A stretch of DNA of 64,000 nt from an uncultured Rhizobiaceae bacterium. Its GTDB lineage: Bacteria; Pseudomonadota; Alphaproteobacteria; UBA828. The notes below the pieces were generated by a model that saw only the letters and a program-made list of their open reading frames with translations, was not told where the DNA came from and ran no database searches. The position numbers were made by a program, and so were the translations under genes. The stretch spans positions 4,261 through 68,260 of the forward strand of contig CAYSDJ010000008.1 in assembly GCA_964429775.1 (NCBI GenBank), read 5' to 3'. How positions within the stretch are numbered: position 1 is the stretch's first letter; each line of letters begins with the position of its first letter. This document shows positions 1-64,000 of this stretch, in pieces.

Positions 1-342
1 TTCTCCGGCACGGCGCTCGAACCGGGCGCGCCTGTTGCGGATTGGGTATTGAAAGGCGCTATGCGAACCGATGGCCGGGCGCGGCGCATGATGTTTGCCG
101 CCTTTGCCGCCGGCGAAGGAGGTGATCAGGCGCAAATCCTGGCACAAACCAGCGTGCCGACGGCGGTCATCAATGGCGCCAGCGAACGGTTCGTCAATAA
201 CGACTTTATCGCTGCGGCCGATTACGGAAATCTATGGCGTGGTCAGGTGCATTTGATGGACGGACTTGGGCACGCGCCGTTCTGGCAGGCGCCCGCGGAA
301 TATAATGCGCTGCTGGAGCGCTTCGTCGCAGAGGTGAGCTAG
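1..342 (+). CDS. alpha/beta hydrolase fold protein, C-terminal part (gene begins upstream of window)
   Basis: The reading frame is open from nt 1 with no stop before 342. The C-terminal end (LGHAPFWQAPAEYNALLERFV) resembles the end of alpha/beta hydrolases. Confidence 0.4.
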   Translation, partial: FSGTALEPGAPVADWVLKGAMRTDGRARRMMFAAFAAGEGGDQAQILAQTSVPTAVINGASERFVNNDFIAAADYGNLWRGQVHLMDGLGHAPFWQAPAEYNALLERFVAEVS

Positions 343-668
343 CGGGTTGCGCTCTCGGCGTCCAACATGGCCTGCACCATCTTATCCGCTTGGGCGCGTA
401 GGCGCAGACCATTGGGCCCGTTGTGATCCGGATGCTTTTCCGAATCCTGCGCCGCATTAAGTGCATTGGCCAACATGTTTAGGCTAAGGCCGCGCGCCTC
501 TTTGCCGTGACATTCAAGCCCGGCGCGCAACATGGCGCTGGCGGCGCGCATTTCGGCGGTGAGCGTATTGCCCCCCGCTTCAGTTGTTTTGCGCTCCGTG
601 ATCTCGTCGCCGAGCGCATGAATTTCCGCTGTCGCCCGCTTGAACAATTCGTTTGAATTCCGCGCCAT
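339..668 (-). CDS. hypothetical protein (109 aa)
   Basis: Clean ORF ending right after the upstream acyl-CoA dehydrogenase on the same strand. No recognisable motif. Confidence 0.3.
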   Translation of the reverse strand: MARNSNELFKRATAEIHALGDEITERKTTEAGGNTLTAEMRAASAMLRAGLECHGKEARGLSLNMLANALNAAQDSEKHPDHNGPNGLRLRAQADKMVQAMLDAESATR

Positions 669-753
669 GACCGATCCCCATCAAGCCTGTCAAAATGAAA
701 TCTTCCGTACCGGGAGCCATTTTGACCGGGGAGTCTTTACGAAGGATTAAGGA

Positions 754-1956
754 TTAATGGTCCCACGACCAAAATTCCGTACCCTCCTGCATAAAGAAGC
801 GCGCCATGACCATTTTGTGGACCTCTGATGCGCCATCGACCAATTTGGCCTGGCGCGCATAGCGGTACATCCACTCCAACAGCGTGTCCTGCGAATAGCC
901 GCGCGCGCCGCAAATCTGGATGCAGGTATTGACCACGCTGTTGAGCATCTCCGCGACCTCAACCTTGGCCATCGACAATTCCTTGCGCGCCCGGTCGCCC
1001 TGATCGAGTTTCCAGGCGGCATACATGGTAAGCAGGCGACCGGTGTGGATTTGCATGGCGGCTTCGCCGAGCATCCACTGCACGCCTTCATGCTCAGCCA
1101 GGGTCTCGCCAAAGGATTCACGCTCCTTGGCGTAGTCGGCAGCGATCGACATGGCGCGCTTGGCCATGCCGAGCCAGCGCATGCAATGGGTCAAACGGGC
1201 CGGGCCAAGGCGGATTTGCGTCGCGCGTAGGCCGTCGCCGAGTTTCATTAGGATGTTTTCCTCAGGTATCTCGAGGCCGTCGAAGCGCAACTCGCAATGG
1301 CCGCCATGTTCCTCCGGCCCCATGATCGGCACCTTGCGGACGAGTTCCCAACCCGGCTGATCCTTGTGAAAGAGAAAGGCGCTGAGGCCGTTGCGCGGGT
1401 CATCCGAGGTGCGCGCGATCAGAATGAAATGATCCGAGGCACCGGCCCCAGTGATGAACCATTTGTGGCCATGCACGACCCACTTATCGCCTTTTTTCTC
1501 GGCCTTGGTGCGCATCATCCCGGCCGGGTCCGACCCGGCGCCAGGGTGTGGCTCGGTCATGACGAAGGCCGAGCGCACCTTGCCGTCGATAATCGGCTGC
1601 AACCATGTTTTCTTCTGTTCTTCTGTGCCGACCATCGAAAGGAGGCGCATATTGCCATCGTCGGGCGCGGCGCAGTTGAGCGCCGCCGGGCCGAAAATCG
1701 AATAATTGGCTTCTTCGTAGATCACCGCCTGCTCGGCCATGGTGAGGCCCATGCCGCCGAGTTCCTTCGGCATTTGCGGCGCCCACAGGCCCGCTGCCTT
1801 GGCTTTGTCACGTATGACAGCAAGTTTCTCCAACGGAATATTCTCATGCTCGTCGAACGACTCCCGCGGGCTTTCGAGGGGGATGCAATGTTCGTTCACG
1901 AACGCGCCTGTCTTTTGGCGCAGCGCTTCCAGTTCCGGCGAAAGGGAGAAATCCAT
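754..1956 (-). CDS. acyl-CoA dehydrogenase
   Basis: 400-aa ORF with typical ACAD N-terminal, middle and C-terminal regions and a C-terminal catalytic Glu region (YAGEIYEG-like: ASEVHKMVMAR). Confidence 0.85.
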   Translation of the reverse strand: MDFSLSPELEALRQKTGAFVNEHCIPLESPRESFDEHENIPLEKLAVIRDKAKAAGLWAPQMPKELGGMGLTMAEQAVIYEEANYSIFGPAALNCAAPDDGNMRLLSMVGTEEQKKTWLQPIIDGKVRSAFVMTEPHPGAGSDPAGMMRTKAEKKGDKWVVHGHKWFITGAGASDHFILIARTSDDPRNGLSAFLFHKDQPGWELVRKVPIMGPEEHGGHCELRFDGLEIPEENILMKLGDGLRATQIRLGPARLTHCMRWLGMAKRAMSIAADYAKERESFGETLAEHEGVQWMLGEAAMQIHTGRLLTMYAAWKLDQGDRARKELSMAKVEVAEMLNSVVNTCIQICGARGYSQDTLLEWMYRYARQAKLVDGASEVHKMVMARFFMQEGTEFWSWDH

Positions 1957-1998
1957 GGTTCATGTCACCTTGTTTCGGTTATCGGGCCAAGCCCCTGA

Positions 1999-3636
1999 TT
2001 ATGAGGAATTCGCACGCTCACGCAGCACGAATTTTTGGATTTTGCCGGTCGCGGTCTTTGGCAAGGGGCCAAATACCACGGCGCGGGGAACTTTGAAGCG
2101 TGCCAAATGGTCGCGGCAAAAATCGATGATATTTTCGGCGCTGACCTCACCACTGTCTGGCTTAAGGTCGACAAAGGCATGGGGCGTCTCACCCCATTTT
2201 TCATCTTCCTTCGCGACCACCGCCGCCTCGAGAACCCGCGGGTGCTGGTAGAGAACATTCTCCACTTCAACGCTCGATATATTTTCTCCGCCTGAAATGA
2301 TGACATCCTTGGAACGGTCACGCAGCTCGACATAGCCGTCTTCATGCATCACCCCGAGGTCGCCGGTGTGGAACCAGCCACCGGCAAAGGCTTTTCCGGT
2401 TTCTTCCGGATTTTCAAGATAGCCCTTCATCAGCGTATTGCCGCGCAACATGATTTCGCCCATCGCTTGCCCGTCGGCGGGTAGCCGTTGGCCGGTTTTC
2501 GGGTCGGCGACCGCGACATCGGATAAGGCCAGGGTTTGAACCCCCTGGCGCGACATTTTCGCGGCGCGCGCATCGACCGACATGTCCGGCCAGTCGTCCT
2601 GCCATTCGGCGATCAATGAGGGGCCGAAACATTCGGTCAAGCCATAGAGATGGGTGACGCGGAAGCCCATATTCTCCATCGCCGCGATAATCGCGCTCGG
2701 CGGCGGCGCGCCACCAACCGTCACATCGACCTGATGGCTGAATGCGCGCTTTTCCTTCTCAGGCGCGTTGGCGATCATATTGAGCACGACCGGCGCCCCG
2801 GCCAGGTGCGTGACCCGCTCCTCAGCGATCAGTTCGAATATCTTTTTCGGCTCGACGCGGCGCAGGCAAACATGGGTGCCGGCCAGCGCCGTGACACCCC
2901 ACGTGTAGGTCCAGCCGTTGCAATGAAACATCGGCAGGGTCCAGAGATAGACGCTGTGGGCTGAGAGCGACGCCGCCAAAACGTTGGAGAGCGCGTTCAA
3001 ATAGGCGCCGCGGTGATGATAGACCACGCCTTTTGGGTTGCCGGTGGTGCCTGACGTGTAATTGAGCGTAATCGCCTGCCACTCATCGGCCGGGCGCGAC
3101 CAATCGTAATCCGGCGCACCGCCGGCAATAAAATCTTCATATGACTGATCGCCGAAATCCGACGTGGACGGCGTCTCCCCTTCAGGGTCATCGACCACCA
3201 CGATATGGGGCTGCCGGCGGCTCAGGCTAAGAGCTTCATCAAGGACTGGCGCGAATTCCCGATCGACAATGACCAAAACACTCTCGGCGTGATCCAGCAG
3301 GCGCCCGATCAACGCCCCATCGAGGCGCGTATTGAGCGCGTTCAGCACCGCGCCGGCCATCGGCACGCCGAAATGCGCCTCCAGGGTTTCCGGAATATTG
3401 GGCGCCAGCAACGAGACCGTATCGCCGATGCCGATGCCGCGCGCCGCGAGCGCGCCGGCCAGGCGGCGGCAGCGCGCGTAGGTGTCGGCGTAGCTCTGGC
3501 GCCGCGCGCCATGAACGATCGCCGTCCGCCCCGGATGCACAAGCGCCGCCCGGGCGAGAAAGTCCAAGGGGGTAAGCGCCGTGTGGTTCGCCGGATTGGG
3601 GTCGAGATCGATATCGTAGCGGCTTTTTTGGGCCAA
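1999..3636 (-). CDS. AMP-dependent acyl-CoA synthetase/ligase
   Basis: AMP-binding motif LNYTSGTTGNPKGV and the downstream ligase core. It sits directly upstream of the ACAD gene, consistent with an operon. Confidence 0.85.
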   Translation of the reverse strand: MAQKSRYDIDLDPNPANHTALTPLDFLARAALVHPGRTAIVHGARRQSYADTYARCRRLAGALAARGIGIGDTVSLLAPNIPETLEAHFGVPMAGAVLNALNTRLDGALIGRLLDHAESVLVIVDREFAPVLDEALSLSRRQPHIVVVDDPEGETPSTSDFGDQSYEDFIAGGAPDYDWSRPADEWQAITLNYTSGTTGNPKGVVYHHRGAYLNALSNVLAASLSAHSVYLWTLPMFHCNGWTYTWGVTALAGTHVCLRRVEPKKIFELIAEERVTHLAGAPVVLNMIANAPEKEKRAFSHQVDVTVGGAPPPSAIIAAMENMGFRVTHLYGLTECFGPSLIAEWQDDWPDMSVDARAAKMSRQGVQTLALSDVAVADPKTGQRLPADGQAMGEIMLRGNTLMKGYLENPEETGKAFAGGWFHTGDLGVMHEDGYVELRDRSKDVIISGGENISSVEVENVLYQHPRVLEAAVVAKEDEKWGETPHAFVDLKPDSGEVSAENIIDFCRDHLARFKVPRAVVFGPLPKTATGKIQKFVLRERANSS

Positions 3637-3957
3637 AAGGCGCCCTCCTCATTGCATTCATCCGCCCCATGGTTTTCTATCGCGCTTGGCCAAAGGTCAA
3701 GCACCAGCAGAAGCAAGATGACAAAGATTGCCGCTCGATGGGCGCGCATCCGGTTGCGGACCACGAGAGCTGGACACCACAGCAACCATAGCAGCGGGCA
3801 AGGCGCCGGATGCCGCGGTGGCGCTCTATTTCAGCCCATAAATCGCGCAGCGTGACTCGCTCAGCGGAGCAAATGTTAAAACCTTATTAGGGAATTCCTC
3901 ATAGTCTGAAACCCAGGATATATCTGTAGATCGCTACAATTGTTCGGGGATTCTTAA

Positions 3958-5301
3958 ATGGTGAATTCGGCCCGTGTTCTGGTTGCGGACGGAAACCTCA
4001 AAACGCTCAATCTCGTCAGCGAATGTTTACGCCGGCTTGGTTTGGTAAATTTGCTCGAAACCTCTGCTTCCAAGGCGATCAGCCGGGCACAAAATGAGCG
4101 CCCCGAAGTTATGCTTTTGGGGCTCGAATTCAATGACCGCAGCTGCGCGAGCATCATTTCCGACCTCAAGTCTTCCGACGAATCATGCGATATCCCGGTT
4201 CTTCTAATGGTCGGTGAAAATGGGGCGCCCGATTGGTCCAAGGAATTTGTCACCCAGTTTGACGAAGTGATCGAGTGGCCGTTCGGCGACGAGCAGGTTC
4301 AGGCGCACGTGACCGCCGCATTGCGTCTTGGCACCATGCGCTCGGAGCTCAACCGGAGAAACGAGACCTTGCGCTTTTTCGGCGCCGGCAGCGCCGACAA
4401 TTGGCATGCCGAGAAATCCGATAATCCGCCCCATATCCTTTTGGCGCGCGGCGATGGCGCCGGCGACGACGGCGTCGAAGAAGCCTTGAAGGGCTTTTCC
4501 CGCTTGGAAACGGAGCAGCTCGGCAGCAATGTTCTGGGAACGCTCAGCGGCTCCGATATCGAATTTGTCGTAATCTCGGAAAATGACGATTTTCAGGCGG
4601 CGCTCGATACCTGCGACGATATCCGGCGCAACCCCACCCTCTTCCACATGCCGATCCTGACGATATGCTCGGCCGATCCTGAGCATATCGCGCAGGCCTA
4701 CCGGCATGGTGCGACGGCGGCCTTTTCCCTGCCGCTCAATGGCGACGAATTGCGCGCCCGGGCAACGATGGGCGTTCGCTCGCATCGCCTGCGCGGTCAT
4801 ATGCTGAACGCTTATCGCGCCGGCAAAAATCATGCGATGAGCGACGGCACCACCGGGCTCTACAGCGCTGAATTTTTCCACCAGCATTTGCAGACCTTGG
4901 TGGCGGATGCCGAGCGCTGGGACAAATCGCTCTCTCTTAACGTGATTGCCGTGCCGGAAGTCAGCCATATCCGCAGTGAATATGGCGATAACGCAGCGGA
5001 TCATCTGTTGAAACAATTGAGCGGCATGATTTCGCGCCTGGTACGCGGTGAAGATTTGTGCGCCCGGCTCGACGACACAACTTTCTGCATCGCCTTGCCG
5101 GAAAGCCCGCTGGAAGCGGCAAGCCCGACCATGCAGCGCATGGCCGGCGTATTGGGTTTCACCGAATATTCCCTCCTTGAGATCGCCGCACCGGTGAATA
5201 TCCACCCGCGCATTGGCAGTGCCGAGTACAAATCAGGCGATTCGGTGGAAGACCTGATCGGGCGCGCCCTATCAACAGCATTGGCGGCCAACGCGGCCTA
5301 A
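3958..5301 (+). CDS. PleD/PopA-like REC-REC-GGDEF protein with degenerate receiver Asp and degenerate GGDEF (DDTTF); I-site RxxD retained
   Basis: Two CheY-like domains are followed by a GGDEF fold. The A-site reads RLDDTTF instead of GG[DE]EF. An RGED motif lies 5 aa upstream, like the I-site. The REC1 phospho-acceptor position reads LLGLEF (Gly in place of Asp). Confidence 0.7.
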   Translation: MVNSARVLVADGNLKTLNLVSECLRRLGLVNLLETSASKAISRAQNERPEVMLLGLEFNDRSCASIISDLKSSDESCDIPVLLMVGENGAPDWSKEFVTQFDEVIEWPFGDEQVQAHVTAALRLGTMRSELNRRNETLRFFGAGSADNWHAEKSDNPPHILLARGDGAGDDGVEEALKGFSRLETEQLGSNVLGTLSGSDIEFVVISENDDFQAALDTCDDIRRNPTLFHMPILTICSADPEHIAQAYRHGATAAFSLPLNGDELRARATMGVRSHRLRGHMLNAYRAGKNHAMSDGTTGLYSAEFFHQHLQTLVADAERWDKSLSLNVIAVPEVSHIRSEYGDNAADHLLKQLSGMISRLVRGEDLCARLDDTTFCIALPESPLEAASPTMQRMAGVLGFTEYSLLEIAAPVNIHPRIGSAEYKSGDSVEDLIGRALSTALAANAA

Positions 5302-5398
5302 CTTTGCTGTCCGCGTCCCTCTCCGGGCGCGGTCACAAATACGTTAGCGGCTAGCACGGGGCTCGCCCGCATAGTCGTTGGCGGCTATACTTTGCGCC

Positions 5399-6043
5399 AT
5401 GAAGGTTTTAATCGTATCGGACACGATTTGTCCCTGGTGCTTTGTTGGCAAGCGGCGCTTCGAACGCGCATTGGCCGAGCGCCCAGAAATTACCCCGGAT
5501 ATCGAATGGCGACCCTTCCAGCTCAATCCGCAAATGCCGGCGGCCGGGCTCGACCGCAAGACCTATATGCGGGCGAAATTCGGCAGCGATGAGCAGGCTG
5601 CGGAAATCTATCAGGCAATCGAGCAGGCCGGCGAAGCGGAAAAAATTCCGTTTGCCTTCGACGCCATCACACGCGTCCCCAATACCGTTGCCTCTCACCG
5701 GCTGATCAGTTGGTCGCTGAAGCTCGGCCGCCAGGACGCCGTGGTCGAAGGCCTATTTCGCTGTTATTTCGAGGACGGCAAGGATATCGGCGAGATCGAT
5801 GTTCTCGCCGCCGTCGCCGGCGAGGCCGGGCTGGATGAAGCCGAGGCGGCGGCCTATCTCGCCAGCGAAGAGGGTGTCGAGCAAACGCTCGCCGAAACCC
5901 GCGAGGCGCAACAACTCGGCATATCCGGCGTACCCTGCTTTATATTCGATGGCAAATACGCTGTTTCCGGCGCGCAGGGGCCGGAAGTATTTTCTCAGGT
6001 GTTCGACTTGGCGCTACAGCCCGACGAAGCAGCGAGCGGCTAA
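5399..6043 (+). CDS. DsbA-family thiol:disulfide oxidoreductase (FrnE/2-hydroxychromene-2-carboxylate isomerase-like)
   Basis: MKVLIVSDTICPWCFVGKRR gives a CPWC thioredoxin-fold motif at the N-terminus, followed by a DsbA-like helical insert. Confidence 0.75.
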   Translation: MKVLIVSDTICPWCFVGKRRFERALAERPEITPDIEWRPFQLNPQMPAAGLDRKTYMRAKFGSDEQAAEIYQAIEQAGEAEKIPFAFDAITRVPNTVASHRLISWSLKLGRQDAVVEGLFRCYFEDGKDIGEIDVLAAVAGEAGLDEAEAAAYLASEEGVEQTLAETREAQQLGISGVPCFIFDGKYAVSGAQGPEVFSQVFDLALQPDEAASG

Positions 6044-6049
6044 ATTTAT

Positions 6050-9000
6050 CTATCGGTTGGTTTCGGGCCGCGGCTGTACGACCTCCGGCTCCTCAACTTC
6101 GTCGCCAGTTACGTCGCTTTCCTGGTCAAATATGGAGAACAGGTTTCTGAGGAATCCGGGCGCCAGTGCGGCAAGCGGGTTGACCGTCACTTTCGGCTCT
6201 TCCGTGGTGCCCTTGACCGAGAAAGTTGCGGCAAAAATTCCTTCGCCCTCGCCGCCGACCAAAAGATCACCGATCAAGGGGATATTGCCGAGAATACTGT
6301 TGAGCGCATAGGCCGGAACGATGGTTCCGCGCATGTCTACCCTGCCATTGTCGAGGTTGACCTTGCCGGAGGCGATTACACCGATCGAGAAGCCGGCGGT
6401 TTGTGCGCGTTCGACAGTCACAATGCCGTCCTTCAAGGCAAATGGCAGGTGGAAATCGGAAAATGTGATGCCTTCGCCCTGCAGAGCGTCAAATATGCCG
6501 GTGAAAGAGGCGACCGCCAGGATTTGCGCCAATGTGGGCGCATTGATGACCTTATAATCCTCAATTTGAACTTCGCCGTCTACCGGAGCGCCGGGCTGAT
6601 CGTCATGGATGGTCGCATCGAGCACCAGACTGCCGCCGATAACATCGTCATAAATATTGAACGCCCGGGCGACGGAGCCGGCATCGTTTGAGCGCACCAC
6701 AAGGCGACGTTTGGCCGCGCCATCGGGCTCAATAATGAGACGAATTTCCGAGCCCGAAGTGAGCGTGCCGATGAGAATGGCCGATTCCAGGCGTTCGGCG
6801 GTATTGACGACGCGGGCGCGCGCATCGGTAATCTGTTGATCGGCGCGGGTAATCAGGCGCTCGACATTGGCCTCAAGGATAAATGGCGGCAGATTTTCCT
6901 GATCCGTATCGCGCAATTGCTTGATATAGGGGCGTAAATCCAGGCTTTTGCCACCGACATCAAGAACAATGTTGTCGATGTCGTCGCGCTTGTAGCTGAC
7001 CGTCACATCATTGTCTCCGAGTTGGACGCTGCTCAACTCGGCGCTAATCAGGTTGCCATGTTTCGGGCCAATTTCGGCTTGTCCCTTGACTCTGAGGTCC
7101 ATCGAATTCAACTCGAAATTGGTAATCTCGACATTCTTATGATCTTCGAGGCGCGCCAGAACGAGGATCGAGGCGCGCTCGCCGACCGGCTTTTTCCAGA
7201 ACAGTTCGGGAATTTCCATATGTGCGTTCTCGGCGCCAAGGGCGGCTGCAATGTGCTGCGCGCCATCGGGCGAGACAGTGTATGTGAAATTCATATCGAA
7301 CGGCCCGATGGCGAAGGGTGCCACATTGACACCAAAGGTCTCGCGCGCCTGCTGGTCCAATATTGCGGAGATATCGTAGCGGCTTTGGAATGGCGCCTCG
7401 GGCGAAAAATTCTCAATCCATTTCACTTCGGCCGGCATGCCCTCAATCGCAATCGATCCGCCGACTTCCATATTGTTTTCATCCAGCGTAAGACGCATCC
7501 GCCCGTTGCTTACGTCATAGTCACCGAACAAATCACGGACGTTGAGATCATTGAGGCGCGCAACGGCGGCAAATTGCACTTCGTCGAACGTAACATCGCT
7601 GCGAAAGGGTAATTGTACCCCCATTTCGGCGGCCACATGGCCGGTAAATTGTTCGCTCTTCAGGCCCATCTTGCTGGGATAGCCAAACCTTGGACCATCG
7701 AGCAAACTGATTGCGTTATCGGCCGGGCCTTCAACATTGGCGATGATCGTCAACATCGCCGAATCCAGCATCAGGTCGGTGATCAAAGCGACACCGGTCG
7801 GTGCGTACATCCGCTCGATCGTGCCGTCGCGCATGTCCATGAACAGGTTGGCGCCATCGATATGGCCCTTGCCATCCACACCATAGGCATAAGGCTGTTC
7901 GGGAAAATAATTGACGGTGGCGTCGCGGTAACTGAAATCGACATCAATCGCCTTGGGGCGCATGCCGCGCTGCACCAGGTCTATTTCACCCGGCTTGATA
8001 TCGAAATCGACGGTGAAATTCGAAATCACGCCGTCAAACACATTGGCCAATATCCAGCTTCTGGCATTCGTCATCAGTGTGTCGGGCCAATAATTCTTAA
8101 GGTCGTCAAACGGCATTTCCTTAAATTCGAATGTGCCGCCGATAGCAGTCTGATCGGAAATTCCCGACAACTCCCCGGAGAAGTTAAATGTCGGCCCGCC
8201 TGTGTCGATAAACAAGCTTTCGAGATTGAGCGTGTCAAAACTTGCGTCGGCGTCGCCCTGCAAGCGCAGCGAGGCGATGTTCGGCGGGGCGGGTAAAATC
8301 TTCGGCACCATCAGGGAACCGGCACCGCCGGCCAGGTCGAAATTTATCTTGTCAGTCAAACTGCCGTCCTGATTGACGGTAAACTCCAGTGCGCCCTCGA
8401 TTGGCAATTTAAAGGCGTTAAGCGCGTCCAGCTTGGGCGAAATTGCGGCCAGTTTCGCCGGCACCACTTCACTGAATTGGACGTTGGTGTGGACCTTGCC
8501 GCTGGCGCGCTCAAACGCGGTTGCCGCAACGACCCGGAGGGCAACATCGGCAACTTCAATATCGGCCAGGAGTTCGCCATCAATTTTTTCGCCGTCGAGG
8601 TCGAAAATCAGATCCGCTTCCGGTGCGTGCCAGGACAGACCCAACAGTTCATCGTCAACCCGCAAAGCGGCCGAGAGAATGCTGATCCGTTTCAGCTGCC
8701 CGAGCGGATGGTCGGTGCCGGGTGCGGCAAGGAAATCCGCGATTAGTTCATTAACCGCTTCATCGGGTTCTTCGAATTCGGAACCGAAAGCAAACTCCAA
8801 TCTGCCATCGAGATTGCGCACGAGATGAACCTCCGGATGGAGCAGCTCAACACTGGTCGGCGCGATCTGCCCTTTCAGCAGCGAAAGCGCGCTAAGGCCG
8901 AGGGAAATCTTCGGTACTGACGCCAATACCTCGCCCTCGGGCCCGACCGCATATGCATCTGTGATCAGAATATCGAGCGATCTGTTCCACCCGGCCCAGG

Positions 9001-9193
9001 TCAGAATGGTATCCTCGAATTCGAGGCGGTAGCTCAAATCTTCCGATTCGAAGGCCTCCTCGATATAAGGCGAAAGAAAGCCGATAGAGATCGGGCCGCT
9101 CGACAAACGCCATGACGCAACGGCAAATATAATTGCCAGGCTGCCGAACGTGGCCGCCGCGATATGAACGGTAAGTTTCAGGACTTTATGCAT
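6050..9193 (-). CDS. AsmA-family / DUF3971-type large membrane-anchored protein
   Basis: A ~1040-aa ORF with an N-terminal TM helix and a long beta-rich body. The AsmA family is commonly divergent from glnE in alphaproteobacteria. The start is ATG at 9193 or TTG at 9199. Confidence 0.65.
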   Translation of the reverse strand: MHKVLKLTVHIAAATFGSLAIIFAVASWRLSSGPISIGFLSPYIEEAFESEDLSYRLEFEDTILTWAGWNRSLDILITDAYAVGPEGEVLASVPKISLGLSALSLLKGQIAPTSVELLHPEVHLVRNLDGRLEFAFGSEFEEPDEAVNELIADFLAAPGTDHPLGQLKRISILSAALRVDDELLGLSWHAPEADLIFDLDGEKIDGELLADIEVADVALRVVAATAFERASGKVHTNVQFSEVVPAKLAAISPKLDALNAFKLPIEGALEFTVNQDGSLTDKINFDLAGGAGSLMVPKILPAPPNIASLRLQGDADASFDTLNLESLFIDTGGPTFNFSGELSGISDQTAIGGTFEFKEMPFDDLKNYWPDTLMTNARSWILANVFDGVISNFTVDFDIKPGEIDLVQRGMRPKAIDVDFSYRDATVNYFPEQPYAYGVDGKGHIDGANLFMDMRDGTIERMYAPTGVALITDLMLDSAMLTIIANVEGPADNAISLLDGPRFGYPSKMGLKSEQFTGHVAAEMGVQLPFRSDVTFDEVQFAAVARLNDLNVRDLFGDYDVSNGRMRLTLDENNMEVGGSIAIEGMPAEVKWIENFSPEAPFQSRYDISAILDQQARETFGVNVAPFAIGPFDMNFTYTVSPDGAQHIAAALGAENAHMEIPELFWKKPVGERASILVLARLEDHKNVEITNFELNSMDLRVKGQAEIGPKHGNLISAELSSVQLGDNDVTVSYKRDDIDNIVLDVGGKSLDLRPYIKQLRDTDQENLPPFILEANVERLITRADQQITDARARVVNTAERLESAILIGTLTSGSEIRLIIEPDGAAKRRLVVRSNDAGSVARAFNIYDDVIGGSLVLDATIHDDQPGAPVDGEVQIEDYKVINAPTLAQILAVASFTGIFDALQGEGITFSDFHLPFALKDGIVTVERAQTAGFSIGVIASGKVNLDNGRVDMRGTIVPAYALNSILGNIPLIGDLLVGGEGEGIFAATFSVKGTTEEPKVTVNPLAALAPGFLRNLFSIFDQESDVTGDEVEEPEVVQPRPETNR

Positions 9194-9302
9194 AGACAAC
9201 TACAACAGCCCTATCGCCGGAATCTTGACCCGGCCTATTATGTCGCGCAGGTTGCGCGAAGAGAGGTATTTCACGATATAAATCAAAGCGTTTTGCTGAA
9301 TC

Positions 9303-12299
9303 ATGGCAACTATGTCTTTCTTAACAGATAACGCCCCCCCGCCGAAGCCCGCTGAGCCTGAGCGCGCCAGGCGAGAACTGGATATGTGGCGGCAAAATGC
9401 CGGCGCAAGGTCTAGCGATGAGCCAGAATTGGCCAGGTTCATGACCGAATTCGCGGCATGCGAGGAAGGCCGCCTGTTTTTAGAGGCGGTTTTCGGTAAT
9501 AGCCCGTTTCTTTCCCAGGGCCTGCATCATAATCCGGTGCTTTTGCAAAACGCGGCAAATCATGGTTTTGACCAGGCATTCGAAGGCCTGCTCGAAACCC
9601 TTGCGGCGGAAAAACTATGGCAACGCGGCCGGCCGGAAGTTATGTCCGGCCTGCGTCTCGCCAAGCGTAGCGCCGCCCTCTCCATTGCCCTGGCCGATAT
9701 TGCCGGCGCCTGGCCGCTTGAGAAAGTTTGTCAAAGTCTGTCGCGCTTTGCCGAAATATCGATTTCCATTGCGCTCAATTTTCTGCTCTGCCAGGCGACC
9801 AAGAGCGGGCAAATGTCTCTCGCCAATCCCGAAAATCCGGAATCCGGCTGCGGTATCGTTGTTCTCGGCATGGGGAAGCTGGGCGCCAAGGAGCTCAATT
9901 ATTCGAGCGATATCGATTTGTTGGTCCTGTTCGACGGCGAAGCTGTGGATTATGCCAGCGATGGCGGGCCGCAGCAGGGCCTGCACCGCATGGTGCGCGA
10001 GCTGGTCGCGATCATGGGCGAGCGCAGCGCCGACGGTTATGTATTTCGCACCGACATGCGTTTGCGCCCCGATCCCAGCGCCACGCCGCTTGCCGTCTCG
10101 ACCGCGGCGGCAGAACATTATTATGAGAGCCTCGGGCAAAACTGGGAACGCGCCGCCATGATCAAGGCACGCGCGGTGGCCGGCGACCAGACGGTCGGCG
10201 CACAATTCCTCAACCGCCTGGTGCCCTTTGTCTGGCGCAAATATCTCGATTTCGCCGCGATCGAGGATATCCATTCGATCAAACGTCAAATCAATGCCCA
10301 TAAGGGGCATCATGAAATCGCCGTGGCCGGGCACGATATTAAGGTCGGGCGCGGCGGCATCCGCGAAATCGAATTTTATGCGCAAACCCAGCAATTGATC
10401 TGGGGCGGTAAGGAAGCGGGCTTGCGCCAACGCGGCACCTGTCAGGCGCTGCAGGCATTGGTCGAGGCCGGCCATGCCGATGCCGGCGTGGTTGCTGACC
10501 TGATCGCCGCCTACGGTTACTTGCGCCGCCTCGAACACCGCCTGCAAATGGTCGCCGATGAACAAACCCATCTATTGCCGAAGGAGGCCGACGAGCTGGC
10601 AGCGATCGCCTGTTTCATGGGTTACAGCGATGTTGAGGATTTGTCCGTTGCGGTAAAATTCCATTTGTCGCGGGTTGAAACGCATTATGCCGATCTGTTC
10701 GAAGACTCGCCGGAGCTTGCCGGCACCGGCGGCAATTTGGTTTTCACCGGCACTGAGGACGACCCGGATACCCTGCAAACCTTACGCAGTCTTGGCTTTA
10801 GCGATGGCCATGCCGTATCGGCAACGGTGCGCGGCTGGCACCATGGCCGTATCCGGGCGACGCGTAGTCCGCGCGCGCGCGAGCTCCTGACCGAATTAAT
10901 GCCCGGCCTCCTGGGCGCCTTTTCGCAGACCGTCAGCCCCGACGCCGCCTTCCGCCGCTTCGATGAATTTCTCTCCAACCTGCCGGCCGGCGTGCAGTTG
11001 TTTTCGATGTTTTATGCCCGCCCGGGCCTGCTCGATTCGCTGGCCGAAATAATGGGCAGCGCACCCAGCCTGGCCGAACATCTCAGCCGCCACCCAACCT
11101 TGCTCGATGGCGTCTTGACCGGCCGCTTTTATGAGCCGGTCGGCGCTGTCGATGAGTTGGTGGAAAATCTCGACCACAGCCTGACCCAGGCCGCCGATTT
11201 CCAGGACCTGTTGGACGCGGCCCGGCGCTGGACCCATGACCGCGAATTTCAGATTGGTATGCAGCTCTTACGCGGCATGATATCCGGCGAAGACGCCGGC
11301 GAGGCGCTCAGTGATGTTGCCGCGGCAAATCTGAACGCATTGTTGCCGCATGTGGAGGAGGAGTTTTGCCACGCGCACGGCACCATGCCGGGCGGCGAAT
11401 TCATCATCGTTGGCCTCGGTAAGCTCGGCGGCCGCGAGATGACTTTTTCGTCCGACCTCGACGTTCTCTTTATATATCGCGGCAGTGACCCCGATCAGAA
11501 CCAGTCGGACGGGAAGCGGCCGCTCCCCCTCAGTCAGTATTATGGCCGCTTGAGCCAACGACTGGTGACGGCGCTGAGCGCACTCACGCCGGAAGGCAAG
11601 CTCTATGAGATAGATGCCCGCCTGCGTCCGTCGGGCGCTTCCTCACCGCTTGCTTCAGAGGTATCCGGTTTTGCCGATTATCAGGATAAATCGGCCTGGA
11701 GCTGGGAACATATGGCATTGACCCGCGCCCGGGTGATCGCCGGTACGCCGGCCCTTGCCACCGATGTGCGGGAAATAATCCTGAACGTATTGACGCGCCG
11801 GCGCGACAAGGAACAACTCGTCTGCCACATCGCCGACATGCGCGAGCGGATCGATAAGGAACGCTTCACCGAAAATGTGTGGAAACTGAAACATGTGCGC
11901 GGCGGTTTGCTCGACCTCGAATTCATCGCGCAATATTTTCAGCTGCGCGAAGCCTGCAACTATCCAGAGATCATTGCCGCCGAGACTGACAAGGTATTTG
12001 AACGGTTGGCCGCGTGCGGTGTGATCGAGCGTGAAGCGGCGCTCGATATGGCCAAGGCCTGCCGCCTGTTGCGTCGCCTGCAGGCCTTGCTCAGACTGAC
12101 GGTTGGCGTGAGCCGCGAAGAAAACCATTATCCGGCCGGTGTCCGCCTGGCCTTGGCCGAGGCCGCCAGGGTCGAGACATTCGATGAGGTGAAGGCCCTG
12201 CTGATGGCGACAGAAGAGAAAGTGCGCGGCTATTATGCCGGCTTCATCGATCAACCGGCGCAAGCCATCAAAGACGAAGAAGAAATGGAGAAAATGTGA
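9303..12299 (+). CDS. glnE: bifunctional glutamine synthetase adenylyltransferase/adenylyl-removing enzyme
   Basis: 998 aa with two nucleotidyltransferase domains carrying GS-ATase signatures (LGMGKLGAKELNYSSDIDL and VGLGKLGGREMTFSSDLDVLFIY). Confidence 0.9.
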   Translation: MATMSFLTDNAPPPKPAEPERARRELDMWRQNAGARSSDEPELARFMTEFAACEEGRLFLEAVFGNSPFLSQGLHHNPVLLQNAANHGFDQAFEGLLETLAAEKLWQRGRPEVMSGLRLAKRSAALSIALADIAGAWPLEKVCQSLSRFAEISISIALNFLLCQATKSGQMSLANPENPESGCGIVVLGMGKLGAKELNYSSDIDLLVLFDGEAVDYASDGGPQQGLHRMVRELVAIMGERSADGYVFRTDMRLRPDPSATPLAVSTAAAEHYYESLGQNWERAAMIKARAVAGDQTVGAQFLNRLVPFVWRKYLDFAAIEDIHSIKRQINAHKGHHEIAVAGHDIKVGRGGIREIEFYAQTQQLIWGGKEAGLRQRGTCQALQALVEAGHADAGVVADLIAAYGYLRRLEHRLQMVADEQTHLLPKEADELAAIACFMGYSDVEDLSVAVKFHLSRVETHYADLFEDSPELAGTGGNLVFTGTEDDPDTLQTLRSLGFSDGHAVSATVRGWHHGRIRATRSPRARELLTELMPGLLGAFSQTVSPDAAFRRFDEFLSNLPAGVQLFSMFYARPGLLDSLAEIMGSAPSLAEHLSRHPTLLDGVLTGRFYEPVGAVDELVENLDHSLTQAADFQDLLDAARRWTHDREFQIGMQLLRGMISGEDAGEALSDVAAANLNALLPHVEEEFCHAHGTMPGGEFIIVGLGKLGGREMTFSSDLDVLFIYRGSDPDQNQSDGKRPLPLSQYYGRLSQRLVTALSALTPEGKLYEIDARLRPSGASSPLASEVSGFADYQDKSAWSWEHMALTRARVIAGTPALATDVREIILNVLTRRRDKEQLVCHIADMRERIDKERFTENVWKLKHVRGGLLDLEFIAQYFQLREACNYPEIIAAETDKVFERLAACGVIEREAALDMAKACRLLRRLQALLRLTVGVSREENHYPAGVRLALAEAARVETFDEVKALLMATEEKVRGYYAGFIDQPAQAIKDEEEMEKM

Positions 12300-12301
12300 G
12301 C

Positions 12302-12755
<454 letters not shown>

Positions 12756-12766
<11 letters not shown>

Positions 12767-13550
12767 CCTGGCCACTGCCGCACGCTCGGTCTTAAACGAA
12801 GCGAACGCGGACGAGAAAGCGGCGCGCACGCTCATCGCCGTGGCGGCATGGCGCGCCGGTGATCTTCCGCCCGGCGATGAACATACCGCCATGCCGGAAA
12901 GGCCGGCGCGCCCGGCCCGGCCTAAGCTCCTGCCGCCGCGCGATATGCCGCGCCGGCGGACCGGTGGCACGGCAGGGCGCATCGCCCTCCTGCATGCCGT
13001 CACTCATATCGAGCTGAACGCGATTGATCTGGCCTGGGATTTGATTGGCCGCTTCGGCGCCGAGGACTGGCCCGGCGAATTTTACGCCGATTGGCTTGGC
13101 GTGGCGGAAGACGAGGCGCGCCATTTTCAATTATTGCAAGGGCGCTTGAACGATCTCGGTGCGGGTTACGGCGACCTGCCGGCGCATGACGGTTTGTGGC
13201 AGGCGGCGATGGCAACCGCGCACGATCCCCTCGCCCGCCTCGCCGTCGTGCCGATGGTGCTCGAAGCGCGCGGGCTCGACGTGACGCCGGACATGATCGC
13301 CCGCCTGCGCCGCGCCGGGGACGACAGCAGCGCCGATATTCTCGAAGTTATCTACCAAGAGGAAATCGCCCATGTTGCCGCCGGCACACGCTGGTTCAAT
13401 CATCTCTGTCACGCGCGCGGCCTGCCCGAGATCGAAACTTGGCGCGCGCTGGTCGGCAAATATTACGGCGGAATTCTGAAAGCCCCCTTCAACGAAGCAG
13501 CGCGCAGCGCCTCTGGCATGGCGCCGGAGCTTTACGCTTCGCTCGGCTGA
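12756..13550 (+). CDS. DUF455 ferritin-like domain protein
   Basis: ATG at 12756 overlaps the bcp stop by 11 nt. The diiron-like helical core has EEARH-type motifs (AEDEARHFQLL, EEIAHVAAG). Confidence 0.65.
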
Positions 13551-14681
13551 TTTTCCTCACCGCCCTCGGGCGCATCGCCCAGCACGCCGATACGCTGGGC
13601 CAGGGATGCGGCCATGAATTCGTCGAGATCGCCGCCGAGCACCGCATCCGGGTTGGTGTTCTCGATGTTGGTACGGAGATCCTTCACGAGTTGATAGGGT
13701 TGCAAGACGTATGAGCGGATTTGGTGGCCCCAGCCGATGTCGCTTTTTTGCGCGTTCAGGGCCTGAGATTCTTCTTCGCGGCGCTGTAATTCAGCTTCAT
13801 AGAGGCGCGCCTTCAGCATTGACATGGCGGCGGCGCGGTTGCGGTGTTGCGAGCGTTCTGCCTGGCACTGCACGACGATGTTGGACGGCAGGTGGGTGAT
13901 GCGCACCGCGCTGTCGGTACGATTAACATGTTGTCCGCCGGCGCCCGAGGCACGGTAGGTGTCGATGCGCAAATCCTTCTCTTCGATGGCGATATCGATG
14001 CTGTCGTCGATCACCGGAAAAACCCAGACGGAGGCGAAGCTGGTATGGCGCCGCGCATTCGAATCGAAGGGCGATATGCGCACCAGGCGGTGCACGCCGC
14101 TTTCCGTCTTGAGCCAGCCATAGGCCATGGCGCCGGTGATCTTGATGGTCGCCGATTTGATTCCGGCCTCCTCGCCGGCACTTTCCTCGATCCACTCGAC
14201 CTTGCGCCCGCTGGCGCCGGACCAGCGCACATACATGCGCAGCAGCATCTCGGCCCAATCCTGCGATTCGGTACCACCGGCGCCGGCATGGACCTCGAGG
14301 AAGCAGTCATTGGTGTCCGCCTCGCCCGATAGCAGGCTTTCAAGCTCGAGCTTCTTGGCCCGGCTTTGCAGCTCGCGCAAAGCTTCTTCCGCTTCGCTAT
14401 AGCTCTCTTCGTCCTTTTCCTCTTCGGCCAGCTCGGCCAGGGCCAGGGCGTCGTCAAGCTCTTGCTGCAAAGAGTTGTAGCCGGTAATCGCCTGATCGAG
14501 CCGCGTGCGTTCCCGCATGACCGCCTGCGCCGCTTCGGGGTTGTTCCACAGTTCCGGATCTTCGGCGCGGACGTTCAGCTCTTCCAGATCCTTATTTGCC
14601 TTCTCGAGGTCAAAGATGCCTCCTCAGCAGAACCATGGACTGCTTAATCTGGTCGGCCAGGGAAAGAATATCGGCGCGCAT
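13532..14681 (-). CDS. prfB: peptide chain release factor 2, with programmed +1 ribosomal frameshift (CUU UGA C at 14615..14609)
   Basis: The main ORF contains the SPF and GGQ motif (RASGAGGQHVNRTDSAVRITHLP). A 23-codon ORF0 runs from ATG 14681 to TGA 14612..14610. An internal SD, AGGAGG-CAT-CTT-TGA-C, precedes the shift. The +1 frame continues as DLEKANKDLEEL and onward into the main ORF. Confidence 0.9.
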
Positions 14682-14738
14682 TATCTGCTTCTCGGTGTTT
14701 GTTGCAAAATTTAGAGAATGTGGAGGCGTTAGACTTGC

Positions 14739-17135
14739 TCAGTATAAACCGCCGACCCCTTCGGTCAAAACAGGCGTATCGCCACCCTCGGCCCGCTCGC
14801 TCGCCGGGCGCGGCTCGGTACCGGTGCGGAACGCCTCCACCAGGACGTCCTTACTGCCCTCGCCAGCGGCCAGGCCGGTCTTGCTGTCGACGCGCACAAA
14901 GCGAATGCCGTGCGGCACACGGAACGGTACCGCCGGCGTATCGGCCAGGGCGTTGCGCATGAATTCGCGAAAAATCGGCGCCGCCACCTTGCCGCCGCTT
15001 TCGCGCCGCCCCAGCGTCTTCGGCTGATCGAAGCCGACATAGACGCCGACCGCGAGATCGGGCGAGAAGCCGACGAACCAGGCGTCGCGGAACTGGTTTG
15101 TTGTGCCAGTCTTGCCGCCGATCGGTTTGCCGAGCACCTTGATCGAGCGCCCGGTGCCACGCAGCACCACCCCTTCCAGCATTGAGACGGTTTGATAGGC
15201 GCTCAGGGGATCGGCCACCTGTTCACGTCTGTCGGGTAGCAGCAGTGGCGTCTGTTTTTCCCAGCGCAGATCCGCGCAGCCGCCACAGTCGCGCCCGTCT
15301 CTTGTATAGACCGTGCGGCCATGGCGATCCTGAATACGCTCGACAAAGGCCGGTTCGATATAGCGCCCGCCATTGACCAGCATGGCGTAAGCGGTGGTCA
15401 GCCTGAGCACCGTTGTCTCCCCGGCACCGAGCGCCATCGACGGCATCAGCGGCAGATTGGGGTGAATGTTGAAGCGCTTGGCGTAGCCGGCGATGGTGTC
15501 CATGCCGAGATATTGGGCGATACGCACCGTCATCAAATTGCGCGATTTCTCGAGGCCGAGGCGCAGCGTGCTCGGGCCATAAAATTTCTGCGAATAGTTT
15601 TCCGGCTTCCATTTGCCGAGCCCTTCGCCCTGATCAACCACATAAGGCGCATCGAGCACCACCGACGCCGGCGTGAAGCCATTGTCGAGGGCGGCGAGAT
15701 AGACGAACGGCTTAAACGCCGAGCCAGGCTGGCGATTTGCCTGGGTGGCGCGGTTGAACTGGCTGAGGGCGAAATCAAAGCCGCCGGAAAGCGCCAACAC
15801 ACGCCCGGTGTGTGGATCGAGTGCCACCAAGGCGCCGCTCGCATCGGGTATTTGGCGCAGCGCAAAGCCGGCCGGAGTCTCCTCCGTTGCCGGCATAGCC
15901 TCGACATGAACAACGTCGCCGACAGCCAACACATCCGCCGGGTGGGTGATTTTGCCGCCACGTTTCTGGTCTTTCAGCGACGCCCGCGCCCACTTCAGTT
16001 CAGCAAGCAGCAGCTCGCCCGTCTCGCCGTCGGCGAAGATGAACTGCGCCGCCTCGGCCGTCATCCCGATAACCAAGGCGAGGCGCCACGGGACACTCGG
16101 CAGGATGAGTTCGAGGGCGTTGAAACGCTCTATCCAATTGTCCTGCTCAGGGCCGATATTGGCGAGCGGCCCGCGCCAGCCATGGCGCCGGTCATAGGCA
16201 ACCAAACCGTCACGCAGCGCCTTGTCGGCATGGCTCTGCATAGCCGGGCTGAGCGTTGTCCGCACCGAGAGGCCACCCTCGTAAAGCTCGGCCTCGCCGA
16301 ATTTATCGAACAGCCAGCGTCTGACTTCCTCGGTGAAAAAGGCTGCTTCAACGAACTCCTCCGCATCGCGTTTGGCGGTTCGAAGCGGCGCCAGCGCGGC
16401 GATTTCAGCCTCCTTGGCGCTGACATTTCCGTTTTCGGCCATGCGTGACAGCACCCAGTCACGCCTGGCAACGGCGGCCTCGTATTTCTTGACCGGGTGA
16501 TAATTGTTCGGTGCTTTCGGCAGGGCGGCGAGATAGGCCGCCTCGGCGAGGCTGAGTTCGTCGAGCGATTTGTTGAAATAATTCAGCGCCGCCGCGGCGA
16601 CACCGAAAGAGCGGTAGCCGAGATAAATCTCGTTGAGATAAAGCTCGAGGATACGATTTTTGGTGAACGCGTCTTCAATGCGGATGGCGAGAATGGCCTC
16701 CTTGAACTTACGCTCCATCGAGGTCTCGTTGGTGAGGAGAAAATTCTTGGCGACCTGCTGGGTGATCGTCGAAGCGCCGACCAGGCGCTTGTCCGAGCCG
16801 AAATTACCGATGTTCTGAATGAGCGCACCGGCGACACTGATCGGATCGAGACCGAAATGGTCATAGAAATTTTTGTCTTCGGCGGAGAGAAACGCATCGA
16901 CCACCCGTTTCGGCATCGCCCCGATCGGGACAAAGACCCGCTTTTCGGTGGCATATTCTGCCACCAGCCGGCCATCACCGGCATGCACGCGGGTCATGGT
17001 GGCAGGTTCATAGGCGGCAAGCTGCTTGTGATCGGGCAGATCCTGGCCATAGTGATAGAACAGATAGACCACGACCGCGACGACAATCACGGCAATAAGC
17101 ACGAGCCCGGCCAGGCTATAAAGAAAAATTTTCAT
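14739..17135 (-). CDS. mrcA: penicillin-binding protein 1A (bifunctional glycosyltransferase/transpeptidase)
   Basis: N-terminal TM anchor, GT51 motifs (EDKNFYDHFG, RQGGSTITQQ-like GASTITQQVAKN) and a transpeptidase SxxK region. Confidence 0.9.
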   Translation of the reverse strand: MKIFLYSLAGLVLIAVIVVAVVVYLFYHYGQDLPDHKQLAAYEPATMTRVHAGDGRLVAEYATEKRVFVPIGAMPKRVVDAFLSAEDKNFYDHFGLDPISVAGALIQNIGNFGSDKRLVGASTITQQVAKNFLLTNETSMERKFKEAILAIRIEDAFTKNRILELYLNEIYLGYRSFGVAAAALNYFNKSLDELSLAEAAYLAALPKAPNNYHPVKKYEAAVARRDWVLSRMAENGNVSAKEAEIAALAPLRTAKRDAEEFVEAAFFTEEVRRWLFDKFGEAELYEGGLSVRTTLSPAMQSHADKALRDGLVAYDRRHGWRGPLANIGPEQDNWIERFNALELILPSVPWRLALVIGMTAEAAQFIFADGETGELLLAELKWARASLKDQKRGGKITHPADVLAVGDVVHVEAMPATEETPAGFALRQIPDASGALVALDPHTGRVLALSGGFDFALSQFNRATQANRQPGSAFKPFVYLAALDNGFTPASVVLDAPYVVDQGEGLGKWKPENYSQKFYGPSTLRLGLEKSRNLMTVRIAQYLGMDTIAGYAKRFNIHPNLPLMPSMALGAGETTVLRLTTAYAMLVNGGRYIEPAFVERIQDRHGRTVYTRDGRDCGGCADLRWEKQTPLLLPDRREQVADPLSAYQTVSMLEGVVLRGTGRSIKVLGKPIGGKTGTTNQFRDAWFVGFSPDLAVGVYVGFDQPKTLGRRESGGKVAAPIFREFMRNALADTPAVPFRVPHGIRFVRVDSKTGLAAGEGSKDVLVEAFRTGTEPRPASERAEGGDTPVLTEGVGGLY

Positions 17136-17207
17136 ATTGTGCGTTGTTGTTATTCGCGCTTGAGCGTGGCTGATAAACGATGGAAATGTGGCGCAGTTGT
17201 GGCGCGC

Positions 17208-18476
17208 TCAACATGTTTCATGAATGATAAAATAAGATGCAATTGCATTTGCCACCCGCTTCATCAGGGCGTAGCGCCCCTTTTCAGACAGCAGCAAGCG
17301 GCGATCCTTACTATTTGAGAGATAGCCCATTTCGACCAACACGGAAGGCACCTTCGGCGCCTTCAGCACCCTGAAGCCGGCAAACCGGTGGGTGCGGCCG
17401 AGCAATTTGGTCGATTTTCCAAGCTCGGGGATAAGTTCTCCGGCGAATTTGGCCGAGCAGGTCATGGTGGTGCGCTGCACCAGGGATATCAAAATCTTGC
17501 GCAGTTCCTCGTCATATTCCTGCGAGAAATTCACATCGAACAGGGCATCGACCTCATTTTCGCGTTGTGCCAAGGCTTCGGTTTCCGCGTCGGACGCCTT
17601 CTCGGACAAGGTGTAGACGGCGGCACCGCGCACCTTACTGTTTGCGTGCTTATCGGCATGCAACGAGACAAAGAGATCGGCATCAAGGTCCTGTGCGGTT
17701 TGTGCCCGCGCAGCCAGGCTGAGATATTTATCGCCGCGGCGCGACAGGATCGCCTTATGGCCCCTTTCATCAAGCAACAGTTGCAGCACCTTGGCCGCCG
17801 CCAAGGTGATATTTTTCTCATAGATATTGTTTCCGGCCACCGCGCCGGGGTCGGCGCCACCATGGCCCGGGTCGATAACGATCAAGCGGGCGGCCGAATG
17901 ACTGGCCGCGTTGACCCGGCGCCCGGCCGCCGGCTTCGGCTTATCCGGCGGCAATATCATGGCCAACTTGGTGGCCGGCTCGTCTTCGGGCGGACGCGGT
18001 TGGCGCAATGAGGTGACCGGTTCGGCGAATTTTACCGAACCCAGTGTCGATGGCCGGAAGGACTGTATTGCGACCTCATCGAGGTCTATCACGAGGCGGT
18101 AATTCTTTGATTTTCCGGGCGGCAGAATAAAGGCCTGATTGACTTCGGCCGGCGCATTCAGGTCGACAACGATGCGCGCCGTCTCGGTTTGGAACTGACC
18201 GAAACGGACGGTTTCCACCAATCCCTGGTGAAGCGCCAGGCTTTTTTTGCCAAGCGCCCAGCCGGCGCCGGGCAGATCAAGCACCAGGCGGTAGGGATCG
18301 GCCAGGGTATAAATGCGAAACGCCGTATTTTCGCTGAGATCAAGCACGAATCGCGTGGCATCGGCAAATTGGCCGACGCGCGCGCCCTTGATGGTTGGCC
18401 GTGCCTGCAAGGAATGGCTGAAAAGCGCCGCCGACACCGTCAGCACAGCCAAAAAAAGCCAGAATGAGCGCTTCAC
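17208..18476 (-). CDS. amiC: N-acetylmuramoyl-L-alanine amidase (AMIN + Amidase_3)
   Basis: Signal peptide and AMIN domain, followed by IDPGHGGADPGAV amidase_3 zinc-site motifs. Confidence 0.85.
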   Translation of the reverse strand: MKRSFWLFLAVLTVSAALFSHSLQARPTIKGARVGQFADATRFVLDLSENTAFRIYTLADPYRLVLDLPGAGWALGKKSLALHQGLVETVRFGQFQTETARIVVDLNAPAEVNQAFILPPGKSKNYRLVIDLDEVAIQSFRPSTLGSVKFAEPVTSLRQPRPPEDEPATKLAMILPPDKPKPAAGRRVNAASHSAARLIVIDPGHGGADPGAVAGNNIYEKNITLAAAKVLQLLLDERGHKAILSRRGDKYLSLAARAQTAQDLDADLFVSLHADKHANSKVRGAAVYTLSEKASDAETEALAQRENEVDALFDVNFSQEYDEELRKILISLVQRTTMTCSAKFAGELIPELGKSTKLLGRTHRFAGFRVLKAPKVPSVLVEMGYLSNSKDRRLLLSEKGRYALMKRVANAIASYFIIHETC

Positions 18477-18938
18477 GGGAGCGAATCACCTATTGGTTGG
18501 AGAACGCGAAAGTTTAGCATTTTTGCCCCAATTTTGCGCTATTCGAAGATTAGAATCGTATTAAACAGCGTTAAAACATTTGTCCTTGCCTGCCCCTCGG
18601 CTTATCATGCCGGCGCGAACTGAGGTTTTGATAATTCACCAGTCTACCTTTAGGGGTGGCTTTTCAACCCGAAAATCCAGCGGATGCCTGGCAAATTGAA
18701 GGAAGTCCGCAGCGTATTATTTTGGGTTGCTATCGGAACATGATGAAATTGATGACACAAGCGAAGCTGCAGCCGGACCATTTCCGGCATAAATTGGCCC
18801 CGCAGCCCCCGTCATGGCAGGACAGCTTCCTGCCGAGTTCGACGGCGCGTTGCGCTGGGCATTCAGCTTCCCAAAACCGACCTTATCGCCGCGCTTCGTT
18901 CGCAGCGCATGCGGTATCGTCGCGGAGAAACCCGACAA
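18477..18938 (+). promoter_or_regulatory. divergent promoter region and long rne 5' leader with stem-loops (e.g. GGCAGGA-cagc-TCCTGCC at 18816..18834)
   Basis: About 460 nt of non-coding DNA lies ahead of rne. RNase E genes characteristically carry long structured autoregulatory leaders. The inverted repeats are visible in the sequence. Confidence 0.4.
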
Positions 18939-21686
18939 ATGGTCAAAAGAATGCTTATCGACGCCAGCCATGCGGAAGAAACCCGCGTGGTGGTGGCGAA
19001 TGGAACGCGACTCGAAGAATTTGATTTCGAAACATCGACGAAGAAGCAGCTAAAAGGAAATTTCTATCTTGCCAAGGTAATGCGGGTTGAGCCCTCGTTA
19101 CAGGCTGCTTTTGTCGAATATGGCGGAAATCGTCACGGCTTTTTGCCGTTTGACGAGATTCATCCCGATTATTACCAGATCCCCGTCGCCGACAGAGAAG
19201 CGCTGTTTGCCGAACAACAGGCGGCTGTGGATGAGAGCGCGGACGAGAGTGACGAAGAGGCCGAGGGCGCCGATTCGATGGCCGCGTCCGGCAGCCGTGG
19301 CGACACTATCTCGGACAACGACGCACCTGAGGATAGCGAGGCCGAAAGCACCGGCGAGGCAGAAGAAGCGTCCGCCAGCGACGAGGAGCAAGAAAAGCCA
19401 GAAGCGCCAGATGATCCAGAGAGTGACGATGTAGAAATCGCCGCTGATAGCACGGATGGCGATGCCGCAGTGGAACCGGATGCGGCATCCGAAGAAGATT
19501 CGGACACGACGGAAGAAGAAACCGTATCCGAGGAAGAAATCGCGGCGGCGGCGGAAGATTCGGGCGATGAGGAAATCGCACCGAACGAAAACCGCGTCGC
19601 CAAAGCCAATGAATCGGTCGAGACCCTGGGTGGGGACGAAATAGACGATGAAGCGCAGCGCCGGCTCCATGTCAGCCGCTCGCTGCTGTCCAGGCGCTAC
19701 AAGATTCAGGAAGTGATCAAAAAGCGCCAGATCATGCTGATCCAGGTGGTCAAGGAGGAACGCGGCAACAAGGGCGCGGCACTGACGACCTACCTTTCCC
19801 TGGCCGGACGCTATTGCGTGCTGATGCCAAATGCCGTTCGTGGCGGCGGTATCTCGCGTAAAATCGTCAACGCGGAAGACCGCAAGCGCCTGAAAACGAT
19901 TACCAAGGAGCTCAAGGTTCCGGCCCGCATGGCGATGATCGTGCGCACCGCCGGCCTCGCCCGCACGCGGGCTGAGATCAAACGCGATTTTGAATATCTC
20001 CTGCGCCAGTGGGAAGGCATTCGCGAGGCGACGCTCGAATCGAGTGCGCCGGTGCTCATAAACGAAGAAGCCAATCTGATCCGGCGCTCGATCCGCGACC
20101 TCTATTCACGCGATATCGATCAAATTCTGGTCGAAGGCGATGACGGCTACCGCATTGCCAAGGATTTCATGCGCACGCTGATTCCCAGCCATGGCGCCAA
20201 GGTGCAGCCCTACCGCGACCGAATTCCGCTGTTCGCCCGCTACCAGATCGAGAGCCAATTGGACGCCATGTATAGCGCCCAGGTGCAATTGCGTTCCGGC
20301 GGCTATCTCGTCATCAACCCGACCGAAGCGCTGGTCTCGATCGATGTCAATTCGGGCCGCGCCACCAAGCAGCGGACGATCGGGGAAACCGCACTCAAGA
20401 CCAATCAGGAAGCAGCGGATGAAATTGCCCGCCAGTTGCGCCTGCGCGATTTGGCCGGCCTCGTCGTTATCGATTTCATCGACATGGACGAGAACCGCAA
20501 CCAGCGCAATATCGAGCGGCGCTTCAAGGAAGCCATGCGCAATGACCGCGCACGCATTCAAATCGGCCGCATCAGCCCGTTCGGCTTGCTGGAACTGTCG
20601 CGCCAACGCTTGCGCCCGAGCCTCCTGGAGACAGCAACGGAAGTGTGCGCCACCTGCACCGGCACCGGCGTGGTACGGGCCACGTCTTCATCCGCCGTGC
20701 ATGTCCTCCGGGCGATCGAGGAGGAGGGCCTGCGCGAACGTAGCGCCGAAATCCGCGTCTCGGTGCCTGGCCAGATTGCGCTTTACATACTCAACCACAA
20801 ACGCCAGGCGCTGAGCGAAATCGAATCGCTCTACGGCATGACGGTTGATTTCAAGGAAGACGCCAGCCTGATACCGCCGATGTATACGATCGAGACGCTA
20901 AGCGCACGCGAAGGCGCGCCGTCGGAGGCAGCGCTGGAAATTGCCCGGGTCGAGGAAGCTTCGAAAGCCGAGCGCGAGACACCGGCCGCGTCCGACGGTG
21001 AGGAACAGCCGCGCCGCCGGCGCAGACGGCGCAAGCCGCGCGGTGCCAGAAGCGAAGAAAGCCGTGACAGCAAGGTTGCCGATGGCGATGGCAGCGAAGC
21101 GGCTGAAACGGGCGAAGCGGCATCAGCGTCCGCTACCCCGGCCGCCGAAGAGGGCGAAGAGGGTACACGCAGCAAGCGCCGTCGGCGTGGCCGGCGCGGC
21201 GGGCGGCGGCGCAATTCTCGCAACCGTGAGGCTTCGGAGGAGAGCACGGCCCAGGCCCCAGAAGGTGCTGAGGTGGTTGAGGGCGCCGATTCCACCGAGC
21301 CCGGCGAGGCGGTTGCCACAACCGAATCCGGCGACGACAGCAAAACTGAAAGCGCTGCGCAGGATACGGCTGAGACTGAACAAAAAAAACCCAAACGGCG
21401 AAGCCGCCGCAGCCCCAGACGCAAGCCGAAAAAAGCGGCGGACGCGGAAAGCGCCGCTGCGCCGGTGGAAGATGGCGGCGAGAGCGATGCCCCGAAAGAG
21501 AGCGCGCCCTCAAGCGATACGCCAAGCGGGGGAGAGACGGACTCCCCTGCCCCGGCAGCACCTGTCGCGGCACAGAGTGCATCTCAAGACGCCCCAGCCG
21601 GCGGTGACACGAAGGCCGAACAAAAGCCGGCAGACGGCGACGAGGCGCCGCGTCGAGGCGGATGGTGGCAGCGCGTTCTGTCGTAA
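18939..21686 (+). CDS. rne: ribonuclease E
   Basis: N-terminal catalytic S1/DNase-I-like region (MVKRMLIDAS...FVEYGGNRHGFLP). The C-terminal half is an acidic then Arg/Pro-rich low-complexity scaffold region typical of RNase E. Confidence 0.9.
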   Translation: MVKRMLIDASHAEETRVVVANGTRLEEFDFETSTKKQLKGNFYLAKVMRVEPSLQAAFVEYGGNRHGFLPFDEIHPDYYQIPVADREALFAEQQAAVDESADESDEEAEGADSMAASGSRGDTISDNDAPEDSEAESTGEAEEASASDEEQEKPEAPDDPESDDVEIAADSTDGDAAVEPDAASEEDSDTTEEETVSEEEIAAAAEDSGDEEIAPNENRVAKANESVETLGGDEIDDEAQRRLHVSRSLLSRRYKIQEVIKKRQIMLIQVVKEERGNKGAALTTYLSLAGRYCVLMPNAVRGGGISRKIVNAEDRKRLKTITKELKVPARMAMIVRTAGLARTRAEIKRDFEYLLRQWEGIREATLESSAPVLINEEANLIRRSIRDLYSRDIDQILVEGDDGYRIAKDFMRTLIPSHGAKVQPYRDRIPLFARYQIESQLDAMYSAQVQLRSGGYLVINPTEALVSIDVNSGRATKQRTIGETALKTNQEAADEIARQLRLRDLAGLVVIDFIDMDENRNQRNIERRFKEAMRNDRARIQIGRISPFGLLELSRQRLRPSLLETATEVCATCTGTGVVRATSSSAVHVLRAIEEEGLRERSAEIRVSVPGQIALYILNHKRQALSEIESLYGMTVDFKEDASLIPPMYTIETLSAREGAPSEAALEIARVEEASKAERETPAASDGEEQPRRRRRRRKPRGARSEESRDSKVADGDGSEAAETGEAASASATPAAEEGEEGTRSKRRRRGRRGGRRRNSRNREASEESTAQAPEGAEVVEGADSTEPGEAVATTESGDDSKTESAAQDTAETEQKKPKRRSRRSPRRKPKKAADAESAAAPVEDGGESDAPKESAPSSDTPSGGETDSPAPAAPVAAQSASQDAPAGGDTKAEQKPADGDEAPRRGGWWQRVLS

Positions 21687-21701
21687 CCGTCCGGGGGATC
21701 G

Positions 21702-22850
21702 CTATTCGGGTTTTAACCAGCCGATAAGGGCTTCCGCAGCGCGCGCAACGGTGGCGCTGTCGGCGGCGAAGGAAAAGCGCACATAATGGTTGCCGCGCCC
21801 GGTATCGAAATCGATGCCGGGCGTCGCCGCAACACCGGTCGCCTGCAGCATTTGGCGGCAGAATTTTTCTGAATCATTGGTCAGGCGGGTAACGTCAGCG
21901 TAGACGTAAAACGCGCCGTCGCATGGGGCGAGGTCGCCAAATCCGGCTTCCGGCAAGGCGCGCTGTAAGATTTTGCGGTTCTCGGCATAGCGCGCAACGT
22001 TGAGGTCAAGCTCCTCGCGGCAATCGAAGGCGGCAATTGCCGCGCGTTGGGCCAGTGCCGGCGGCGAAATGAATATGTTTTGCGCCAGACGTTCGATCGG
22101 TCTGACGAAATCGGGCGGCACGATAATCCAGCCGAGGCGCCAACCGGTCATGGCGAAATATTTGGAAAATCCGTTAGCGACGATTGCGTTGCCGGTGAAT
22201 GCCAACACCGTCTCCGCCGGCTCGCCATAGGTGATGCCGTGATAGATCTCATCGGAGATAATGCGGATGCCTTGGGCATCGCAATATTTCACCACGGCTT
22301 CGAATTCCGCCAGTGGAATCATCGTTCCGGTCGGGTTCGACGGGCTGGCGACGATCAATCCCTGAACCGGCTTGTCCAGGCGTTTGAGCAATTCGACGGT
22401 CGGTTGAAACCGCGTCTCGGGGCCGGCGGGAAGGCCGACAACTTCCAAGCCAAGTGCGCTCAAAGTATTGCGATAGGCGGGATAGCTCGGCTCCGCCATG
22501 GCGATACGGTCACCGACATCAAAGGCCGTAAGAAAGGCGAGCAACAGACCGCCGGAAGAGCCCATGGTGACGGCGATCTGTTCCGGAGCCACCGTTTGGC
22601 CGTAATACTCCTGATAATGCTCGGCAATGCGGGCGCGCAAGGCCGGGTCACCCTCCGATTCGGTGTAGCCGAGCTTGGAATTGTCGAGCGCCGCATGGGC
22701 AGCCGCCAGGACTTTGCTCGGCGCGCCGCTGCCCGGCTCACCCGCTTCCATATGCATGATTTCGACGCCGTCATCCGCCATCTCATTCGCCGATTTAAGA
22801 ATTTCCATGGCGTAAAACGGCGCTACATCGGAGCGCTTGGATATTTTCAT
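21702..22850 (-). CDS. PLP-dependent aminotransferase, class I/II
   Basis: ATG at 22850 (MKISKRSDV...). Class-I aminotransferase core with a PLP-Lys region (SKYFAMTGWRLGW). Confidence 0.8.
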   Translation of the reverse strand: MKISKRSDVAPFYAMEILKSANEMADDGVEIMHMEAGEPGSGAPSKVLAAAHAALDNSKLGYTESEGDPALRARIAEHYQEYYGQTVAPEQIAVTMGSSGGLLLAFLTAFDVGDRIAMAEPSYPAYRNTLSALGLEVVGLPAGPETRFQPTVELLKRLDKPVQGLIVASPSNPTGTMIPLAEFEAVVKYCDAQGIRIISDEIYHGITYGEPAETVLAFTGNAIVANGFSKYFAMTGWRLGWIIVPPDFVRPIERLAQNIFISPPALAQRAAIAAFDCREELDLNVARYAENRKILQRALPEAGFGDLAPCDGAFYVYADVTRLTNDSEKFCRQMLQATGVAATPGIDFDTGRGNHYVRFSFAADSATVARAAEALIGWLKPE

Positions 22851-22866
22851 GATGATGGATTCCTGA

Positions 22867-24525
22867 CTACAAATCGCCGCCGCTGGCGAGGCCGTAACCG
22901 CGGCGATCCGATTCGAACGTGCAGGTCTCCGGGCTGCGCGGCAAGCCACCCGGGCAGTGAATGGCGTTGACGCGCCCGATTTCGCGAACATCGAACACTT
23001 CATGTTTATGCTGAACTAGGCTTTGGCGCACCGCCGCCGGCAGATCGGGCTCGACGAATACGGCGTTCGGCACACCGCCATGGTGCAAACGAGGCGCCCG
23101 AATGGCATCGCGCAGCGGCCTTTCTTCCAGAAGCGCGCGGCGCATGACGCTGGCCAAGGCCGAGGGCGCCGCCGCGCCGCCGGTCGAGGCGCCGGCAAAG
23201 AATACCTGACTGGTATTGTGATTGGCGACAATGATCGGTGCGAGAGAGGTGGTGGCGCTGCCGGATTGCGCCGGTGACGCAGCGAGTAGGATGCCCGTGC
23301 CCGGCACAATTCGCCCGGTGCCGAACAGATTGTTCATGGTCACGGCACAGGAGACCGTGAGGCCGCGCTGATCGACCGTCACAAAGCTGGTGGCGGCGGG
23401 GTTTTCGAGCCGGCGTTTCGGCGCCGGCTTGAGCGCTTGCGGCGAAGTCGCGCGGCCCGCCTTGTAGGATGCCATGCTCGCTTGCAGGCGTGCCATATCG
23501 AATCCGGCCGCTGTGCCGCCATCGAGCCAATTCTGCCGGTCGGCAAAGGCGCGTTTCGAAATCTCGGCGATTAGATGCGCGTGCTCGCCATCGGCCACAC
23601 CAAGAAAGCGTCCATCCTCCGCCAACAGAGAGAATATTGCCCCGGCGGTGAGCCCGCCAGCGACGGGCGGTGCGGCGGTGTGAATAACATGATGGCCAAA
23701 GGGAAATCTGACACTCTCCCGCCATTGCGGGCTGTAGGCGCGCAACTCCGCCTTGTTTATAGCGCCGCGAGCCTGAGAGATGCCGGCAATCATTTTTTTG
23801 GCGATCGAGCCGATATAGAAATCCCCTGCCCCGCGCAGCCGCAACTGCGACAGCACCGCACCCAAATCAAGCTGGCGTATGAGATCTCCCTCGGAAATCG
23901 GTTCGCCGGCCGCGTTGAGAAAAACTCGGCGCAGTTCAGGGTCGGTAAAGAGTGCCGGTCCGGCGAGGCGCAGATCGCGCGCCAGGGCGCGGCTGACCTG
24001 ATGGCCAAATCGGGCAAATCCCTCCGCCGGCGACAGCAATTGCGACCATTTGAGCCGGCCGTAACGCGCCTGCAAGGCATACATGCCGCGCACATTTCCT
24101 GGAACCGCATTGGGACGGCTTATGGATTCGTCCCGGGCCGCCGCCGGGGGGGCAAAAAATTCGATAATTTCCGTGCTGTCGCCGTCATCCTCGTCAGGTT
24201 GATGGACGAGACAGAGGCCACCGCCGCCAAGGCTCGCGGTCGAGGGATAGGTGACGGCAAGGGTAAAATAGAGCGCCACTGCAGCATCCGCGGCATTGCC
24301 GCCAGCCGCCAACACATCGCGCGCCACCAGCGCGGCGCGCGGCTCATCGGCCACGGCGCCGCCGAAATAGCGGGTGGATTCAAACATCGAAATATCTGGT
24401 AAAGTCTGGGTAACTTCGCAACCGCCCAATAAAACCAGCGCCGCCGCCGCAAGGACGGCACGCCGGTGCAGTCGGGAGACTCGCTTCGTTAACGAATTTG
24501 CCCCAAGGGAAACTACTTTGACCAT
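22867..24525 (-). CDS. gamma-glutamyltransferase family protein (lipoprotein signal)
   Basis: Lipobox LVLLGGC and GGT-family blocks. The start is uncertain (ATG at 24525 or 24555). The 24525 start would overlap the divergent bepA-like start. Confidence 0.75.
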   Translation of the reverse strand: MVKVVSLGANSLTKRVSRLHRRAVLAAAALVLLGGCEVTQTLPDISMFESTRYFGGAVADEPRAALVARDVLAAGGNAADAAVALYFTLAVTYPSTASLGGGGLCLVHQPDEDDGDSTEIIEFFAPPAAARDESISRPNAVPGNVRGMYALQARYGRLKWSQLLSPAEGFARFGHQVSRALARDLRLAGPALFTDPELRRVFLNAAGEPISEGDLIRQLDLGAVLSQLRLRGAGDFYIGSIAKKMIAGISQARGAINKAELRAYSPQWRESVRFPFGHHVIHTAAPPVAGGLTAGAIFSLLAEDGRFLGVADGEHAHLIAEISKRAFADRQNWLDGGTAAGFDMARLQASMASYKAGRATSPQALKPAPKRRLENPAATSFVTVDQRGLTVSCAVTMNNLFGTGRIVPGTGILLAASPAQSGSATTSLAPIIVANHNTSQVFFAGASTGGAAAPSALASVMRRALLEERPLRDAIRAPRLHHGGVPNAVFVEPDLPAAVRQSLVQHKHEVFDVREIGRVNAIHCPGGLPRSPETCTFESDRRGYGLASGGDL

Positions 24526-25867
24526 ATTCAAAGCGCGCACGGTCGGCTTCGTCATCGCAATATTTGTTTCAATGTTGGTGGTTGCTCCGCCGGTAGAGGC
24601 AAAAGGATTATCGCTTATCCGCGATACGGAAGTTGAAAATACCATCCGCGCCTATGCGGCGCCACTATTCACAGCCGCCGGATTGGATGCGGCTGCGGTA
24701 AAAGTGCACATTGTCAATGATTCACGCCTCAATGCCTTCGTTGCCGGCGGCTTGAATTTGTTCGTCAATACCGGCCTGTTGATGGCGAGCGATAATCCGG
24801 ACCAGATTATCGGCGTTTTCGCGCATGAGACCGGCCATATTGCCGGCGGCCATTTGGCGCGCACCCGTGAAGCCGTCGAAAACGCCACAGCGGAGGCCAT
24901 TTTGGCCTATATCCTGGGCGCCGCCGCGATTGTGGCCGGTGGCGGCGAAGCCGGCGGCGCCATCATCGGCAGCGGCCAGGCGATAGCGCAACAGTCGCTC
25001 ATCCGCTACAGCCGGGCGCAGGAGCAGGCGGCGGACCAGGCGGCGGTACGCTACCTTGAAAGCGTCGGGCGCTCGGCTGAAGGCATGCTTGAGGTATTTC
25101 ATAAATTGGAGGACCAGGAATTGCTCGTACCGGAGCGCCAGGACCCCTATGTGCGCTCGCACCCGCTTACCCGCGACCGGATTCGATTCGTGCAAAATTT
25201 CATCGAGTCGTCGACCTACTCGACCACCAAATCGAGTGCCGACGAGCTTATGGCGCACAACCGGATGGTGGCCAAACTATATTCATTTCTGAACTCACCG
25301 GGCCGGACCCTTCGGACCTACCGCACCAGCGATACCAGCCTGCCGGCCAGGTATGCGCGCGCCATCGCCTATTTCAAAATCCCCGATCTCGAAAAGGCAA
25401 TTGGCGAAATCGACTCACTCCTCAGGGAATATCCCAACGACCCGTGGTTCCACGAGGTAAAGGGGCAAATATTGTTCGAAAATGGCCATATTGCGCTCTC
25501 GGTTGCGCCCTATGAGCGCGCCGTCGCATTGCGCCCCGACGAGGCTCTCCTCAGGCTCGGACTGGCGCGCGCCCAAATCGAGATAAACGATCCGTTATTC
25601 AACAAAAAAGCGATAGAAAACCTGATCATCGCGGTGCGCTCGGAACCCAATCATGCGCAACACTGGCATTTTCTCGGCATCGCTTATGGCCGTGACAAGC
25701 AACTGGCGCAATCTTCCCTCGCCCTGGCCGAGGCATCGATTTTGCGCGGCGAGTTTGTTGAGGCAAAATATCATGCCGAGAAGGCTAAACGCGGGTTGGA
25801 AAATGGCTCTCCGGCCTATTTGCGCGCCGAGGATATCAGCATGGCAGCAAACCACGGCAACCGATAA
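24518..25867 (+). CDS. M48-family metalloprotease with C-terminal TPR repeats (BepA/YfgC-like)
   Basis: Signal peptide and HETGH zinc motif with a downstream Glu. The C-terminal TPR region resembles BepA. The putative TTG start at 24518 is preceded by AAGGGA. Confidence 0.75.
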   Translation: MTIFKARTVGFVIAIFVSMLVVAPPVEAKGLSLIRDTEVENTIRAYAAPLFTAAGLDAAAVKVHIVNDSRLNAFVAGGLNLFVNTGLLMASDNPDQIIGVFAHETGHIAGGHLARTREAVENATAEAILAYILGAAAIVAGGGEAGGAIIGSGQAIAQQSLIRYSRAQEQAADQAAVRYLESVGRSAEGMLEVFHKLEDQELLVPERQDPYVRSHPLTRDRIRFVQNFIESSTYSTTKSSADELMAHNRMVAKLYSFLNSPGRTLRTYRTSDTSLPARYARAIAYFKIPDLEKAIGEIDSLLREYPNDPWFHEVKGQILFENGHIALSVAPYERAVALRPDEALLRLGLARAQIEINDPLFNKKAIENLIIAVRSEPNHAQHWHFLGIAYGRDKQLAQSSLALAEASILRGEFVEAKYHAEKAKRGLENGSPAYLRAEDISMAANHGNR

Positions 25868-26252
25868 AAATATCCACAAGCAACAAATTGCGGTCTTACC
25901 GCGGTGGTTATGCACGGTCCAACGATTGTACCACAAATTTTGGAACCAAAATGAAACATAATTAACCAAAGATCCTGTGGTATGACCGATATGTAGTTTC
26001 GTATTACATTGTTTATTTACAAATTATTATATTGCAAAAAGGATGTAATACACGACCATTTGTCAGACACGATTCCGTGCTATGTTCCGAGTTCGTAAAT
26101 TATAGCCGGATTGGCAATAGTTCACTGATCGTTCTGTACTACACCACAGTATTTAACTAAATCATGAGTTAATATCGTTAACTTATTGATATAAGACCCG
26201 TTTATACCGATTCTAACTTGATCACTTCAGCCCGATCCCGGCCGAAACGGAT
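25868..26252. other. AT-rich non-coding island between convergent genes, with inverted repeats (26001..26051 hairpin; GTTAA-N5-TTAAC at 26168..26182)
   Basis: About 385 bp of roughly 35% GC DNA in a genome of about 60% GC. It holds no credible ORF and several palindromes. Confidence 0.5.
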
Positions 26253-27254
26253 CTAAATCAGACCGCCGAGCGGCGACGACGGGTCGGCATATTGTTTTTT
26301 CGCCATTCGCCCGGCCAAATAGGCCATTCTGCCCGCTTCCACCGCGAGACGCATGGCATGGGCCATGGCGATCGGGTCCTTGGCCTCCGCGATGGCTGTG
26401 TTCATCAACACGCCGTCACAGCCAAGCTCCATGGCAATCGCCGCATCCGAAGCCGTGCCCACCCCGGCATCAACAAGAACCGGGACCGAGCTGTTTTCGA
26501 TGATAATGCGCAGATTCACGGGATTTTGCACGCCAAGGCCGGAGCCGATCGGCGCCGCCAATGGCATGATCGAGACAGCGCCCAAATCTTCCAGCTTTTT
26601 CGCCATTATCGGGTCGTCGCTGCAATAGACCATGACATCGAAACCCTCTTTGACCAGCAATTCGGTGGCGCTCAGGGTTTCGATCATGTTCGGGTAAAGG
26701 GTGGTTTGGTCGCCCAAAACCTCCAATTTCACCAGTTTCCAGCCCCCCGCCTCACGCGCCAGGCGGAGCGTGCGCACCGCGTCTTCGGCGGTAAAACAGC
26801 CGGCGGTATTGGGCAGATAGGTATATTTCTTGGGGTCGAGATAATCGACCAGCATCGGCTCATCCGGGTTGCTCACATTGACGCGTCGGACGGCAACCGT
26901 GACGATTTCCGCCCCCGAGGCCTCGGCGGCACGGGCGGTTTCGGGGAAATCGCGGTATTTTCCGGTGCCGATAATGAGACGGGAAGTGAATTTCCGCCCG
27001 GCCACGCTCCAGCCCTGCCCCTCGCCGTCAAGCACCGGCGCGGCGCTTGCGGCGCTGCCGCCACCGATGAAATGGACGATCTCCAAGCGGTCCCCGTCCT
27101 CCACCGGCGTGCCGTCATAGGCGCCCTTCGGCACAATCTCGAGATTGCGCTCCACGGCGATCTTGCGCGGGTCGAAGCCGAGGCTCCGCAACATGGAATT
27201 GACCGTCAGGGGACCGTCAAAATTACGCGCTTCGCCATTAATCTGAATCTGCAT
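26253..27254 (-). CDS. thiG: ThiS-ThiG fusion (sulfur carrier + thiazole synthase)
   Basis: The N-terminal 66 aa form a ThiS-like domain ending ...VHFIGGG. It continues in frame into ThiG (LIIGTGKY..., Schiff-base Lys region). ATG at 27254. Confidence 0.8.
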
Positions 27255-27480
27255 TTCGCCGCTTTTATCCTTCCACCGGCGGCGGGCCGCGCCCGGCCGC
27301 CATATTGCAAACCAATCTGAATTAGAGTATGGCCACGTCCCTCGGCATTTCAACCGTTTGGGCGATCAAGCGGCGAAATTGCATAATAAACGCCCGAACC
27401 GCAGATTGAACCGAGACAATCGCTGAGCACGCGCCCGCTCTCTCTTGGTGCTAATAAGTTTGAATTGGTTTAGTATGGTT
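27255..27480 (-). promoter_or_regulatory. thiS-thiG leader; possible TPP riboswitch (unconfirmed)
   Basis: The 225-nt leader lies upstream of a thiamine biosynthesis gene. The minus strand contains CTTGATCGCCC...TGCCGAGGGA, which loosely resembles the 3' half of the THI element. No clean CUGAGA box was seen. Confidence 0.25.
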
Positions 27481-27485
27481 GCCCG

Positions 27486-27929
27486 ATGACACACAAAATC
27501 TTGATATTAAACGGCCCCAACCTCAATATGTTGGGCGAGCGCGAGCCGGAAATCTACGGCAGCGATTCCCTGGAGGGAATTGGCGTGGCTTGCCAGCACA
27601 AAGGTCAGACACTTGGCATGGCGGTTGATTTCCGCCAATCGAACGCGGAAGGCGAGCTCGTCACCTGGATTCAGTCGGCGGCAAAGGGTTATTCGGGAAT
27701 CGTCTTGAATGCGGCCGCCTATAGCCATACATCAATTGCCATTCTCGACGCCTTGCGGGCTGTCGATCTGCCGGTAATCGAGGTTCATTTGTCCAATATT
27801 CACCGGCGTGAGTCCTTCAGGCGTCATTCCTATGTATCCCAGGCGGCGCTCGGCGTCATTTGCGGCCTGGGCGCCCAGAGCTACCTGCTGGCGCTTGATG
27901 CGCTGGCCAGAATACTTGATGAGGAATAA
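27486..27929 (+). CDS. aroQ: 3-dehydroquinate dehydratase type II
   Basis: ILILNGPNLNMLGEREPEIYG and AAYSHTSIA motifs. It sits upstream of accB-accC in the classic operon arrangement. Confidence 0.9.
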   Translation: MTHKILILNGPNLNMLGEREPEIYGSDSLEGIGVACQHKGQTLGMAVDFRQSNAEGELVTWIQSAAKGYSGIVLNAAAYSHTSIAILDALRAVDLPVIEVHLSNIHRRESFRRHSYVSQAALGVICGLGAQSYLLALDALARILDEE

Positions 27930-27933
27930 GTAA

Positions 27934-28431
27934 ATGGCGGCGGAACTGCCTTTAGAAAAACGCGAAGACGGGCCGCGCAGAGCCGATTTCGACCTGATTC
28001 GCGAATTGGCCGCGCTGTTGGACGAAACCGGTTTGAGCGAGATTGAAATCGGCGAAGGGCCGGAACGCATCCGCGTGGCGCGGACCATGGCCGGCGCCGC
28101 TGTCGCTGCACCGGCGCCTCAGGCCGCGCCCGCAATCGAGCCGCCGAGCGGCGACGCGGGCGAAGCGCCACAGGCGGTGAATATCGATTCAAACCATCCC
28201 GGTGCGGTGATTTCCCCCCTTGTCGGCGTTGCCTTCCACGCCCCGGAGCCTGGCGCCGAGCCGTTCGTCAAGGTCGGCGATTCGGTCAGCGAGGGACAAA
28301 CCCTGTTTATCGTCGAGGCGATGAAGACGATGAACCCGATCAAAGCGCCGCGCGGCGGCCGAATCGCCAAAATATTGGTCGAAAATGGCACGCCGGTGGA
28401 ATATGGCGAAGTTTTGCTGGTGCTCGAGTAA
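27934..28431 (+). CDS. accB: acetyl-CoA carboxylase biotin carboxyl carrier protein
   Basis: C-terminal biotinyl domain with the EAMKTMN biotin-Lys motif. Confidence 0.9.
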   Translation: MAAELPLEKREDGPRRADFDLIRELAALLDETGLSEIEIGEGPERIRVARTMAGAAVAAPAPQAAPAIEPPSGDAGEAPQAVNIDSNHPGAVISPLVGVAFHAPEPGAEPFVKVGDSVSEGQTLFIVEAMKTMNPIKAPRGGRIAKILVENGTPVEYGEVLLVLE

Positions 28432-28466
28432 TCGGTGCGATTCTCTGATATCGGCGGTCCCACACA

Positions 28467-29807
28467 ATGTTCGATAAAGTTCTGATAGCCAATCGCGGCG
28501 AGATTGCGGTGCGTATCAATAGCGCCTGCCGCGAATTGGGCATTAAGACCGTGTCGGTTCATTCGACCGCGGATGCCGATGCCATGCATGCGCGTCTCTC
28601 CGATGAATCGGTCTGTATCGGCCCGGCGACAGTGCGCGATTCCTACCTCAACATCCCCTCTATCATCGCCGCCGCCGAGATCACCAATGCCAACGCCATC
28701 CACCCCGGCTATGGCTTTCTCTCGGAAAACGCCAATTTTGCCAGCATCGTCGAGGAGCACGGCTTTACCTTCATCGGCCCAACCCCGGAGCATATCAGCC
28801 TGATGGGCGACAAGGTACGGGCCAAGGAGGCGATGGAAAGTCTGGGTGTGCCGGTCGTGCCCGGCTCGCCCGGCACCCTGCACGATATTTCGGAATTTCA
28901 CGCCATTGCCGAGAAAATCGGCTATCCGGTTCTGGTCAAAGCGGTCTCCGGCGGTGGCGGCAGAGGCATGAAGCGCGTCTATTCGGCCGAGGACATGGCG
29001 GAAGCCGTATCGATGGCGCGGGCCGAGGCACAGGCCGCCTTCAATGACGGCTCGCTCTATCTCGAAAAGCTGATCGATACGCCGCGCCACGTCGAGGTGC
29101 AGGTTTTGGCCGACCAACATGGCGCCGCGGTACATTTGGGCGAGCGCGATTGCTCGCTGCAGCGGCGCCACCAGAAAATGGTCGAGGAAGCGCCCTCCTC
29201 CGCTCTCAATGCCGCCGAGCGCGAACGCATCGGTTCTCAAGTGGTGAGCGCGGTGTCCGAGATCGGCTATCGCGGCGTCGGCACGATGGAATTTCTTTAT
29301 GAGGCGGGCGAATTCTATTTCATTGAAATGAACACCCGTATCCAGGTCGAGCATCCGGTGACCGAAATGATCACCGGCATCGATCTCGTGCGCGAGCAAA
29401 TCCGCGTCGCCGCCGGCGCACCGCTTGGCTATGGCCAGGAAGAGATCAAATTTAACGGCCACGCCATCGAATGCCGCGTCAATGCCGAGGATCCGGTCAA
29501 TTTCCAGCCCTCGCCTGGCCGCATCTCCGGCTATCACCCGCCGGGCGGGCTCGGCGTGCGTGTCGATTCAGCGCTCTATCAGGATTATTCGGTGCCGCCC
29601 TATTATGACAGCCTGCTGGCCAAGGTCATCGTGCACGGCTCAAACCGCAACGAATGCCTGATGCGTCTACGCCGGGCGCTTGAGGAATATGTCATCACCG
29701 GTGTTGAGACCACGATCCCATTCCATCTCAAACTGATCGCCAATGCCGATTTCGCCAACGGCGCCTATGACATTCATTGGCTGGAGCGATTTATCGAAAA
29801 CAGCTGA
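28467..29807 (+). CDS. accC: acetyl-CoA carboxylase biotin carboxylase
   Basis: [17 protein letters not shown]... ATP-grasp biotin carboxylase, 446 aa. Confidence 0.95.
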
Positions 29808-30454
29808 TGATTGACCTGTCGCCGGAACTCATTCTCAAGGCCTATGCCTGCGGCGTTTTTCCGATGGCGGAGAACAAGGACGATCCATCTGTATTCTGGG
29901 TCGATCCGGATTTTCGCGGCGTTATCCCGCTTGAGGAATTCCACCTCTCGCGCCGCCTCGCCCGCACCGTGCGCTCGGGCAAGTTTCAGGTCAGCGTCGA
30001 TCAGGCGTTCGACAGCGTCATCCGTAAATGCTCCGAGCGGACGCAAAAACGCGAAGAATCGTGGATCAATGATTCGATTATCGAGGTCTATGGCGAACTG
30101 CATCGCCGCGGCAACGCGCACAGCGTCGAATGCTGGAGCGGTGAAAACCTGGTCGGCGGGCTTTACGGCGTCTCGCTTGGCGCCGCGTTTTTCGGCGAGA
30201 GCATGTTCAGCCGCGCATCTGACGCAAGCAAGGTCGCCCTGGTGCATTTGATTGAGCGCCTGCGTGCCGGCGGCTACAAACTGCTCGATACCCAGTTCGT
30301 GACCGAGCATTTATCGACCTTCGGTGCCATCGAGTTGCCGCGCGGGACATATCTTGAGCATTTACGCGCCGCACTTGAGCGCGAGGCGACCTTCTATCCG
30401 TTTGATTCGGAATTTTCCTGCCAGATGGCGCAATCGAGCACCCAGACATCATAA
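29807..30454 (+). CDS. aat: leucyl/phenylalanyl-tRNA--protein transferase
   Basis: The ATG overlaps the accC stop (ATGA). YACGVFPM...WVDPDFRGV...GESMFS are L/F-transferase motifs. Confidence 0.85.
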
Positions 30455-30798
30455 ACCGGATGCTCAAGCGCCGAGAGGCCGGGCGTCGAGGCGAACATCC
30501 AACCACTGAACAGAAGCTTGACCGGCTCGCCGCGCTGTTTCTCACGGATTTCCAGAAAGGCGGCGCTTTCCGGTGGTTCCTCGGGCGGCTTTTTGTGACA
30601 CGCCTGGGCAGTAATCTCGAGCGTTCCAAAGCTGACCGGCACGCCGAGCTCGGCGCTAAACTCGGATATCCGCGCGGTTACCTTATCGAGCCCCTGTAGC
30701 ACCACGGCCGTGCGTTCCTGCGCGGATACGCTCATCGGGCTCAACAGCAGGCCGATTGCCAGCACGGCAACGGCGCCTAGCGCACCTTGACTATTCAT
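30394..30798 (-). CDS. DUF2155-like secreted protein
   Basis: ATG at 30798 overlaps the amidase stop (ATGA). Signal peptide present. The conserved block [18 protein letters not shown] is consistent with DUF2155. Confidence 0.55.
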
Positions 30799-32198
30799 CC
30801 GAACGGCCCTGGTGGCTTTTTGTCCACCCACGGGCAGGCCTCCTCGAAGGCCGCGGCGGCGCGGAAAATATCCGTCTCCGAATTGATCCGTCCGACCATC
30901 TGAAATCCGACCGGCAGGCCCGCTTCGGTAAACCCGGCCGGAATCGATGCGGCGGGCTGGCCGGTGGCGTTGAAAGGATAGGTATAATAAACCCAGGATA
31001 CGGCATTGCGGTCCTCCCACCCGGGCGGCACGTTCAGGCCGACACCGAAGGCGGCGACCGGCAATACCGGCGACAGCAGCAGGTCATAATCGTCAAAAAA
31101 CTCACGCACCTGTTCGCGAAAGGCGTAGCGGGCAAAGAGTAGCGTGAAATAATCCTCGATCGAATTATCAAGCGCGCCGGACAGCAGTTCGACCACGGCG
31201 GGATCCAATTGATCGGCCGAGTCGGACAAAATCGCTTTTAGTTTGGTTCCGACCCCGCCATAAAATTCCGCCGCCCAGATATCGAGCGGCTCGTCGCCCA
31301 GCGGCGCCTCGACCAAATCGACCGTGCAGCCCAGTTGCTCGAAGGTCCGCGCCGCCTGTTCAGTGATTTGCAAAACCTCCGGATCGCTGCGGGCATAGCC
31401 GAAGGTTGGGCTCCATGCGATGCGCATGCCTTTGACCGATTGGCCGCACGCAGCGAGATAATCCGGCACCGGCCCGGCGACGGCAAAAGGATCGCGCCGG
31501 TCATGGCCGGAAATGACGCCAAGCAGCAGTGCAGCGTCGCGCACGGTGCGGGCGAGCGGGCCAACATGGGCAAGTGTCGGCGTCGCCGGCACCGGAAAAA
31601 GCGGCACGCGCGAGAATTGCGCCTTGATACCAAACAGGCCGCACAGCGAAGACGGAATCCGAACCGAGCCGCCGCCGTCGGTGCCGAGCGCAAACGGCGT
31701 GAGCCCGGCGGCAACGCTCGCCCCCGCGCCAGCGCTCGAACCACCCGGCGTCTTGGCCACATTCCAGGGATTGCGCGTGATGCCGGTGAGCGGACTGTCG
31801 CCGGTGCCCTTGCAGCCGAATTCACTGGTCGTTGTTTTGCCGATGATGCAGGCACCGGCGGCGCGTGCGCGTTCGACCGAGGGCGCATCGACGGGGCCAA
31901 TATTTTCGGCGAACGGTTTGGAGCCGAAGGTCCAGGGCACATCCGCCATGGAGATCAGGTCCTTGACCGATAGGGGCAGGCCATGCAGGGCGCCCAGCTC
32001 CGCCCCCGCCATCACTGCCTGCTCCGCTTTACGTGCGGCTTCAAGGGCAATTTCCGGCGTGAGGGTGACGAAACAATTGAGCGCCGGCTCGAGCGCCTCC
32101 TGTCGCGCGAGGGTATCCGCGACCAGTTCAACAGGGGAAATTTCCTTGGCCGCGATCATGCGCGTGAGATCAAGAGCGGTGGCGTAAGCGAAACTCAT
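30795..32198 (-). CDS. amidase signature (AS) family amidase
   Basis: GGSSAGAGASVAAGL... Ser-cisSer-Lys amidase-signature core, 467 aa. Confidence 0.85.
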   Translation of the reverse strand: MSFAYATALDLTRMIAAKEISPVELVADTLARQEALEPALNCFVTLTPEIALEAARKAEQAVMAGAELGALHGLPLSVKDLISMADVPWTFGSKPFAENIGPVDAPSVERARAAGACIIGKTTTSEFGCKGTGDSPLTGITRNPWNVAKTPGGSSAGAGASVAAGLTPFALGTDGGGSVRIPSSLCGLFGIKAQFSRVPLFPVPATPTLAHVGPLARTVRDAALLLGVISGHDRRDPFAVAGPVPDYLAACGQSVKGMRIAWSPTFGYARSDPEVLQITEQAARTFEQLGCTVDLVEAPLGDEPLDIWAAEFYGGVGTKLKAILSDSADQLDPAVVELLSGALDNSIEDYFTLLFARYAFREQVREFFDDYDLLLSPVLPVAAFGVGLNVPPGWEDRNAVSWVYYTYPFNATGQPAASIPAGFTEAGLPVGFQMVGRINSETDIFRAAAAFEEACPWVDKKPPGPFG

Positions 32199-32211
32199 GG
32201 CGGCGGTTTCC

Positions 32212-33279
32212 TCAAATCACGCCGGAGCCACGGTCGAGCGCTTCCGGTGCCGTGAACACGCAGGCGGAGAAACGCGCTTCGAGATCGGCCCGGTCGAGCC
32301 CCTTGCCAATGACGACGATACGGGTTTCAGGCTCGCCGCGTGGCCAGCTATCGGCATAGGTGGGCGGGCTGAATGTCGCTTGAACGCCCTGCAGAATAAC
32401 CGGCTGATCGACATTATCGAACTGCACCAGCCCTTTGACACGGTACAAATCCTCACCATGCATCTCGGTCAGCTCGACGAAAAAGCGCAGCACCAGGTTC
32501 CAATCCATAACGCGCTTTTCCTGCAGACAAACGGCTGTGACTTCCGGCGTGTGCTCATGATCATGCGCGTGGCCGGCCTCCTCCTCGGTCGAGCCAAGCC
32601 AATCGCCGATCGCATCATCACGATTTTTGGGATCGAAGATGTCGAGGTCGACGATCTTGTCGACCGGCAAGGCACCGTGCGAGGTGACCTCCTTGCGCGA
32701 ATAGGGGTTGAGCGCGCTTACCACGGCGACGGTGCGCTCGAATGCCGCATCGTCGACCATGTCGCGCTTGTTGAAAATTATCTTATCGGCAATGGCGATT
32801 TGCTTTTGCGCCTCGATCGAATTGGCAATCTCGATTTCGACATGCTTGAGGTCGACCACGGTGAGAACCGCATCGAGCTTAAATGTGAGATCGAGCTTTA
32901 TGTCGGTATAGAGCAGTTTGGCCAAGGGCGACGGGTCTGCCATGCCGGTGGTTTCGATGATGATCTTATCGAACTCGATCTGCGGCTCGGCCAGTCCGAC
33001 TTTGCGCATGAAGAGCTTGTTGAGGCCGTCCAAGAGGTCGCCCTGTGCGGCGCAACAGATACAGCCATTGGTGAGCTCAAGCATATCCTCGGTGGCGCGC
33101 GCGATCAGATCGCCGTCGATACCGATTTCGCCGAACTCATTGACGATGACGGCAATTTTTCCGGCGTCCGGGTCGCTCAGCACATGATTGATCAGGGTGG
33201 TTTTGCCCGCACCCAAAAAGCCGCTCAGCAATGTGATCGGAATGCGTTGATCGCCGTCGCGCGAATCAAGCCGAGGCAT
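32212..33279 (-). CDS. COG0523 (CobW/Nha3/ZigA-type) GTPase metallochaperone with His-rich stretch
   Basis: Walker A GFLGAGKTT, a CICC metal-binding motif (GCICCA), and a His-rich linker (EEEAGHAHDHEHTPE). Confidence 0.85.
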   Translation of the reverse strand: MPRLDSRDGDQRIPITLLSGFLGAGKTTLINHVLSDPDAGKIAVIVNEFGEIGIDGDLIARATEDMLELTNGCICCAAQGDLLDGLNKLFMRKVGLAEPQIEFDKIIIETTGMADPSPLAKLLYTDIKLDLTFKLDAVLTVVDLKHVEIEIANSIEAQKQIAIADKIIFNKRDMVDDAAFERTVAVVSALNPYSRKEVTSHGALPVDKIVDLDIFDPKNRDDAIGDWLGSTEEEAGHAHDHEHTPEVTAVCLQEKRVMDWNLVLRFFVELTEMHGEDLYRVKGLVQFDNVDQPVILQGVQATFSPPTYADSWPRGEPETRIVVIGKGLDRADLEARFSACVFTAPEALDRGSGVI

Positions 33280-33290
33280 GTGCCGTCAGA

Positions 33291-33995
33291 TCAGCCGTCC
33301 ACCATCGCCCAGGCGCGAACCGGCGAGCCGCTGCCGTCACCTATTTTGAGCGGCGGACCAAAAAACTGAAACTCACCTTTGCCGATGAGCTGCTCTAGGT
33401 TGATCAGCCATTCATAGTGGGTGATGCCCCGGTCGCGGCAGACGCGATGGTTGGGAAAGAGATTATCCGACGGCTTGTCGGTCGACGGCCCTTCGACGCC
33501 ATGCAGTTTGGACCCTCTGTCCGCCAGCCAATTGGTCGCATCGGCGGTAATGCCGGCATTGCTCCACACCACCTTGACGTCGGGGTAATGGCGCTCATGC
33601 AAACCGGTGCACATCAGAACAATATGGCCATCGATTTTGACACCGGCCTTTTCCTCTGCCGCTTCTATGTCGGAGATATCGATATCGCCGAGATCCGGGA
33701 TATGGCGCATATCGAGGCATACCGATTTTCCCATAAACATATCGAGCGGCATATTGTCGACCGTGTCGCCATTGGGGTTGGTGTGATAGAAGGCATCCAC
33801 ATGGGTGCCGATATGATCGACCATACCCAAGAATGTGGTGGCGAACGAAAGCCGGTCGTTGGGCGTTCCGAGTTCGAAATCCTTGAGGGTTTTTTCGTGC
33901 GTGTAATGCGGAACGATGACGGGCCGCTGGAACAGTTTATGCGCCGGCATATTGTCGGTCATCTTTAATGTCAGATCGATCATCTGTTGGCCCAT
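33291..33995 (-). CDS. cyclase-family protein (kynurenine formamidase-like metal hydrolase)
   Basis: HxGTHxDxPxH-type motif (DHIGTHVDAFYH), typical of the putative-cyclase fold. Confidence 0.7.
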   Translation of the reverse strand: MGQQMIDLTLKMTDNMPAHKLFQRPVIVPHYTHEKTLKDFELGTPNDRLSFATTFLGMVDHIGTHVDAFYHTNPNGDTVDNMPLDMFMGKSVCLDMRHIPDLGDIDISDIEAAEEKAGVKIDGHIVLMCTGLHERHYPDVKVVWSNAGITADATNWLADRGSKLHGVEGPSTDKPSDNLFPNHRVCRDRGITHYEWLINLEQLIGKGEFQFFGPPLKIGDGSGSPVRAWAMVDG

Positions 33996-34096
33996 TTAAA
34001 CCTCCCTGAATTATTCGAATTCCGAGCGAATTTCTAATTCAAGAAACACTAACAGGGCGCACCCAGCAGCCGCAATGCTACGCTCAACGGTGGCAA

Positions 34097-34870
34097 TCAG
34101 CTGGCAACGGTCCCGGCGGAGAGGTAGGCGCCGTCAAATCCGGCCAACGTCATCAGCTTCTCGCGATCGAGAATGCGCAAGATGCCGCCGCGCAGATCCA
34201 TCAGTTCCTCATCACGCAAGGCGCGCAGCGTCCGGTTGACATGAATTGTCGTGAGACCGAGCGCATCGGCCAAATGACGCTGCCGGAGCGGCATGAAGAT
34301 GTGCCCGTCATGGACCGCACCGCGCCAATGCAGCAAGGCATCGAACTCAAGCATCAGATGGGCGATTCGTTCCTTGGCGGAACGCCGGCCCAAATTTGTC
34401 ATATGTTCGTCCGCCATGGCGAGCTCGCGTTCATAGCAGGCATTGGCACTGGCGCTAAGCTCATCATTCTCGCGCATATGCTTCTTCATCAATTCGACAT
34501 CGAATTCACTGACCACGGCCTCGGAAAGCAATTGCACCGAATAAGCCAGCGGGCGCGGCGACAAAGCGCTCAGCGTCACCGGATCTCCTGGTAACAGGAA
34601 CGAAAGAATTTGCCGCCGGCCATCACTCAGCATCCGATAGCGCAACCCCCAGCCATCGAGAAGCGAATAGAACGCGGCTGCGTTCTGACCTTGGCGCAGC
34701 ACGGTCGTCGGCTTGGTTACCACACTCTGGCGCACGCGAACGGCCTGAATTGATTCCAGCCGGCGCCAATCAAGTATCGCTGCAAAAGTGAACCCCTGGC
34801 TATTTGCCGCGAAACCATAATTTTCGCCGCCAATCGCGGGCGCATGTTTCATGTTTTCCTTAGGGCTCAC
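34097..34870 (-). CDS. Crp/Fnr-family transcriptional regulator
   Basis: cNMP-binding beta-roll and a C-terminal HTH (TIHVNRTLRALRDEEL). Confidence 0.8.
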   Translation of the reverse strand: MSPKENMKHAPAIGGENYGFAANSQGFTFAAILDWRRLESIQAVRVRQSVVTKPTTVLRQGQNAAAFYSLLDGWGLRYRMLSDGRRQILSFLLPGDPVTLSALSPRPLAYSVQLLSEAVVSEFDVELMKKHMRENDELSASANACYERELAMADEHMTNLGRRSAKERIAHLMLEFDALLHWRGAVHDGHIFMPLRQRHLADALGLTTIHVNRTLRALRDEELMDLRGGILRILDREKLMTLAGFDGAYLSAGTVAS

Positions 34871-35576
34871 AGCTTCGATCTCCCATTGAGTAGGCGGCGT
34901 TCACCGACAACAGATTTTCATTCGCTCTTAGTCCCAGTTAATCCACGACATGCGGTATTTAAAGAATCTTCCCCGCCACCATGATTATCTTGCCGCAAAG
35001 CGGCATTTATCAAGCACTCAAATACCCGTTATGCATATTTGAGGTGAAATTTTTCGTGATTCCCAACTTAGAATTGACCGGGTCAGGCTGATTTTGATCA
35101 AGAAAAATAAATCTCCGGGATAGCCCTGAGCTAAAACCTCAGCAGAGCAGTCTGAAAAAAATTGGAAAAATTGAAAAAAATATTTTTTGACTTAGTTCTT
35201 TTTTCCTATTTTTAATAACCTATGTCGAGGAAATAAATACACACCATAAATTATTAGTTCGTTGTTTTACATGGTTAATATCGCATCACCGCCACAGACG
35301 GCGGAAAATATCCGGTAATTTACGTATATTTCCACAATTTTTCCATGTTTTTAATTGCTTAACTATCCTGCGGCAAACTTCAATAAATATAACGGAAGTT
35401 ATTGCAAGAGGGTAACAACCCCCATAACTGAGTAATTTAGTTAATAACCCAAGGTTTCGATGATCGGACCAAAACACAATCCGTCTAATAGTGAATGTCA
35501 CGAACTGATCTGAGGATTTGCCGCCTAAATCTGGCTGCGGCACAGCAGCCACTCTCTTACCGAAGGAAGATTAGAA
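34871..35576. other. AT-rich (~35% GC) non-coding island with phased A-tracts (35154..35195)
   Basis: About 700 bp with no credible ORF. It has runs such as GAAAAAAATTGGAAAAATTGAAAAAAATATTTTTTGA. It is flanked by the crp-family gene and an MCP remnant. Confidence 0.5.
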
Positions 35577-35617
35577 ATGCCCAGAAGCTCCGCTGCAAAG
35601 AAGTCAAGTTCCCGTAA

Positions 35618-36025
35618 ATCACCATCGAAATCCGGCGCCGCAAAGCCGGCACCGCGCCGCGCCAAGGCTGCGAGCAAACCCAAGGGGCCGTCCACATCGG
35701 CCTTGCAGGCCCGTATCAGGGGGCAACCTCCGAATCGGTTACCGCGATTGAAGGTATCGGCGGCACGATTGGACAGATCAGCGAAATCGCCACCACCATT
35801 GCTTCGGCTGTCGAAGAGCAAGGTGCGGCAACGCAGGAAATTTCCAACAGCGTGCAGCAAGCGGCACAGGGCACGCAGGAAGTGTCCAATACGATCCAAA
35901 GCGTCACTCAGGCGGCGCAGGAATCTGGCGAATCCGCTGGACAGGTCAAGGAAGCTTCGAACGAACTGTCGCAGCAGTCCGAGGGCATGCGCAGCACGAT
36001 CGAAAACTTCATCGCCGGAATCTAA
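35618..36025 (+). pseudogene. 3' remnant of a methyl-accepting chemotaxis protein gene (C-terminal ~105 codons, no start codon in frame)
   Basis: The frame translates to ...[57 protein letters not shown]...IENFIAGI*. This matches the MCP signalling-domain C-terminus. The frame opens only at 35618 and has no ATG/GTG start. Confidence 0.6.
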
Positions 36026-36050
36026 TAATTAAGGTGAATGTCACTCACCG

Positions 36051-36092
36051 GGGGCGGGCAGCCAATTTGGTTGCCCGCCCTTTCCTTTTTTG
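36051..36092 (+). terminator. Rho-independent terminator (GGGCGGGCA-gccaatttggt-TGCCCGCCC + TTTCCTTTTTT)
   Basis: A perfect 9-bp GC stem followed by a T-run, immediately downstream of the MCP remnant. Confidence 0.65.
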
Positions 36093-36164
36093 CCGTGCCC
36101 TCTATTGTACCGATGAGCGCTGATGTATAGTTTCCGGGCAGGAATTGGCAGGAGTGAAGACGTC

Positions 36165-37055
36165 ATGACGCCGGAAAAGATTCTGGCCCACGCGCCCAAG
36201 ATTTTGAGCCAGGAAGAGCGCGAGGCCTATTTCGAGAGCGGATATCTGCTCAAGGAACGCTTTGTCAGCGAGGCCTGGTTGGAGCGCCTTGGCGAAGTAA
36301 CCGGGCGCATGATTGACGAAAGCCGCAACGTCAGCGTTTCAGACGATAAATTCGATGTTGAAGACGGGCACACGCGCGAGGCGCCGAAACTGCGCCGCCT
36401 CACCCAGCCGGTCGAGCATGATCCCGTCTACTGGGAGTTTGCCGCCAATTCCATGATTACCGATCTGGCCGAAGACCTGCTCGGGCCTGACGTCAAATTT
36501 CACCATTCAAAGCTCAATTTCAAATGGTCCGGCGGCGGCGAAGAGGTGAAATGGCATCAGGACATTCAGTTTTGGCCGCACACCAATTTCAGCGTCCTCA
36601 CGATCGGCCTCTATCTTGACGATGTCGACGATATGATCGGCCCGATGGGTGTCCTGCCGGGCAGCCACAAAGGAGAAATCTTCGACCAATATAACAGTGA
36701 CGATCAATGGGTCGGCTGCCTGAGCGACAAGGACTTAGGCAGGGTCGCGCTTGAGAATGCGGTCTATCTGAAGGGCCCGGTCGGCTCGGTCACCGTGCAT
36801 CACTGCCGCACCCTGCACGGCTCGCGTGCCAACAATCACCCAACCAGGTCGCGGCCGCTATTGTTGAACGCTTTCTCTTCCGCCGATGCCCTGCCGATCA
36901 CGCCCAACCCGACACCATCGCGCCATAATGGCGAGATCGTGCGCGGCAACGCGGCACGCCACGCTGAGTTCGACCCCTACCCTGCGCGCCTGCCACCCGA
37001 TTGGTCCGGCGGATACAGCTCCATCTTTGCGCTTCAGCAGGAAGAAGCGATTTAG
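36165..37055 (+). CDS. phytanoyl-CoA dioxygenase (PhyH) family Fe(II)/2OG oxygenase
   Basis: A HxD...H facial-triad pattern (WHQDIQFW ... VHHCRTLHGS). An SD precedes ATG 36165. Confidence 0.7.
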   Translation: MTPEKILAHAPKILSQEEREAYFESGYLLKERFVSEAWLERLGEVTGRMIDESRNVSVSDDKFDVEDGHTREAPKLRRLTQPVEHDPVYWEFAANSMITDLAEDLLGPDVKFHHSKLNFKWSGGGEEVKWHQDIQFWPHTNFSVLTIGLYLDDVDDMIGPMGVLPGSHKGEIFDQYNSDDQWVGCLSDKDLGRVALENAVYLKGPVGSVTVHHCRTLHGSRANNHPTRSRPLLLNAFSSADALPITPNPTPSRHNGEIVRGNAARHAEFDPYPARLPPDWSGGYSSIFALQQEEAI

Positions 37056-37058
37056 AGC

Positions 37059-37466
37059 TCAGCCGATTATCTCGCCTTCGACAAAGGCCATCGCCTCAAT
37101 TTCGATTTCCAGTTCCGGCAGCGCCAGACCGGTGATTTCAACGATGGTATCGGCCGGGTAAGGCGGGGTGAAATATTTCTCCCTGAGCCCGACAATTTTT
37201 CCGAAATTGCCCATATCCTTGAGAAAGATCGTCACTTTAATGATCTTCGAGAGATCCGAGCCGCCGGCGCGCAGCACGGCTTGCAGATTTTCGAAGGCCT
37301 GGTCCGCCTGGGCATCGAAATCGCCGGCGCCGACCACCTCGCCCTGCATATTTATCGCCGCCTGGCCCGATACATAAATCATATTGTCGACGCGATAGGC
37401 CTGGGCGAGGCGAAAGGCCTCATAGGGGTCCGGGTCGGTCTTAATGCGAATCGCCTGTTGCACCAT
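37059..37466 (-). CDS. RidA/YjgF family protein
   Basis: 135-aa chorismate-mutase-like fold motifs (PARSTVQV-like block: ADTIVEITGLALPELEIEIEAMA). Confidence 0.8.
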   Translation of the reverse strand: MVQQAIRIKTDPDPYEAFRLAQAYRVDNMIYVSGQAAINMQGEVVGAGDFDAQADQAFENLQAVLRAGGSDLSKIIKVTIFLKDMGNFGKIVGLREKYFTPPYPADTIVEITGLALPELEIEIEAMAFVEGEIIG

Positions 37467-37545
37467 GGTTCACGCTCCCTCGGGTTATTGTTGTCCGGTT
37501 AAGACTAATCGCCATCGCATCCCACAACAATAAGCGCCTTGTGCC

Positions 37546-38484
37546 TTAGGTGTGGCGTTTCCTGATGCCGCGATTGACCAGCGCCAGACCGAGGAAAAGC
37601 AACGCCAGCGCGCCCCAAATATAGACGCTCGGCCGTTCGGCGAAGATAAGCATGGCCCAGGCAATGCCGGCCAAAACGGTAAGATAGTTGAACTGTGAGA
37701 AAAACACCGACCCGGCGCGGCGCACGATTTCGAAAAACAATAGCCAGAATGCGGTGTTGATCGCCGTTGCCATTAGCACCGCCCAATCGCCCATGCCGTT
37801 TTCGCCAAGCGGAATATAGGCCTGCCCAGTGGCAAACATGACGGGTAAGAGAAACACGGCTGAAACCAGCAGCAAGCCGCAGGCCAGCATAACCGACGGT
37901 GCCTCCGGCGGGCGAAACTTGCCGGCAAAGGCGTTGACCATGGCGAAGGACACCGGCGCCAGCAGTGAGAGCAACAGCCAGCCGGCCATTTCCGGCTCGG
38001 GCAGACTTGCCTCGGGAACCACCATCAGCACCACGCCGGCGAGGCCGACCAGAATGCCGATGATGCAGACGATGCGGAACCGCTCCATGCCGAGCATGAG
38101 TGCAAACAGATAAGTCAGTGGCGGCGACAGTGCGAGAACCAGGGTGAGCGCGCTGGCCGGCAGCTTGGCGGCGACGAGAGAAAGCAGCGAGATCGGAAAG
38201 GCGATGCCAAGCACGCCGGAAACGACATATGTGCGGAGATAAATCAGGTCGAGGCGCGGCACTGATTTTGTAAACACGGAAAGTATCAGGAGTGCCAGCC
38301 CGGCGCCAAGACTTTGCCAGAAGGCGTAGGCGATCGGCGGTACGCCGCCCGCTATGGCAAAGCGATTAACCGAAAAAAGCGCGCCGAAGATGATCGCGGT
38401 GGCGATCAGCATGATCAGCGGTACAAATCGCTTCAGGTCATGGGACTCGCCATAACTGCGCAGGTCGCTAACATAGGAACCCAT
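37546..38484 (-). CDS. DMT-superfamily (EamA-like) transporter
   Basis: Ten predicted TM helices arranged as two EamA repeats. Confidence 0.75.
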   Translation of the reverse strand: MGSYVSDLRSYGESHDLKRFVPLIMLIATAIIFGALFSVNRFAIAGGVPPIAYAFWQSLGAGLALLILSVFTKSVPRLDLIYLRTYVVSGVLGIAFPISLLSLVAAKLPASALTLVLALSPPLTYLFALMLGMERFRIVCIIGILVGLAGVVLMVVPEASLPEPEMAGWLLLSLLAPVSFAMVNAFAGKFRPPEAPSVMLACGLLLVSAVFLLPVMFATGQAYIPLGENGMGDWAVLMATAINTAFWLLFFEIVRRAGSVFFSQFNYLTVLAGIAWAMLIFAERPSVYIWGALALLFLGLALVNRGIRKRHT

Positions 38485-38637
38485 AGTGGGAGCCCTCTCC
38501 TTATGGGTGCGATTCGCCCATGTGGTGTGAAATTGTACCGGTCATGGTGCGGGGATTGGCAGCCTCGGGCTTTGACCCACATCAAACCGGACGGCGCATT
38601 CCGTGTCGGCAAAATGGACAAGTGAACGGGAGCTAAG

Positions 38638-39447
38638 ATGGCGAAAAAGAAAGCGAATGTGATCCTCACCGAGCGCTCAAAGAACGTGCTCACTGTGACC
38701 CTCAACCGGCCGGAAGTGCTGAACGCGGTCAACGGACCGCTCACCGAGCAATTGTTTGAGGAATTGGCGGCGGTGGAAAATGACGCGCGCATCCGCTGCG
38801 TCGTGATTCGTGGCGGCAACGGACATTTCATGGCCGGCGGCGATCTCAAACTGTTTCACGGCGAGCTCGACCGCGACGGTGACGAACGTCGCCGTTTCTT
38901 TGAAAAATTCGTCTATCAGGTGCATCCGCTTATTCAGGTCATCAAGCGCCTGCCCAAGCCTGTTGTCGCCAGCGTTGAAGGTGCTGCAGGCGGATTTGGT
39001 GTCAGCCTGATGCTGGCCTGCGACCTGGTCATTGCCGCGGATACGAGCTTTTACACCATGGCCTATTGCAGCATCGGCACCAGCCCGGATGGCTCCTCGA
39101 CCTATTTTCTGCCACGCTCCGTCGGCCTCAAAAAAGCCATGGAACTGGCCCTGCTGTGCGACCGTTTCGATGCCGAAACGGCGAAAGAATATGGCATGGT
39201 CAATTGGGTCGTGCCGGAAAAAGCCCTTGCCGCCGAGACCGCCAAACTCGCCAACCGTTTGGCAAGCGGGCCGACCAAAGCGTATGGCAACACCAAGAGG
39301 CTGCTTAACAACTCGCTGCACGCAACGCTCGACGATCAATTGCAGGCCGAGGCCGAAAGCTTCTCGCAATGTGCCGGCAGCGCTGACTTTGTCGAAGGCA
39401 TCAACGCGTTCGTCGAAAAACGCAAAGCCCGCTTCAAGGGCAAATAG
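38638..39447 (+). CDS. enoyl-CoA hydratase/isomerase (crotonase) family
   Basis: Crotonase oxyanion-hole motifs (FMAGGDL ... GAAGGFGVSLMLACD). Confidence 0.85.
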   Translation: MAKKKANVILTERSKNVLTVTLNRPEVLNAVNGPLTEQLFEELAAVENDARIRCVVIRGGNGHFMAGGDLKLFHGELDRDGDERRRFFEKFVYQVHPLIQVIKRLPKPVVASVEGAAGGFGVSLMLACDLVIAADTSFYTMAYCSIGTSPDGSSTYFLPRSVGLKKAMELALLCDRFDAETAKEYGMVNWVVPEKALAAETAKLANRLASGPTKAYGNTKRLLNNSLHATLDDQLQAEAESFSQCAGSADFVEGINAFVEKRKARFKGK

Positions 39448-39459
39448 GAGAGCAACCGC

Positions 39460-39927
39460 ATGGCCGAACGTTCACACGATTATTACGTCAAACTCGTCGA
39501 GCAGGATTATTTCGGCAGTGTCACGCGCCAGGACAAAGCCGCCATCCTCGATTGTTTCACCGAGGAGGCGCGCGTCACCATCTATCACGGAGACAACGAG
39601 CCGCGCCGCTTTGCCGGCAAATCGAACGCCGGCGAATCTCCGCTCGGCAGTTTTTTCGATCACTTGCTCACCAATTACGACCCGGCATTTGAGGATTTCA
39701 CCCACTATGTCGATGTCGCGAATGACCGCTGCGCCGCCCATTTCAGGGTTCACCTGACACCCAAGGCGGATTCGCCATATTTGGCCGCCGGCGTTCTGGT
39801 TTTGCAGAATTGTAACTTCTTCCGCTGCCAGGGCGGCAAGATCGACGACATGATTCTCTACTACGCCAATCCATCGGCGGCCAACGCCGGCGGGGCGATG
39901 CCGACCGGTTTTCCCAAACAAAAATAG
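39460..39927 (+). CDS. NTF2-like/SnoaL-like small protein
   Basis: 155 aa. The composition and spacing are consistent with an NTF2-like cone fold. The call is by weak similarity only. Confidence 0.45.
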   Translation: MAERSHDYYVKLVEQDYFGSVTRQDKAAILDCFTEEARVTIYHGDNEPRRFAGKSNAGESPLGSFFDHLLTNYDPAFEDFTHYVDVANDRCAAHFRVHLTPKADSPYLAAGVLVLQNCNFFRCQGGKIDDMILYYANPSAANAGGAMPTGFPKQK

Positions 39928-39947
39928 AAATGCGACAAGAAACTCTC

Positions 39948-40847
39948 ATGAATAAGAAAACACATTCCGGTTTTTTCGGCGTCTATCCGATGCTGTTGGC
40001 GTTTTTTCAGGCCGACGGCAGTCTTGATTTGAACACAACCGCCCGGCAAGTCGATGCCCTGGTTAAACACGGCGCGCATGGCTGTGCGGTGATGGGTTTG
40101 GGGACGGAGGTCAACAAGCTCTCCTATCAGGAGCGCCGTGCGGTGATCGATGCAGTGGCCGAGCGTCTGGATGGCCGCCTGCCCTTCTGTGTCACTGTGG
40201 GCGAGAACAATGTTGCCGGGCAGATCGAATTCGCCCGCGCCGCCGAGGCCGCCGGCGCCGATTGGCTGATCCTCCAGCCGCCAACCGTCGGCGAATTGCC
40301 GGAGCGGGAATTGCTGCGCTTTTTCGGCCAGATTGCCGAGGCGATCAGCCTGCCGCTCGGCGTGCAGAATGCGCCGCAATATTTAGGCATTGGTCTCTCC
40401 AATGCCGGATTGCGCGATCTGCACGCGCAGCACGAGAATTTCAAAATTGTCAAAATCGAGGATGACCCGCTCGCCTTGCCGCCGCTGCTTGACGCCACCG
40501 ATGGTGCGCTCGATGTGTTTGTCGGGCGCGCCGGCCTGGAGGCATTGGAAGTCTTCCGCGCCGGCGCCTGCGGCCTGATACCCGGCTTCGAAACTTTCGA
40601 CCGCTTGGCCCTGTTGTTTGATCATCTTGATGAAGGGCGCGATGCCGAAGCCGATGCGCTCTATCAAAGCGTCGAGCCCGCACTCGTCTTCATGCTGAAA
40701 TCAATCAACCATTTCGTTACCTATTCGCGCGAACTATCCGCCCGCCGCCTGGCGCTTGCGCATATACACCACCGGCTCGGCGTTGATGTGACGCCGCTCG
40801 GTCAGCGCCTGGTCGAGAAAATCGCGTTGCAGTTGGGCCCCCTTTGA
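39948..40847 (+). CDS. dihydrodipicolinate synthase/N-acetylneuraminate lyase (DapA) family protein
   Basis: TIM-barrel class I aldolase blocks (GCAVMGLGTE...GVQNAPQYLG). The stop overlaps the downstream HK start. Confidence 0.7.
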   Translation: MNKKTHSGFFGVYPMLLAFFQADGSLDLNTTARQVDALVKHGAHGCAVMGLGTEVNKLSYQERRAVIDAVAERLDGRLPFCVTVGENNVAGQIEFARAAEAAGADWLILQPPTVGELPERELLRFFGQIAEAISLPLGVQNAPQYLGIGLSNAGLRDLHAQHENFKIVKIEDDPLALPPLLDATDGALDVFVGRAGLEALEVFRAGACGLIPGFETFDRLALLFDHLDEGRDAEADALYQSVEPALVFMLKSINHFVTYSRELSARRLALAHIHHRLGVDVTPLGQRLVEKIALQLGPL

Positions 40848-41989
40848 GCGGCACACGAAAAACAACCGCGCGTCTCGACAATAGCGAAATCCTCGCCGCT
40901 GCCGGGCATGATTTGCGCCAACCGATGCACTCGCTCAATCTGGTTTTGGGCGCTCTCGCCGGACGTGCCGAAGATTCCGAAACCGCCGCACTGGTGAACA
41001 GCGCACAGATTTCAGCCGACGGCGTTACCAGTGTGCTGGAAACGCTGCTCGGAATTGCCACCATGGACGCCGGCGGCGCGGCGCCGGAAGTTTCCCAATT
41101 CGCCGTGCAGGACCTGCTCCAGCATCTCAGCGAACAATTTACCCAGCGCGCCGCCAATAAGGGTCTTCAGCTGCGCATTATGCCCTGCACCCTCAGCATC
41201 AGGAGCGACCGCGTGTTGTTGCAGCGGATATTGGAGGCGCTCCTCTCCAATGCCATACGCCATAGCGAAAGCGGGCATATCCTGCTCGGCTGCCGCCGAA
41301 CAAAGCGTGCGCTGCGTATCGGTGTGTTGGACCAGGGGCCGGGCCTGAACGAAGAAATGGCGGCGCGATTTTCCACCGTCAACAGCCAAGATGGCGCGTT
41401 TTCGAAATCAAGCTGGCGCGGCTATGCCTTGGGCCTCTCGATCGCGCAATATATTTGCGCCGCACTTGGCCATGACATGACCGTGGTGTCGCGCCAAGGA
41501 AAAGGTGCCGCTATTTGGCTGAAAGTGGATTTGGTCGGGGCGCAGACCAAAAGCACCGCAGAAGCCGTTTCCCCTCCCCCCCTCGCCCCGGAAGAGAGCG
41601 ATGCCGCCATCGCTATCATCGAGGACGACCCGGATATTCTATTTGCAACAACGCAATTCCTAACCGGTTGGGGATATCGCGTCTGCGGCGGCAAAACAGC
41701 AGCGGCGACAATTCAGGATATCGAGACGAATGGCGGCGGCGCCTGCCCTGATCTGGTGCTGTCGGATTTCAATCTGCCCGAGGGGCAAACGGCGGTGGAC
41801 GCGATGGCCGAACTGAACCATCACTTCGACACGGAAATCCCGGCCATCATTATCACCGGTGACCCGTCCGCGCCGGGTATCGCCGAGGCACGGGAGCTCA
41901 ATTACGAAATTCTGAACAAGCCGCTGCGCGCCGCCAAGCTGCGCGCGCTGGTTCGCTACACCCTGGCGGAGAGACCGCAAACATCGTGA
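40844..41989 (+). CDS. cytoplasmic hybrid histidine kinase (HisKA-HATPase-REC) with no sensor domain
   Basis: H-box AAGHDLRQPMHS at residue ~22 and N/G boxes (LSNAIRHS, GYALGLSIAQ). C-terminal receiver with LVLSDFNLPEGQ and no TM segment. Confidence 0.8.
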   Translation: MSGTRKTTARLDNSEILAAAGHDLRQPMHSLNLVLGALAGRAEDSETAALVNSAQISADGVTSVLETLLGIATMDAGGAAPEVSQFAVQDLLQHLSEQFTQRAANKGLQLRIMPCTLSIRSDRVLLQRILEALLSNAIRHSESGHILLGCRRTKRALRIGVLDQGPGLNEEMAARFSTVNSQDGAFSKSSWRGYALGLSIAQYICAALGHDMTVVSRQGKGAAIWLKVDLVGAQTKSTAEAVSPPPLAPEESDAAIAIIEDDPDILFATTQFLTGWGYRVCGGKTAAATIQDIETNGGGACPDLVLSDFNLPEGQTAVDAMAELNHHFDTEIPAIIITGDPSAPGIAEARELNYEILNKPLRAAKLRALVRYTLAERPQTS

Positions 41990-42030
41990 GGCGCGCCGGC
42001 ATCTGCCGAACGCGCCTCACATTTCATGGT

Positions 42031-42411
42031 TTACCAGTGCCAAACCTGGTCATGCGCATCGCATATGGCGGGAATATTCGAGCGCGATACCTGCTTGACG
42101 CCATCAACCAGATTTGCGTCCGCCAAGCCGCGCTCGGCCAAATCCTCGCTGGCGATATACACCTCTACGCCTTTGCCGACCAGGCCGCCGATATCGCGCG
42201 CCATGTTCGGCGGTTGGGTTTGTTTCCAGGCGCCAAATGAGAGCCCGGATGCGTCCTGGCCGTTGATCGCGTAATTGACGGCATTGCCGCGCAACAAAAC
42301 ATTGAGATCAGCACCCGCACCTTTCATCGCGTGGCTGATCCAGACGATGGTATCGTCTTGCTCCTCTTGCGTGGCGCGGTAGGCCGATTCGATAACCTGC
42401 AATACTTTCAT
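42031..42411 (-). CDS. DsrH/TusB-like sulfur-relay family protein
   Basis: Small protein, third gene of the DsrEFH-like triad, with a TusB-like LLRGNAV...W C-terminus. Confidence 0.45.
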   Translation of the reverse strand: MKVLQVIESAYRATQEEQDDTIVWISHAMKGAGADLNVLLRGNAVNYAINGQDASGLSFGAWKQTQPPNMARDIGGLVGKGVEVYIASEDLAERGLADANLVDGVKQVSRSNIPAICDAHDQVWHW

Positions 42412-42420
42412 GATCCCCTC

Positions 42421-42834
42421 CTAGCGCGTGCCGATGGTGAGCGTGTTGTCGGACTCACCAGCCATGGACCAAAGATCCCCCGGCGTGCCGCGCCTGACAC
42501 CATCGATGGCATCGCCGACGCCGCGTTCATCGACACAGAGACCGCAATTCACCCAATCCAGTTTACCGCCATTTTTCTTGGCCTCGGTGATCAGCGCCGC
42601 GACCCAATCCTTGGGCAAGGGATGGTTTTCCTCTTCCACGTCATGTCCGTGCACCGCATTGGGATGCGCCGCCTGCTGGGCAAATGGCACACATACGGCC
42701 CCCTCATAAGCGAATACGTTTATGTCATAGCCGCGCGCCGCGGCGATATTCATCAGACGCAGCGCCGTGGTGTTGCGCGCGCTTTCATAGGGCGCGTCCA
42801 TCAGCGCAAATGTCAGTGTTTTCTTGTCAGCCAT
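42421..42834 (-). CDS. DsrE/TusD-like sulfur-relay protein with conserved Cys (NCGLC) and His-containing insertion
   Basis: MADKK...APYES N-terminal block. A Cys lies in the position of the TusD/DsrE active-site Cys (WVNCGLCVDERGV). Confidence 0.55.
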   Translation of the reverse strand: MADKKTLTFALMDAPYESARNTTALRLMNIAAARGYDINVFAYEGAVCVPFAQQAAHPNAVHGHDVEEENHPLPKDWVAALITEAKKNGGKLDWVNCGLCVDERGVGDAIDGVRRGTPGDLWSMAGESDNTLTIGTR

Positions 42835-42844
42835 TATCCCCTCC

Positions 42845-43171
42845 CTAATGCCACATGGTTTTGCAGCCGTCGGCCAAACCGTCGACGACAACATCCAGCG
42901 GCGATGATTTCACCCCGACCTGCAATTGCGCCGCATCAATGGCGCGTTCGCGCAGCGAAAAATCATCCGCCAACACTTCGATCCCCGCTTTTATGGCGCT
43001 TTCCAGCGCATCGGAACTGGCGCCTTGACGCGCCGGCAACACACCGTTCTGAACGAGAAACAAGGTGACCTCATTGCCTTCGTTCGCGAGGCCCCGGGCG
43101 AGGTCGAAATAATTGCCAACATCAGCTGATTCATAAGGGTCGCGAGATTCGATTAAGAGATATTTGCTCAT
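42845..43171 (-). CDS. DsrE/DsrF-family protein (no active-site Cys; DsrF/TusC-like)
   Basis: MSKYLLIESRDPYES...VTLFLVQNGV has the DsrE/F fold pattern. It is the first gene of the triad. Confidence 0.55.
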   Translation of the reverse strand: MSKYLLIESRDPYESADVGNYFDLARGLANEGNEVTLFLVQNGVLPARQGASSDALESAIKAGIEVLADDFSLRERAIDAAQLQVGVKSSPLDVVVDGLADGCKTMWH

Positions 43172-43321
43172 CTATTGTCCTCCCCATTTAAGTCGCCCAA
43201 CAATGCTAGGTCCGCTTGCGCCCGTCGGCCAATAAACTAATCGTGTGCGAACGTTGGCGCGACCGGGTAGCATGGCGAAAATTCATACAGCCATGCGAGT
43301 TTCAACAAGAAGGGAGACAAA

Positions 43322-43912
43322 ATGAGTTCCGACGCAGCGGATGCAAAAACAGCGCTTAGAGTGAGAGCGCTTGAATCGTTGCTGCTCGAAAAGGGGCTGA
43401 TCGAGACGGACGCGATCGACGAGCTGGTCGATATGTTCGAAAACCGGCTTGGCCCCTGGAACGGCGCCAAGGTCGTCGCCCGGGCATGGACCGACCCCGC
43501 CTTTAAGGAGCGGCTGTTGCAGGACGGCACGGCGGCGCTGGCGGATATGGGTTTCGACACCATCCAGGGCGAAGAAATGGTGATCGTCGAGAACACCCCA
43601 GCTATCCACAATGTTATCGTCTGCACGCTCTGTTCCTGCTTCCCCTGGGCGGTCCTCGGCCTGCCGCCGGTATGGTATAAATCGGCGCCCTACCGGGCCG
43701 AGGCGGCGCGCGACCCGCGTGGTGTGCTGCGCGAATTCGGCACCGAAATAGACGGCGAGACCGAAGTACGCGTGTGGGACAGCAATGCCGAGCTACGCTA
43801 CATGGTGTTGCCCGAGCGGCCGGCGGGAACCGACGATATGGACGCAGCGGCGCTGGCCGAGCTGGTCACACGCGATTCGATGATCGGTGTCAGCAAGGTG
43901 GCGCCGCCATGA
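43322..43912 (+). CDS. nitrile hydratase alpha subunit-like protein (Co-type claw motif VCTLCSC)
   Basis: Near-collinear with Rhodococcus NHase alpha. The [10 protein letters not shown] metal-binding claw lies at nt 43622..43639. An RBS AGAAGGGAG precedes the ATG. Confidence 0.9.
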
Positions 43913-43937
43913 GCGCGCGCCTGAGAGGAGACCTGAG

Positions 43938-44249
43938 ATGAACAGCATTCACGATATGGGCGGCATGCACGGCCTCGGACCGCTTGATCTTTCAGACGAT
44001 GATATCGTCTTTCATGCCGCCTGGGAGGGCCGCGTCATGGCGCTGGCCCGCGCCATGATGGCGGGCAAGCACTTCAATCTCGATGAATACCGTCACGCCA
44101 TGGAGCGCATCGACCCGGCCCGCTACCTGCAACTCAGCTATTATGAGAAATGGCTGGAAGGCACGCTCACGATGCTGATGGAGAAGGGCGTTATCACGCA
44201 GCTGGAGTTCGATGCGCATTTAAACAAATTGACAGAGGCGGATTCGTGA
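43938..44249 (+). CDS. nitrile hydratase beta subunit, N-terminal-half protein (split beta)
   Basis: MNSIHDMGGMHGLGP...FHAAWEGRVMA matches the NHase beta N-domain. It ends at the domain linker. Confidence 0.8.
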   Translation: MNSIHDMGGMHGLGPLDLSDDDIVFHAAWEGRVMALARAMMAGKHFNLDEYRHAMERIDPARYLQLSYYEKWLEGTLTMLMEKGVITQLEFDAHLNKLTEADS

Positions 44250-44599
44250 TGCCGGTGGTCAATCTCGAATTGGTCAAGAGCCTCTACAAAACCCCTGGCG
44301 CCGCCCGCTTGCCGGTCGATGTGGCGCCGCGCTTCAAGGCCGGCGATTCGATCGTCGCGCGCAATATCAACCCGCCCGGTCACACCCGCCTGCCGCGCTA
44401 TATCCGCGACAAGAAAGGTGTTGTCGAACACGATCTCGGCGTCTTCCACCTACCCGATTCACGCGCCGCCGGCAGCGGCGATAACGCGCAGCACATGTAC
44501 ACCGTGCGCTTCGAAGCACGCGAAGTCTGGGGCGACGAAGCGCCGGCCAATGACAGCCTGCGGATTACACTGTGGGACGACTATATGAACCCGGCCTGA
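44249..44599 (+). CDS. nitrile hydratase beta subunit, C-terminal-half protein (split beta)
   Basis: The ATG overlaps the previous stop (TGATG). FKAGDSIVARNINPPGHTRLPRYIRDKKG...YTVRFEAREVWG matches the NHase beta C-domain. Confidence 0.8.
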   Translation: MPVVNLELVKSLYKTPGAARLPVDVAPRFKAGDSIVARNINPPGHTRLPRYIRDKKGVVEHDLGVFHLPDSRAAGSGDNAQHMYTVRFEAREVWGDEAPANDSLRITLWDDYMNPA

Positions 44600-44621
44600 G
44601 CGGCAAATAAGAGAAACAGCG

Positions 44622-45344
44622 ATGCGAAAAATCCTCGCCGTGCCGAACCTCACCATGCCCGAGCAACGTGCCGGCGCCACCCTGCCGCGCGACAGCGACG
44701 ATGTGGTTTTCTCCGAGGCATGGCAGGCACATGCCTTTGCCGTGATTATGTCGCTCTATCAGGATGGTCATTATAATTGGGCCGAATGGGACGATTATCT
44801 CGGCCATTGCATCCAGGCACCCGGGCATTTCGCCAAAGCCCCGGGCGAAGACACCGAAGGCGGCGAGGAAGCGATTCGTACTGGAAGCAATCGAAGCCCG
44901 TTCCTTACCGCCTGTGAGCGTGACGGCGCGAAATATTATCATTTTTGGCTCGCCGCGACGGAACAATTGCTCGACGCCAAAGGCCTGGTGAGCACCGCCG
45001 AATTGGATGCGCGTGTTGCCGCCATCGACAAGGCCGAACAGTCCGGGCCGCGCTTTAGCGCCGGAGGGCGCGTTCTGGTGCGAGACATCAAGCGCGAGGG
45101 CCACACCCATCTGCCGCTCTATCTGCGCGGCAAGACCGGCGTGGTGGAAAGCGACCGCGGCTTGTTCGTCTTTCCCGAAGGTGCCGGGCATAATCATGAT
45201 CACGATCATAAGCATGACGGTGCCGACACCCTGCAGCATGTCTTTTGCGTCCGCTTTTCAGCAACGGATATTTGGGGTGAATCAGCTTCCGCCACACATG
45301 ATTTGAATTTCAATCTCTGGGACTATCAGTTGGAGGCAGCATGA
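44622..45344 (+). CDS. full-length NHase beta-like paralogue / accessory (activator)-like protein with His-rich insertion (GHNHDHDHKHDG)
   Basis: The N-terminus (LPRDSDDVVFSEAWQAHAFAV) resembles NHase activator/accessory proteins. The C-terminus (GGRVLVRDIKREGHTHLPLYLRGKTG...FCVRFSATDIWG) resembles the beta C-domain. Confidence 0.7.
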   Translation: MRKILAVPNLTMPEQRAGATLPRDSDDVVFSEAWQAHAFAVIMSLYQDGHYNWAEWDDYLGHCIQAPGHFAKAPGEDTEGGEEAIRTGSNRSPFLTACERDGAKYYHFWLAATEQLLDAKGLVSTAELDARVAAIDKAEQSGPRFSAGGRVLVRDIKREGHTHLPLYLRGKTGVVESDRGLFVFPEGAGHNHDHDHKHDGADTLQHVFCVRFSATDIWGESASATHDLNFNLWDYQLEAA

Positions 45345-45943
45345 TGGAAAAATCTGCTGCAGGTGAGCTGGCACGCCTGATTCGTGAGGATGACGGCGCT
45401 CTCTATGCCGACGATGCCGCCGCCCGCGCCATCGCCATCGTCATGAACCTGTTTCACCAGGAGCATTACGCCTGGCCGCAATGGGTCGACAAGTTCAGCG
45501 CCGAAATCGATGCGCCGGGGCATTTCCGGCATTCGCCGGATAGCGCCGAACACGCCGAGGCCGTGCTGAGCGGTGACGCCAAGCGCATCAATCGCAATTA
45601 CGCCGAGCTGTGGCTCGCCGCTTGTGAAAAGCTATTGCAAGAAAAAGGACTAACGACGCCAGCTGAACTTAGCGCCAAGCTGGCAACGCTACAGCCTAAA
45701 CAACCGCCCGCCCATGCCTTCGCGCTGGGCACGCGCGTTATTGTGCGCGATATCGAACCGTCTGAATCAGATCATTTGCCGCTATTCATACGCGGCAAGG
45801 CCGGCAGCGTGGAACGGCAATTGGGCGAGGCTAAATATAATGTTCGCTTCACGGCGCAAGAGATTTGGGGCACCGACGCACCCGGGCGGGACAGTTTAAA
45901 CTTCACCATCGCGCACCAATATCTGTCGCCCGAAAACTCCTAG
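45341..45943 (+). CDS. second full-length NHase beta-like paralogue / accessory-like protein
   Basis: The ATG overlaps the previous stop (ATGA). Features are DDGALYADDAAARAIAIV... and a beta C-domain-like GTRVIVRDIEPSESDHLPLFIRGKAG...YNVRFTAQEIWG. Confidence 0.7.
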   Translation: MMEKSAAGELARLIREDDGALYADDAAARAIAIVMNLFHQEHYAWPQWVDKFSAEIDAPGHFRHSPDSAEHAEAVLSGDAKRINRNYAELWLAACEKLLQEKGLTTPAELSAKLATLQPKQPPAHAFALGTRVIVRDIEPSESDHLPLFIRGKAGSVERQLGEAKYNVRFTAQEIWGTDAPGRDSLNFTIAHQYLSPENS

Positions 45944-46848
45944 AGCCAGGCGGCGCCGCGCATGCCGCTTTCGGGCCCGTGTGCCGCTTTGACCAAGCGC
46001 GTGGCGGTTGGTTTCGTGCCGGTATGGCGCCCCCAAAGCTCGGGAACCTGCTCATAGAGGCCGCTGATTTCCGACAGGCCGCCGCCGAGAACAATGATAT
46101 CGGGGTCGAAAAAATTGATCGCGCTCGCCAGTGCGCGGGCCAGACGCTCGGCATATTGCGAGATCGCCTGTTTGGCCGCCGCGTCGTTCTCCTCGGCGAG
46201 CCGCGAGATTTCCTTGGCTTTGGCCTCGCTTCCGCTCAACGCCTGATAATCGCGCGACAAGGCGGCGCCGTTGAGCCAGGTTTCGATACATCCTATCTGG
46301 CCGCAGCCGCACATTGTTTCCGCGCCATCCTCCGGCGTGCGCCACGGCAAGGGATTGTGGCCCCATTCGCCGGCAATGGCGTTGGCGCCGGTGACGATTT
46401 GCCCATTGACGACAATGGCGCCGCCGACACCGGTGCCGAGGATGACGCCAAACACCAGCTTGGCGCCGGCAGCGGAACCATCCGTCGCCTCCGAGAGAGC
46501 AAAACAATTGGCGTCATTGCCGATATGGACCGGACGCTCAAACAGGCGCTCGAGATCGGGGCGGAACGGCTTGTCGCGAAGCCACGGCAAATTGGCCACC
46601 ATGACGGGCTCGCCCGAACGATTGACCACGCCCGGCATGCTGATGCCGATCCTGTTGGCCCGCCCGGCATGTTCCTCGAGATGCGAGACGGTATCGGAAA
46701 TATTCTCGACGGTGCCGTTATAATCGCGCGATATTTCGCTGCGAAAGCGCGCCCGTTCCCTGCCCTCACCGTCGAGGATCATGGCTGCTATTTTTGTTCC
46801 GCCGATATCGATTCCGATACGCATATCAGCGCCGCCGGTTTCATTCAT
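45940..46848 (-). CDS. ROK-family sugar kinase (N-acetylglucosamine kinase-like)
   Basis: MRIGIDIGGTKI and the CxCGxxGC zinc motif (CGCGQIGCIE). An alternative start lies at 46824. Confidence 0.8.
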   Translation of the reverse strand: MNETGGADMRIGIDIGGTKIAAMILDGEGRERARFRSEISRDYNGTVENISDTVSHLEEHAGRANRIGISMPGVVNRSGEPVMVANLPWLRDKPFRPDLERLFERPVHIGNDANCFALSEATDGSAAGAKLVFGVILGTGVGGAIVVNGQIVTGANAIAGEWGHNPLPWRTPEDGAETMCGCGQIGCIETWLNGAALSRDYQALSGSEAKAKEISRLAEENDAAAKQAISQYAERLARALASAINFFDPDIIVLGGGLSEISGLYEQVPELWGRHTGTKPTATRLVKAAHGPESGMRGAAWL

Positions 46849-46849
46849 A

Positions 46850-47980
46850 TTATTCGCAGTCCCCGTTTATCCAGGTCGCCCGCACCGAGAGTTCTTTATC
46901 GAGCCAGACAAGGCTGGCGTCAAATCCTGATTCGATTTTTCCCAGCCTATCTCCGAGCAAAAGAAATTCCGCCGGATAAGTTGCGGCCATGCGCAGCGCC
47001 TCATCGAGCGGAATCCCGACATCGCGCACACTGTTCCGCACGGCCTTCGCCATATCGAGCGCCGAGCCGGCCAGGCGGCCATCCGGCGTGCGGCAGCATC
47101 CGTTGTTGACGGCAATGGTTTCACCAGCGGAAACGAACCTGTCCATCTCCGCGCCCACGGGAGCCATGGCGTCGGTTACTAAAAACAGCCTGCCCGGACG
47201 CTTGGCGCGCCATGCGGCTGCAACCGAACGCTCATGAACATGGAAGCCGTCGACGATAATGCCGCACCAGAGATCCGCATGGGCGAGAGCCGCGCCGACC
47301 ATACCGGGCTCGCGGCCGATGAACTGGCTCATGGCGTTAAAGAGGTGGGTGACGCCGACCAAACCTTCCCTGGCTGCGGCGTCGACCTGTTCCGCCGTGG
47401 CTTCGCTGTGGCCGGCCGAGACGCGTACGCCGCTTGCGCTTAACGCCGCGATCACGCCGGGTGCGGCGCATTCCGGCGCCAGGGTGACGATTTTTGCCGC
47501 CTTCAGGGCGCCGAGGCGGGCGATTTCTTCGGCATCAAGCGCGGCGATATGGCGGCTCTCATGCATACCGCGCCGCTTCGGGTTGATATTCGGCCCTTCA
47601 AGATGAAGGCCGAGCACGCCCGGCATGTTCCCGGAAACGGCAGCCGCGGCCGCATCGATCGCCTCGGCAATGCGTTTCCGGCTGTCGGTTATCAGGGTCG
47701 GCAGCAATCCGGTGGTGCCGAAACGCCGGTGCGCCTTGACCATTTGCGCCACAGTTTCGACGCTGGGCGCATCGTTGAACATCACGCCACCGCCGCCATT
47801 GACCTGAACGTCGATGAAACCGGGCGCCAAATGGCCGCCATCCAGGTCCATGACTGTCGCTTCCGAGGGAATTTCCGCAGCCGCGACGATTTCAACGATT
47901 TTCTGCCCGTCGATCAGCACCGCGTGCGCTTCGAGGCTGCTCGAGCCGGTGTGAATGAGGCAATTGGTCAGGGCGTGCAC
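46850..47980 (-). CDS. nagA: N-acetylglucosamine-6-phosphate deacetylase
   Basis: The GFIDVQVNGGGG block and amidohydrolase metal ligands. It lies adjacent to the ROK kinase. Confidence 0.85.
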   Translation of the reverse strand: MHALTNCLIHTGSSSLEAHAVLIDGQKIVEIVAAAEIPSEATVMDLDGGHLAPGFIDVQVNGGGGVMFNDAPSVETVAQMVKAHRRFGTTGLLPTLITDSRKRIAEAIDAAAAAVSGNMPGVLGLHLEGPNINPKRRGMHESRHIAALDAEEIARLGALKAAKIVTLAPECAAPGVIAALSASGVRVSAGHSEATAEQVDAAAREGLVGVTHLFNAMSQFIGREPGMVGAALAHADLWCGIIVDGFHVHERSVAAAWRAKRPGRLFLVTDAMAPVGAEMDRFVSAGETIAVNNGCCRTPDGRLAGSALDMAKAVRNSVRDVGIPLDEALRMAATYPAEFLLLGDRLGKIESGFDASLVWLDKELSVRATWINGDCE

Positions 47981-48077
47981 GCCGGAATCTCCGAATCAGA
48001 TATGTGTCGCTGCAGCCTATCAGGTTTCAAACGATGCGAGCCTTGTTTTGCCCCTGGCCTATGGGTAGCGTGACGCC

Positions 48078-49061
48078 ATGCTTTTAACCCTCCTTGGCAC
48101 CGGCTGCCCGCAGGTTGACCCGCGCCGGCTCGGCCCCGCGCAAATCGTCCGCCATCAGGGCGGCACCTATCTCGTCGATTGCGGCTCGGGCGTCACCCAA
48201 CGCCTCTATTCCGCCGGCAGCAGCGGCGCCGATATAGATGCCCTCTTTTTCACCCATCTTCACTCAGATCATACCGTCGACCTGTTTCAATTGATCATTT
48301 CGAGCTGGCATCAGGGGCGCGACCGGCCGCACCTGATCTATGGCCCGAAGGGCACCAAGCGCTATGTGAACGGCCTTTTGAAGCTATGGGAGCCGGAGTT
48401 CAAGCAGCGCATCGCGCATGAACTACGCTCATCGATAGCCGCGCTCGGCGCCGATGTGATCGAAATCGAGGAAGGCGAGGTATTTCGCGCCGGCGACATG
48501 AAGGTCACCGCCGTCGATGTCGATCACTACCCGGTCCGCCCGGCCTTCGGTTTTCTCTTCGAAACAGCGGAGAGCCGCCTGGCGATCAGCGGCGATACCA
48601 CTTATTGCCCGGCCCTGATAAAGGCGTGCACGGGCTTCGATGTGCTGGTGCATGAGGTCTTTATCCATCGCGGCGAAAGCCACCAGATGGAGACGCGCGA
48701 GGATCTCGGCAGCCGCAACGTGATGAGTTATCACACCGCCTCGGACGTGGTCGGCAAAATTGCGCGCGAAGCCGAGGTCGGCGCTCTGGTGCTCAGCCAC
48801 TTCGTTCCGACGCGCTTTGACGAAGAGGCGCTGCTGCATCAGGTCTGCGCCGATTTTGATGGCCCGATCCTGGTCGGCGAAGATCTGATGCATATCGATG
48901 TCGCCAACCGCCGCGTTCTGAGTTACGGCATGACCATGTCGCTTGGCGAAATTCCCGAACCCGAAGCGCAGCCGCCCGCCCCGACCCGGGTGCGTGGCCG
49001 GAAGAGGGCCAAAACAAAATTGACCGCCAAGAGCAAGAAAGCACGCGCAAAGCGGCTCTAA
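48078..49061 (+). CDS. MBL-fold metallo-hydrolase with Lys/Arg-rich C-terminal tail
   Basis: HxHxDH motif (HLHSDH) and downstream His/Asp ligands. The C-terminus is RGRKRAKTKLTAKSKKARAKRL. Confidence 0.75.
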   Translation: MLLTLLGTGCPQVDPRRLGPAQIVRHQGGTYLVDCGSGVTQRLYSAGSSGADIDALFFTHLHSDHTVDLFQLIISSWHQGRDRPHLIYGPKGTKRYVNGLLKLWEPEFKQRIAHELRSSIAALGADVIEIEEGEVFRAGDMKVTAVDVDHYPVRPAFGFLFETAESRLAISGDTTYCPALIKACTGFDVLVHEVFIHRGESHQMETREDLGSRNVMSYHTASDVVGKIAREAEVGALVLSHFVPTRFDEEALLHQVCADFDGPILVGEDLMHIDVANRRVLSYGMTMSLGEIPEPEAQPPAPTRVRGRKRAKTKLTAKSKKARAKRL

Positions 49062-49082
49062 CCGGAACCTGGAGGCGTTATC

Positions 49083-49856
49083 ATGGCAAAAAAGAAGGTG
49101 TTGGTTTTGGTGCCCGTCGTGCTCGATGAGGATGGCCTTGCCAAACGGCGCACGCAGCAGAATTCGGTCGAGCTCGGCGACAATATCGAGTTCGATTACC
49201 GCCCGGTCAAGGCCGGGCCGGCGCTTTATGACAGCTATCACGATTTCGCCCTCGCCGATGTCGCCATGTTCGAGGCCGGCATCAGCGCCGAGGAAGACGG
49301 CTATGACGCTGTCTGCATCGACACCATGAGCGATTCAGGTGTCAACGCGCTGCGCTCGGTGCTCGATATCCCGGTGATCGCGCCGGCCAAGGCGTCTTAC
49401 CTGATGTGCCTGCTGCTCGGATCGAACTTCGGCGTCCTCACCCAGTGGGATCGCTGGAACATCATTTACAAAAAGACCCTGCAGGAATATGGCCTCGCCG
49501 ACAAATGCGTCGGCATCCGCTCGCCCGGTCTCGCGCCCGATCCGGTCAACCTGCTCGGCGGCAAGGAGGATGTGGTCTTTCCGCAATTCCTTAAATGCGG
49601 CCAGGAGCTGGTCGAGATGGGCGCCGAAGCGATCTGCCTCGGCTCGACCACCATGCACGAGGCGCACGCTTTTCTCAGCCAAGAGCTGCCGGTGCCGGTG
49701 ATCAATCCCGGGCCGCTCACCTATAAGCTGGCCGAAACCGTGCTCGGCATGGGCCTCAGTCACAGCCGCAAGGCCTATCCGCCGCCGAGCTATCTCAAGC
49801 TCAACCTCACCCACGCCATGATGGACGGCGGCGCCGCCTATGACGGTGAAGATTAG
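49083..49856 (+). CDS. Asp/Glu/hydantoin racemase family protein
   Basis: Two-Cys racemase-like fold (CIDTMSDSG ... AICLGSTTM). Confidence 0.65.
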   Translation: MAKKKVLVLVPVVLDEDGLAKRRTQQNSVELGDNIEFDYRPVKAGPALYDSYHDFALADVAMFEAGISAEEDGYDAVCIDTMSDSGVNALRSVLDIPVIAPAKASYLMCLLLGSNFGVLTQWDRWNIIYKKTLQEYGLADKCVGIRSPGLAPDPVNLLGGKEDVVFPQFLKCGQELVEMGAEAICLGSTTMHEAHAFLSQELPVPVINPGPLTYKLAETVLGMGLSHSRKAYPPPSYLKLNLTHAMMDGGAAYDGED

Positions 49857-51232
49857 GCCTTAACGAACTTGTCGTCGATAATATCGAGCGCCTGATCGAG
49901 CGAATCTGTCGCAAGGTCGATCTCGTCCTGGGTGATGGTGAAGGGCGGGCCGAGCTTGATGGTATTGGGCGTGAAACCGCCCAAGAACACGCCGCGCTTG
50001 GCGTTTTCTGCACCGATAATATTGTTGGGCATGTCGGCAAGGTCACCGGTAAAGGCGGAATAGCGATCCTCCGGCACGATCGGTTCGCCGTCGCCGTTGA
50101 CCAGGTCGACGGTATAGAACAGGCCCCGACCGGAGACACGCCCGACCGAGGGGTGTTTCTCTTTAATCGCGTCGAGCCGTTCTTTCAGGTAAGCGCCACG
50201 CTGGCGCACCTGCTGCAGGATGTTGTTGGCGAGCATATATTCGAGATTGCCGACGATGGTGGCGCACACCAGCGGATGGCCGTCCCAGGTGCTGCCGCTC
50301 CACCAGCGCGCTGCCTCGAAATGCTCGGAAATCTCCTTGCTGGCAATCACCGCGCCGACCGGCAGGGCCGAGCCGTTCAGCCCCTTGCCCGCTGCGATCA
50401 AATCGGGCGCAACACCCGGCCAATGCATATAGCCGAACCACTCGCCGAGGCGCCCCACCCCGGTGATCACCTCATCGTCGATCCAGAGAAAGCCATGCCG
50501 CTTGGCGATATCGCAGAGGCCCGCCGTGTAGTCGCGGTGCGGAAAGGTGCCGCCGCCGCCGAGCATCGGCTCGGTGATCACTGCGGCGATATTCTCGCCG
50601 CCGATGGCGCTGACGATCTGCTCGGTTGCTTGCAATGACGGCAACCGGCCCGAGCCGTTCCAATCCTCGAATTCGGGCGCCGGAATGGGAATATAGCCTT
50701 GCGCCGGAAAGCCTGGAATATCCTGCACTTTGTCGAAACTGCCGTGCGCCGAAAGATTGGCGCGGTAGCCGCGCATCATGGTCGAGCCCATGACCATGCC
50801 GTGAAACGAATGCGCCTGGGTCAGGATCACCGATTTGCCGGTATAAAGCCGCGCCATGGTGATGCAGCTTTCAACCGCATCGGTGCCGGAGGAAAATATC
50901 CTGGCCCGCCCGGCCCACTCCGCATCACCCAACAGATCGGCGATAATGAGCTTGGCGGCGCGCGCACGATATTCGTTGGCGAGGCCGAAATAGGCGTGGC
51001 CGTAACGCTCCATGGCGCGGCTCAGCTCGGCGTGAATGGCGGGGTGGCGGTGGCCCATGCTGTCGGAGATGAGCTGGCTCATGAAGTCCAGCATGCGTGT
51101 GCCGTCGGCCAGGGTGAACCAATTGCCCTCCATACTGTCGACAGGGGTATAGTTATGCTCCGAAGCCGCCTGTAAGCCATGCAGATAATAGGCGCGGTCC
51201 CACTTTTCCAATTGCTGCCAATCGCGTGCCAT
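49853..51232 (-). CDS. class-III (omega) aminotransferase
   Basis: ATG at 51232 (MARDWQQLEK...). Class-III core with a PLP-Lys region (AAGKGLNG-like). Confidence 0.85.
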   Translation of the reverse strand: MARDWQQLEKWDRAYYLHGLQAASEHNYTPVDSMEGNWFTLADGTRMLDFMSQLISDSMGHRHPAIHAELSRAMERYGHAYFGLANEYRARAAKLIIADLLGDAEWAGRARIFSSGTDAVESCITMARLYTGKSVILTQAHSFHGMVMGSTMMRGYRANLSAHGSFDKVQDIPGFPAQGYIPIPAPEFEDWNGSGRLPSLQATEQIVSAIGGENIAAVITEPMLGGGGTFPHRDYTAGLCDIAKRHGFLWIDDEVITGVGRLGEWFGYMHWPGVAPDLIAAGKGLNGSALPVGAVIASKEISEHFEAARWWSGSTWDGHPLVCATIVGNLEYMLANNILQQVRQRGAYLKERLDAIKEKHPSVGRVSGRGLFYTVDLVNGDGEPIVPEDRYSAFTGDLADMPNNIIGAENAKRGVFLGGFTPNTIKLGPPFTITQDEIDLATDSLDQALDIIDDKFVKA

Positions 51233-51318
51233 TACTCTCTTGCCCCTGTTCACTGTTTGCCGGCCATGATAGCTGTCAGACCTAAGTTGAGAGAAGCGAT
51301 TCGAGCAAATTATTAAAA

Positions 51319-52755
51319 ATGCCGCTTTGGGCGGGAAAGGTCTGCGTGGCAACTACCGACAAAGAGAGTCTTCCCGGCCCGGATAGACACCCGCCGTTTG
51401 GCGCCTTGCGTGGGCTCGACCGCGTCGCTACTTGGTTTGTCGATGAACGATCTTATCCAGACCCGGATGACAGATTGCGCGCCAAAGTATTCGTCATCGC
51501 GCACTTTCTTTCTCCCAACCTTGCACTCGCCATTGCCGCCTTGCTGTATTTCGTCGCGGATGTTGCCGCGCCGCCCCTATATTGGCTGGTTCTCGGTTTC
51601 GCTCTGTTTTTTATCTATCCCTTTACGGTGAAGTGGGGCCTTTCCTACCGAATCGCGAGCGTTCCATCCCTTGTGCAGTTCTCGCTGTTGATCTATTCGG
51701 CGCTTTATTATTTCAACGGCATCGTATCCTTTATCATACCGTGGATTGCCGCCATCCCGGTCGTCGGAATGTTATTCCTCGGCGTTCGCGGCGCGGTGTT
51801 GACCAGCGGCCTCGCCGTGCTCGGAATTCTGACGATGCTGTTAATGCATTTCTCGGGTCACGAGTTTCCGCAAACAATTACCGAGGGTTTCCAGCCCCTG
51901 GCTTTTATTGTTTCGGCAACGCTCAGCCTTGTATTCATCTCAGGCATCGTCCTTTGCTATCTTAGCTTATATTGGCTATCGCAACGCCGCCTGTACCTTG
52001 AGCTGGCGCGCCATCGCCAAACGACGGCGCGGTTTCGTGCCGCCCGGGACGCCGCCAATGAAGCGAGCCTTGCCAAATCGCGCTTTCTCGCCACGGCCTC
52101 GCACGAATTCCGCACACCGCTTACAACCATTCAGGCGGGCGTCGATCTCTTGTTACGCTACCGGGACAAGCTCGACGAAAATGAGAGCACGGAATACCTC
52201 CAGGATGTGACACGTCAGGTAAACGCGCTGACGCAACTTTTGGATAATTTGCTTCTTGTTGGTGAGGAGGATGAGGCAAAAATTCTGTTTCGTCCCGAGT
52301 TGATCAAGCTCGCCGATGTCTGTCAGGACATCACACGCCAAATGCGCCTTAGCGGTGAATCCGACCTTCGCCTTGATGTCCGTTTCCTGAGCGATTGCAA
52401 AATAGCCTATTTGGATAAGGCCATCGTCAGACGCATCCTGTCGAACCTGTTGTCCAACGCGATTAAATATTCTCCGCCCGATGGCGAGGTTTCGCTCAGC
52501 GTTTCACGCCACAACGGCAATATTCTGTTTGAGGTCGCCGACAATGGCGAAGGCATCGCCGAAACCGAATTGGCGCGTATCTTCGAACGTTATTACCGGG
52601 TTAGTGAAACCGCACGGGTTGGCGGCACGGGCCTCGGGCTATCGATCGTCAAGGCGGCTGTCGAGGCACATCACGGTACGATACAGGTCGAAAGCAGCCT
52701 CGGCATTGGCAGCCGCTTTATTGTCAGCCTGCCCGCACCGCTTAATGCTGCGTGA
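51319..52755 (+). CDS. membrane sensor histidine kinase (6-7 TM N-terminal domain, HisKA, HATPase_c)
   Basis: H-box ATASHEFRTPLTTI, N-box LLSNAIKYS and G-boxes. The N-terminal half is polytopic membrane. The start codon is uncertain. Confidence 0.8.
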   Translation: MPLWAGKVCVATTDKESLPGPDRHPPFGALRGLDRVATWFVDERSYPDPDDRLRAKVFVIAHFLSPNLALAIAALLYFVADVAAPPLYWLVLGFALFFIYPFTVKWGLSYRIASVPSLVQFSLLIYSALYYFNGIVSFIIPWIAAIPVVGMLFLGVRGAVLTSGLAVLGILTMLLMHFSGHEFPQTITEGFQPLAFIVSATLSLVFISGIVLCYLSLYWLSQRRLYLELARHRQTTARFRAARDAANEASLAKSRFLATASHEFRTPLTTIQAGVDLLLRYRDKLDENESTEYLQDVTRQVNALTQLLDNLLLVGEEDEAKILFRPELIKLADVCQDITRQMRLSGESDLRLDVRFLSDCKIAYLDKAIVRRILSNLLSNAIKYSPPDGEVSLSVSRHNGNILFEVADNGEGIAETELARIFERYYRVSETARVGGTGLGLSIVKAAVEAHHGTIQVESSLGIGSRFIVSLPAPLNAA

Positions 52756-52759
52756 AAGT

Positions 52760-53377
52760 TTACGGGCGCATATCGATATAATTGACGACGACACCGACAC
52801 CTTCGGTTTCGCTCGAGACCTCAACGGCTTTCAACATCTCCTCCTGCGAGCGGGCGCGACCGATCAAGTAGACGCTGGCAAAAGAGTCGACCGCGACCCG
52901 TAAATTCACGTCGGCAACACCCGCCGTCCCAATCAGGTTGATGCCGACACGGGCGTCGAGCTCGATCGCATCGACCCAATCGAGCATTTCATCTTCATTC
53001 GCCTCCTGGTCTTCCTCGCTCATATATTCGATGTGCCAATAAAGCTCCTTGATGCCCTCGACCTCCATCACCTTGGTGCGGAATTCTTCATACAATTCGG
53101 CATCGTCAAACAGTCCGGTCATCAGAAGGCGCTGCTCGTAAATTTCGGTCGACGCCTTGATCGTGCCGAGTTCCGCCATGATCGCGTTGACCTTAATGAC
53201 GATCTCATTGTCCTTGATAATATCCGAACTGCTGCGCGCTTCGATGGCCCGGTCGATTAAGGTTTTTGGCGCGGTTAGAACGTCATCCAATAAACCGGCC
53301 CGCGCCGGAACGGGATTCCAAAAACCAATGCAGGAAACGGCGACGGCCAGCAGTGCGGAAGTAAGAATATTACGCAT
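52760..53377 (-). CDS. BON-domain protein (OsmY-like, two BON repeats)
   Basis: Signal peptide plus two BON-like repeats (VKVNAIMAEL...; VNLRVAVDSFASVYLIGRA). Confidence 0.65.
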   Translation of the reverse strand: MRNILTSALLAVAVSCIGFWNPVPARAGLLDDVLTAPKTLIDRAIEARSSSDIIKDNEIVIKVNAIMAELGTIKASTEIYEQRLLMTGLFDDAELYEEFRTKVMEVEGIKELYWHIEYMSEEDQEANEDEMLDWVDAIELDARVGINLIGTAGVADVNLRVAVDSFASVYLIGRARSQEEMLKAVEVSSETEGVGVVVNYIDMRP

Positions 53378-53685
53378 TTATTCTCTCTTGGTTAGGTTGG
53401 CAAACGTACGAACGACAAGATTGCGCGCTCATTCAATGGCGTCAATGTTACTTGCTATGTGATTTGGCGATGCAAATAGGAAATTACAATTAATGTTTTT
53501 GTTAAGACTTCCGTTTGCATATCGAAGCGGCTCGGCATATACATCTAAGATCAGTCTTCGATAATCCGGTGTATCCTGCTTGGTTAAACACGCCACGCTG
53601 CAATATGTCACGGGGATCGGCGTGCTGAAATCCATCCGTGAGTTAATTGCGGATGACCGCAACGATAATGAGAGCACAGAGTAAT

Positions 53686-53895
53686 ATGAGTACAGGAACC
53701 GTGAAGTGGTTCAATTCCGTCAAAGGGTATGGCTTCATCAGCCCGGATGATGGTTCAAAGGATGCCTTCGTCCATATTTCCGCAGTTGAGCGCGCCGGAT
53801 TGCCGGGCCTCGCGGAAGGACAGCGCGTTGAATTTGAGCTGCAACCGGGTAAGAACGGCAAAAGCTCGGCCGAGAATTTGGTTCTCGTCGACTAA
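53686..53895 (+). CDS. cspA: cold-shock protein (CspA family)
   Basis: [18 protein letters not shown]...VHISAV RNP1/RNP2 motifs. A long 5' leader (53400..53685) is typical for csp genes. Confidence 0.9.
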
Positions 53896-54165
53896 CCGAC
53901 GTTTTGAAAAGTGGTGGAATCCTGATCGTTTATTAGGGCCTTCACCGCTTTACCGGCCTTGGACTAATATGCCCGGCAATGCTGTTTTGATTGCCGGTCG
54001 GCACCGCCGCCCACATATATTGCGGTGCGCCTAACGTTCGCGACGGGCAAGATTGCCAGTCGGGCAAGATCGAACGTTAAACAGTGGGATGCGGCCCAGA
54101 ATTAAGGATGGTTTGGGCCGAAGTGGTGTTTTTTGCGCCTATTTTCAACAAATATTCTTAGCCAA

Positions 54166-55017
54166 TTATTCGCTTCGCTGCTTGCGGATCGCGGCGGAAC
54201 TTACTGCGGCTGAGGCTTGAAAACCCGCTCTGTTCCTTCGCACCCGTTGGCCGACTACATGATCAAATATCTCGCGGTATTCGGGATGCTCGGTACCGGC
54301 CAAACGGTCCCACCAGGTAAAATAGAGGCCATAATTGATGCCATCCGCACTGTGGTGCAAATCGTGATGGGTGTTGGTTGTCAGCCAGCCAAATACCCGG
54401 TGTCCGGCGGTGCCGCGCGGAAACAGTTCGAAGCCGCTATGGCCAATGACGTTGCGCCCAATCATATGCAGCATGAAGAGATAAATCACCATGACATGCA
54501 CCGGCAGAACGAAGATGAGAATGGTGAGAAACAGCGTCTGCACCACGCTCTCCAGCGGCGCAAAAGCATAGGCCGCCCAGGGCGTTGGGATTTTCGATTC
54601 ATGGTGCAGGCGATGAAACAGGTTGAACAGGCGCGGATGGTGCATCAGCCGGTGGGCCCAATAGAAATAGGCATCGTGCAGGACAATCGCGGCAATCAAG
54701 CTAAAGACGCTGTAAAGCCAGCCATATTCCGCCACCTCGGTATAGACCAGCGTCCACCCTTGCCCCATGAGGATGTAAATACAGAAGCCATTGAGGGCAA
54801 AGATCAGCGCGGCGAGGAGCGCATACCGCACTTCGCGGCGTATCACTGAAGCGGGCTCAAAGCCGGCTTGAATTTTACGCCGACGAAACGGATTGCCCTT
54901 CCAGCGATAGAGAAAGAGATAGGCGGCACTGGCCGGCACGGCAATCAGCAAAACCTGACCCACAAGTATCTTCAGCCAAATCGGAAACGCCGCGATAAAG
55001 TCCTCGAAACCGGCCAT
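54166..55017 (-). CDS. fatty acid hydroxylase / sterol desaturase family membrane protein
   Basis: His boxes HRLMHH, HRLHH, HHDLHH. Multiple TM segments. Confidence 0.8.
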   Translation of the reverse strand: MAGFEDFIAAFPIWLKILVGQVLLIAVPASAAYLFLYRWKGNPFRRRKIQAGFEPASVIRREVRYALLAALIFALNGFCIYILMGQGWTLVYTEVAEYGWLYSVFSLIAAIVLHDAYFYWAHRLMHHPRLFNLFHRLHHESKIPTPWAAYAFAPLESVVQTLFLTILIFVLPVHVMVIYLFMLHMIGRNVIGHSGFELFPRGTAGHRVFGWLTTNTHHDLHHSADGINYGLYFTWWDRLAGTEHPEYREIFDHVVGQRVRRNRAGFQASAAVSSAAIRKQRSE

Positions 55018-55124
55018 CAGGCCCCTCTTCTGCTTGGATTGATCTGTCCGGATGAAACGGCCCGGATAAGGGCGGCGCGATCCTCACATATCTCTGCCGC
55101 CCGGCGCAAGTCGGCCTCTAGTAT

Positions 55125-55502
55125 TCACAGTTCTCGGGAAATCGCGTAACCCTTTACGCGTAAACAATCTGCGACTTCGCCGTTGAATTCGCGCACCGAT
55201 TTGACCGCGCCAACGCCGACACCGATACCCGCACCGACCACCGCGCCAACCAATACGGCCTCAGCGCTGTCACGTGCGGCCCAGCCGAGACGGAGGCCGT
55301 GATAGGCGCCAACCAAGCTGCCCCACAGGCCGACAGCAGTTGTCTCCACCGCCGCCTCGACGGCGCTACCGCCGCGGCAATTGTTCAGATCGGTGAAATA
55401 GGTCTCATGATCAAAATGGGGCGCCGTTCGATCCACATTGGGACCAGCGCATGCGGCGAGCAGCGCAATGGTAAGAAAGACAGCTGCTGCTTTACGTTTC
55501 AT
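55125..55502 (-). CDS. glycine-zipper lipoprotein (17-kDa surface antigen-like)
   Basis: Lipobox LLAAC and a GxxxG-rich C-terminal segment (GAVVGAGIGVGVGAV). Confidence 0.5.
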   Translation of the reverse strand: MKRKAAAVFLTIALLAACAGPNVDRTAPHFDHETYFTDLNNCRGGSAVEAAVETTAVGLWGSLVGAYHGLRLGWAARDSAEAVLVGAVVGAGIGVGVGAVKSVREFNGEVADCLRVKGYAISREL

Positions 55503-55920
55503 GATTGGCGATGGTCGAGCACTCAGCAAAGCGAGTCAAGATGCGCGCTTGCCCACGCGCCACGAAGGTCAGGAAGCGTGCCGGCGATCGGAACATTGGC
55601 GGCGCTCGCCGTTGCGCCGGCGAACGCCCTGGCGCATTTCGTGAGTGCCCACATCAAGGCTCTTTTGCCGCCGTTCCTTCGCCTCGCGGCGATCGGATTT
55701 TTGCCGGCGCGGCGCCGAACGATGTTCTTCCATCTTCATCTTCACCCATCCACTGATGCCGTCTGCGTGACTGAACAACCCTTCGACTTTAACATACCGG
55801 CGACAGGAATGATAACATTGCTTACATATGTTAATGGTCAAAATATGGCTCGTCGATGTGCTGGTTCGCTGCGCGGCGGCAGTCTATGCTGTGAGATCAC
55901 TAGATTGAGGGAATGCCGCC

Positions 55921-56808
55921 ATGATGGACGACCGTAAGCCGGACGAAACCTTCAACGTCGCAGTCGACGGCCACAATGTTGTTGCCTATAGCTATGGCCA
56001 GGGCGATGAGGTGCTGTTTTGCCTCAATGGCGGCCCCGGCCTGCCGTGCGATTATGTGCGTGATTCCCATTCCTGGCTGGCCGACAAAGGCTATCGCGTC
56101 GTCGCCTTCGACCAGCTCGGCACCGGCAAATCGGACCGTCCCGAAGATACTTCCCTCTGGACCGTCGAGCGCTATGTCGAGGAAACCGAGATCGTTCGCA
56201 AGGCGCTCGATCTTGGCGTGGTGCATCTCTACGGCCAATCCTGGGGCACCTGGATCGGCATCGATTACGCGCTAAAATATCCGCAAAATTTCAAGACCAT
56301 CACACTGGCCAACGGCGCCGGCGATATCCCCCATCTGGCGAGCGAGTTAAAACGCATCCGCCAGTCGCTTGGCGCCGAGACCGAAGCGATGATGCAGCGC
56401 CACGAGGCGGAAGACACGCTCGACCATCCGGAATATGAAGCGGCGGTGACGATCCTCAACTACCGCCATGTCTGCCGCCTCGACAGCTGGCCCGACGCGG
56501 TCAACCGCTCCGTCCTCGATTGGAGCATGGGCCCCTACAAAACCATTTGGGGCAGCAACGAGTTTTCGCCCGACGGCAATATCAAGGACTGGAACCGCAT
56601 CCCCGACCTCGGCCGCATCACCCAGCCGGCCTTGGTCGTCTGCGGCCAGCACGACCACCTGACTCCCGCCTGCTCGCAAAAAATGCATGATGCGCTGCCG
56701 GATTCACGCATCAAGGTGTTCGAAAACGCCTCGCACCTCTCAATGTGGGAAGTGCCGGAAGCGTATTTCGAGGTGTTGTTGGGCTTCCTCGATAGCCACC
56801 GCGGTTGA
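55921..56808 (+). CDS. alpha/beta hydrolase, proline iminopeptidase-like
   Basis: Nucleophile elbow GQSWGT and an HGG-like region (LNGGPG). Architecture of the prolyl aminopeptidase family. Confidence 0.75.
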   Translation: MMDDRKPDETFNVAVDGHNVVAYSYGQGDEVLFCLNGGPGLPCDYVRDSHSWLADKGYRVVAFDQLGTGKSDRPEDTSLWTVERYVEETEIVRKALDLGVVHLYGQSWGTWIGIDYALKYPQNFKTITLANGAGDIPHLASELKRIRQSLGAETEAMMQRHEAEDTLDHPEYEAAVTILNYRHVCRLDSWPDAVNRSVLDWSMGPYKTIWGSNEFSPDGNIKDWNRIPDLGRITQPALVVCGQHDHLTPACSQKMHDALPDSRIKVFENASHLSMWEVPEAYFEVLLGFLDSHRG

Positions 56809-57103
56809 GACGCGAATTCGGCGGGATTGTTGAAGATAGCGCTTTAACCGCGTCGATCATGCCACGACAAATTCACTGCCATTCCAGGCCGCCAGCATCC
56901 GACAGCTCACCGTCCAATATTGCCGGCGCCAGAAATCTGTAAGGGAATAGCTGTTCGGCAATTCTTAGCCGTTCGAATTACCAGGTTTATTCGATTCAAT
57001 TGCGGTGGGTGCCATGCAGTTCCGTTATCCGGAACCGGCGATGGCCACCTCGCCTTTTTCAGCAGAAAAAGGACATGCCCTTTTACCGTAAGGAGAAGTG
57101 GAT

Positions 57104-57529
57104 ATGCCGACGGAACACGAGAGAATCGAGAAGAATACAGAGGATATTCTTGCTCTCAGCCGCAAACTGGAGGAATTCGGCCCGACACCGAAAAATGTGG
57201 GTACGGCGCACATTCCCACCATCGGGGGAGCGCAGTACTCGTTCTTGTTTGGTGGGGCTCAACCGGTTTTCGCGGTGAAGCACGACAGTTGGGAGGACTG
57301 TGAGGATTGCGACAACATCTATGAGAATAAAACAGGGTCGAAAAAGACTGTAACTGTCAAGATACATAACAGTACGGCCAACCGCTGGGACATAGACCTG
57401 GGTGACGGTGTCGGCGTGGTCTCTATACCCGGCGGAAAAACGAAGACGATTACGGTTGAAGTGCCTGCGGGTAAGGTCATTCATACCCAGGGTACGGGGA
57501 AATTCGACCCCGATATGACAGTCGTGTAA
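57104..57529 (+). CDS. hypothetical protein (low-GC orphan, ~141 aa)
   Basis: Strong SD AAGGAGA upstream. Local GC is about 50%, against about 60% in the surroundings. No recognisable motif. Confidence 0.45.
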   Translation: MPTEHERIEKNTEDILALSRKLEEFGPTPKNVGTAHIPTIGGAQYSFLFGGAQPVFAVKHDSWEDCEDCDNIYENKTGSKKTVTVKIHNSTANRWDIDLGDGVGVVSIPGGKTKTITVEVPAGKVIHTQGTGKFDPDMTVV

Positions 57530-57575
57530 CAAACTGTCGGCGACCGGCAGCGCCCGAAAAGAGATACATGCCCGG

Positions 57576-58745
57576 TCAAAGAGAGAAGCGTTGCATTGAA
57601 AACGGCGCCAGCAGGCCGGGCTTGCCGCTGGTGACGAAATTGGCGACCGCCTCGCCGACCGCCGGGCCGAGCTTGAAACCGTGCCCGCTTGAGCCGCAGA
57701 CGACAAACAGCCCTTCGGCTCCCGGCACGCGGTCGATAATCGGCATATCGTCCGGGCTCATGTCGTAGACGCAGGCGTGGCCCGGCTTGATGCCGAGCTC
57801 GGCCAGTTTCGGCATGCGGGTGAGGAAGGTCTCAAGAATCTCGACGGATTCATCGTCGCTCACGGTTTGCGAATATCCATCGGCCTTGCTTATGAGCTTG
57901 CCACGTTCGGTGTCCTGGTTGCGTTCGCCGGTGCCGCCGCCCGGCCACGAGCCCAAATACAAGGCATCCTCGCCGTCGGGCCGGCTGTAATTCATGAACA
58001 AATTATCGGCCCACATAAACGGCATATGTTTGCGCGCCGTTCCCGGCGCATCCAAAACGGCGACCGTGGCGCGCTCGATGGTGAGCGGCAGTTCGACGCC
58101 AAGCTCGGCGATCAACGGTTTTGTCCAGACACCGGCGGCCGAAACCACCATATCGGCGGCGATACGCACGCCGTCTTCAAGCTCGACACCGGCAATATTG
58201 CCGCCCTCAACAATGAGGCTGCGCACGCGGGAATTTGTCCGAAGCTCAACGCCGCGTTTGGCGGCGCCCCTGGCGAAGGCACTGGTCGCGCTATAGGGAT
58301 CGATATACCCGGCCGAGGGTTCCCACACCGCCATCGCCACACCGTCCCAATGATAATCGGGCATAAGTTTTTCGAATTCATCCGGCGGCAGCGATTCAAT
58401 CGGCGTGCCCTCGTCGCGCACGCGGTCGACCGCATCGCCGAATAATGTGGCGGAATCGGGGTCCACCGCCCACGCCAACCCGACTTCCTGAAAATGGATG
58501 CCTTCACCGGTCAGTTCGGGAATTTGCCGCAGAAGATCGGTGCCGCGCGCCGCAAGCTGCGACAATTCGGGCATCAGATAGAAAGAATGGCAACAGGCGG
58601 TGGAATTGCCGCTCGGCCCCGAGGCCGGATGCTCACGCTCCAGCAAGGTTGTCTTGACGCCGAGCCCGGCAAGATGAAAGGCCGTACTGGCACCGGCGAT
58701 TCCAGCGCCGATGACGATCGCCTCGGTGGTCGAAATATCACTCAT
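57576..58745 (-). CDS. FAD-dependent oxidoreductase (DAO family; sarcosine/D-amino-acid oxidase-like)
   Basis: ATG at 58745 (MSDISTTEAIVIGAGIAGASTA, a GxGxxG Rossmann motif). The C-terminal DAO region ends ...GHGFKLGP. Confidence 0.8.
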   Translation of the reverse strand: MSDISTTEAIVIGAGIAGASTAFHLAGLGVKTTLLEREHPASGPSGNSTACCHSFYLMPELSQLAARGTDLLRQIPELTGEGIHFQEVGLAWAVDPDSATLFGDAVDRVRDEGTPIESLPPDEFEKLMPDYHWDGVAMAVWEPSAGYIDPYSATSAFARGAAKRGVELRTNSRVRSLIVEGGNIAGVELEDGVRIAADMVVSAAGVWTKPLIAELGVELPLTIERATVAVLDAPGTARKHMPFMWADNLFMNYSRPDGEDALYLGSWPGGGTGERNQDTERGKLISKADGYSQTVSDDESVEILETFLTRMPKLAELGIKPGHACVYDMSPDDMPIIDRVPGAEGLFVVCGSSGHGFKLGPAVGEAVANFVTSGKPGLLAPFSMQRFSL

Positions 58746-58896
58746 CTCATGTCCAATTCTTGTTGCAAAACCGGCTTGGCAGCGAGCGTCGCACCGGGCA
58801 GGCCTCTGGACTTTGACTTGAATCAATCGCCCCCGGCAAGTGCCGCGCAATCATGCCCTGGCCGGGAACGGCATTGCACTGAAAGGGTGGAGAGAC

Positions 58897-60156
58897 ATGA
58901 TGAATATAGATGACGTCGTCGCCATGCTCGACGAGGGCAAGCTCATCAGCCTGTTGCGCAGTCTGATCAAGATCCCGTCCTATATCGGCGAGGAGGATGA
59001 CAAGGCGGATTTCGTCCAACATCATTTGGAACGCATGGGGCTGGAGATTGTCGAGATGGTGCTGCCGACGGCGGATTCCCATCGCCGCCGCAATGTGCTC
59101 GGCATCGAACGCGGCAGCCAGCCAGGCAAGAATGTCATGCTCTGTGCCCATCTCGATACGCACTGGCCCTCGGCCAATCATTTCTCGGCGCACGACGCAC
59201 TTGTTCAGGATGGCAAGATTTACGGCATCGGCACCGGCGACAGTTTAACACCCATGGCGGCGCTGCTGAGCGCCATCGACACCGTTAAGCGCGCCGGCGT
59301 GCCGATCAAAGGTGACCTTATTTTTGCTGCCACCGTGGATGAGCTTGGCCACAAGCAGGGTGGCCAGATGATCGGCGAGAGCGGCATGAAGATCGATATC
59401 TGCCTCGAAGGTGATGTCGGCAGCCCGATGGAGGTGTTCATCTGTCATACCGGCAAGGTGGAAGTCGAAATCCGCACCAAGGGCTCGTCGGGATTCATCA
59501 TCGGCGCCTTTTCCGAGCGCGCCGGCCACCAGACCGTCAACGCCGTCGTCTCGATGAACAAAATCATCAACATTCTGCAAAAAATGAAGGAGGAAGACCC
59601 CTACTTCCAGGTCACGCATCCGCTCCTGAACGGCACCGGCGCCGGCCTCCATATCGGGCCAATCATCGGCGGCTCGGTCGGCTTCGGCCTGCCGACGCGC
59701 CCGCCGGGAAAGGGACCGGGCGAGCATGGCGTCACCATTCCACTACCGACCTGGTGCAAGCTGCGCGTTGGCGGACGCTACTGGCCAGGTCAGACCGCGC
59801 AAGGCTTCGTCGATGCCGTAACGGCATGGGTCGAGAAGGTCAAAGCCGAGGATGACACCATCGAAGCCGAGATCGATTGCTATCTCGACAATGGCATCAC
59901 CGCCTGGGAGACCAGCGAGGATACCGAGGCAGTGAAGCTCATCAGCGACGCGGTCACACATATCCACGGCGAGAAACCGAAAATGGCCGGCATGATCGCC
60001 TCGCTCGAACTGCCGTTTTATGACCGCGCCGGCATCGATTGCGTCTCCTATGGCGGCAATACCCGGGTCGGCAGCCCGGACGAGCACACCACGGTGAAGG
60101 AACTGGTCGATCTCACCAAGGTCTATATCGCCTTCATCATGAAAGCCTGCACGTGA
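58897..60156 (+). CDS. M20-family metallopeptidase/deacylase (ArgE/DapE-like)
   Basis: HLDTHWP...GTGDS...E-rich dimerisation and metal-ligand pattern of M20. Confidence 0.8.
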   Translation: MMNIDDVVAMLDEGKLISLLRSLIKIPSYIGEEDDKADFVQHHLERMGLEIVEMVLPTADSHRRRNVLGIERGSQPGKNVMLCAHLDTHWPSANHFSAHDALVQDGKIYGIGTGDSLTPMAALLSAIDTVKRAGVPIKGDLIFAATVDELGHKQGGQMIGESGMKIDICLEGDVGSPMEVFICHTGKVEVEIRTKGSSGFIIGAFSERAGHQTVNAVVSMNKIINILQKMKEEDPYFQVTHPLLNGTGAGLHIGPIIGGSVGFGLPTRPPGKGPGEHGVTIPLPTWCKLRVGGRYWPGQTAQGFVDAVTAWVEKVKAEDDTIEAEIDCYLDNGITAWETSEDTEAVKLISDAVTHIHGEKPKMAGMIASLELPFYDRAGIDCVSYGGNTRVGSPDEHTTVKELVDLTKVYIAFIMKACT

Positions 60157-60168
60157 GGTAAGAGCAAA

Positions 60169-61389
60169 ATGGCCGGCGCCATCGCCCTGATCGCCACCCT
60201 CGATACCAAGGGTCCCGAAGTCAAATACCTCAAGGGCCGGATCGAGGAAAAAAGCGGCACGGTGCGCATCATCGATACCGGCATGCGCGGCACACCCCTG
60301 GCCGTCCAGGCCGATGTCGACCGCACCACGGTCGCAAACGCGGCAGGTTCGAGCATAGCCGAGATCGAAAAGCTTGAGCGCGGCCATGCCATCGATCTGA
60401 TGCGCCTTGGCTTGGTCAAGGTTCTGAGCGAGGAACATGCGCGCGGCGCCATCGCCGGCGTGCTGGCGATCGGCGGCCAGGACGGCGCCCTGCTGGCGGC
60501 GCACGCCATGCAGGCATTGCCGCTCGGCTTGCCGAAAATGATCGTGACGCCAATCGCGCAAGGCTCCGAGCCGTTCGGCCCGTATGTCGGCACCAGCGAT
60601 ATAATTGTCATGCATTCGGTCGTCGACATATTGGGCGTCAACGCGATCAGCAGAAAAATTTTCGACCAGGCAGCCGGCGCCATGCTGGGCGCGCTCGACA
60701 TGCGGGTCAATGTCGCGCTACCGCCCGGAAAGACAATCGCCGTGACCATGTATGGCAACACGACGCCGGTGGTGATGGTGGCCAAGCAGAAGCTGGAACA
60801 ACTCGGCTATGAAGTGATCGTCTTCCACCCCAACGGCACCGGCGGGCGGGCGATGGAAGAGATGATCGCGCGCGGCCTGTTTAGCGCCGTCCTCGACATG
60901 ACGACACATGAAGTGACCGACGAGCTATTCGGCGGCTTTCACGCCGGCGGGCCGGAACGCCTCGAGGTCGCCGGGCGCCACGGCGTGCCGCAACTGGTGG
61001 TGCCGGGTTGCGTCGATTTCATTATCCAGGGCGCGCAAAACGACCTGCCGGACAAATATAAAAACCGGCAAACCTATTATTTCAATCCCGAGGTGACGCT
61101 GGTGCGCCTCAGCCATTCAGAGATGCAAACGGTCGGCACCGTTATGGCCGAGAAACTGAACAAGGCCGAGGGTCCGGCCGGTGTGCTGATTCCGCTCGGC
61201 GGTTTTTCCGCCTACGCCCATGCTGGCGGCGCGCTCTACGATAACGCGGGCGACCGGAATTTCATCGAGAGCCTGAAGAAGCATCTGCGCCCCGGTATCC
61301 CCGTGGTCGAGTTCGACGCCCATATCAACGACCCGGCATTCGCCGAAAAGGCCGTGTCGATGCTGGTCGAAATCATGCCGGCGGAATAG
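60169..61389 (+). CDS. UPF0261 (Tm-1-like) family protein
   Basis: MAGAIALIATLDTKGPEV...GGFSA... Collinear with the UPF0261 family, about 405 aa. Confidence 0.65.
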   Translation: MAGAIALIATLDTKGPEVKYLKGRIEEKSGTVRIIDTGMRGTPLAVQADVDRTTVANAAGSSIAEIEKLERGHAIDLMRLGLVKVLSEEHARGAIAGVLAIGGQDGALLAAHAMQALPLGLPKMIVTPIAQGSEPFGPYVGTSDIIVMHSVVDILGVNAISRKIFDQAAGAMLGALDMRVNVALPPGKTIAVTMYGNTTPVVMVAKQKLEQLGYEVIVFHPNGTGGRAMEEMIARGLFSAVLDMTTHEVTDELFGGFHAGGPERLEVAGRHGVPQLVVPGCVDFIIQGAQNDLPDKYKNRQTYYFNPEVTLVRLSHSEMQTVGTVMAEKLNKAEGPAGVLIPLGGFSAYAHAGGALYDNAGDRNFIESLKKHLRPGIPVVEFDAHINDPAFAEKAVSMLVEIMPAE

Positions 61390-61393
61390 CGCT

Positions 61394-62155
61394 TCAGGTT
61401 TGCAATATCGCCTGGCTGGATCCCTGCAATACCAAGCAGGTCAGCGTGCCGCTCTCAAAAGCGCCGGTGTCGATGTTGATCCGGTTGGGCAGGAATTCCG
61501 GTGTCGGGTGCACGGTGTGGCCGTGCACGACGACACAGCCGTGATCATCCGAGCAATCGATGAATCCCTCGCGGGCAAAGGTCAAGTCATGGCGGGTCTG
61601 TTGATCGAGCGTGGCGCCGGGCCGGATACCGGCATGAACAAAAAGATAATCGCCTTCCATGTGCCAGGTTTTGAGTTCGCGCAGGAACGCTAAGTGTTTC
61701 TCCGGTACCGCACGGCGCAATTCTTCTTGAATGCCTTCAAAATTCTCGGCGCCGGGTGCGGCCAGGGCGGGCGTTACGCCGTAATTATCGAGCGTGTTCC
61801 GGCCGCCATATTTAAGCCATTGCGGCCCGATCGAGGTGTCATCCATGAAGCGCAGCAGGTAATCCTCATGATTGCCAACCAGATAGATCGTCTCGAAACC
61901 GTCGATGGGGCCGGACGACATAAATTCGAGCAACGCCCGCGCATCGCCGCCCCGGTCGATATAATCGCCAAGGAATATGATCTTGTTGCGGCCCGCGCCG
62001 CGGCTGTCACAGTCTATGGAAATCTTGTCGAGCATTTCCCTGAGCAGATCGAGGCGCCCATGCAGATCGCCGATGGCATAAAGGCGCACATCTTCCGGTA
62101 CGCTGGGCGCTTTCCCATTTTGTTTCTGCTGCATACCGAGGAGCGAATGCGCCAT
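61394..62155 (-). CDS. metallophosphoesterase (Ser/Thr phosphatase 1/ApaH-like)
   Basis: GDLHG, GDYIDRG and GNHE motifs. Confidence 0.8.
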   Translation of the reverse strand: MAHSLLGMQQKQNGKAPSVPEDVRLYAIGDLHGRLDLLREMLDKISIDCDSRGAGRNKIIFLGDYIDRGGDARALLEFMSSGPIDGFETIYLVGNHEDYLLRFMDDTSIGPQWLKYGGRNTLDNYGVTPALAAPGAENFEGIQEELRRAVPEKHLAFLRELKTWHMEGDYLFVHAGIRPGATLDQQTRHDLTFAREGFIDCSDDHGCVVVHGHTVHPTPEFLPNRINIDTGAFESGTLTCLVLQGSSQAILQT

Positions 62156-62177
62156 ATGCCGATCTATCGAGAAAAGC

Positions 62178-62252
62178 TGGCGACCCCTACGGGAATTGAA
62201 CCCGTGTCTCCACCTTGAAAGAGTGGTGTCCTAACCTCTAGACGAAGGGGTC
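62178..62252 (-). tRNA. tRNA-Glu (anticodon UUC)
   Basis: The minus-strand 75-nt sequence GACCCCTTCGTCTAGAGGTTAGGACACCACTCTTTCAAGGTGGAGACACGGGTTCAATTCCCGTAGGGGTCGCCA folds as a cloverleaf. It has a 7-bp acceptor stem, the anticodon loop CTTTCAA, and an encoded CCA. Confidence 0.85.
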
Positions 62253-62340
62253 TAAAGCCATGAGGCTAATTAGTCGGCTGGCGGCGTAAAATCAAGCTGA
62301 CAATTGGTGTTTAGGCGCTAATTCTTAAGAATCCGGCAAT

Positions 62341-64000
62341 TTAGGCGAAATCATCGCCTTGGGCCGGGGCTGCGTCCTGGATAATCAGTTGCGGGTCGTC
62401 GCGGTCCTGCCAGCGGTTGACCCGTAAATTACCCGCCAGATGAAGCGGTCCTTCGCTGGCCGAGAGCAGCATATGGCCGAGCTCCTCGCCGGCGGCGCGA
62501 AACGCTATCGCGGTCAGGCGCTGGCCGGTGGCGCCAGCCAGAATGCAGCGCACATGGCCCTTGCCGACGACATTGGCGCGCACGATGCGCGCGCCGCTCA
62601 CCACCATGCGCGGCTCGGAATTGCCTGAGCCGAACGGGCCGACCTGGGCCAGTTCTTCGATCAATTCCAGCGTCGCGCCCTCGACCGTAACTGCGCCGTC
62701 GATGCCGAGGCTGGCCGATTGGCGCGCCGCCTCGACTGAGGCAGCGAGACGTTCCATCAAGAACAGGCCCAAATCCGGTATTTTCTCCTCCGCCACGCTG
62801 AAGCCGGCCGCCATGGCATGGCCACCGCCATTGATTAGGAGATCGGCCTGGCGCGCCGCCGTGATCGCGGCGCCGATATCGACGCCGGGAATGGAGCGGC
62901 AACTCGCCTTGCCGATGCCCTTCTCAACCGCAATGACAATCGCCGGGTTGGAAAAGCGCTCCTTTAAGCGGCTGGCGACAATGCCGACAACACCCGGATG
63001 CCAGCCCTGGCCGGCGGCGATAACCACCGGCGCCGGCGTTTCGCCGCGCTCCTCGACCTGGGCGATTGCAGCTTCAAGAACATCCGCCTCGATCGCCTGG
63101 CGTTCCTTGTTAAGCTCATCAAGGTGGCGCGCGATGGCATGCGCGGCCTCAACGTCGGCGGTGGTGAGGAGGTTGATGCCGAGGCTCGATTCGCCGACCC
63201 GTCCGCCGGCATTGACGCGCGGGCCCAATATATAACCGGCATGATAGGCGTTCGGCGTTTCATTGATGCCGGCGCTGTCGGCCAATGCGGTGAGGCCGAG
63301 ATTGCCGCGCGCCGCCATCACTTTCAGACCCTGAACGGTGAGCGCCCGGTTGAGCCCGGTGAGCGGCACGACATCGCAAATCGTACCGAGCGCCACCAGG
63401 TCAAGGAGACCAAGCAAGTCGGGCTCCGGACAGGCATCGTCATAATGGCCGGCCTGGCGCAGCGCCCGGTTAAGCGCGACGAGCAACAGGAACGTTACGC
63501 CGACCGCCGCCAACTGACCCAAGCCGCTGTCGTCATCGAGCCGGTTGGGATTGACGATGGCCGTGGCTGCGGGCAGGCGCGCTTCGGCGATGTGGTGATC
63601 GACGACAATCACGGAGAGCCCGGCCTCCGCCGCCGTCTCCAGCGGTTCAAATGCGGAGATGCCGCAATCGACGGTGACGACGAGCGAAGCGCCCTGCTCT
63701 GCCAGCAACAGCAATGCCGGTGCGTTTGGACCGTAGCCCTCCGAAATCCGATCGGGAATGTAATAGCTGCCCTTGCCGCCGACGGTCTCAAGAAAGCGCA
63801 AAATTAAGGCACCCGAGGTGGCGCCATCGACATCGTAATCGCCGAACACGGCAATTTTTTCACCTGCCTGGATCGCCTCGGCAAGCCGCGCCGCCGCCTT
63901 GTCCATGTCGCGCAGTTGCGACGGATCGGGCAAGGCATCACGCAGTGCCGGATTGAGAAACGCTTCCGCATCCTCAGCGGCAATGTCGCGCGCCGCTAGA
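62341..64000 (-). CDS. recJ: single-stranded-DNA-specific exonuclease RecJ (5' end beyond window)
   Basis: DHH motifs (VFGDYDVDGATSGA, VVDHH) and a DHHA1 region. The frame stays open to nt 64000, so the N-terminus is truncated by the window edge. Confidence 0.85.
   Translation of the reverse strand, partial: LAARDIAAEDAEAFLNPALRDALPDPSQLRDMDKAAARLAEAIQAGEKIAVFGDYDVDGATSGALILRFLETVGGKGSYYIPDRISEGYGPNAPALLLLAEQGASLVVTVDCGISAFEPLETAAEAGLSVIVVDHHIAEARLPAATAIVNPNRLDDDSGLGQLAAVGVTFLLLVALNRALRQAGHYDDACPEPDLLGLLDLVALGTICDVVPLTGLNRALTVQGLKVMAARGNLGLTALADSAGINETPNAYHAGYILGPRVNAGGRVGESSLGINLLTTADVEAAHAIARHLDELNKERQAIEADVLEAAIAQVEERGETPAPVVIAAGQGWHPGVVGIVASRLKERFSNPAIVIAVEKGIGKASCRSIPGVDIGAAITAARQADLLINGGGHAMAAGFSVAEEKIPDLGLFLMERLAASVEAARQSASLGIDGAVTVEGATLELIEELAQVGPFGSGNSEPRMVVSGARIVRANVVGKGHVRCILAGATGQRLTAIAFRAAGEELGHMLLSASEGPLHLAGNLRVNRWQDRDDPQLIIQDAAPAQGDDFA

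Follow-up and report, generated by a model that had tools for sequence, protein, structure and literature searches.

A split nitrile hydratase β subunit encoded by two overlapping genes in an uncultured Rhizobiaceae bacterium

In a stretch of 64,000 nucleotides from an uncultured Rhizobiaceae bacterium (assembly GCA_964429775.1, contig CAYSDJ010000008.1; hereafter termed the window), the β subunit of a cobalt-type nitrile hydratase (NHase) is encoded not by one gene but by two overlapping ones, here called βN and βC. The two genes meet at the boundary between the β domains, keep the catalytic residues, are together collinear with an unsplit β subunit, and recur as separate genes in homologues from many other bacteria. 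The locus very probably specifies a three-polypeptide Co-NHase, in which βN and βC would arise through translational coupling and associate non-covalently with α to give an enzyme that presumably hydrates nitriles. Enzymes with a split β are already known; the window enzyme represents a new, uncharacterised line that is distinct in gene order, accessory genes and lineage.

The split β gene and its operon

The NHase locus comprises five closely packed genes on the forward strand (43322-45943) that encode, in this order, α, βN, βC and two further proteins, ORF4 and ORF5 (Table 1). The intergenic gaps are short, with 25 nt between α and βN and 22 nt between βC and ORF4, and the ORF4 stop and ORF5 start codons share a 4-nt overlap (ATGA). 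A promoter and terminator scan of 42900-46300 returned no signal exceeding shuffled expectation.

Table 1. Features of the NHase locus and its immediate neighbours, in window coordinates.
Feature	Position	Strand	Description
DsrE/DsrE/DsrH-like trio	42031..43171	-	TusBCD-like genes
α	43322..43912	+	196 aa, 21.5 kDa (21.45); PF02979 (NHase_alpha), E 1.4e-87
βN	43938..44249	+	103 aa, 11.8 kDa (11.78); PF21006 (NHase_beta_N) only
Shine-Dalgarno-like GAGG	44235..44238	+	within the last βN codons, 11-14 nt 5' of the βC ATG
TGATG junction	44247..44251	+	βN TGA and βC ATG, one base in common
βC	44249..44599	+	116 aa, 12.9 kDa (12.92); PF02211 (NHase_beta_C) only
ORF4	44622..45344	+	unsplit β-like paralogue, 240 aa, 26.6 kDa
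ORF5	45341..45943	+	second, more degenerate β-like paralogue, 200 aa, 22.1 kDa
ROK-family kinase gene	45940..46848	-	convergent with ORF5

The βN reading frame most plausibly starts at the ATG at 43938 (MNSIHDMGG...) and ends in ...HLNKLTEADS, followed by a TGA stop codon at 44247-44249. The ATG of βC (44249-44251), which opens the sequence MPVVNLELV, overlaps this stop codon by one base (gtGATGcc); a GTG at 44246, in frame with βC, is a possible alternative start. An initial annotation of the locus had placed this overlapping stop and start at the domain boundary, and the DNA sequence, Pfam and NCBIfam all agree with that placement. The one-base overlap, together with the GAGG motif, would couple the translation of the two genes and thereby supply the two halves in roughly equal amounts.

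The domain content of the two products mirrors that of a conventional β subunit. PF21006 matches βN with an E value of 2e-35 (profile positions 1-97 of 115), and PF02211 matches βC with an E value of 3.5e-30 (positions 3-97 of 98). The NCBIfam model for nitrile hydratase β, TIGR03888, is likewise divided between the two proteins, with profile positions 1-98 matched by βN and 115-226 by βC; the halves score 117.2 and 118.7, respectively, against a cut-off of 152.2 that applies to the whole protein. Among solved structures, both halves are closest to the β subunit of the Pseudomonas putida NRRL-18668 enzyme (3qxe_B; E 1.7e-24 for βN and 1e-39 for βC). βN aligns to residues 1-90 of this chain, extending to about residue 97, and the βC profile to residues 104-219. 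The lengths of the two halves, 103 and 116 aa, add up to 219 aa, which is the length of the unsplit 3qxe_B; given this collinearity, no residues are missing. In addition, the segment that runs from the last N-domain helix to the conserved RFK(A/V)GD motif is 62-64 residues long in split and compact fused relatives alike, an equality across the junction that identifies the cut as a clean break within the inter-domain linker. Judged by these alignments, the cut separates the helical N domain from the SH3-like C domain, without loss of residues.

The residues expected of a functional β subunit are found on both sides of the cut. βN keeps the N-terminal arm MNSIHDMGG as well as Arg52, Tyr68/Tyr69 and Trp72, of which the Arg, Tyr and Trp positions are invariant among homologues. 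βC keeps HTRLPRY with the second catalytic Arg, and positions H45-T46-R47-P49-R50-Y51, of which R47 and R50 are the Arg residues of this motif, are invariant. By sequence comparison, the active-site Arg residues, the Tyr/Trp residues of the pocket and the arm are all kept, distributed across two predicted polypeptides.

The α subunit, the β-like accessory genes and the flanking genes

The α subunit exceeds the cut-off of its NCBIfam model (TIGR01323, 303.2 bits; cut-off 249.85) and carries a Co-type metal site, VCTLCSC, at the expected place. We also considered the locus as a thiocyanate hydrolase (SCNase) and rejected this identity, since α reaches 174.5 bits with the SCNase γ model TIGR03887, under its cut-off of 291.45. 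In one respect α departs from the Co-type pattern. A Tyr directly after the CSC sequence is typical of Co-type enzymes, and CTLCSCY is present in 68 of 76 relatives, whereas the window α and those of the five other members of its clade contain Phe at this position (CTLCSCF). This Phe in place of a near-universal Tyr suggests that metal handling may differ. In the enzyme from P. thermophila, mutation of the Tyr reportedly impaired cobalt loading, an effect said to be linked to interaction with the activator. If so, the Tyr-to-Phe change may accompany the unusual accessory proteins ORF4 and ORF5.

Both accessory proteins are related to β. The accessory-protein model TIGR03889 (cut-off 46) scores 56.9 for ORF4 and 41.1 for ORF5, i.e., above and below the cut-off, respectively. 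PF02211 matches ORF4 as well as ORF5 (E 6.2e-11 for the latter), and phmmer aligns residues 22-239 of ORF4 with residues 17-218 of P. putida β (3qyg_B; E 8.7e-19). Neither protein has the N-terminal arm or either of the two catalytic Arg residues; in ORF4, FRH is changed to YLGH and GHTRMPRY/GHTRLPRY to GHTHLPLY. ORF4 additionally contains a His/Asp-rich loop, GAGHNHDHDHKHDG, which varies in length and recurs in most aligned members of its family of ~240-aa proteins (47-91% identity). An AlphaFold (AF2) model of ORF4 has a mean pLDDT of 65, with a confident C domain and disordered segments at residues 1-28, 66-101 and 187-199, of which the third corresponds to the His loop. The best fold matches of this model are NHase β chains.

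An ORF4-type gene lies 3' of the split β in every window-clade relative examined, whereas in other split clades the sole accessory gene is an ordinary one of ~130 aa, with no ORF4. Counterparts of ORF5, 216-221 aa in length, occur in loci L001 and L093, with none in L089, L091, L095 and L096.

Described swapping chaperones of NHases are recognised by a position downstream of the structural genes, weak similarity to β, a mass below 17 kDa and the lack of a known metal-binding motif (PMC3511329). ORF4 has this position and the similarity to β, but it is larger and carries a candidate motif. Like P14K, NhlE and NhhG, ORF4 and ORF5 are β homologues encoded directly 3' of the structural genes; they differ from these proteins in being about twice as large and in retaining the β C-terminal domain, and ORF4 differs further from the small swapping chaperones in its His/Asp-rich, putatively metal-binding loop. 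We infer that ORF4 is a putative long, metal-binding variant of the swapping-chaperone type. ORF4 and ORF5 both exceed any described NHase swapping chaperone in size and may bind metal. They would most likely serve in cobalt delivery and maturation of α, as P14K and NhlE do, and not in catalysis.

The roles could in principle be reversed, with ORF4 acting as the structural β partner of α and with βN and βC serving as maturation factors, for instance βN as a chaperone like AnhD, the β N half of the Streptomyces canus enzyme. The name under which NCBI lists ORF4-family members in metagenome-assembled genomes (MAGs), 'nitrile hydratase subunit beta', would agree with such an assignment, as would the alignment of ORF4 over almost all of P. 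putida β and the chaperone activity of S. canus AnhD (PMC7329996). However, the arm and the two active-site Arg residues absent from ORF4 are precisely those that βN and βC keep invariantly, ORF4 passes the accessory-protein model, and the other split clades pair their split β with a gene of ~130 aa in place of ORF4. A structural role for ORF4 is thus improbable, and βN and βC remain by far the better candidates for the β partner of α.

Beyond the operon, the DsrE/DsrE/DsrH-like trio is divergent from α and lies 150 bp 5' of it. It was rejected as a core part of the system, being missing from L089/L090, an orthologue of 70% identity that is syntenic with the window on both flanks, and phmmer detected no homologue of the trio in the remaining NHase loci. 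An unrelated DsrE together with TusA adjoins the NHase cluster in L097, and a Cys/Met-PLP-NifU fusion gene is found there in L001 and L093; the association between NHase clusters and sulfur-trafficking genes is loose. At the other end, the 3' end of ORF5 overlaps the ROK-family kinase gene by 4 nt (45940-45943), with no terminator-like site between the two in the scan of 42900-46300, and a NagA-like deacetylase gene follows the kinase gene. Among the window, L001, L089, L091, L093 and L095-L097, we found no shared neighbouring gene, for an amidase or a transporter for example, that would hint at the substrate. The flanking genes differ from relative to relative and hence give no indication of it.

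Conservation of the split among homologues

The split is widespread among homologous proteins. A search of 5.8 billion proteins yielded 69 relatives of βN, 50 of which are 97-110 aa long, and 104 relatives of βC, mostly 116-117 aa long; none in either set is 200 aa or longer. The best 41 βN matches (57-87% identity) all fall within 97-109 aa, one fragment excepted, and both Pfam domains occur together in six of the 104 βC relatives. Orthologues at 45-90% identity have the same two-gene arrangement, and its recurrence in dozens of diverged homologues means that it is not a chance pattern.

For a view at species level, we scanned one genome per species and classed the resulting 80 loci with HMMs made from βN and βC. 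The 77 β genes from these species-level loci comprise 18 split and 59 fused forms. In all 18 split loci, an ATG falls at positions 1-4 of the C-domain HMM and the junction is of the coupling type. The junctions themselves vary, including ATGA, TGATG, TAATG, TGAtATG and TGAcgATG as well as an 11-nt overlap. A GGAG, GAGG or AGGA motif precedes the βC start in 16 of 20 split junctions, mostly 8-14 nt before the ATG. Three of the 18 split loci come from cultured isolates, namely Roseobacter weihaiensis H9, Aquicoccus sp. SU-CL01552 and Sodalis sp. RH21, the last with a complete genome; six are singletons, five from MAGs and one from an isolate genome, in which an assembly indel is conceivable.

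These junctions bear on the possibility that programmed ribosomal frameshifting at the overlap joins the two frames into a full-length β. Overlapping reading frames in different frames, and the equal lengths of fused and split forms, are what such a mechanism would leave behind. The arrangement at the boundary is nevertheless inconsistent from locus to locus, ranging from overlaps (ATGA, TGATG) to spacers of 1-2 nt (TGAtATG, TGAcgATG; L089) and one 11-nt overlap. A conserved slippery site is absent, three loci stop in TAA rather than TGA, and an ATG is present at every boundary. With junction sequence, spacing and frame relation all differing, programmed frameshifting is highly unlikely. The known three-subunit enzymes contain the two halves as distinct polypeptides (PMC7329996, PMC8574189).

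An artefact is less credible still. An indel introduced in sequencing or assembly, or a frameshift that recently inactivated an intact β gene and made it a pseudogene, would draw on the facts that a single inserted base would fuse the two frames (TCG TGA TGC to TCG TGN ATG) and that close fused relatives of equal length exist. Against this, 16 separately assembled contigs from separate samples (ENA, JGI) encode an identical 103-aa βN protein, with identical gene order at the four of these places compared. Orthologues down to ~45% identity are split through junctions of differing sequence, the ATG invariably marks the exact point where the C domain begins, the Shine-Dalgarno-like motif recurs at the frequency given above, and catalytic residues are conserved in βN and βC alike. 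Stop-codon readthrough was rejected, because βC is never in frame with βN.

Comparison of homologues thus lends strong support to the split β as genuine, conserved across many bacteria and free of sequencing error. The initial annotation had argued for a true three-subunit enzyme over a random frameshift, and conservation of the split in orthologues, with the catalytic residues kept, upholds that argument.

Evolution of the split and relation to known enzymes

Neighbour-joining distance trees of concatenated α and β (about 200-400 columns) unite the window with L001, L009, L011, L012 and L035 in a clade with a bootstrap value of 100. The initial annotation had pointed to orthologues as the place to look for a continuous β of ~220 aa; in this clade the comparison gave the opposite, as all six species-level members are split. 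The metagenomic orthologues examined in the clade are likewise all split, with differing junction sequences, and those at 52-70% identity keep the window layout. Outside the window clade, split and fused forms are interleaved, as illustrated by split L034, which is sister to fused L024 with a support of 87%. Fitch parsimony over 200 bootstrap trees requires at least four changes with α alone or β alone and at least five with both, with a median of 7-8, which indicates that the β gene was repeatedly split or re-fused. On these trees, the gene appears to have switched between the split and the fused state at least four times across the relatives, a count that covers fission and fusion together.

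Several loci display further arrangements of β genes. In L010 (3285-5328), from a Rhodospirillaceae MAG, a fused β gene (236 aa), α, a βN and βC pair joined by TAATG, and an accessory gene follow one another, so that a single α gene lies between both forms of β. In the fused gene of L026, the sequence ...AKDGNLMPLFTKDMVP... spans the domain boundary (about 5990-6010) and retains the Met-Pro with which split βC proteins start; this dipeptide would fit either re-fusion or a state before fission. An extra gene encoding only a βN (104-107 aa) is inserted between α and βN in L001 (7681-8004), L093 (6681-7004) and L097 (3991-4305), and these loci therefore encode two alternative N halves per C half. 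The extra copies have intact catalytic and arm residues and differ at about residues 26-60, in the first half of the helical domain.

Among characterised enzymes, the Co-NHase of P. putida NRRL-18668 (PDB 3qxe; operon α-β-P14K), for which maturation by self-subunit swapping has been shown (PMC3511329), resembles the window locus in that α is encoded first, contains CTLCSC and is accompanied by a 3' accessory gene. Its β subunit, however, is a single polypeptide, whereas that of the window is two. Furthermore, P14K is smaller than 17 kDa and devoid of a metal-binding motif, whereas the window encodes two β-like proteins of 22-27 kDa.

Active three-subunit NHases have precedents in Streptomyces (PMC7329996, PMC8574189). 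Toyocamycin NHase (ToyJKL) from S. rimosus consists of α (21.2 kDa), β (10 kDa) and γ (11.4 kDa) subunits that form an (αβγ)2 hexamer (PMC8574189). ScNHase from S. canus CGMCC 13662 is composed of AnhD (10.41 kDa, the β N half), AnhE (11.35 kDa, the C half) and AnhA (21.33 kDa, α), encoded in the order anhD-anhE-anhA with no activator gene, and AnhD doubles as a chaperone (PMC7329996). ScNHase requires all three proteins; the full set is about 25-fold or more as active as the two-subunit combinations tested, and the anhD and anhE primers as published imply the overlap ATGACTGA (PMC7329996). Both systems share with the window separate and overlapping genes for the N and C halves, a dependence on cobalt, predicted in the case of the window enzyme, and an α subunit of ~21 kDa (PMC7329996, PMC8574189). 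They differ in several respects. The Streptomyces genes are ordered βN-βC-α and those of the window α-βN-βC, followed by two accessory-like genes; the Streptomyces halves are smaller, at 10-10.4 and 11.4 kDa compared to 11.8 and 12.9 kDa; and the hosts are Actinobacteria, whereas the nearest relatives of the window enzyme are α-first enzymes of proteobacteria. The different operon layout and these nearest relatives suggest, in a comparison that for ToyJKL and AnhDE rests on masses and published descriptions, that the fission in the window lineage was independent of the Streptomyces one. By analogy with toyocamycin NHase, βN, βC and α would assemble non-covalently, most likely as (α-βN-βC)2. 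A literature search, incomplete in coverage, for a proteobacterial α-first NHase with a split β retrieved no description.

A third split is known from SCNase of Thiobacillus thioparus (PDB 2dd4; β, α, γ), a member of the NHase family in which the equivalent of β is divided in the same linker. It had been proposed that the window break lies at the very same linker position as in this enzyme. Profile alignments with 2dd4_B and 2dd4_A confirm the inter-domain linker but assign the break to a different residue. Residues 48-144 of 2dd4_B match βN and residues 32-126 of 2dd4_A match βC, both distantly (E ~1e-7). Residue 144 of 2dd4_B corresponds to about the end of βN, with 13 residues remaining after it, and residue 32 of 2dd4_A corresponds to position 24 of βC, leaving about 8 extra residues at the start of 2dd4_A. 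In total, the linker pieces of SCNase are about 21 residues longer than those of the window. SCNase β (157 aa) also carries an N-terminal extension of ~47 residues that is absent from βN (103 aa).

A more far-reaching reading, which we put forward tentatively and regard as possible rather than probable, is that fission recurs and is selectively maintained because it yields a modular enzyme, with the marine alphaproteobacterial clade using alternative βN proteins and cobalt delivery by the ORF4 family. Different N halves, which line the substrate pocket, could then be combined with one α and one βC. In the same reading, the long, His-rich, full-length β-like proteins of the ORF4 family would form a class not described before that takes the place of the small swapping chaperones and co-varies with the Tyr-to-Phe change beside the metal site of α.

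The split β does not overturn the current understanding of the NHase family, yet it matters for how such loci are annotated. Annotation pipelines call the 103-aa protein 'nitrile hydratase subunit beta' and its 116-aa partner 'SH3-like domain-containing protein'; the ORF4 type, which its residues suggest to be catalytically incompetent, is also labelled 'subunit beta'. With these names, a real β could be taken for debris; where the split is recognised, false pseudogene calls are avoided. The repeated switching between split and fused forms at one linker is a clear case from nature of gene fission within an obligate heteromer. As NHases are industrial enzymes, these loci also offer leads for subunit engineering and heterologous maturation, namely a naturally tolerated cut site, alternative βN paralogues and a His-rich, β-like putative cobalt chaperone.

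Follow-up and report, generated by a model that had tools for sequence, protein, structure and literature searches.

Tandem long-form accessory proteins, putative maturation factors, close a cobalt-type nitrile hydratase operon of an uncultured marine alphaproteobacterium

The 64,000-nucleotide stretch of DNA analysed here (the window) carries the operon of a cobalt-type nitrile hydratase (NHase), the 3' end of which is closed by two tandem genes encoding proteins of 240 and 200 amino acids (p240 and p200). These two proteins are probably maturation (activator) proteins of the three-subunit cobalt-type enzyme and would represent a long form of the NhlE/NhhG/P14K lineage; this reading, in which we place reasonable confidence, rests on domain make-up, loss of catalytic residues, phylogeny, operon position, purifying selection and conservation. 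Within a known family of helper proteins they form an uncommon variant, and the SH3-like beta C-domain that they retain is unusual.

All coordinates given below refer to the forward strand. The gene for the NHase alpha subunit (43322..43912; 196 aa) encodes a protein that matched TIGR01323 with 303 bits (cut-off, 249.85) and PF02979 with an E value of 1.4e-87, and its metal site, VCTLCSC, is of the cobalt type. The catalytic beta subunit is split into two separate genes. The N-terminal half, betaN (43938..44249; 103 aa; PF21006, E = 2e-35), aligns through its residues 1-90 with residues 1-90 of the P. putida beta subunit (3qxe_B) and retains Arg52, Glu56, Tyr68 and Trp72, while the C-terminal SH3-like half, betaC (44249..44599; 116 aa; PF02211, E = 3.5e-30), aligns with residues 104-219 of the same chain and retains the arginine of the GHTR motif. 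betaC begins in a 1-nt overlap with the betaN stop (44247-44251). A tblastn search showed that the gene at 43322..43912 is the sole alpha gene within the window, where neither a second alpha gene nor a second NHase was found; its product is the presumed client of p240 and p200. Pfam and NCBIfam searches of the operon proteins returned NHase-related families only, apart from an NHLP-type peptide match below threshold in alpha.

p240 (44622..45344; 26.6 kDa) is separated by a gap of 22 nt from the betaC stop codon (44597-44599) and consists of an accessory-type helical N-domain (approximately residues 16-137) and a beta-C-like SH3 domain (approximately residues 139-240). It scored 56.9 bits against TIGR03889 (nitrile hydratase accessory protein), above the cut-off of 46, and matched PF02211 (NHase_beta_C) with an E value of 1.1e-19, whereas its score against the catalytic beta model TIGR03888 (99.8 bits) was below the cut-off of 152.2. 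Comparison by hhalign with 16 short accessory proteins gave a probability of 99.9% (E = 1.2e-35) over columns 12-134 of 137. p200 (45341..45943; 22.1 kDa) is the second, more diverged long-form paralogue, and its TIGR03889 score of 41.1 bits fell just below the cut-off; its match to PF02211 had an E value of 6.2e-11, its score against TIGR03888 was 52.1 bits, and hhalign against the short accessory proteins gave a probability of 99.3% (E = 1.6e-20). The ORF list confirmed the two ORFs, each of which joins an activator-like N-domain to a beta-C-like SH3 region, as had been proposed in the original prediction.

Both genes had also been thought to be translationally coupled to their neighbours, through the 22-nt gap and an ATGA overlap. 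The gap stands, and the p240 stop codon (TGA, 45342-45344) does overlap the first ATG of p200 (45341) as ATGA, but the start of p200 has to be corrected. A GGAGG ribosome-binding site read from the sequence (45332..45336) lies inside the 3' end of p240, and a second in-frame ATG is located at 45344, 7 nt past GGAGG; this ATG is the start used in public gene calls (P0094, 199 aa, 100% identical). Because the GGAGG spacing and the public calls favour ATG 45344, from which p200 has 199 instead of 200 residues, the true p240/p200 junction is probably TGATG, in which the two genes overlap by 1 nt as betaN and betaC do.

The fold formed by a helical N-domain and an SH3-like C-domain is present in both proteins according to Pfam (PF21006 and PF02211) and Foldseek. 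In Foldseek and phmmer searches, p240 matched NHase beta and thiocyanate hydrolase alpha only, both of which supplied top Foldseek matches (E = 1.8e-12 for NHase beta chains). No accessory-protein chain was among the solved-structure matches to p240 or p200, all of which were catalytic beta subunits. Residues 22-239 of p240 align to residues 17-218 of the 219-residue beta subunit of P. putida NRRL-18668 (PDB 3QXE chain B). In the AlphaFold2 monomer models of p240 and p200, the N-domain was poor (mean pLDDT of 61 and 65, respectively) and confidence was limited to the C-domain (pLDDT of 75-91 overall and 80-91 in p200), leaving the models uninformative about the interface. To call the two proteins full-length beta-like, as had been done from the sequence, is an overstatement: the beta N-terminal arm MNGIHDxGGxHGxGP (residues 1-16) and an interdomain segment of ca. 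26 residues are missing from both in the alignment.

In catalytic beta, two arginines are known to hydrogen-bond the oxidised Cys ligands; in P. putida numbering they are Arg52 and Arg149, the latter being Arg157 in P. thermophila. Both were present in every catalytic beta subunit aligned, and the betaN and betaC of the window keep them. At the position of Arg52, p240 has Asp57/Asp58 (85/85 and 84/85 family members) and p200 has Val49/Asp50. At that of Arg149, the alignments place His163 of p240 (GHTH; codon at 45108..45110), which is found in 85/85 members, and His145 of p200, found in 52/52. The p200 residues at the Arg52 position, too, are fully or almost fully conserved in the 52-member family. 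The equivalents of Tyr68 and Trp72 are retained as Tyr/Phe105 and Trp109 in p240 and as Tyr87 and Trp91 in p200.

A neighbour-joining tree of the N-domains put catalytic beta on one side and every accessory-like sequence on the other in 300/300 bootstraps, and the long forms, p200 included, nested among the short accessory proteins. In the C-domain tree, p240 and p200 were separated from all catalytic beta C-domains, the betaC of their own operon included, in 296/300 bootstraps. p240 and p200 therefore go back to a single ancestral two-domain accessory protein, and a recent duplication of betaC did not give rise to them. A recent derivation of the C-domains from their own betaC was considered and rejected, since they form a separate clade and their identity to it (40% for p240 and 39% for p200) does not exceed that to unrelated beta subunits, which is 40% and 38%, respectively. 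Among the best 150 relatives of the N-domain, the median length was 128 aa and 132 did not exceed 170 aa; together with the published size of less than 17 kDa (PMC3511329), these lengths agree with the original statement that known chaperones are short. The conserved TPHGxPV tail of the short accessory forms aligns with the first C-domain strand of the long forms. The alignment hints at an origin of the short forms by truncation, and the two-domain form has the look of an evolutionary intermediate that links catalytic beta with the short activators. Members of the p240 and p200 families are named 'nitrile hydratase subunit beta' by the automatic annotation of NCBI and JGI, a name that is contradicted by the residue and tree evidence.

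The His/Asp-rich loop of p240, GHNHDHDHKHDG (residues 189-200; 45186..45221), stands where catalytic beta has a short loop between two C-domain strands; its codons form an imperfect CAY-GAY repeat. In the alignment columns of 85 p240-family members, the loop contained 21% His, 19% Asp and 19% Gly, as compared to 5.5% His in the whole proteins, and its length ranged from 10 to 28 residues. The His-rich stretch is not a chance feature but a family-wide composition bias, and the insertion described in the 240-aa protein is therefore real. At least three His residues were found in the loops of 59 of the 85 members, so that the segment is present in most orthologues, whereas its absence from all of them would have counted against the chaperone reading; at most one was found in 15 of the 85. 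The loop cannot be essential to the core function of the family because it is His-poor in these 15 orthologues. Variable-length alternating His/Asp or His/Gly segments serve in low-affinity metal binding or storage in the Ni/Co/Zn metallochaperones HypB, UreE, SlyD and some COG0523 proteins. The likeness of the p240 loop to them is in composition only, no homology having been detected with Pfam and NCBIfam. The variable loop of p200 comprises only 4 residues in the window, and the loop has 0.8% His in the p200 family (52 members at 90% clustering).

p240 was found at 34/34 species-level loci, all from uncultured marine Alphaproteobacteria, to which the family is restricted as far as sampled, and the order alpha-betaN-betaC-p240 was kept at 33 of these 34 loci. 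p200 was found at about half of them and is absent from L001, a close relative of the window (p240 86% and alpha 95% identical); p200 is therefore dispensable in some backgrounds. The dN/dS ratios of p240 (0.12) and p200 (0.13, against its 90% orthologue) were similar to those of alpha and beta; both proteins are under purifying selection. His145, Tyr87, Trp91 and Cys95 are invariant in the p200 family (n = 52), and pseudogenisation of p200 was ruled out by this conservation and the dN/dS ratio. At one locus, L034, which is a single metagenome-assembled contig, two long-form paralogues come directly after alpha, and a split beta was not found within 7.7 kb. In L046, L047 and L049, which are more distant split-beta operons, the fourth gene encodes a short accessory protein (ca. 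107 aa in L046 and ca. 129 aa in L047, the two that were read ORF by ORF). The cobalt transporter genes cbtB and cbtA come next in L046, and cbtB lies after a deep-branching pair of long-form paralogues in L040; cbtAB are not in the window and are absent from most long-form operons. A conserved flanking partner (an amidase, a cobalt transporter or a trio of DsrE-like genes) was considered and rejected, as the flanks differ between loci; the DsrE-like trio was confined to the window, L001 and L005 among the loci compared.

Other explanations of the two genes have to be weighed. p240 could be the accessory protein that does the work, with p200 a duplicate of little function, redundant or in decay, and the His loop a neutral low-complexity expansion caused by codon-repeat slippage. 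Such a history would account for the absence of p200 from L001 and about half of the loci, for its degenerate accessory signature (ALYADDAAARAIA where the family has PVFxEPWQAxAFA) and TIGR03889 score of 41.1 bits against a cut-off of 46, for the reduction of its variable loop to 4 residues in the window, and for the varying length (10-28 residues) of the CAY-GAY-encoded loop of p240. We nevertheless regard it as unlikely, given that the dN/dS of p200 is the same as that of alpha and beta, that a family of 52 members keeps four invariant residues, that the p200 C-domain folds confidently in AlphaFold2, and that the bias of the His loop is kept across lineages at only 50-60% identity, which pure drift would hardly achieve. 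It is also conceivable that the two ORFs are beta subunits of a second NHase the alpha gene of which was lost, as the automatic annotation and the partial TIGR03888 matches (99.8 and 52.1 bits) might be taken to indicate. Both scores are far under the cut-off of 152.2, the conserved arginines are replaced and, like the N-terminal arm, absent in all members, the trees split both proteins from catalytic beta at 99-100% bootstrap, the window holds one alpha gene, and the single-alpha arrangement is conserved across 34 species under purifying selection. This explanation, which the original prediction had set against its own, is hardly tenable.

A further possibility is that p240, alone or together with p200, is not a transient chaperone but a non-canonical stand-in for beta that assembles with alpha into a second form of the holoenzyme, be it as a regulatory or structural fourth and fifth subunit or in an Arg-less isoenzyme of altered chemistry. 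This is quite unlikely: both arginines are lost and neither the N-terminal arm nor the interdomain segment remains, the N-domain groups with accessory proteins, relatives have a short accessory gene at the equivalent operon position, and a complete catalytic beta (betaN and betaC) is encoded just upstream at 33/34 species loci. In its favour, p240 and p200 retain a beta layout of two domains and the equivalents of Tyr68 and Trp72, and p240 aligns to residues 17-218 of the 219 of P. putida beta. The arrangement at L034, alpha followed by two long-form paralogues alone, also speaks for such a subunit, but it was seen on one metagenome-assembled contig. Nelp et al. (2014) reportedly found some activity in the isolated alpha subunit of toyocamycin NHase, a point that we count on the same side. 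By extension, alpha might pair either with betaN/betaC or with p240/p200, the latter forming a second holoenzyme with His in place of Arg beside the metal site and a metal-harvesting loop; this we hold to be highly improbable. If it were true, the second holoenzyme could differ in activity or regulation, and the L034 lineage would have kept the second form only.

Under the preferred reading of p240 and p200 as maturation proteins, newly made apo-alpha would be bound by p240, alone or together with p200, instead of by beta; in the known systems, two chaperones bind one alpha. As a surrogate that lacks the two arginines and has an invariant His at one of their positions, p240 would presumably leave the Cys3 site open for the entry of cobalt, and its His/Asp loop might act as a low-affinity antenna gathering Co2+ near the complex. 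Once cobalt is inserted and the cysteines are oxidised, holo-alpha would enter the alpha/betaN/betaC enzyme by exchange. That such a complex forms, binds cobalt and swaps its subunit, and that p240 and p200 might divide the work, is what we infer. Of the chaperone reading in the original prediction, the placement in the accessory lineage is upheld by TIGR03889 for p240 and by hhalign and the neighbour-joining tree for both proteins, while the description of the two as full-length beta-like is not. Two published systems act as counterweights. The three-subunit NHase of Streptomyces canus matures without any activator (PMC7329996), so that a split-beta enzyme is not strictly in need of one, and the NHase of Monosiga brevicollis reportedly incorporates its metal without need of the (His)17 linker (PMC7193024).

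Activators of cobalt-type NHases are industrially relevant and poorly understood. A two-domain form with an invariant His and a His-rich loop offers concrete candidates for the cobalt path, and the larger protein may be more tractable for trapping an alpha-chaperone intermediate. Cobalt is very scarce in sea water; the family is marine-only as sampled and, unlike related operons, its operons mostly have no cbtAB next to them. The NHase activators described so far are small, hard to express and reported to be without a recognisable metal site (PMC3511329, PMC7193024).

Published activators are smaller than 17 kDa, contain no known metal-binding motif, are encoded just downstream of the NHase structural genes and have weak similarity to beta; P14K forms alpha(P14K)2, a complex that takes up cobalt and delivers its alpha subunit to the apoenzyme by swapping (PMC3511329). 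No nitrile-hydrating activity was found for alpha(P14K)2. p240 and p200 share with NhlE/NhhG/P14K (TIGR03889) a homologous N-domain with the motifs LPRDxxxPVFxExWQAxAFA (degenerate in p200), WxEW and DGxxYYxxWLxAxExLLxxKGL, the position directly after the structural genes, and a weak similarity to beta without the catalytic arginines. They differ in exceeding 17 kDa (26.6 and 22.1 kDa, respectively), in having a complete SH3-like beta C-domain (PF02211), in occurring as two tandem paralogues and not as one gene and, in p240, in the His/Asp-rich loop, which p200 lacks. The catalytic beta subunit (3QXE chain B) is the best sequence and fold match of p240 and has the same two-domain layout; it differs from p240 and p200 in possessing Arg52 and Arg149, the N-terminal arm and ca. 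26 interdomain residues, and it belongs to a separate clade. A catalytic beta divided into N- and C-terminal polypeptides, like betaN and betaC, is found in the three-subunit NHases AnhD/AnhE/AnhA of S. canus and ToyJKL, the toyocamycin NHase. AnhD, a beta fragment of the S. canus enzyme, is itself both a metal chaperone and a swapping chaperone (PMC7329996), and the gene order in S. canus is anhD-anhE-anhA with no activator gene, whereas here alpha-betaN-betaC is followed by one or two long accessory genes. The fused beta-alpha NHase of M. brevicollis, like p240, is a cobalt NHase-family protein with a His-rich low-complexity segment, but its (His)17 joins two catalytic subunits, whereas the His run of p240 forms a surface loop on the C-domain of a non-catalytic accessory protein.

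The plus strand of the window carries a compact nitrile hydratase (NHase) operon in which alpha (43322-43912; 196 aa; TIGR01323, 303 bits), the only alpha gene in the window and one with the cobalt-type site VCTLCSC, is followed by betaN (43938-44249; 103 aa; PF21006), betaC (44249-44599; 116 aa; PF02211), and the genes for the two long-form accessory-type proteins, p240 (44622-45344; 240 aa) and p200 (45341 or 45344 to 45943; 200 or 199 aa). The catalytic beta subunit is encoded by two genes, betaN and betaC, which overlap by 1 nt, a split absent from the original prediction. The predicted 22-nt gap ahead of p240 was confirmed, as was the ATGA overlap ahead of p200 when its start is set at 45341. 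Since GGAGG lies 7 nt upstream of the second ATG (45344) and the public gene calls use the same start (P0094, 199 aa), p200 probably begins there, which would make its junction with p240 a TGATG (45332-45346 region), overlapping the stop codon by 1 base as at the betaN/betaC junction (44247-44251). A convergent ROK-family kinase gene (45940-46848, minus strand) shares its last 4 nt (45940-45943) with the 3' end of p200; in L001, a related locus that lacks p200 and whose alpha and p240 are 95% and 86% identical to those of the window, this ROK gene stops 20 nt past p240. On the minus strand at 42031-43171, three adjoining DsrE/DsrF/DsrH-like (TusBCD-like) genes diverge from alpha across a 150-bp intergenic region. 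Outside the window, this trio adjoins the operon in L001 and L005 only. The region upstream of the operon lacks it in L004, a relative with 92-94% identity, and in other loci, so a conserved partnership seems unlikely.

The p240 protein scored 56.9 bits against the NHase accessory protein model TIGR03889, over the curated cut-off of 46, and contained a clear NHase_beta_C domain (PF02211; E 1.1e-19). The same two parts were detected in p200 with lower scores (41.1 bits, under this cut-off, and E 6.2e-11). In profile-profile comparisons with 16 short accessory proteins, the p240 family matched with 99.9% probability (E 1.2e-35) and the p200 family with 99.3% (E 1.6e-20). Among solved structures, the sequence matches were NHase beta chains only, residues 22-239 of p240 aligning with residues 17-218 of the Pseudomonas putida beta subunit. 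A Foldseek search with the p240 model as the query retrieved NHase beta and the thiocyanate hydrolase alpha subunit; the AlphaFold2 monomer models of p240 and p200 were confident in the C-domains only.

The long forms bear the public name "nitrile hydratase subunit beta", which is contradicted by residue and tree evidence. P. putida beta, the window betaN/betaC, other betas, the p240 and p200 families, and short accessory proteins were aligned jointly (P. putida numbering for beta residues; counts over 85 p240 and 52 p200 members). The N-terminal arm MNGxHDxGG and ca. 26 interdomain residues, present in catalytic beta including the window betaN/betaC, are absent from both long families. Arg52 of catalytic beta is replaced by Asp57/Asp58 in the p240 family (85/85 and 84/85) and Val49/Asp50 in the p200 family, and Arg149 by His163 (85/85) and His145 (52/52), respectively. 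Tyr68 and Trp72 correspond to Tyr/Phe105 and Trp109 in the p240 family and to Tyr87 and Trp91 in the p200 family. The window betaN/betaC retains Arg52, Glu56, Tyr68, Trp72, and the GHTR arginine.

In a neighbour-joining tree of the N-domains (112 columns), catalytic beta was split from all accessory-like sequences in 300 of 300 bootstrap replicates, and the long forms were placed among the short accessory proteins, with p240 forming a single clade in 231 replicates and p200 doing so in 290. In the C-domain tree (96 columns), p240 and p200 stood apart from every catalytic beta C-domain, the operon's own betaC among them, in 296 of 300 replicates. The C-domains of the two long forms were 40% and 39% identical to the cognate betaC versus 40% and 38% to unrelated betas. 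A recent origin as copies of betaC is ruled out by this tree and by an identity no higher to betaC. Given the separate C-domain clade and the lack of excess closeness to the cognate betaC, p240 and p200 are old paralogues from a single two-domain accessory ancestor. Short accessory proteins (P0153, P0155, P0157, P0160, P0165, and P0220) share a conserved C-terminal motif, (A/T)xxxTPHGxP(V/I)xL, which aligns with PRFxxGxxVxV of p240, where the SH3-like domain has its first strand; this alignment suggests that the short proteins are truncated descendants of a two-domain ancestor.

An alpha-based search found distant split-beta operons (L046, L047, and L049; alpha 64-68% identical) whose fourth gene encodes an ordinary short accessory protein (ca. 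107 aa in L046 and ca. 129 aa in L047, the two operons in which each ORF was read individually). Since a short accessory gene occupies the same fourth position in these related operons, p240 stands where operons of this type have their activator gene. In L046 (ca. 2400-3302), the accessory gene is directly followed by cbtB and cbtA, which encode a cobalt transporter, and in L040 the deep-branching long-form pair is directly followed by cbtB (2234-2443); neither the window nor the remaining long-form loci yielded a cbtAB homologue. In P0195, P0204, P0214, and P0221, a short accessory-type N-domain is fused to a region weakly resembling NicO-type nickel/cobalt transporters (PF03824; 22-26 bits, below the cut-off of 27.7), which may point independently to a role of the accessory domain beside cobalt import.

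The p240 and p200 families comprised 93 and 54 matches, respectively. All 34 species-representative loci belong to uncultured marine Alphaproteobacteria that carry the label Rhodospirillaceae or just Alphaproteobacteria; they were sampled in Saanich Inlet, the Arabian Sea, the eastern tropical North Pacific, and elsewhere in marine and deep waters. The order alpha-betaN-betaC-p240 was found in 33 of them, with p200 next after p240 at about half. Compared with the L004 orthologues (90-92% identical), dN/dS was 0.12 for p240 and 0.13 for p200, and 0.11-0.14 for alpha, betaN, and betaC. In one subclade (L012-L016, L037, and L039), two tandem betaN genes lie between alpha and betaC (7006-7329 and 7326-7637 in L039, for example), making a run of six consecutive NHase-family genes; the extra copy shares 54-58% and the other 63-67% identity with the window betaN. 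In L034 (1538-3667), alpha is directly followed by two long-form paralogues, and the 7.7-kb contig contains neither betaN nor betaC; this lineage either encodes the split beta elsewhere or puts the long forms to a different use.

The His-rich loop of p240, GHNHDHDHKHDG, spans residues 189-200 (45186-45221). Between the FP(E/D) and LQHV anchors, the loops of 85 p240-family members were 10-28 residues long (median 14) and consisted of 21% His, 19% Asp, and 19% Gly; at least three His were present in 59, two in 11, and one or none in 15. In the joint alignment, the basal loop of 10-12 residues matches the PDTAAHGKGEHPQ loop of catalytic beta. An imperfect CAY-GAY codon repeat encodes the window loop and may account for the differences in loop length. 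In the p200 family, the corresponding loop is Pro/Ala/Gly-rich (0.8% His), and in the window p200 it is down to 4 residues.

The best-supported reading is that p240 and p200 serve the cobalt NHase as long-form maturation chaperones. By analogy with the alpha(P14K)2 and alpha-e2 complexes (PMC3511329, PMC7193024), p240, alone or with p200, would hold apo-alpha in a beta-like manner, in a complex without the arginine clamps and with the invariant His at the interface; the His/Asp antenna would gather Co2+, and holo-alpha would then be handed to betaN/betaC. What is shown here is confined to the level of sequence; we infer the binding, metal affinity, and swapping in this scheme. Caution is called for because the His-rich character is missing in 15 orthologues, in the M. 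brevicollis NHase the (His)17 linker has been reported as unnecessary (PMC7193024), and no activator takes part in the maturation of the three-subunit NHase of S. canus (PMC7329996). The two tandem beta-like paralogues of the original prediction were borne out as an observation, and their interpretation as chaperones with a metal-binding His loop was upheld only in part.

The long forms share operon position and non-catalytic character with the known chaperones NhlE, NhhG, and P14K; in sequence, p240 matches the model of this family above its cut-off and p200 just under it. Unlike these small, single-domain proteins, both p240 and p200 are long and have two domains, and p240 also departs from their lack of a metal motif. 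Among the best 150 N-domain relatives from 1.84 billion representatives, 132 were 170 aa or shorter. When 17 of the longer ones were scanned with Pfam, only P0154, P0211, and P0258, all similar to the p200 paralogue, had an accessory-type N-domain with NHase_beta_C on its C-terminal side; P0194 has both domains in reverse order, and P0084, a p240-family member, was also among these relatives. The two-domain form is not described in reviews up to 2026 (PMC7193024, PMC13243292).
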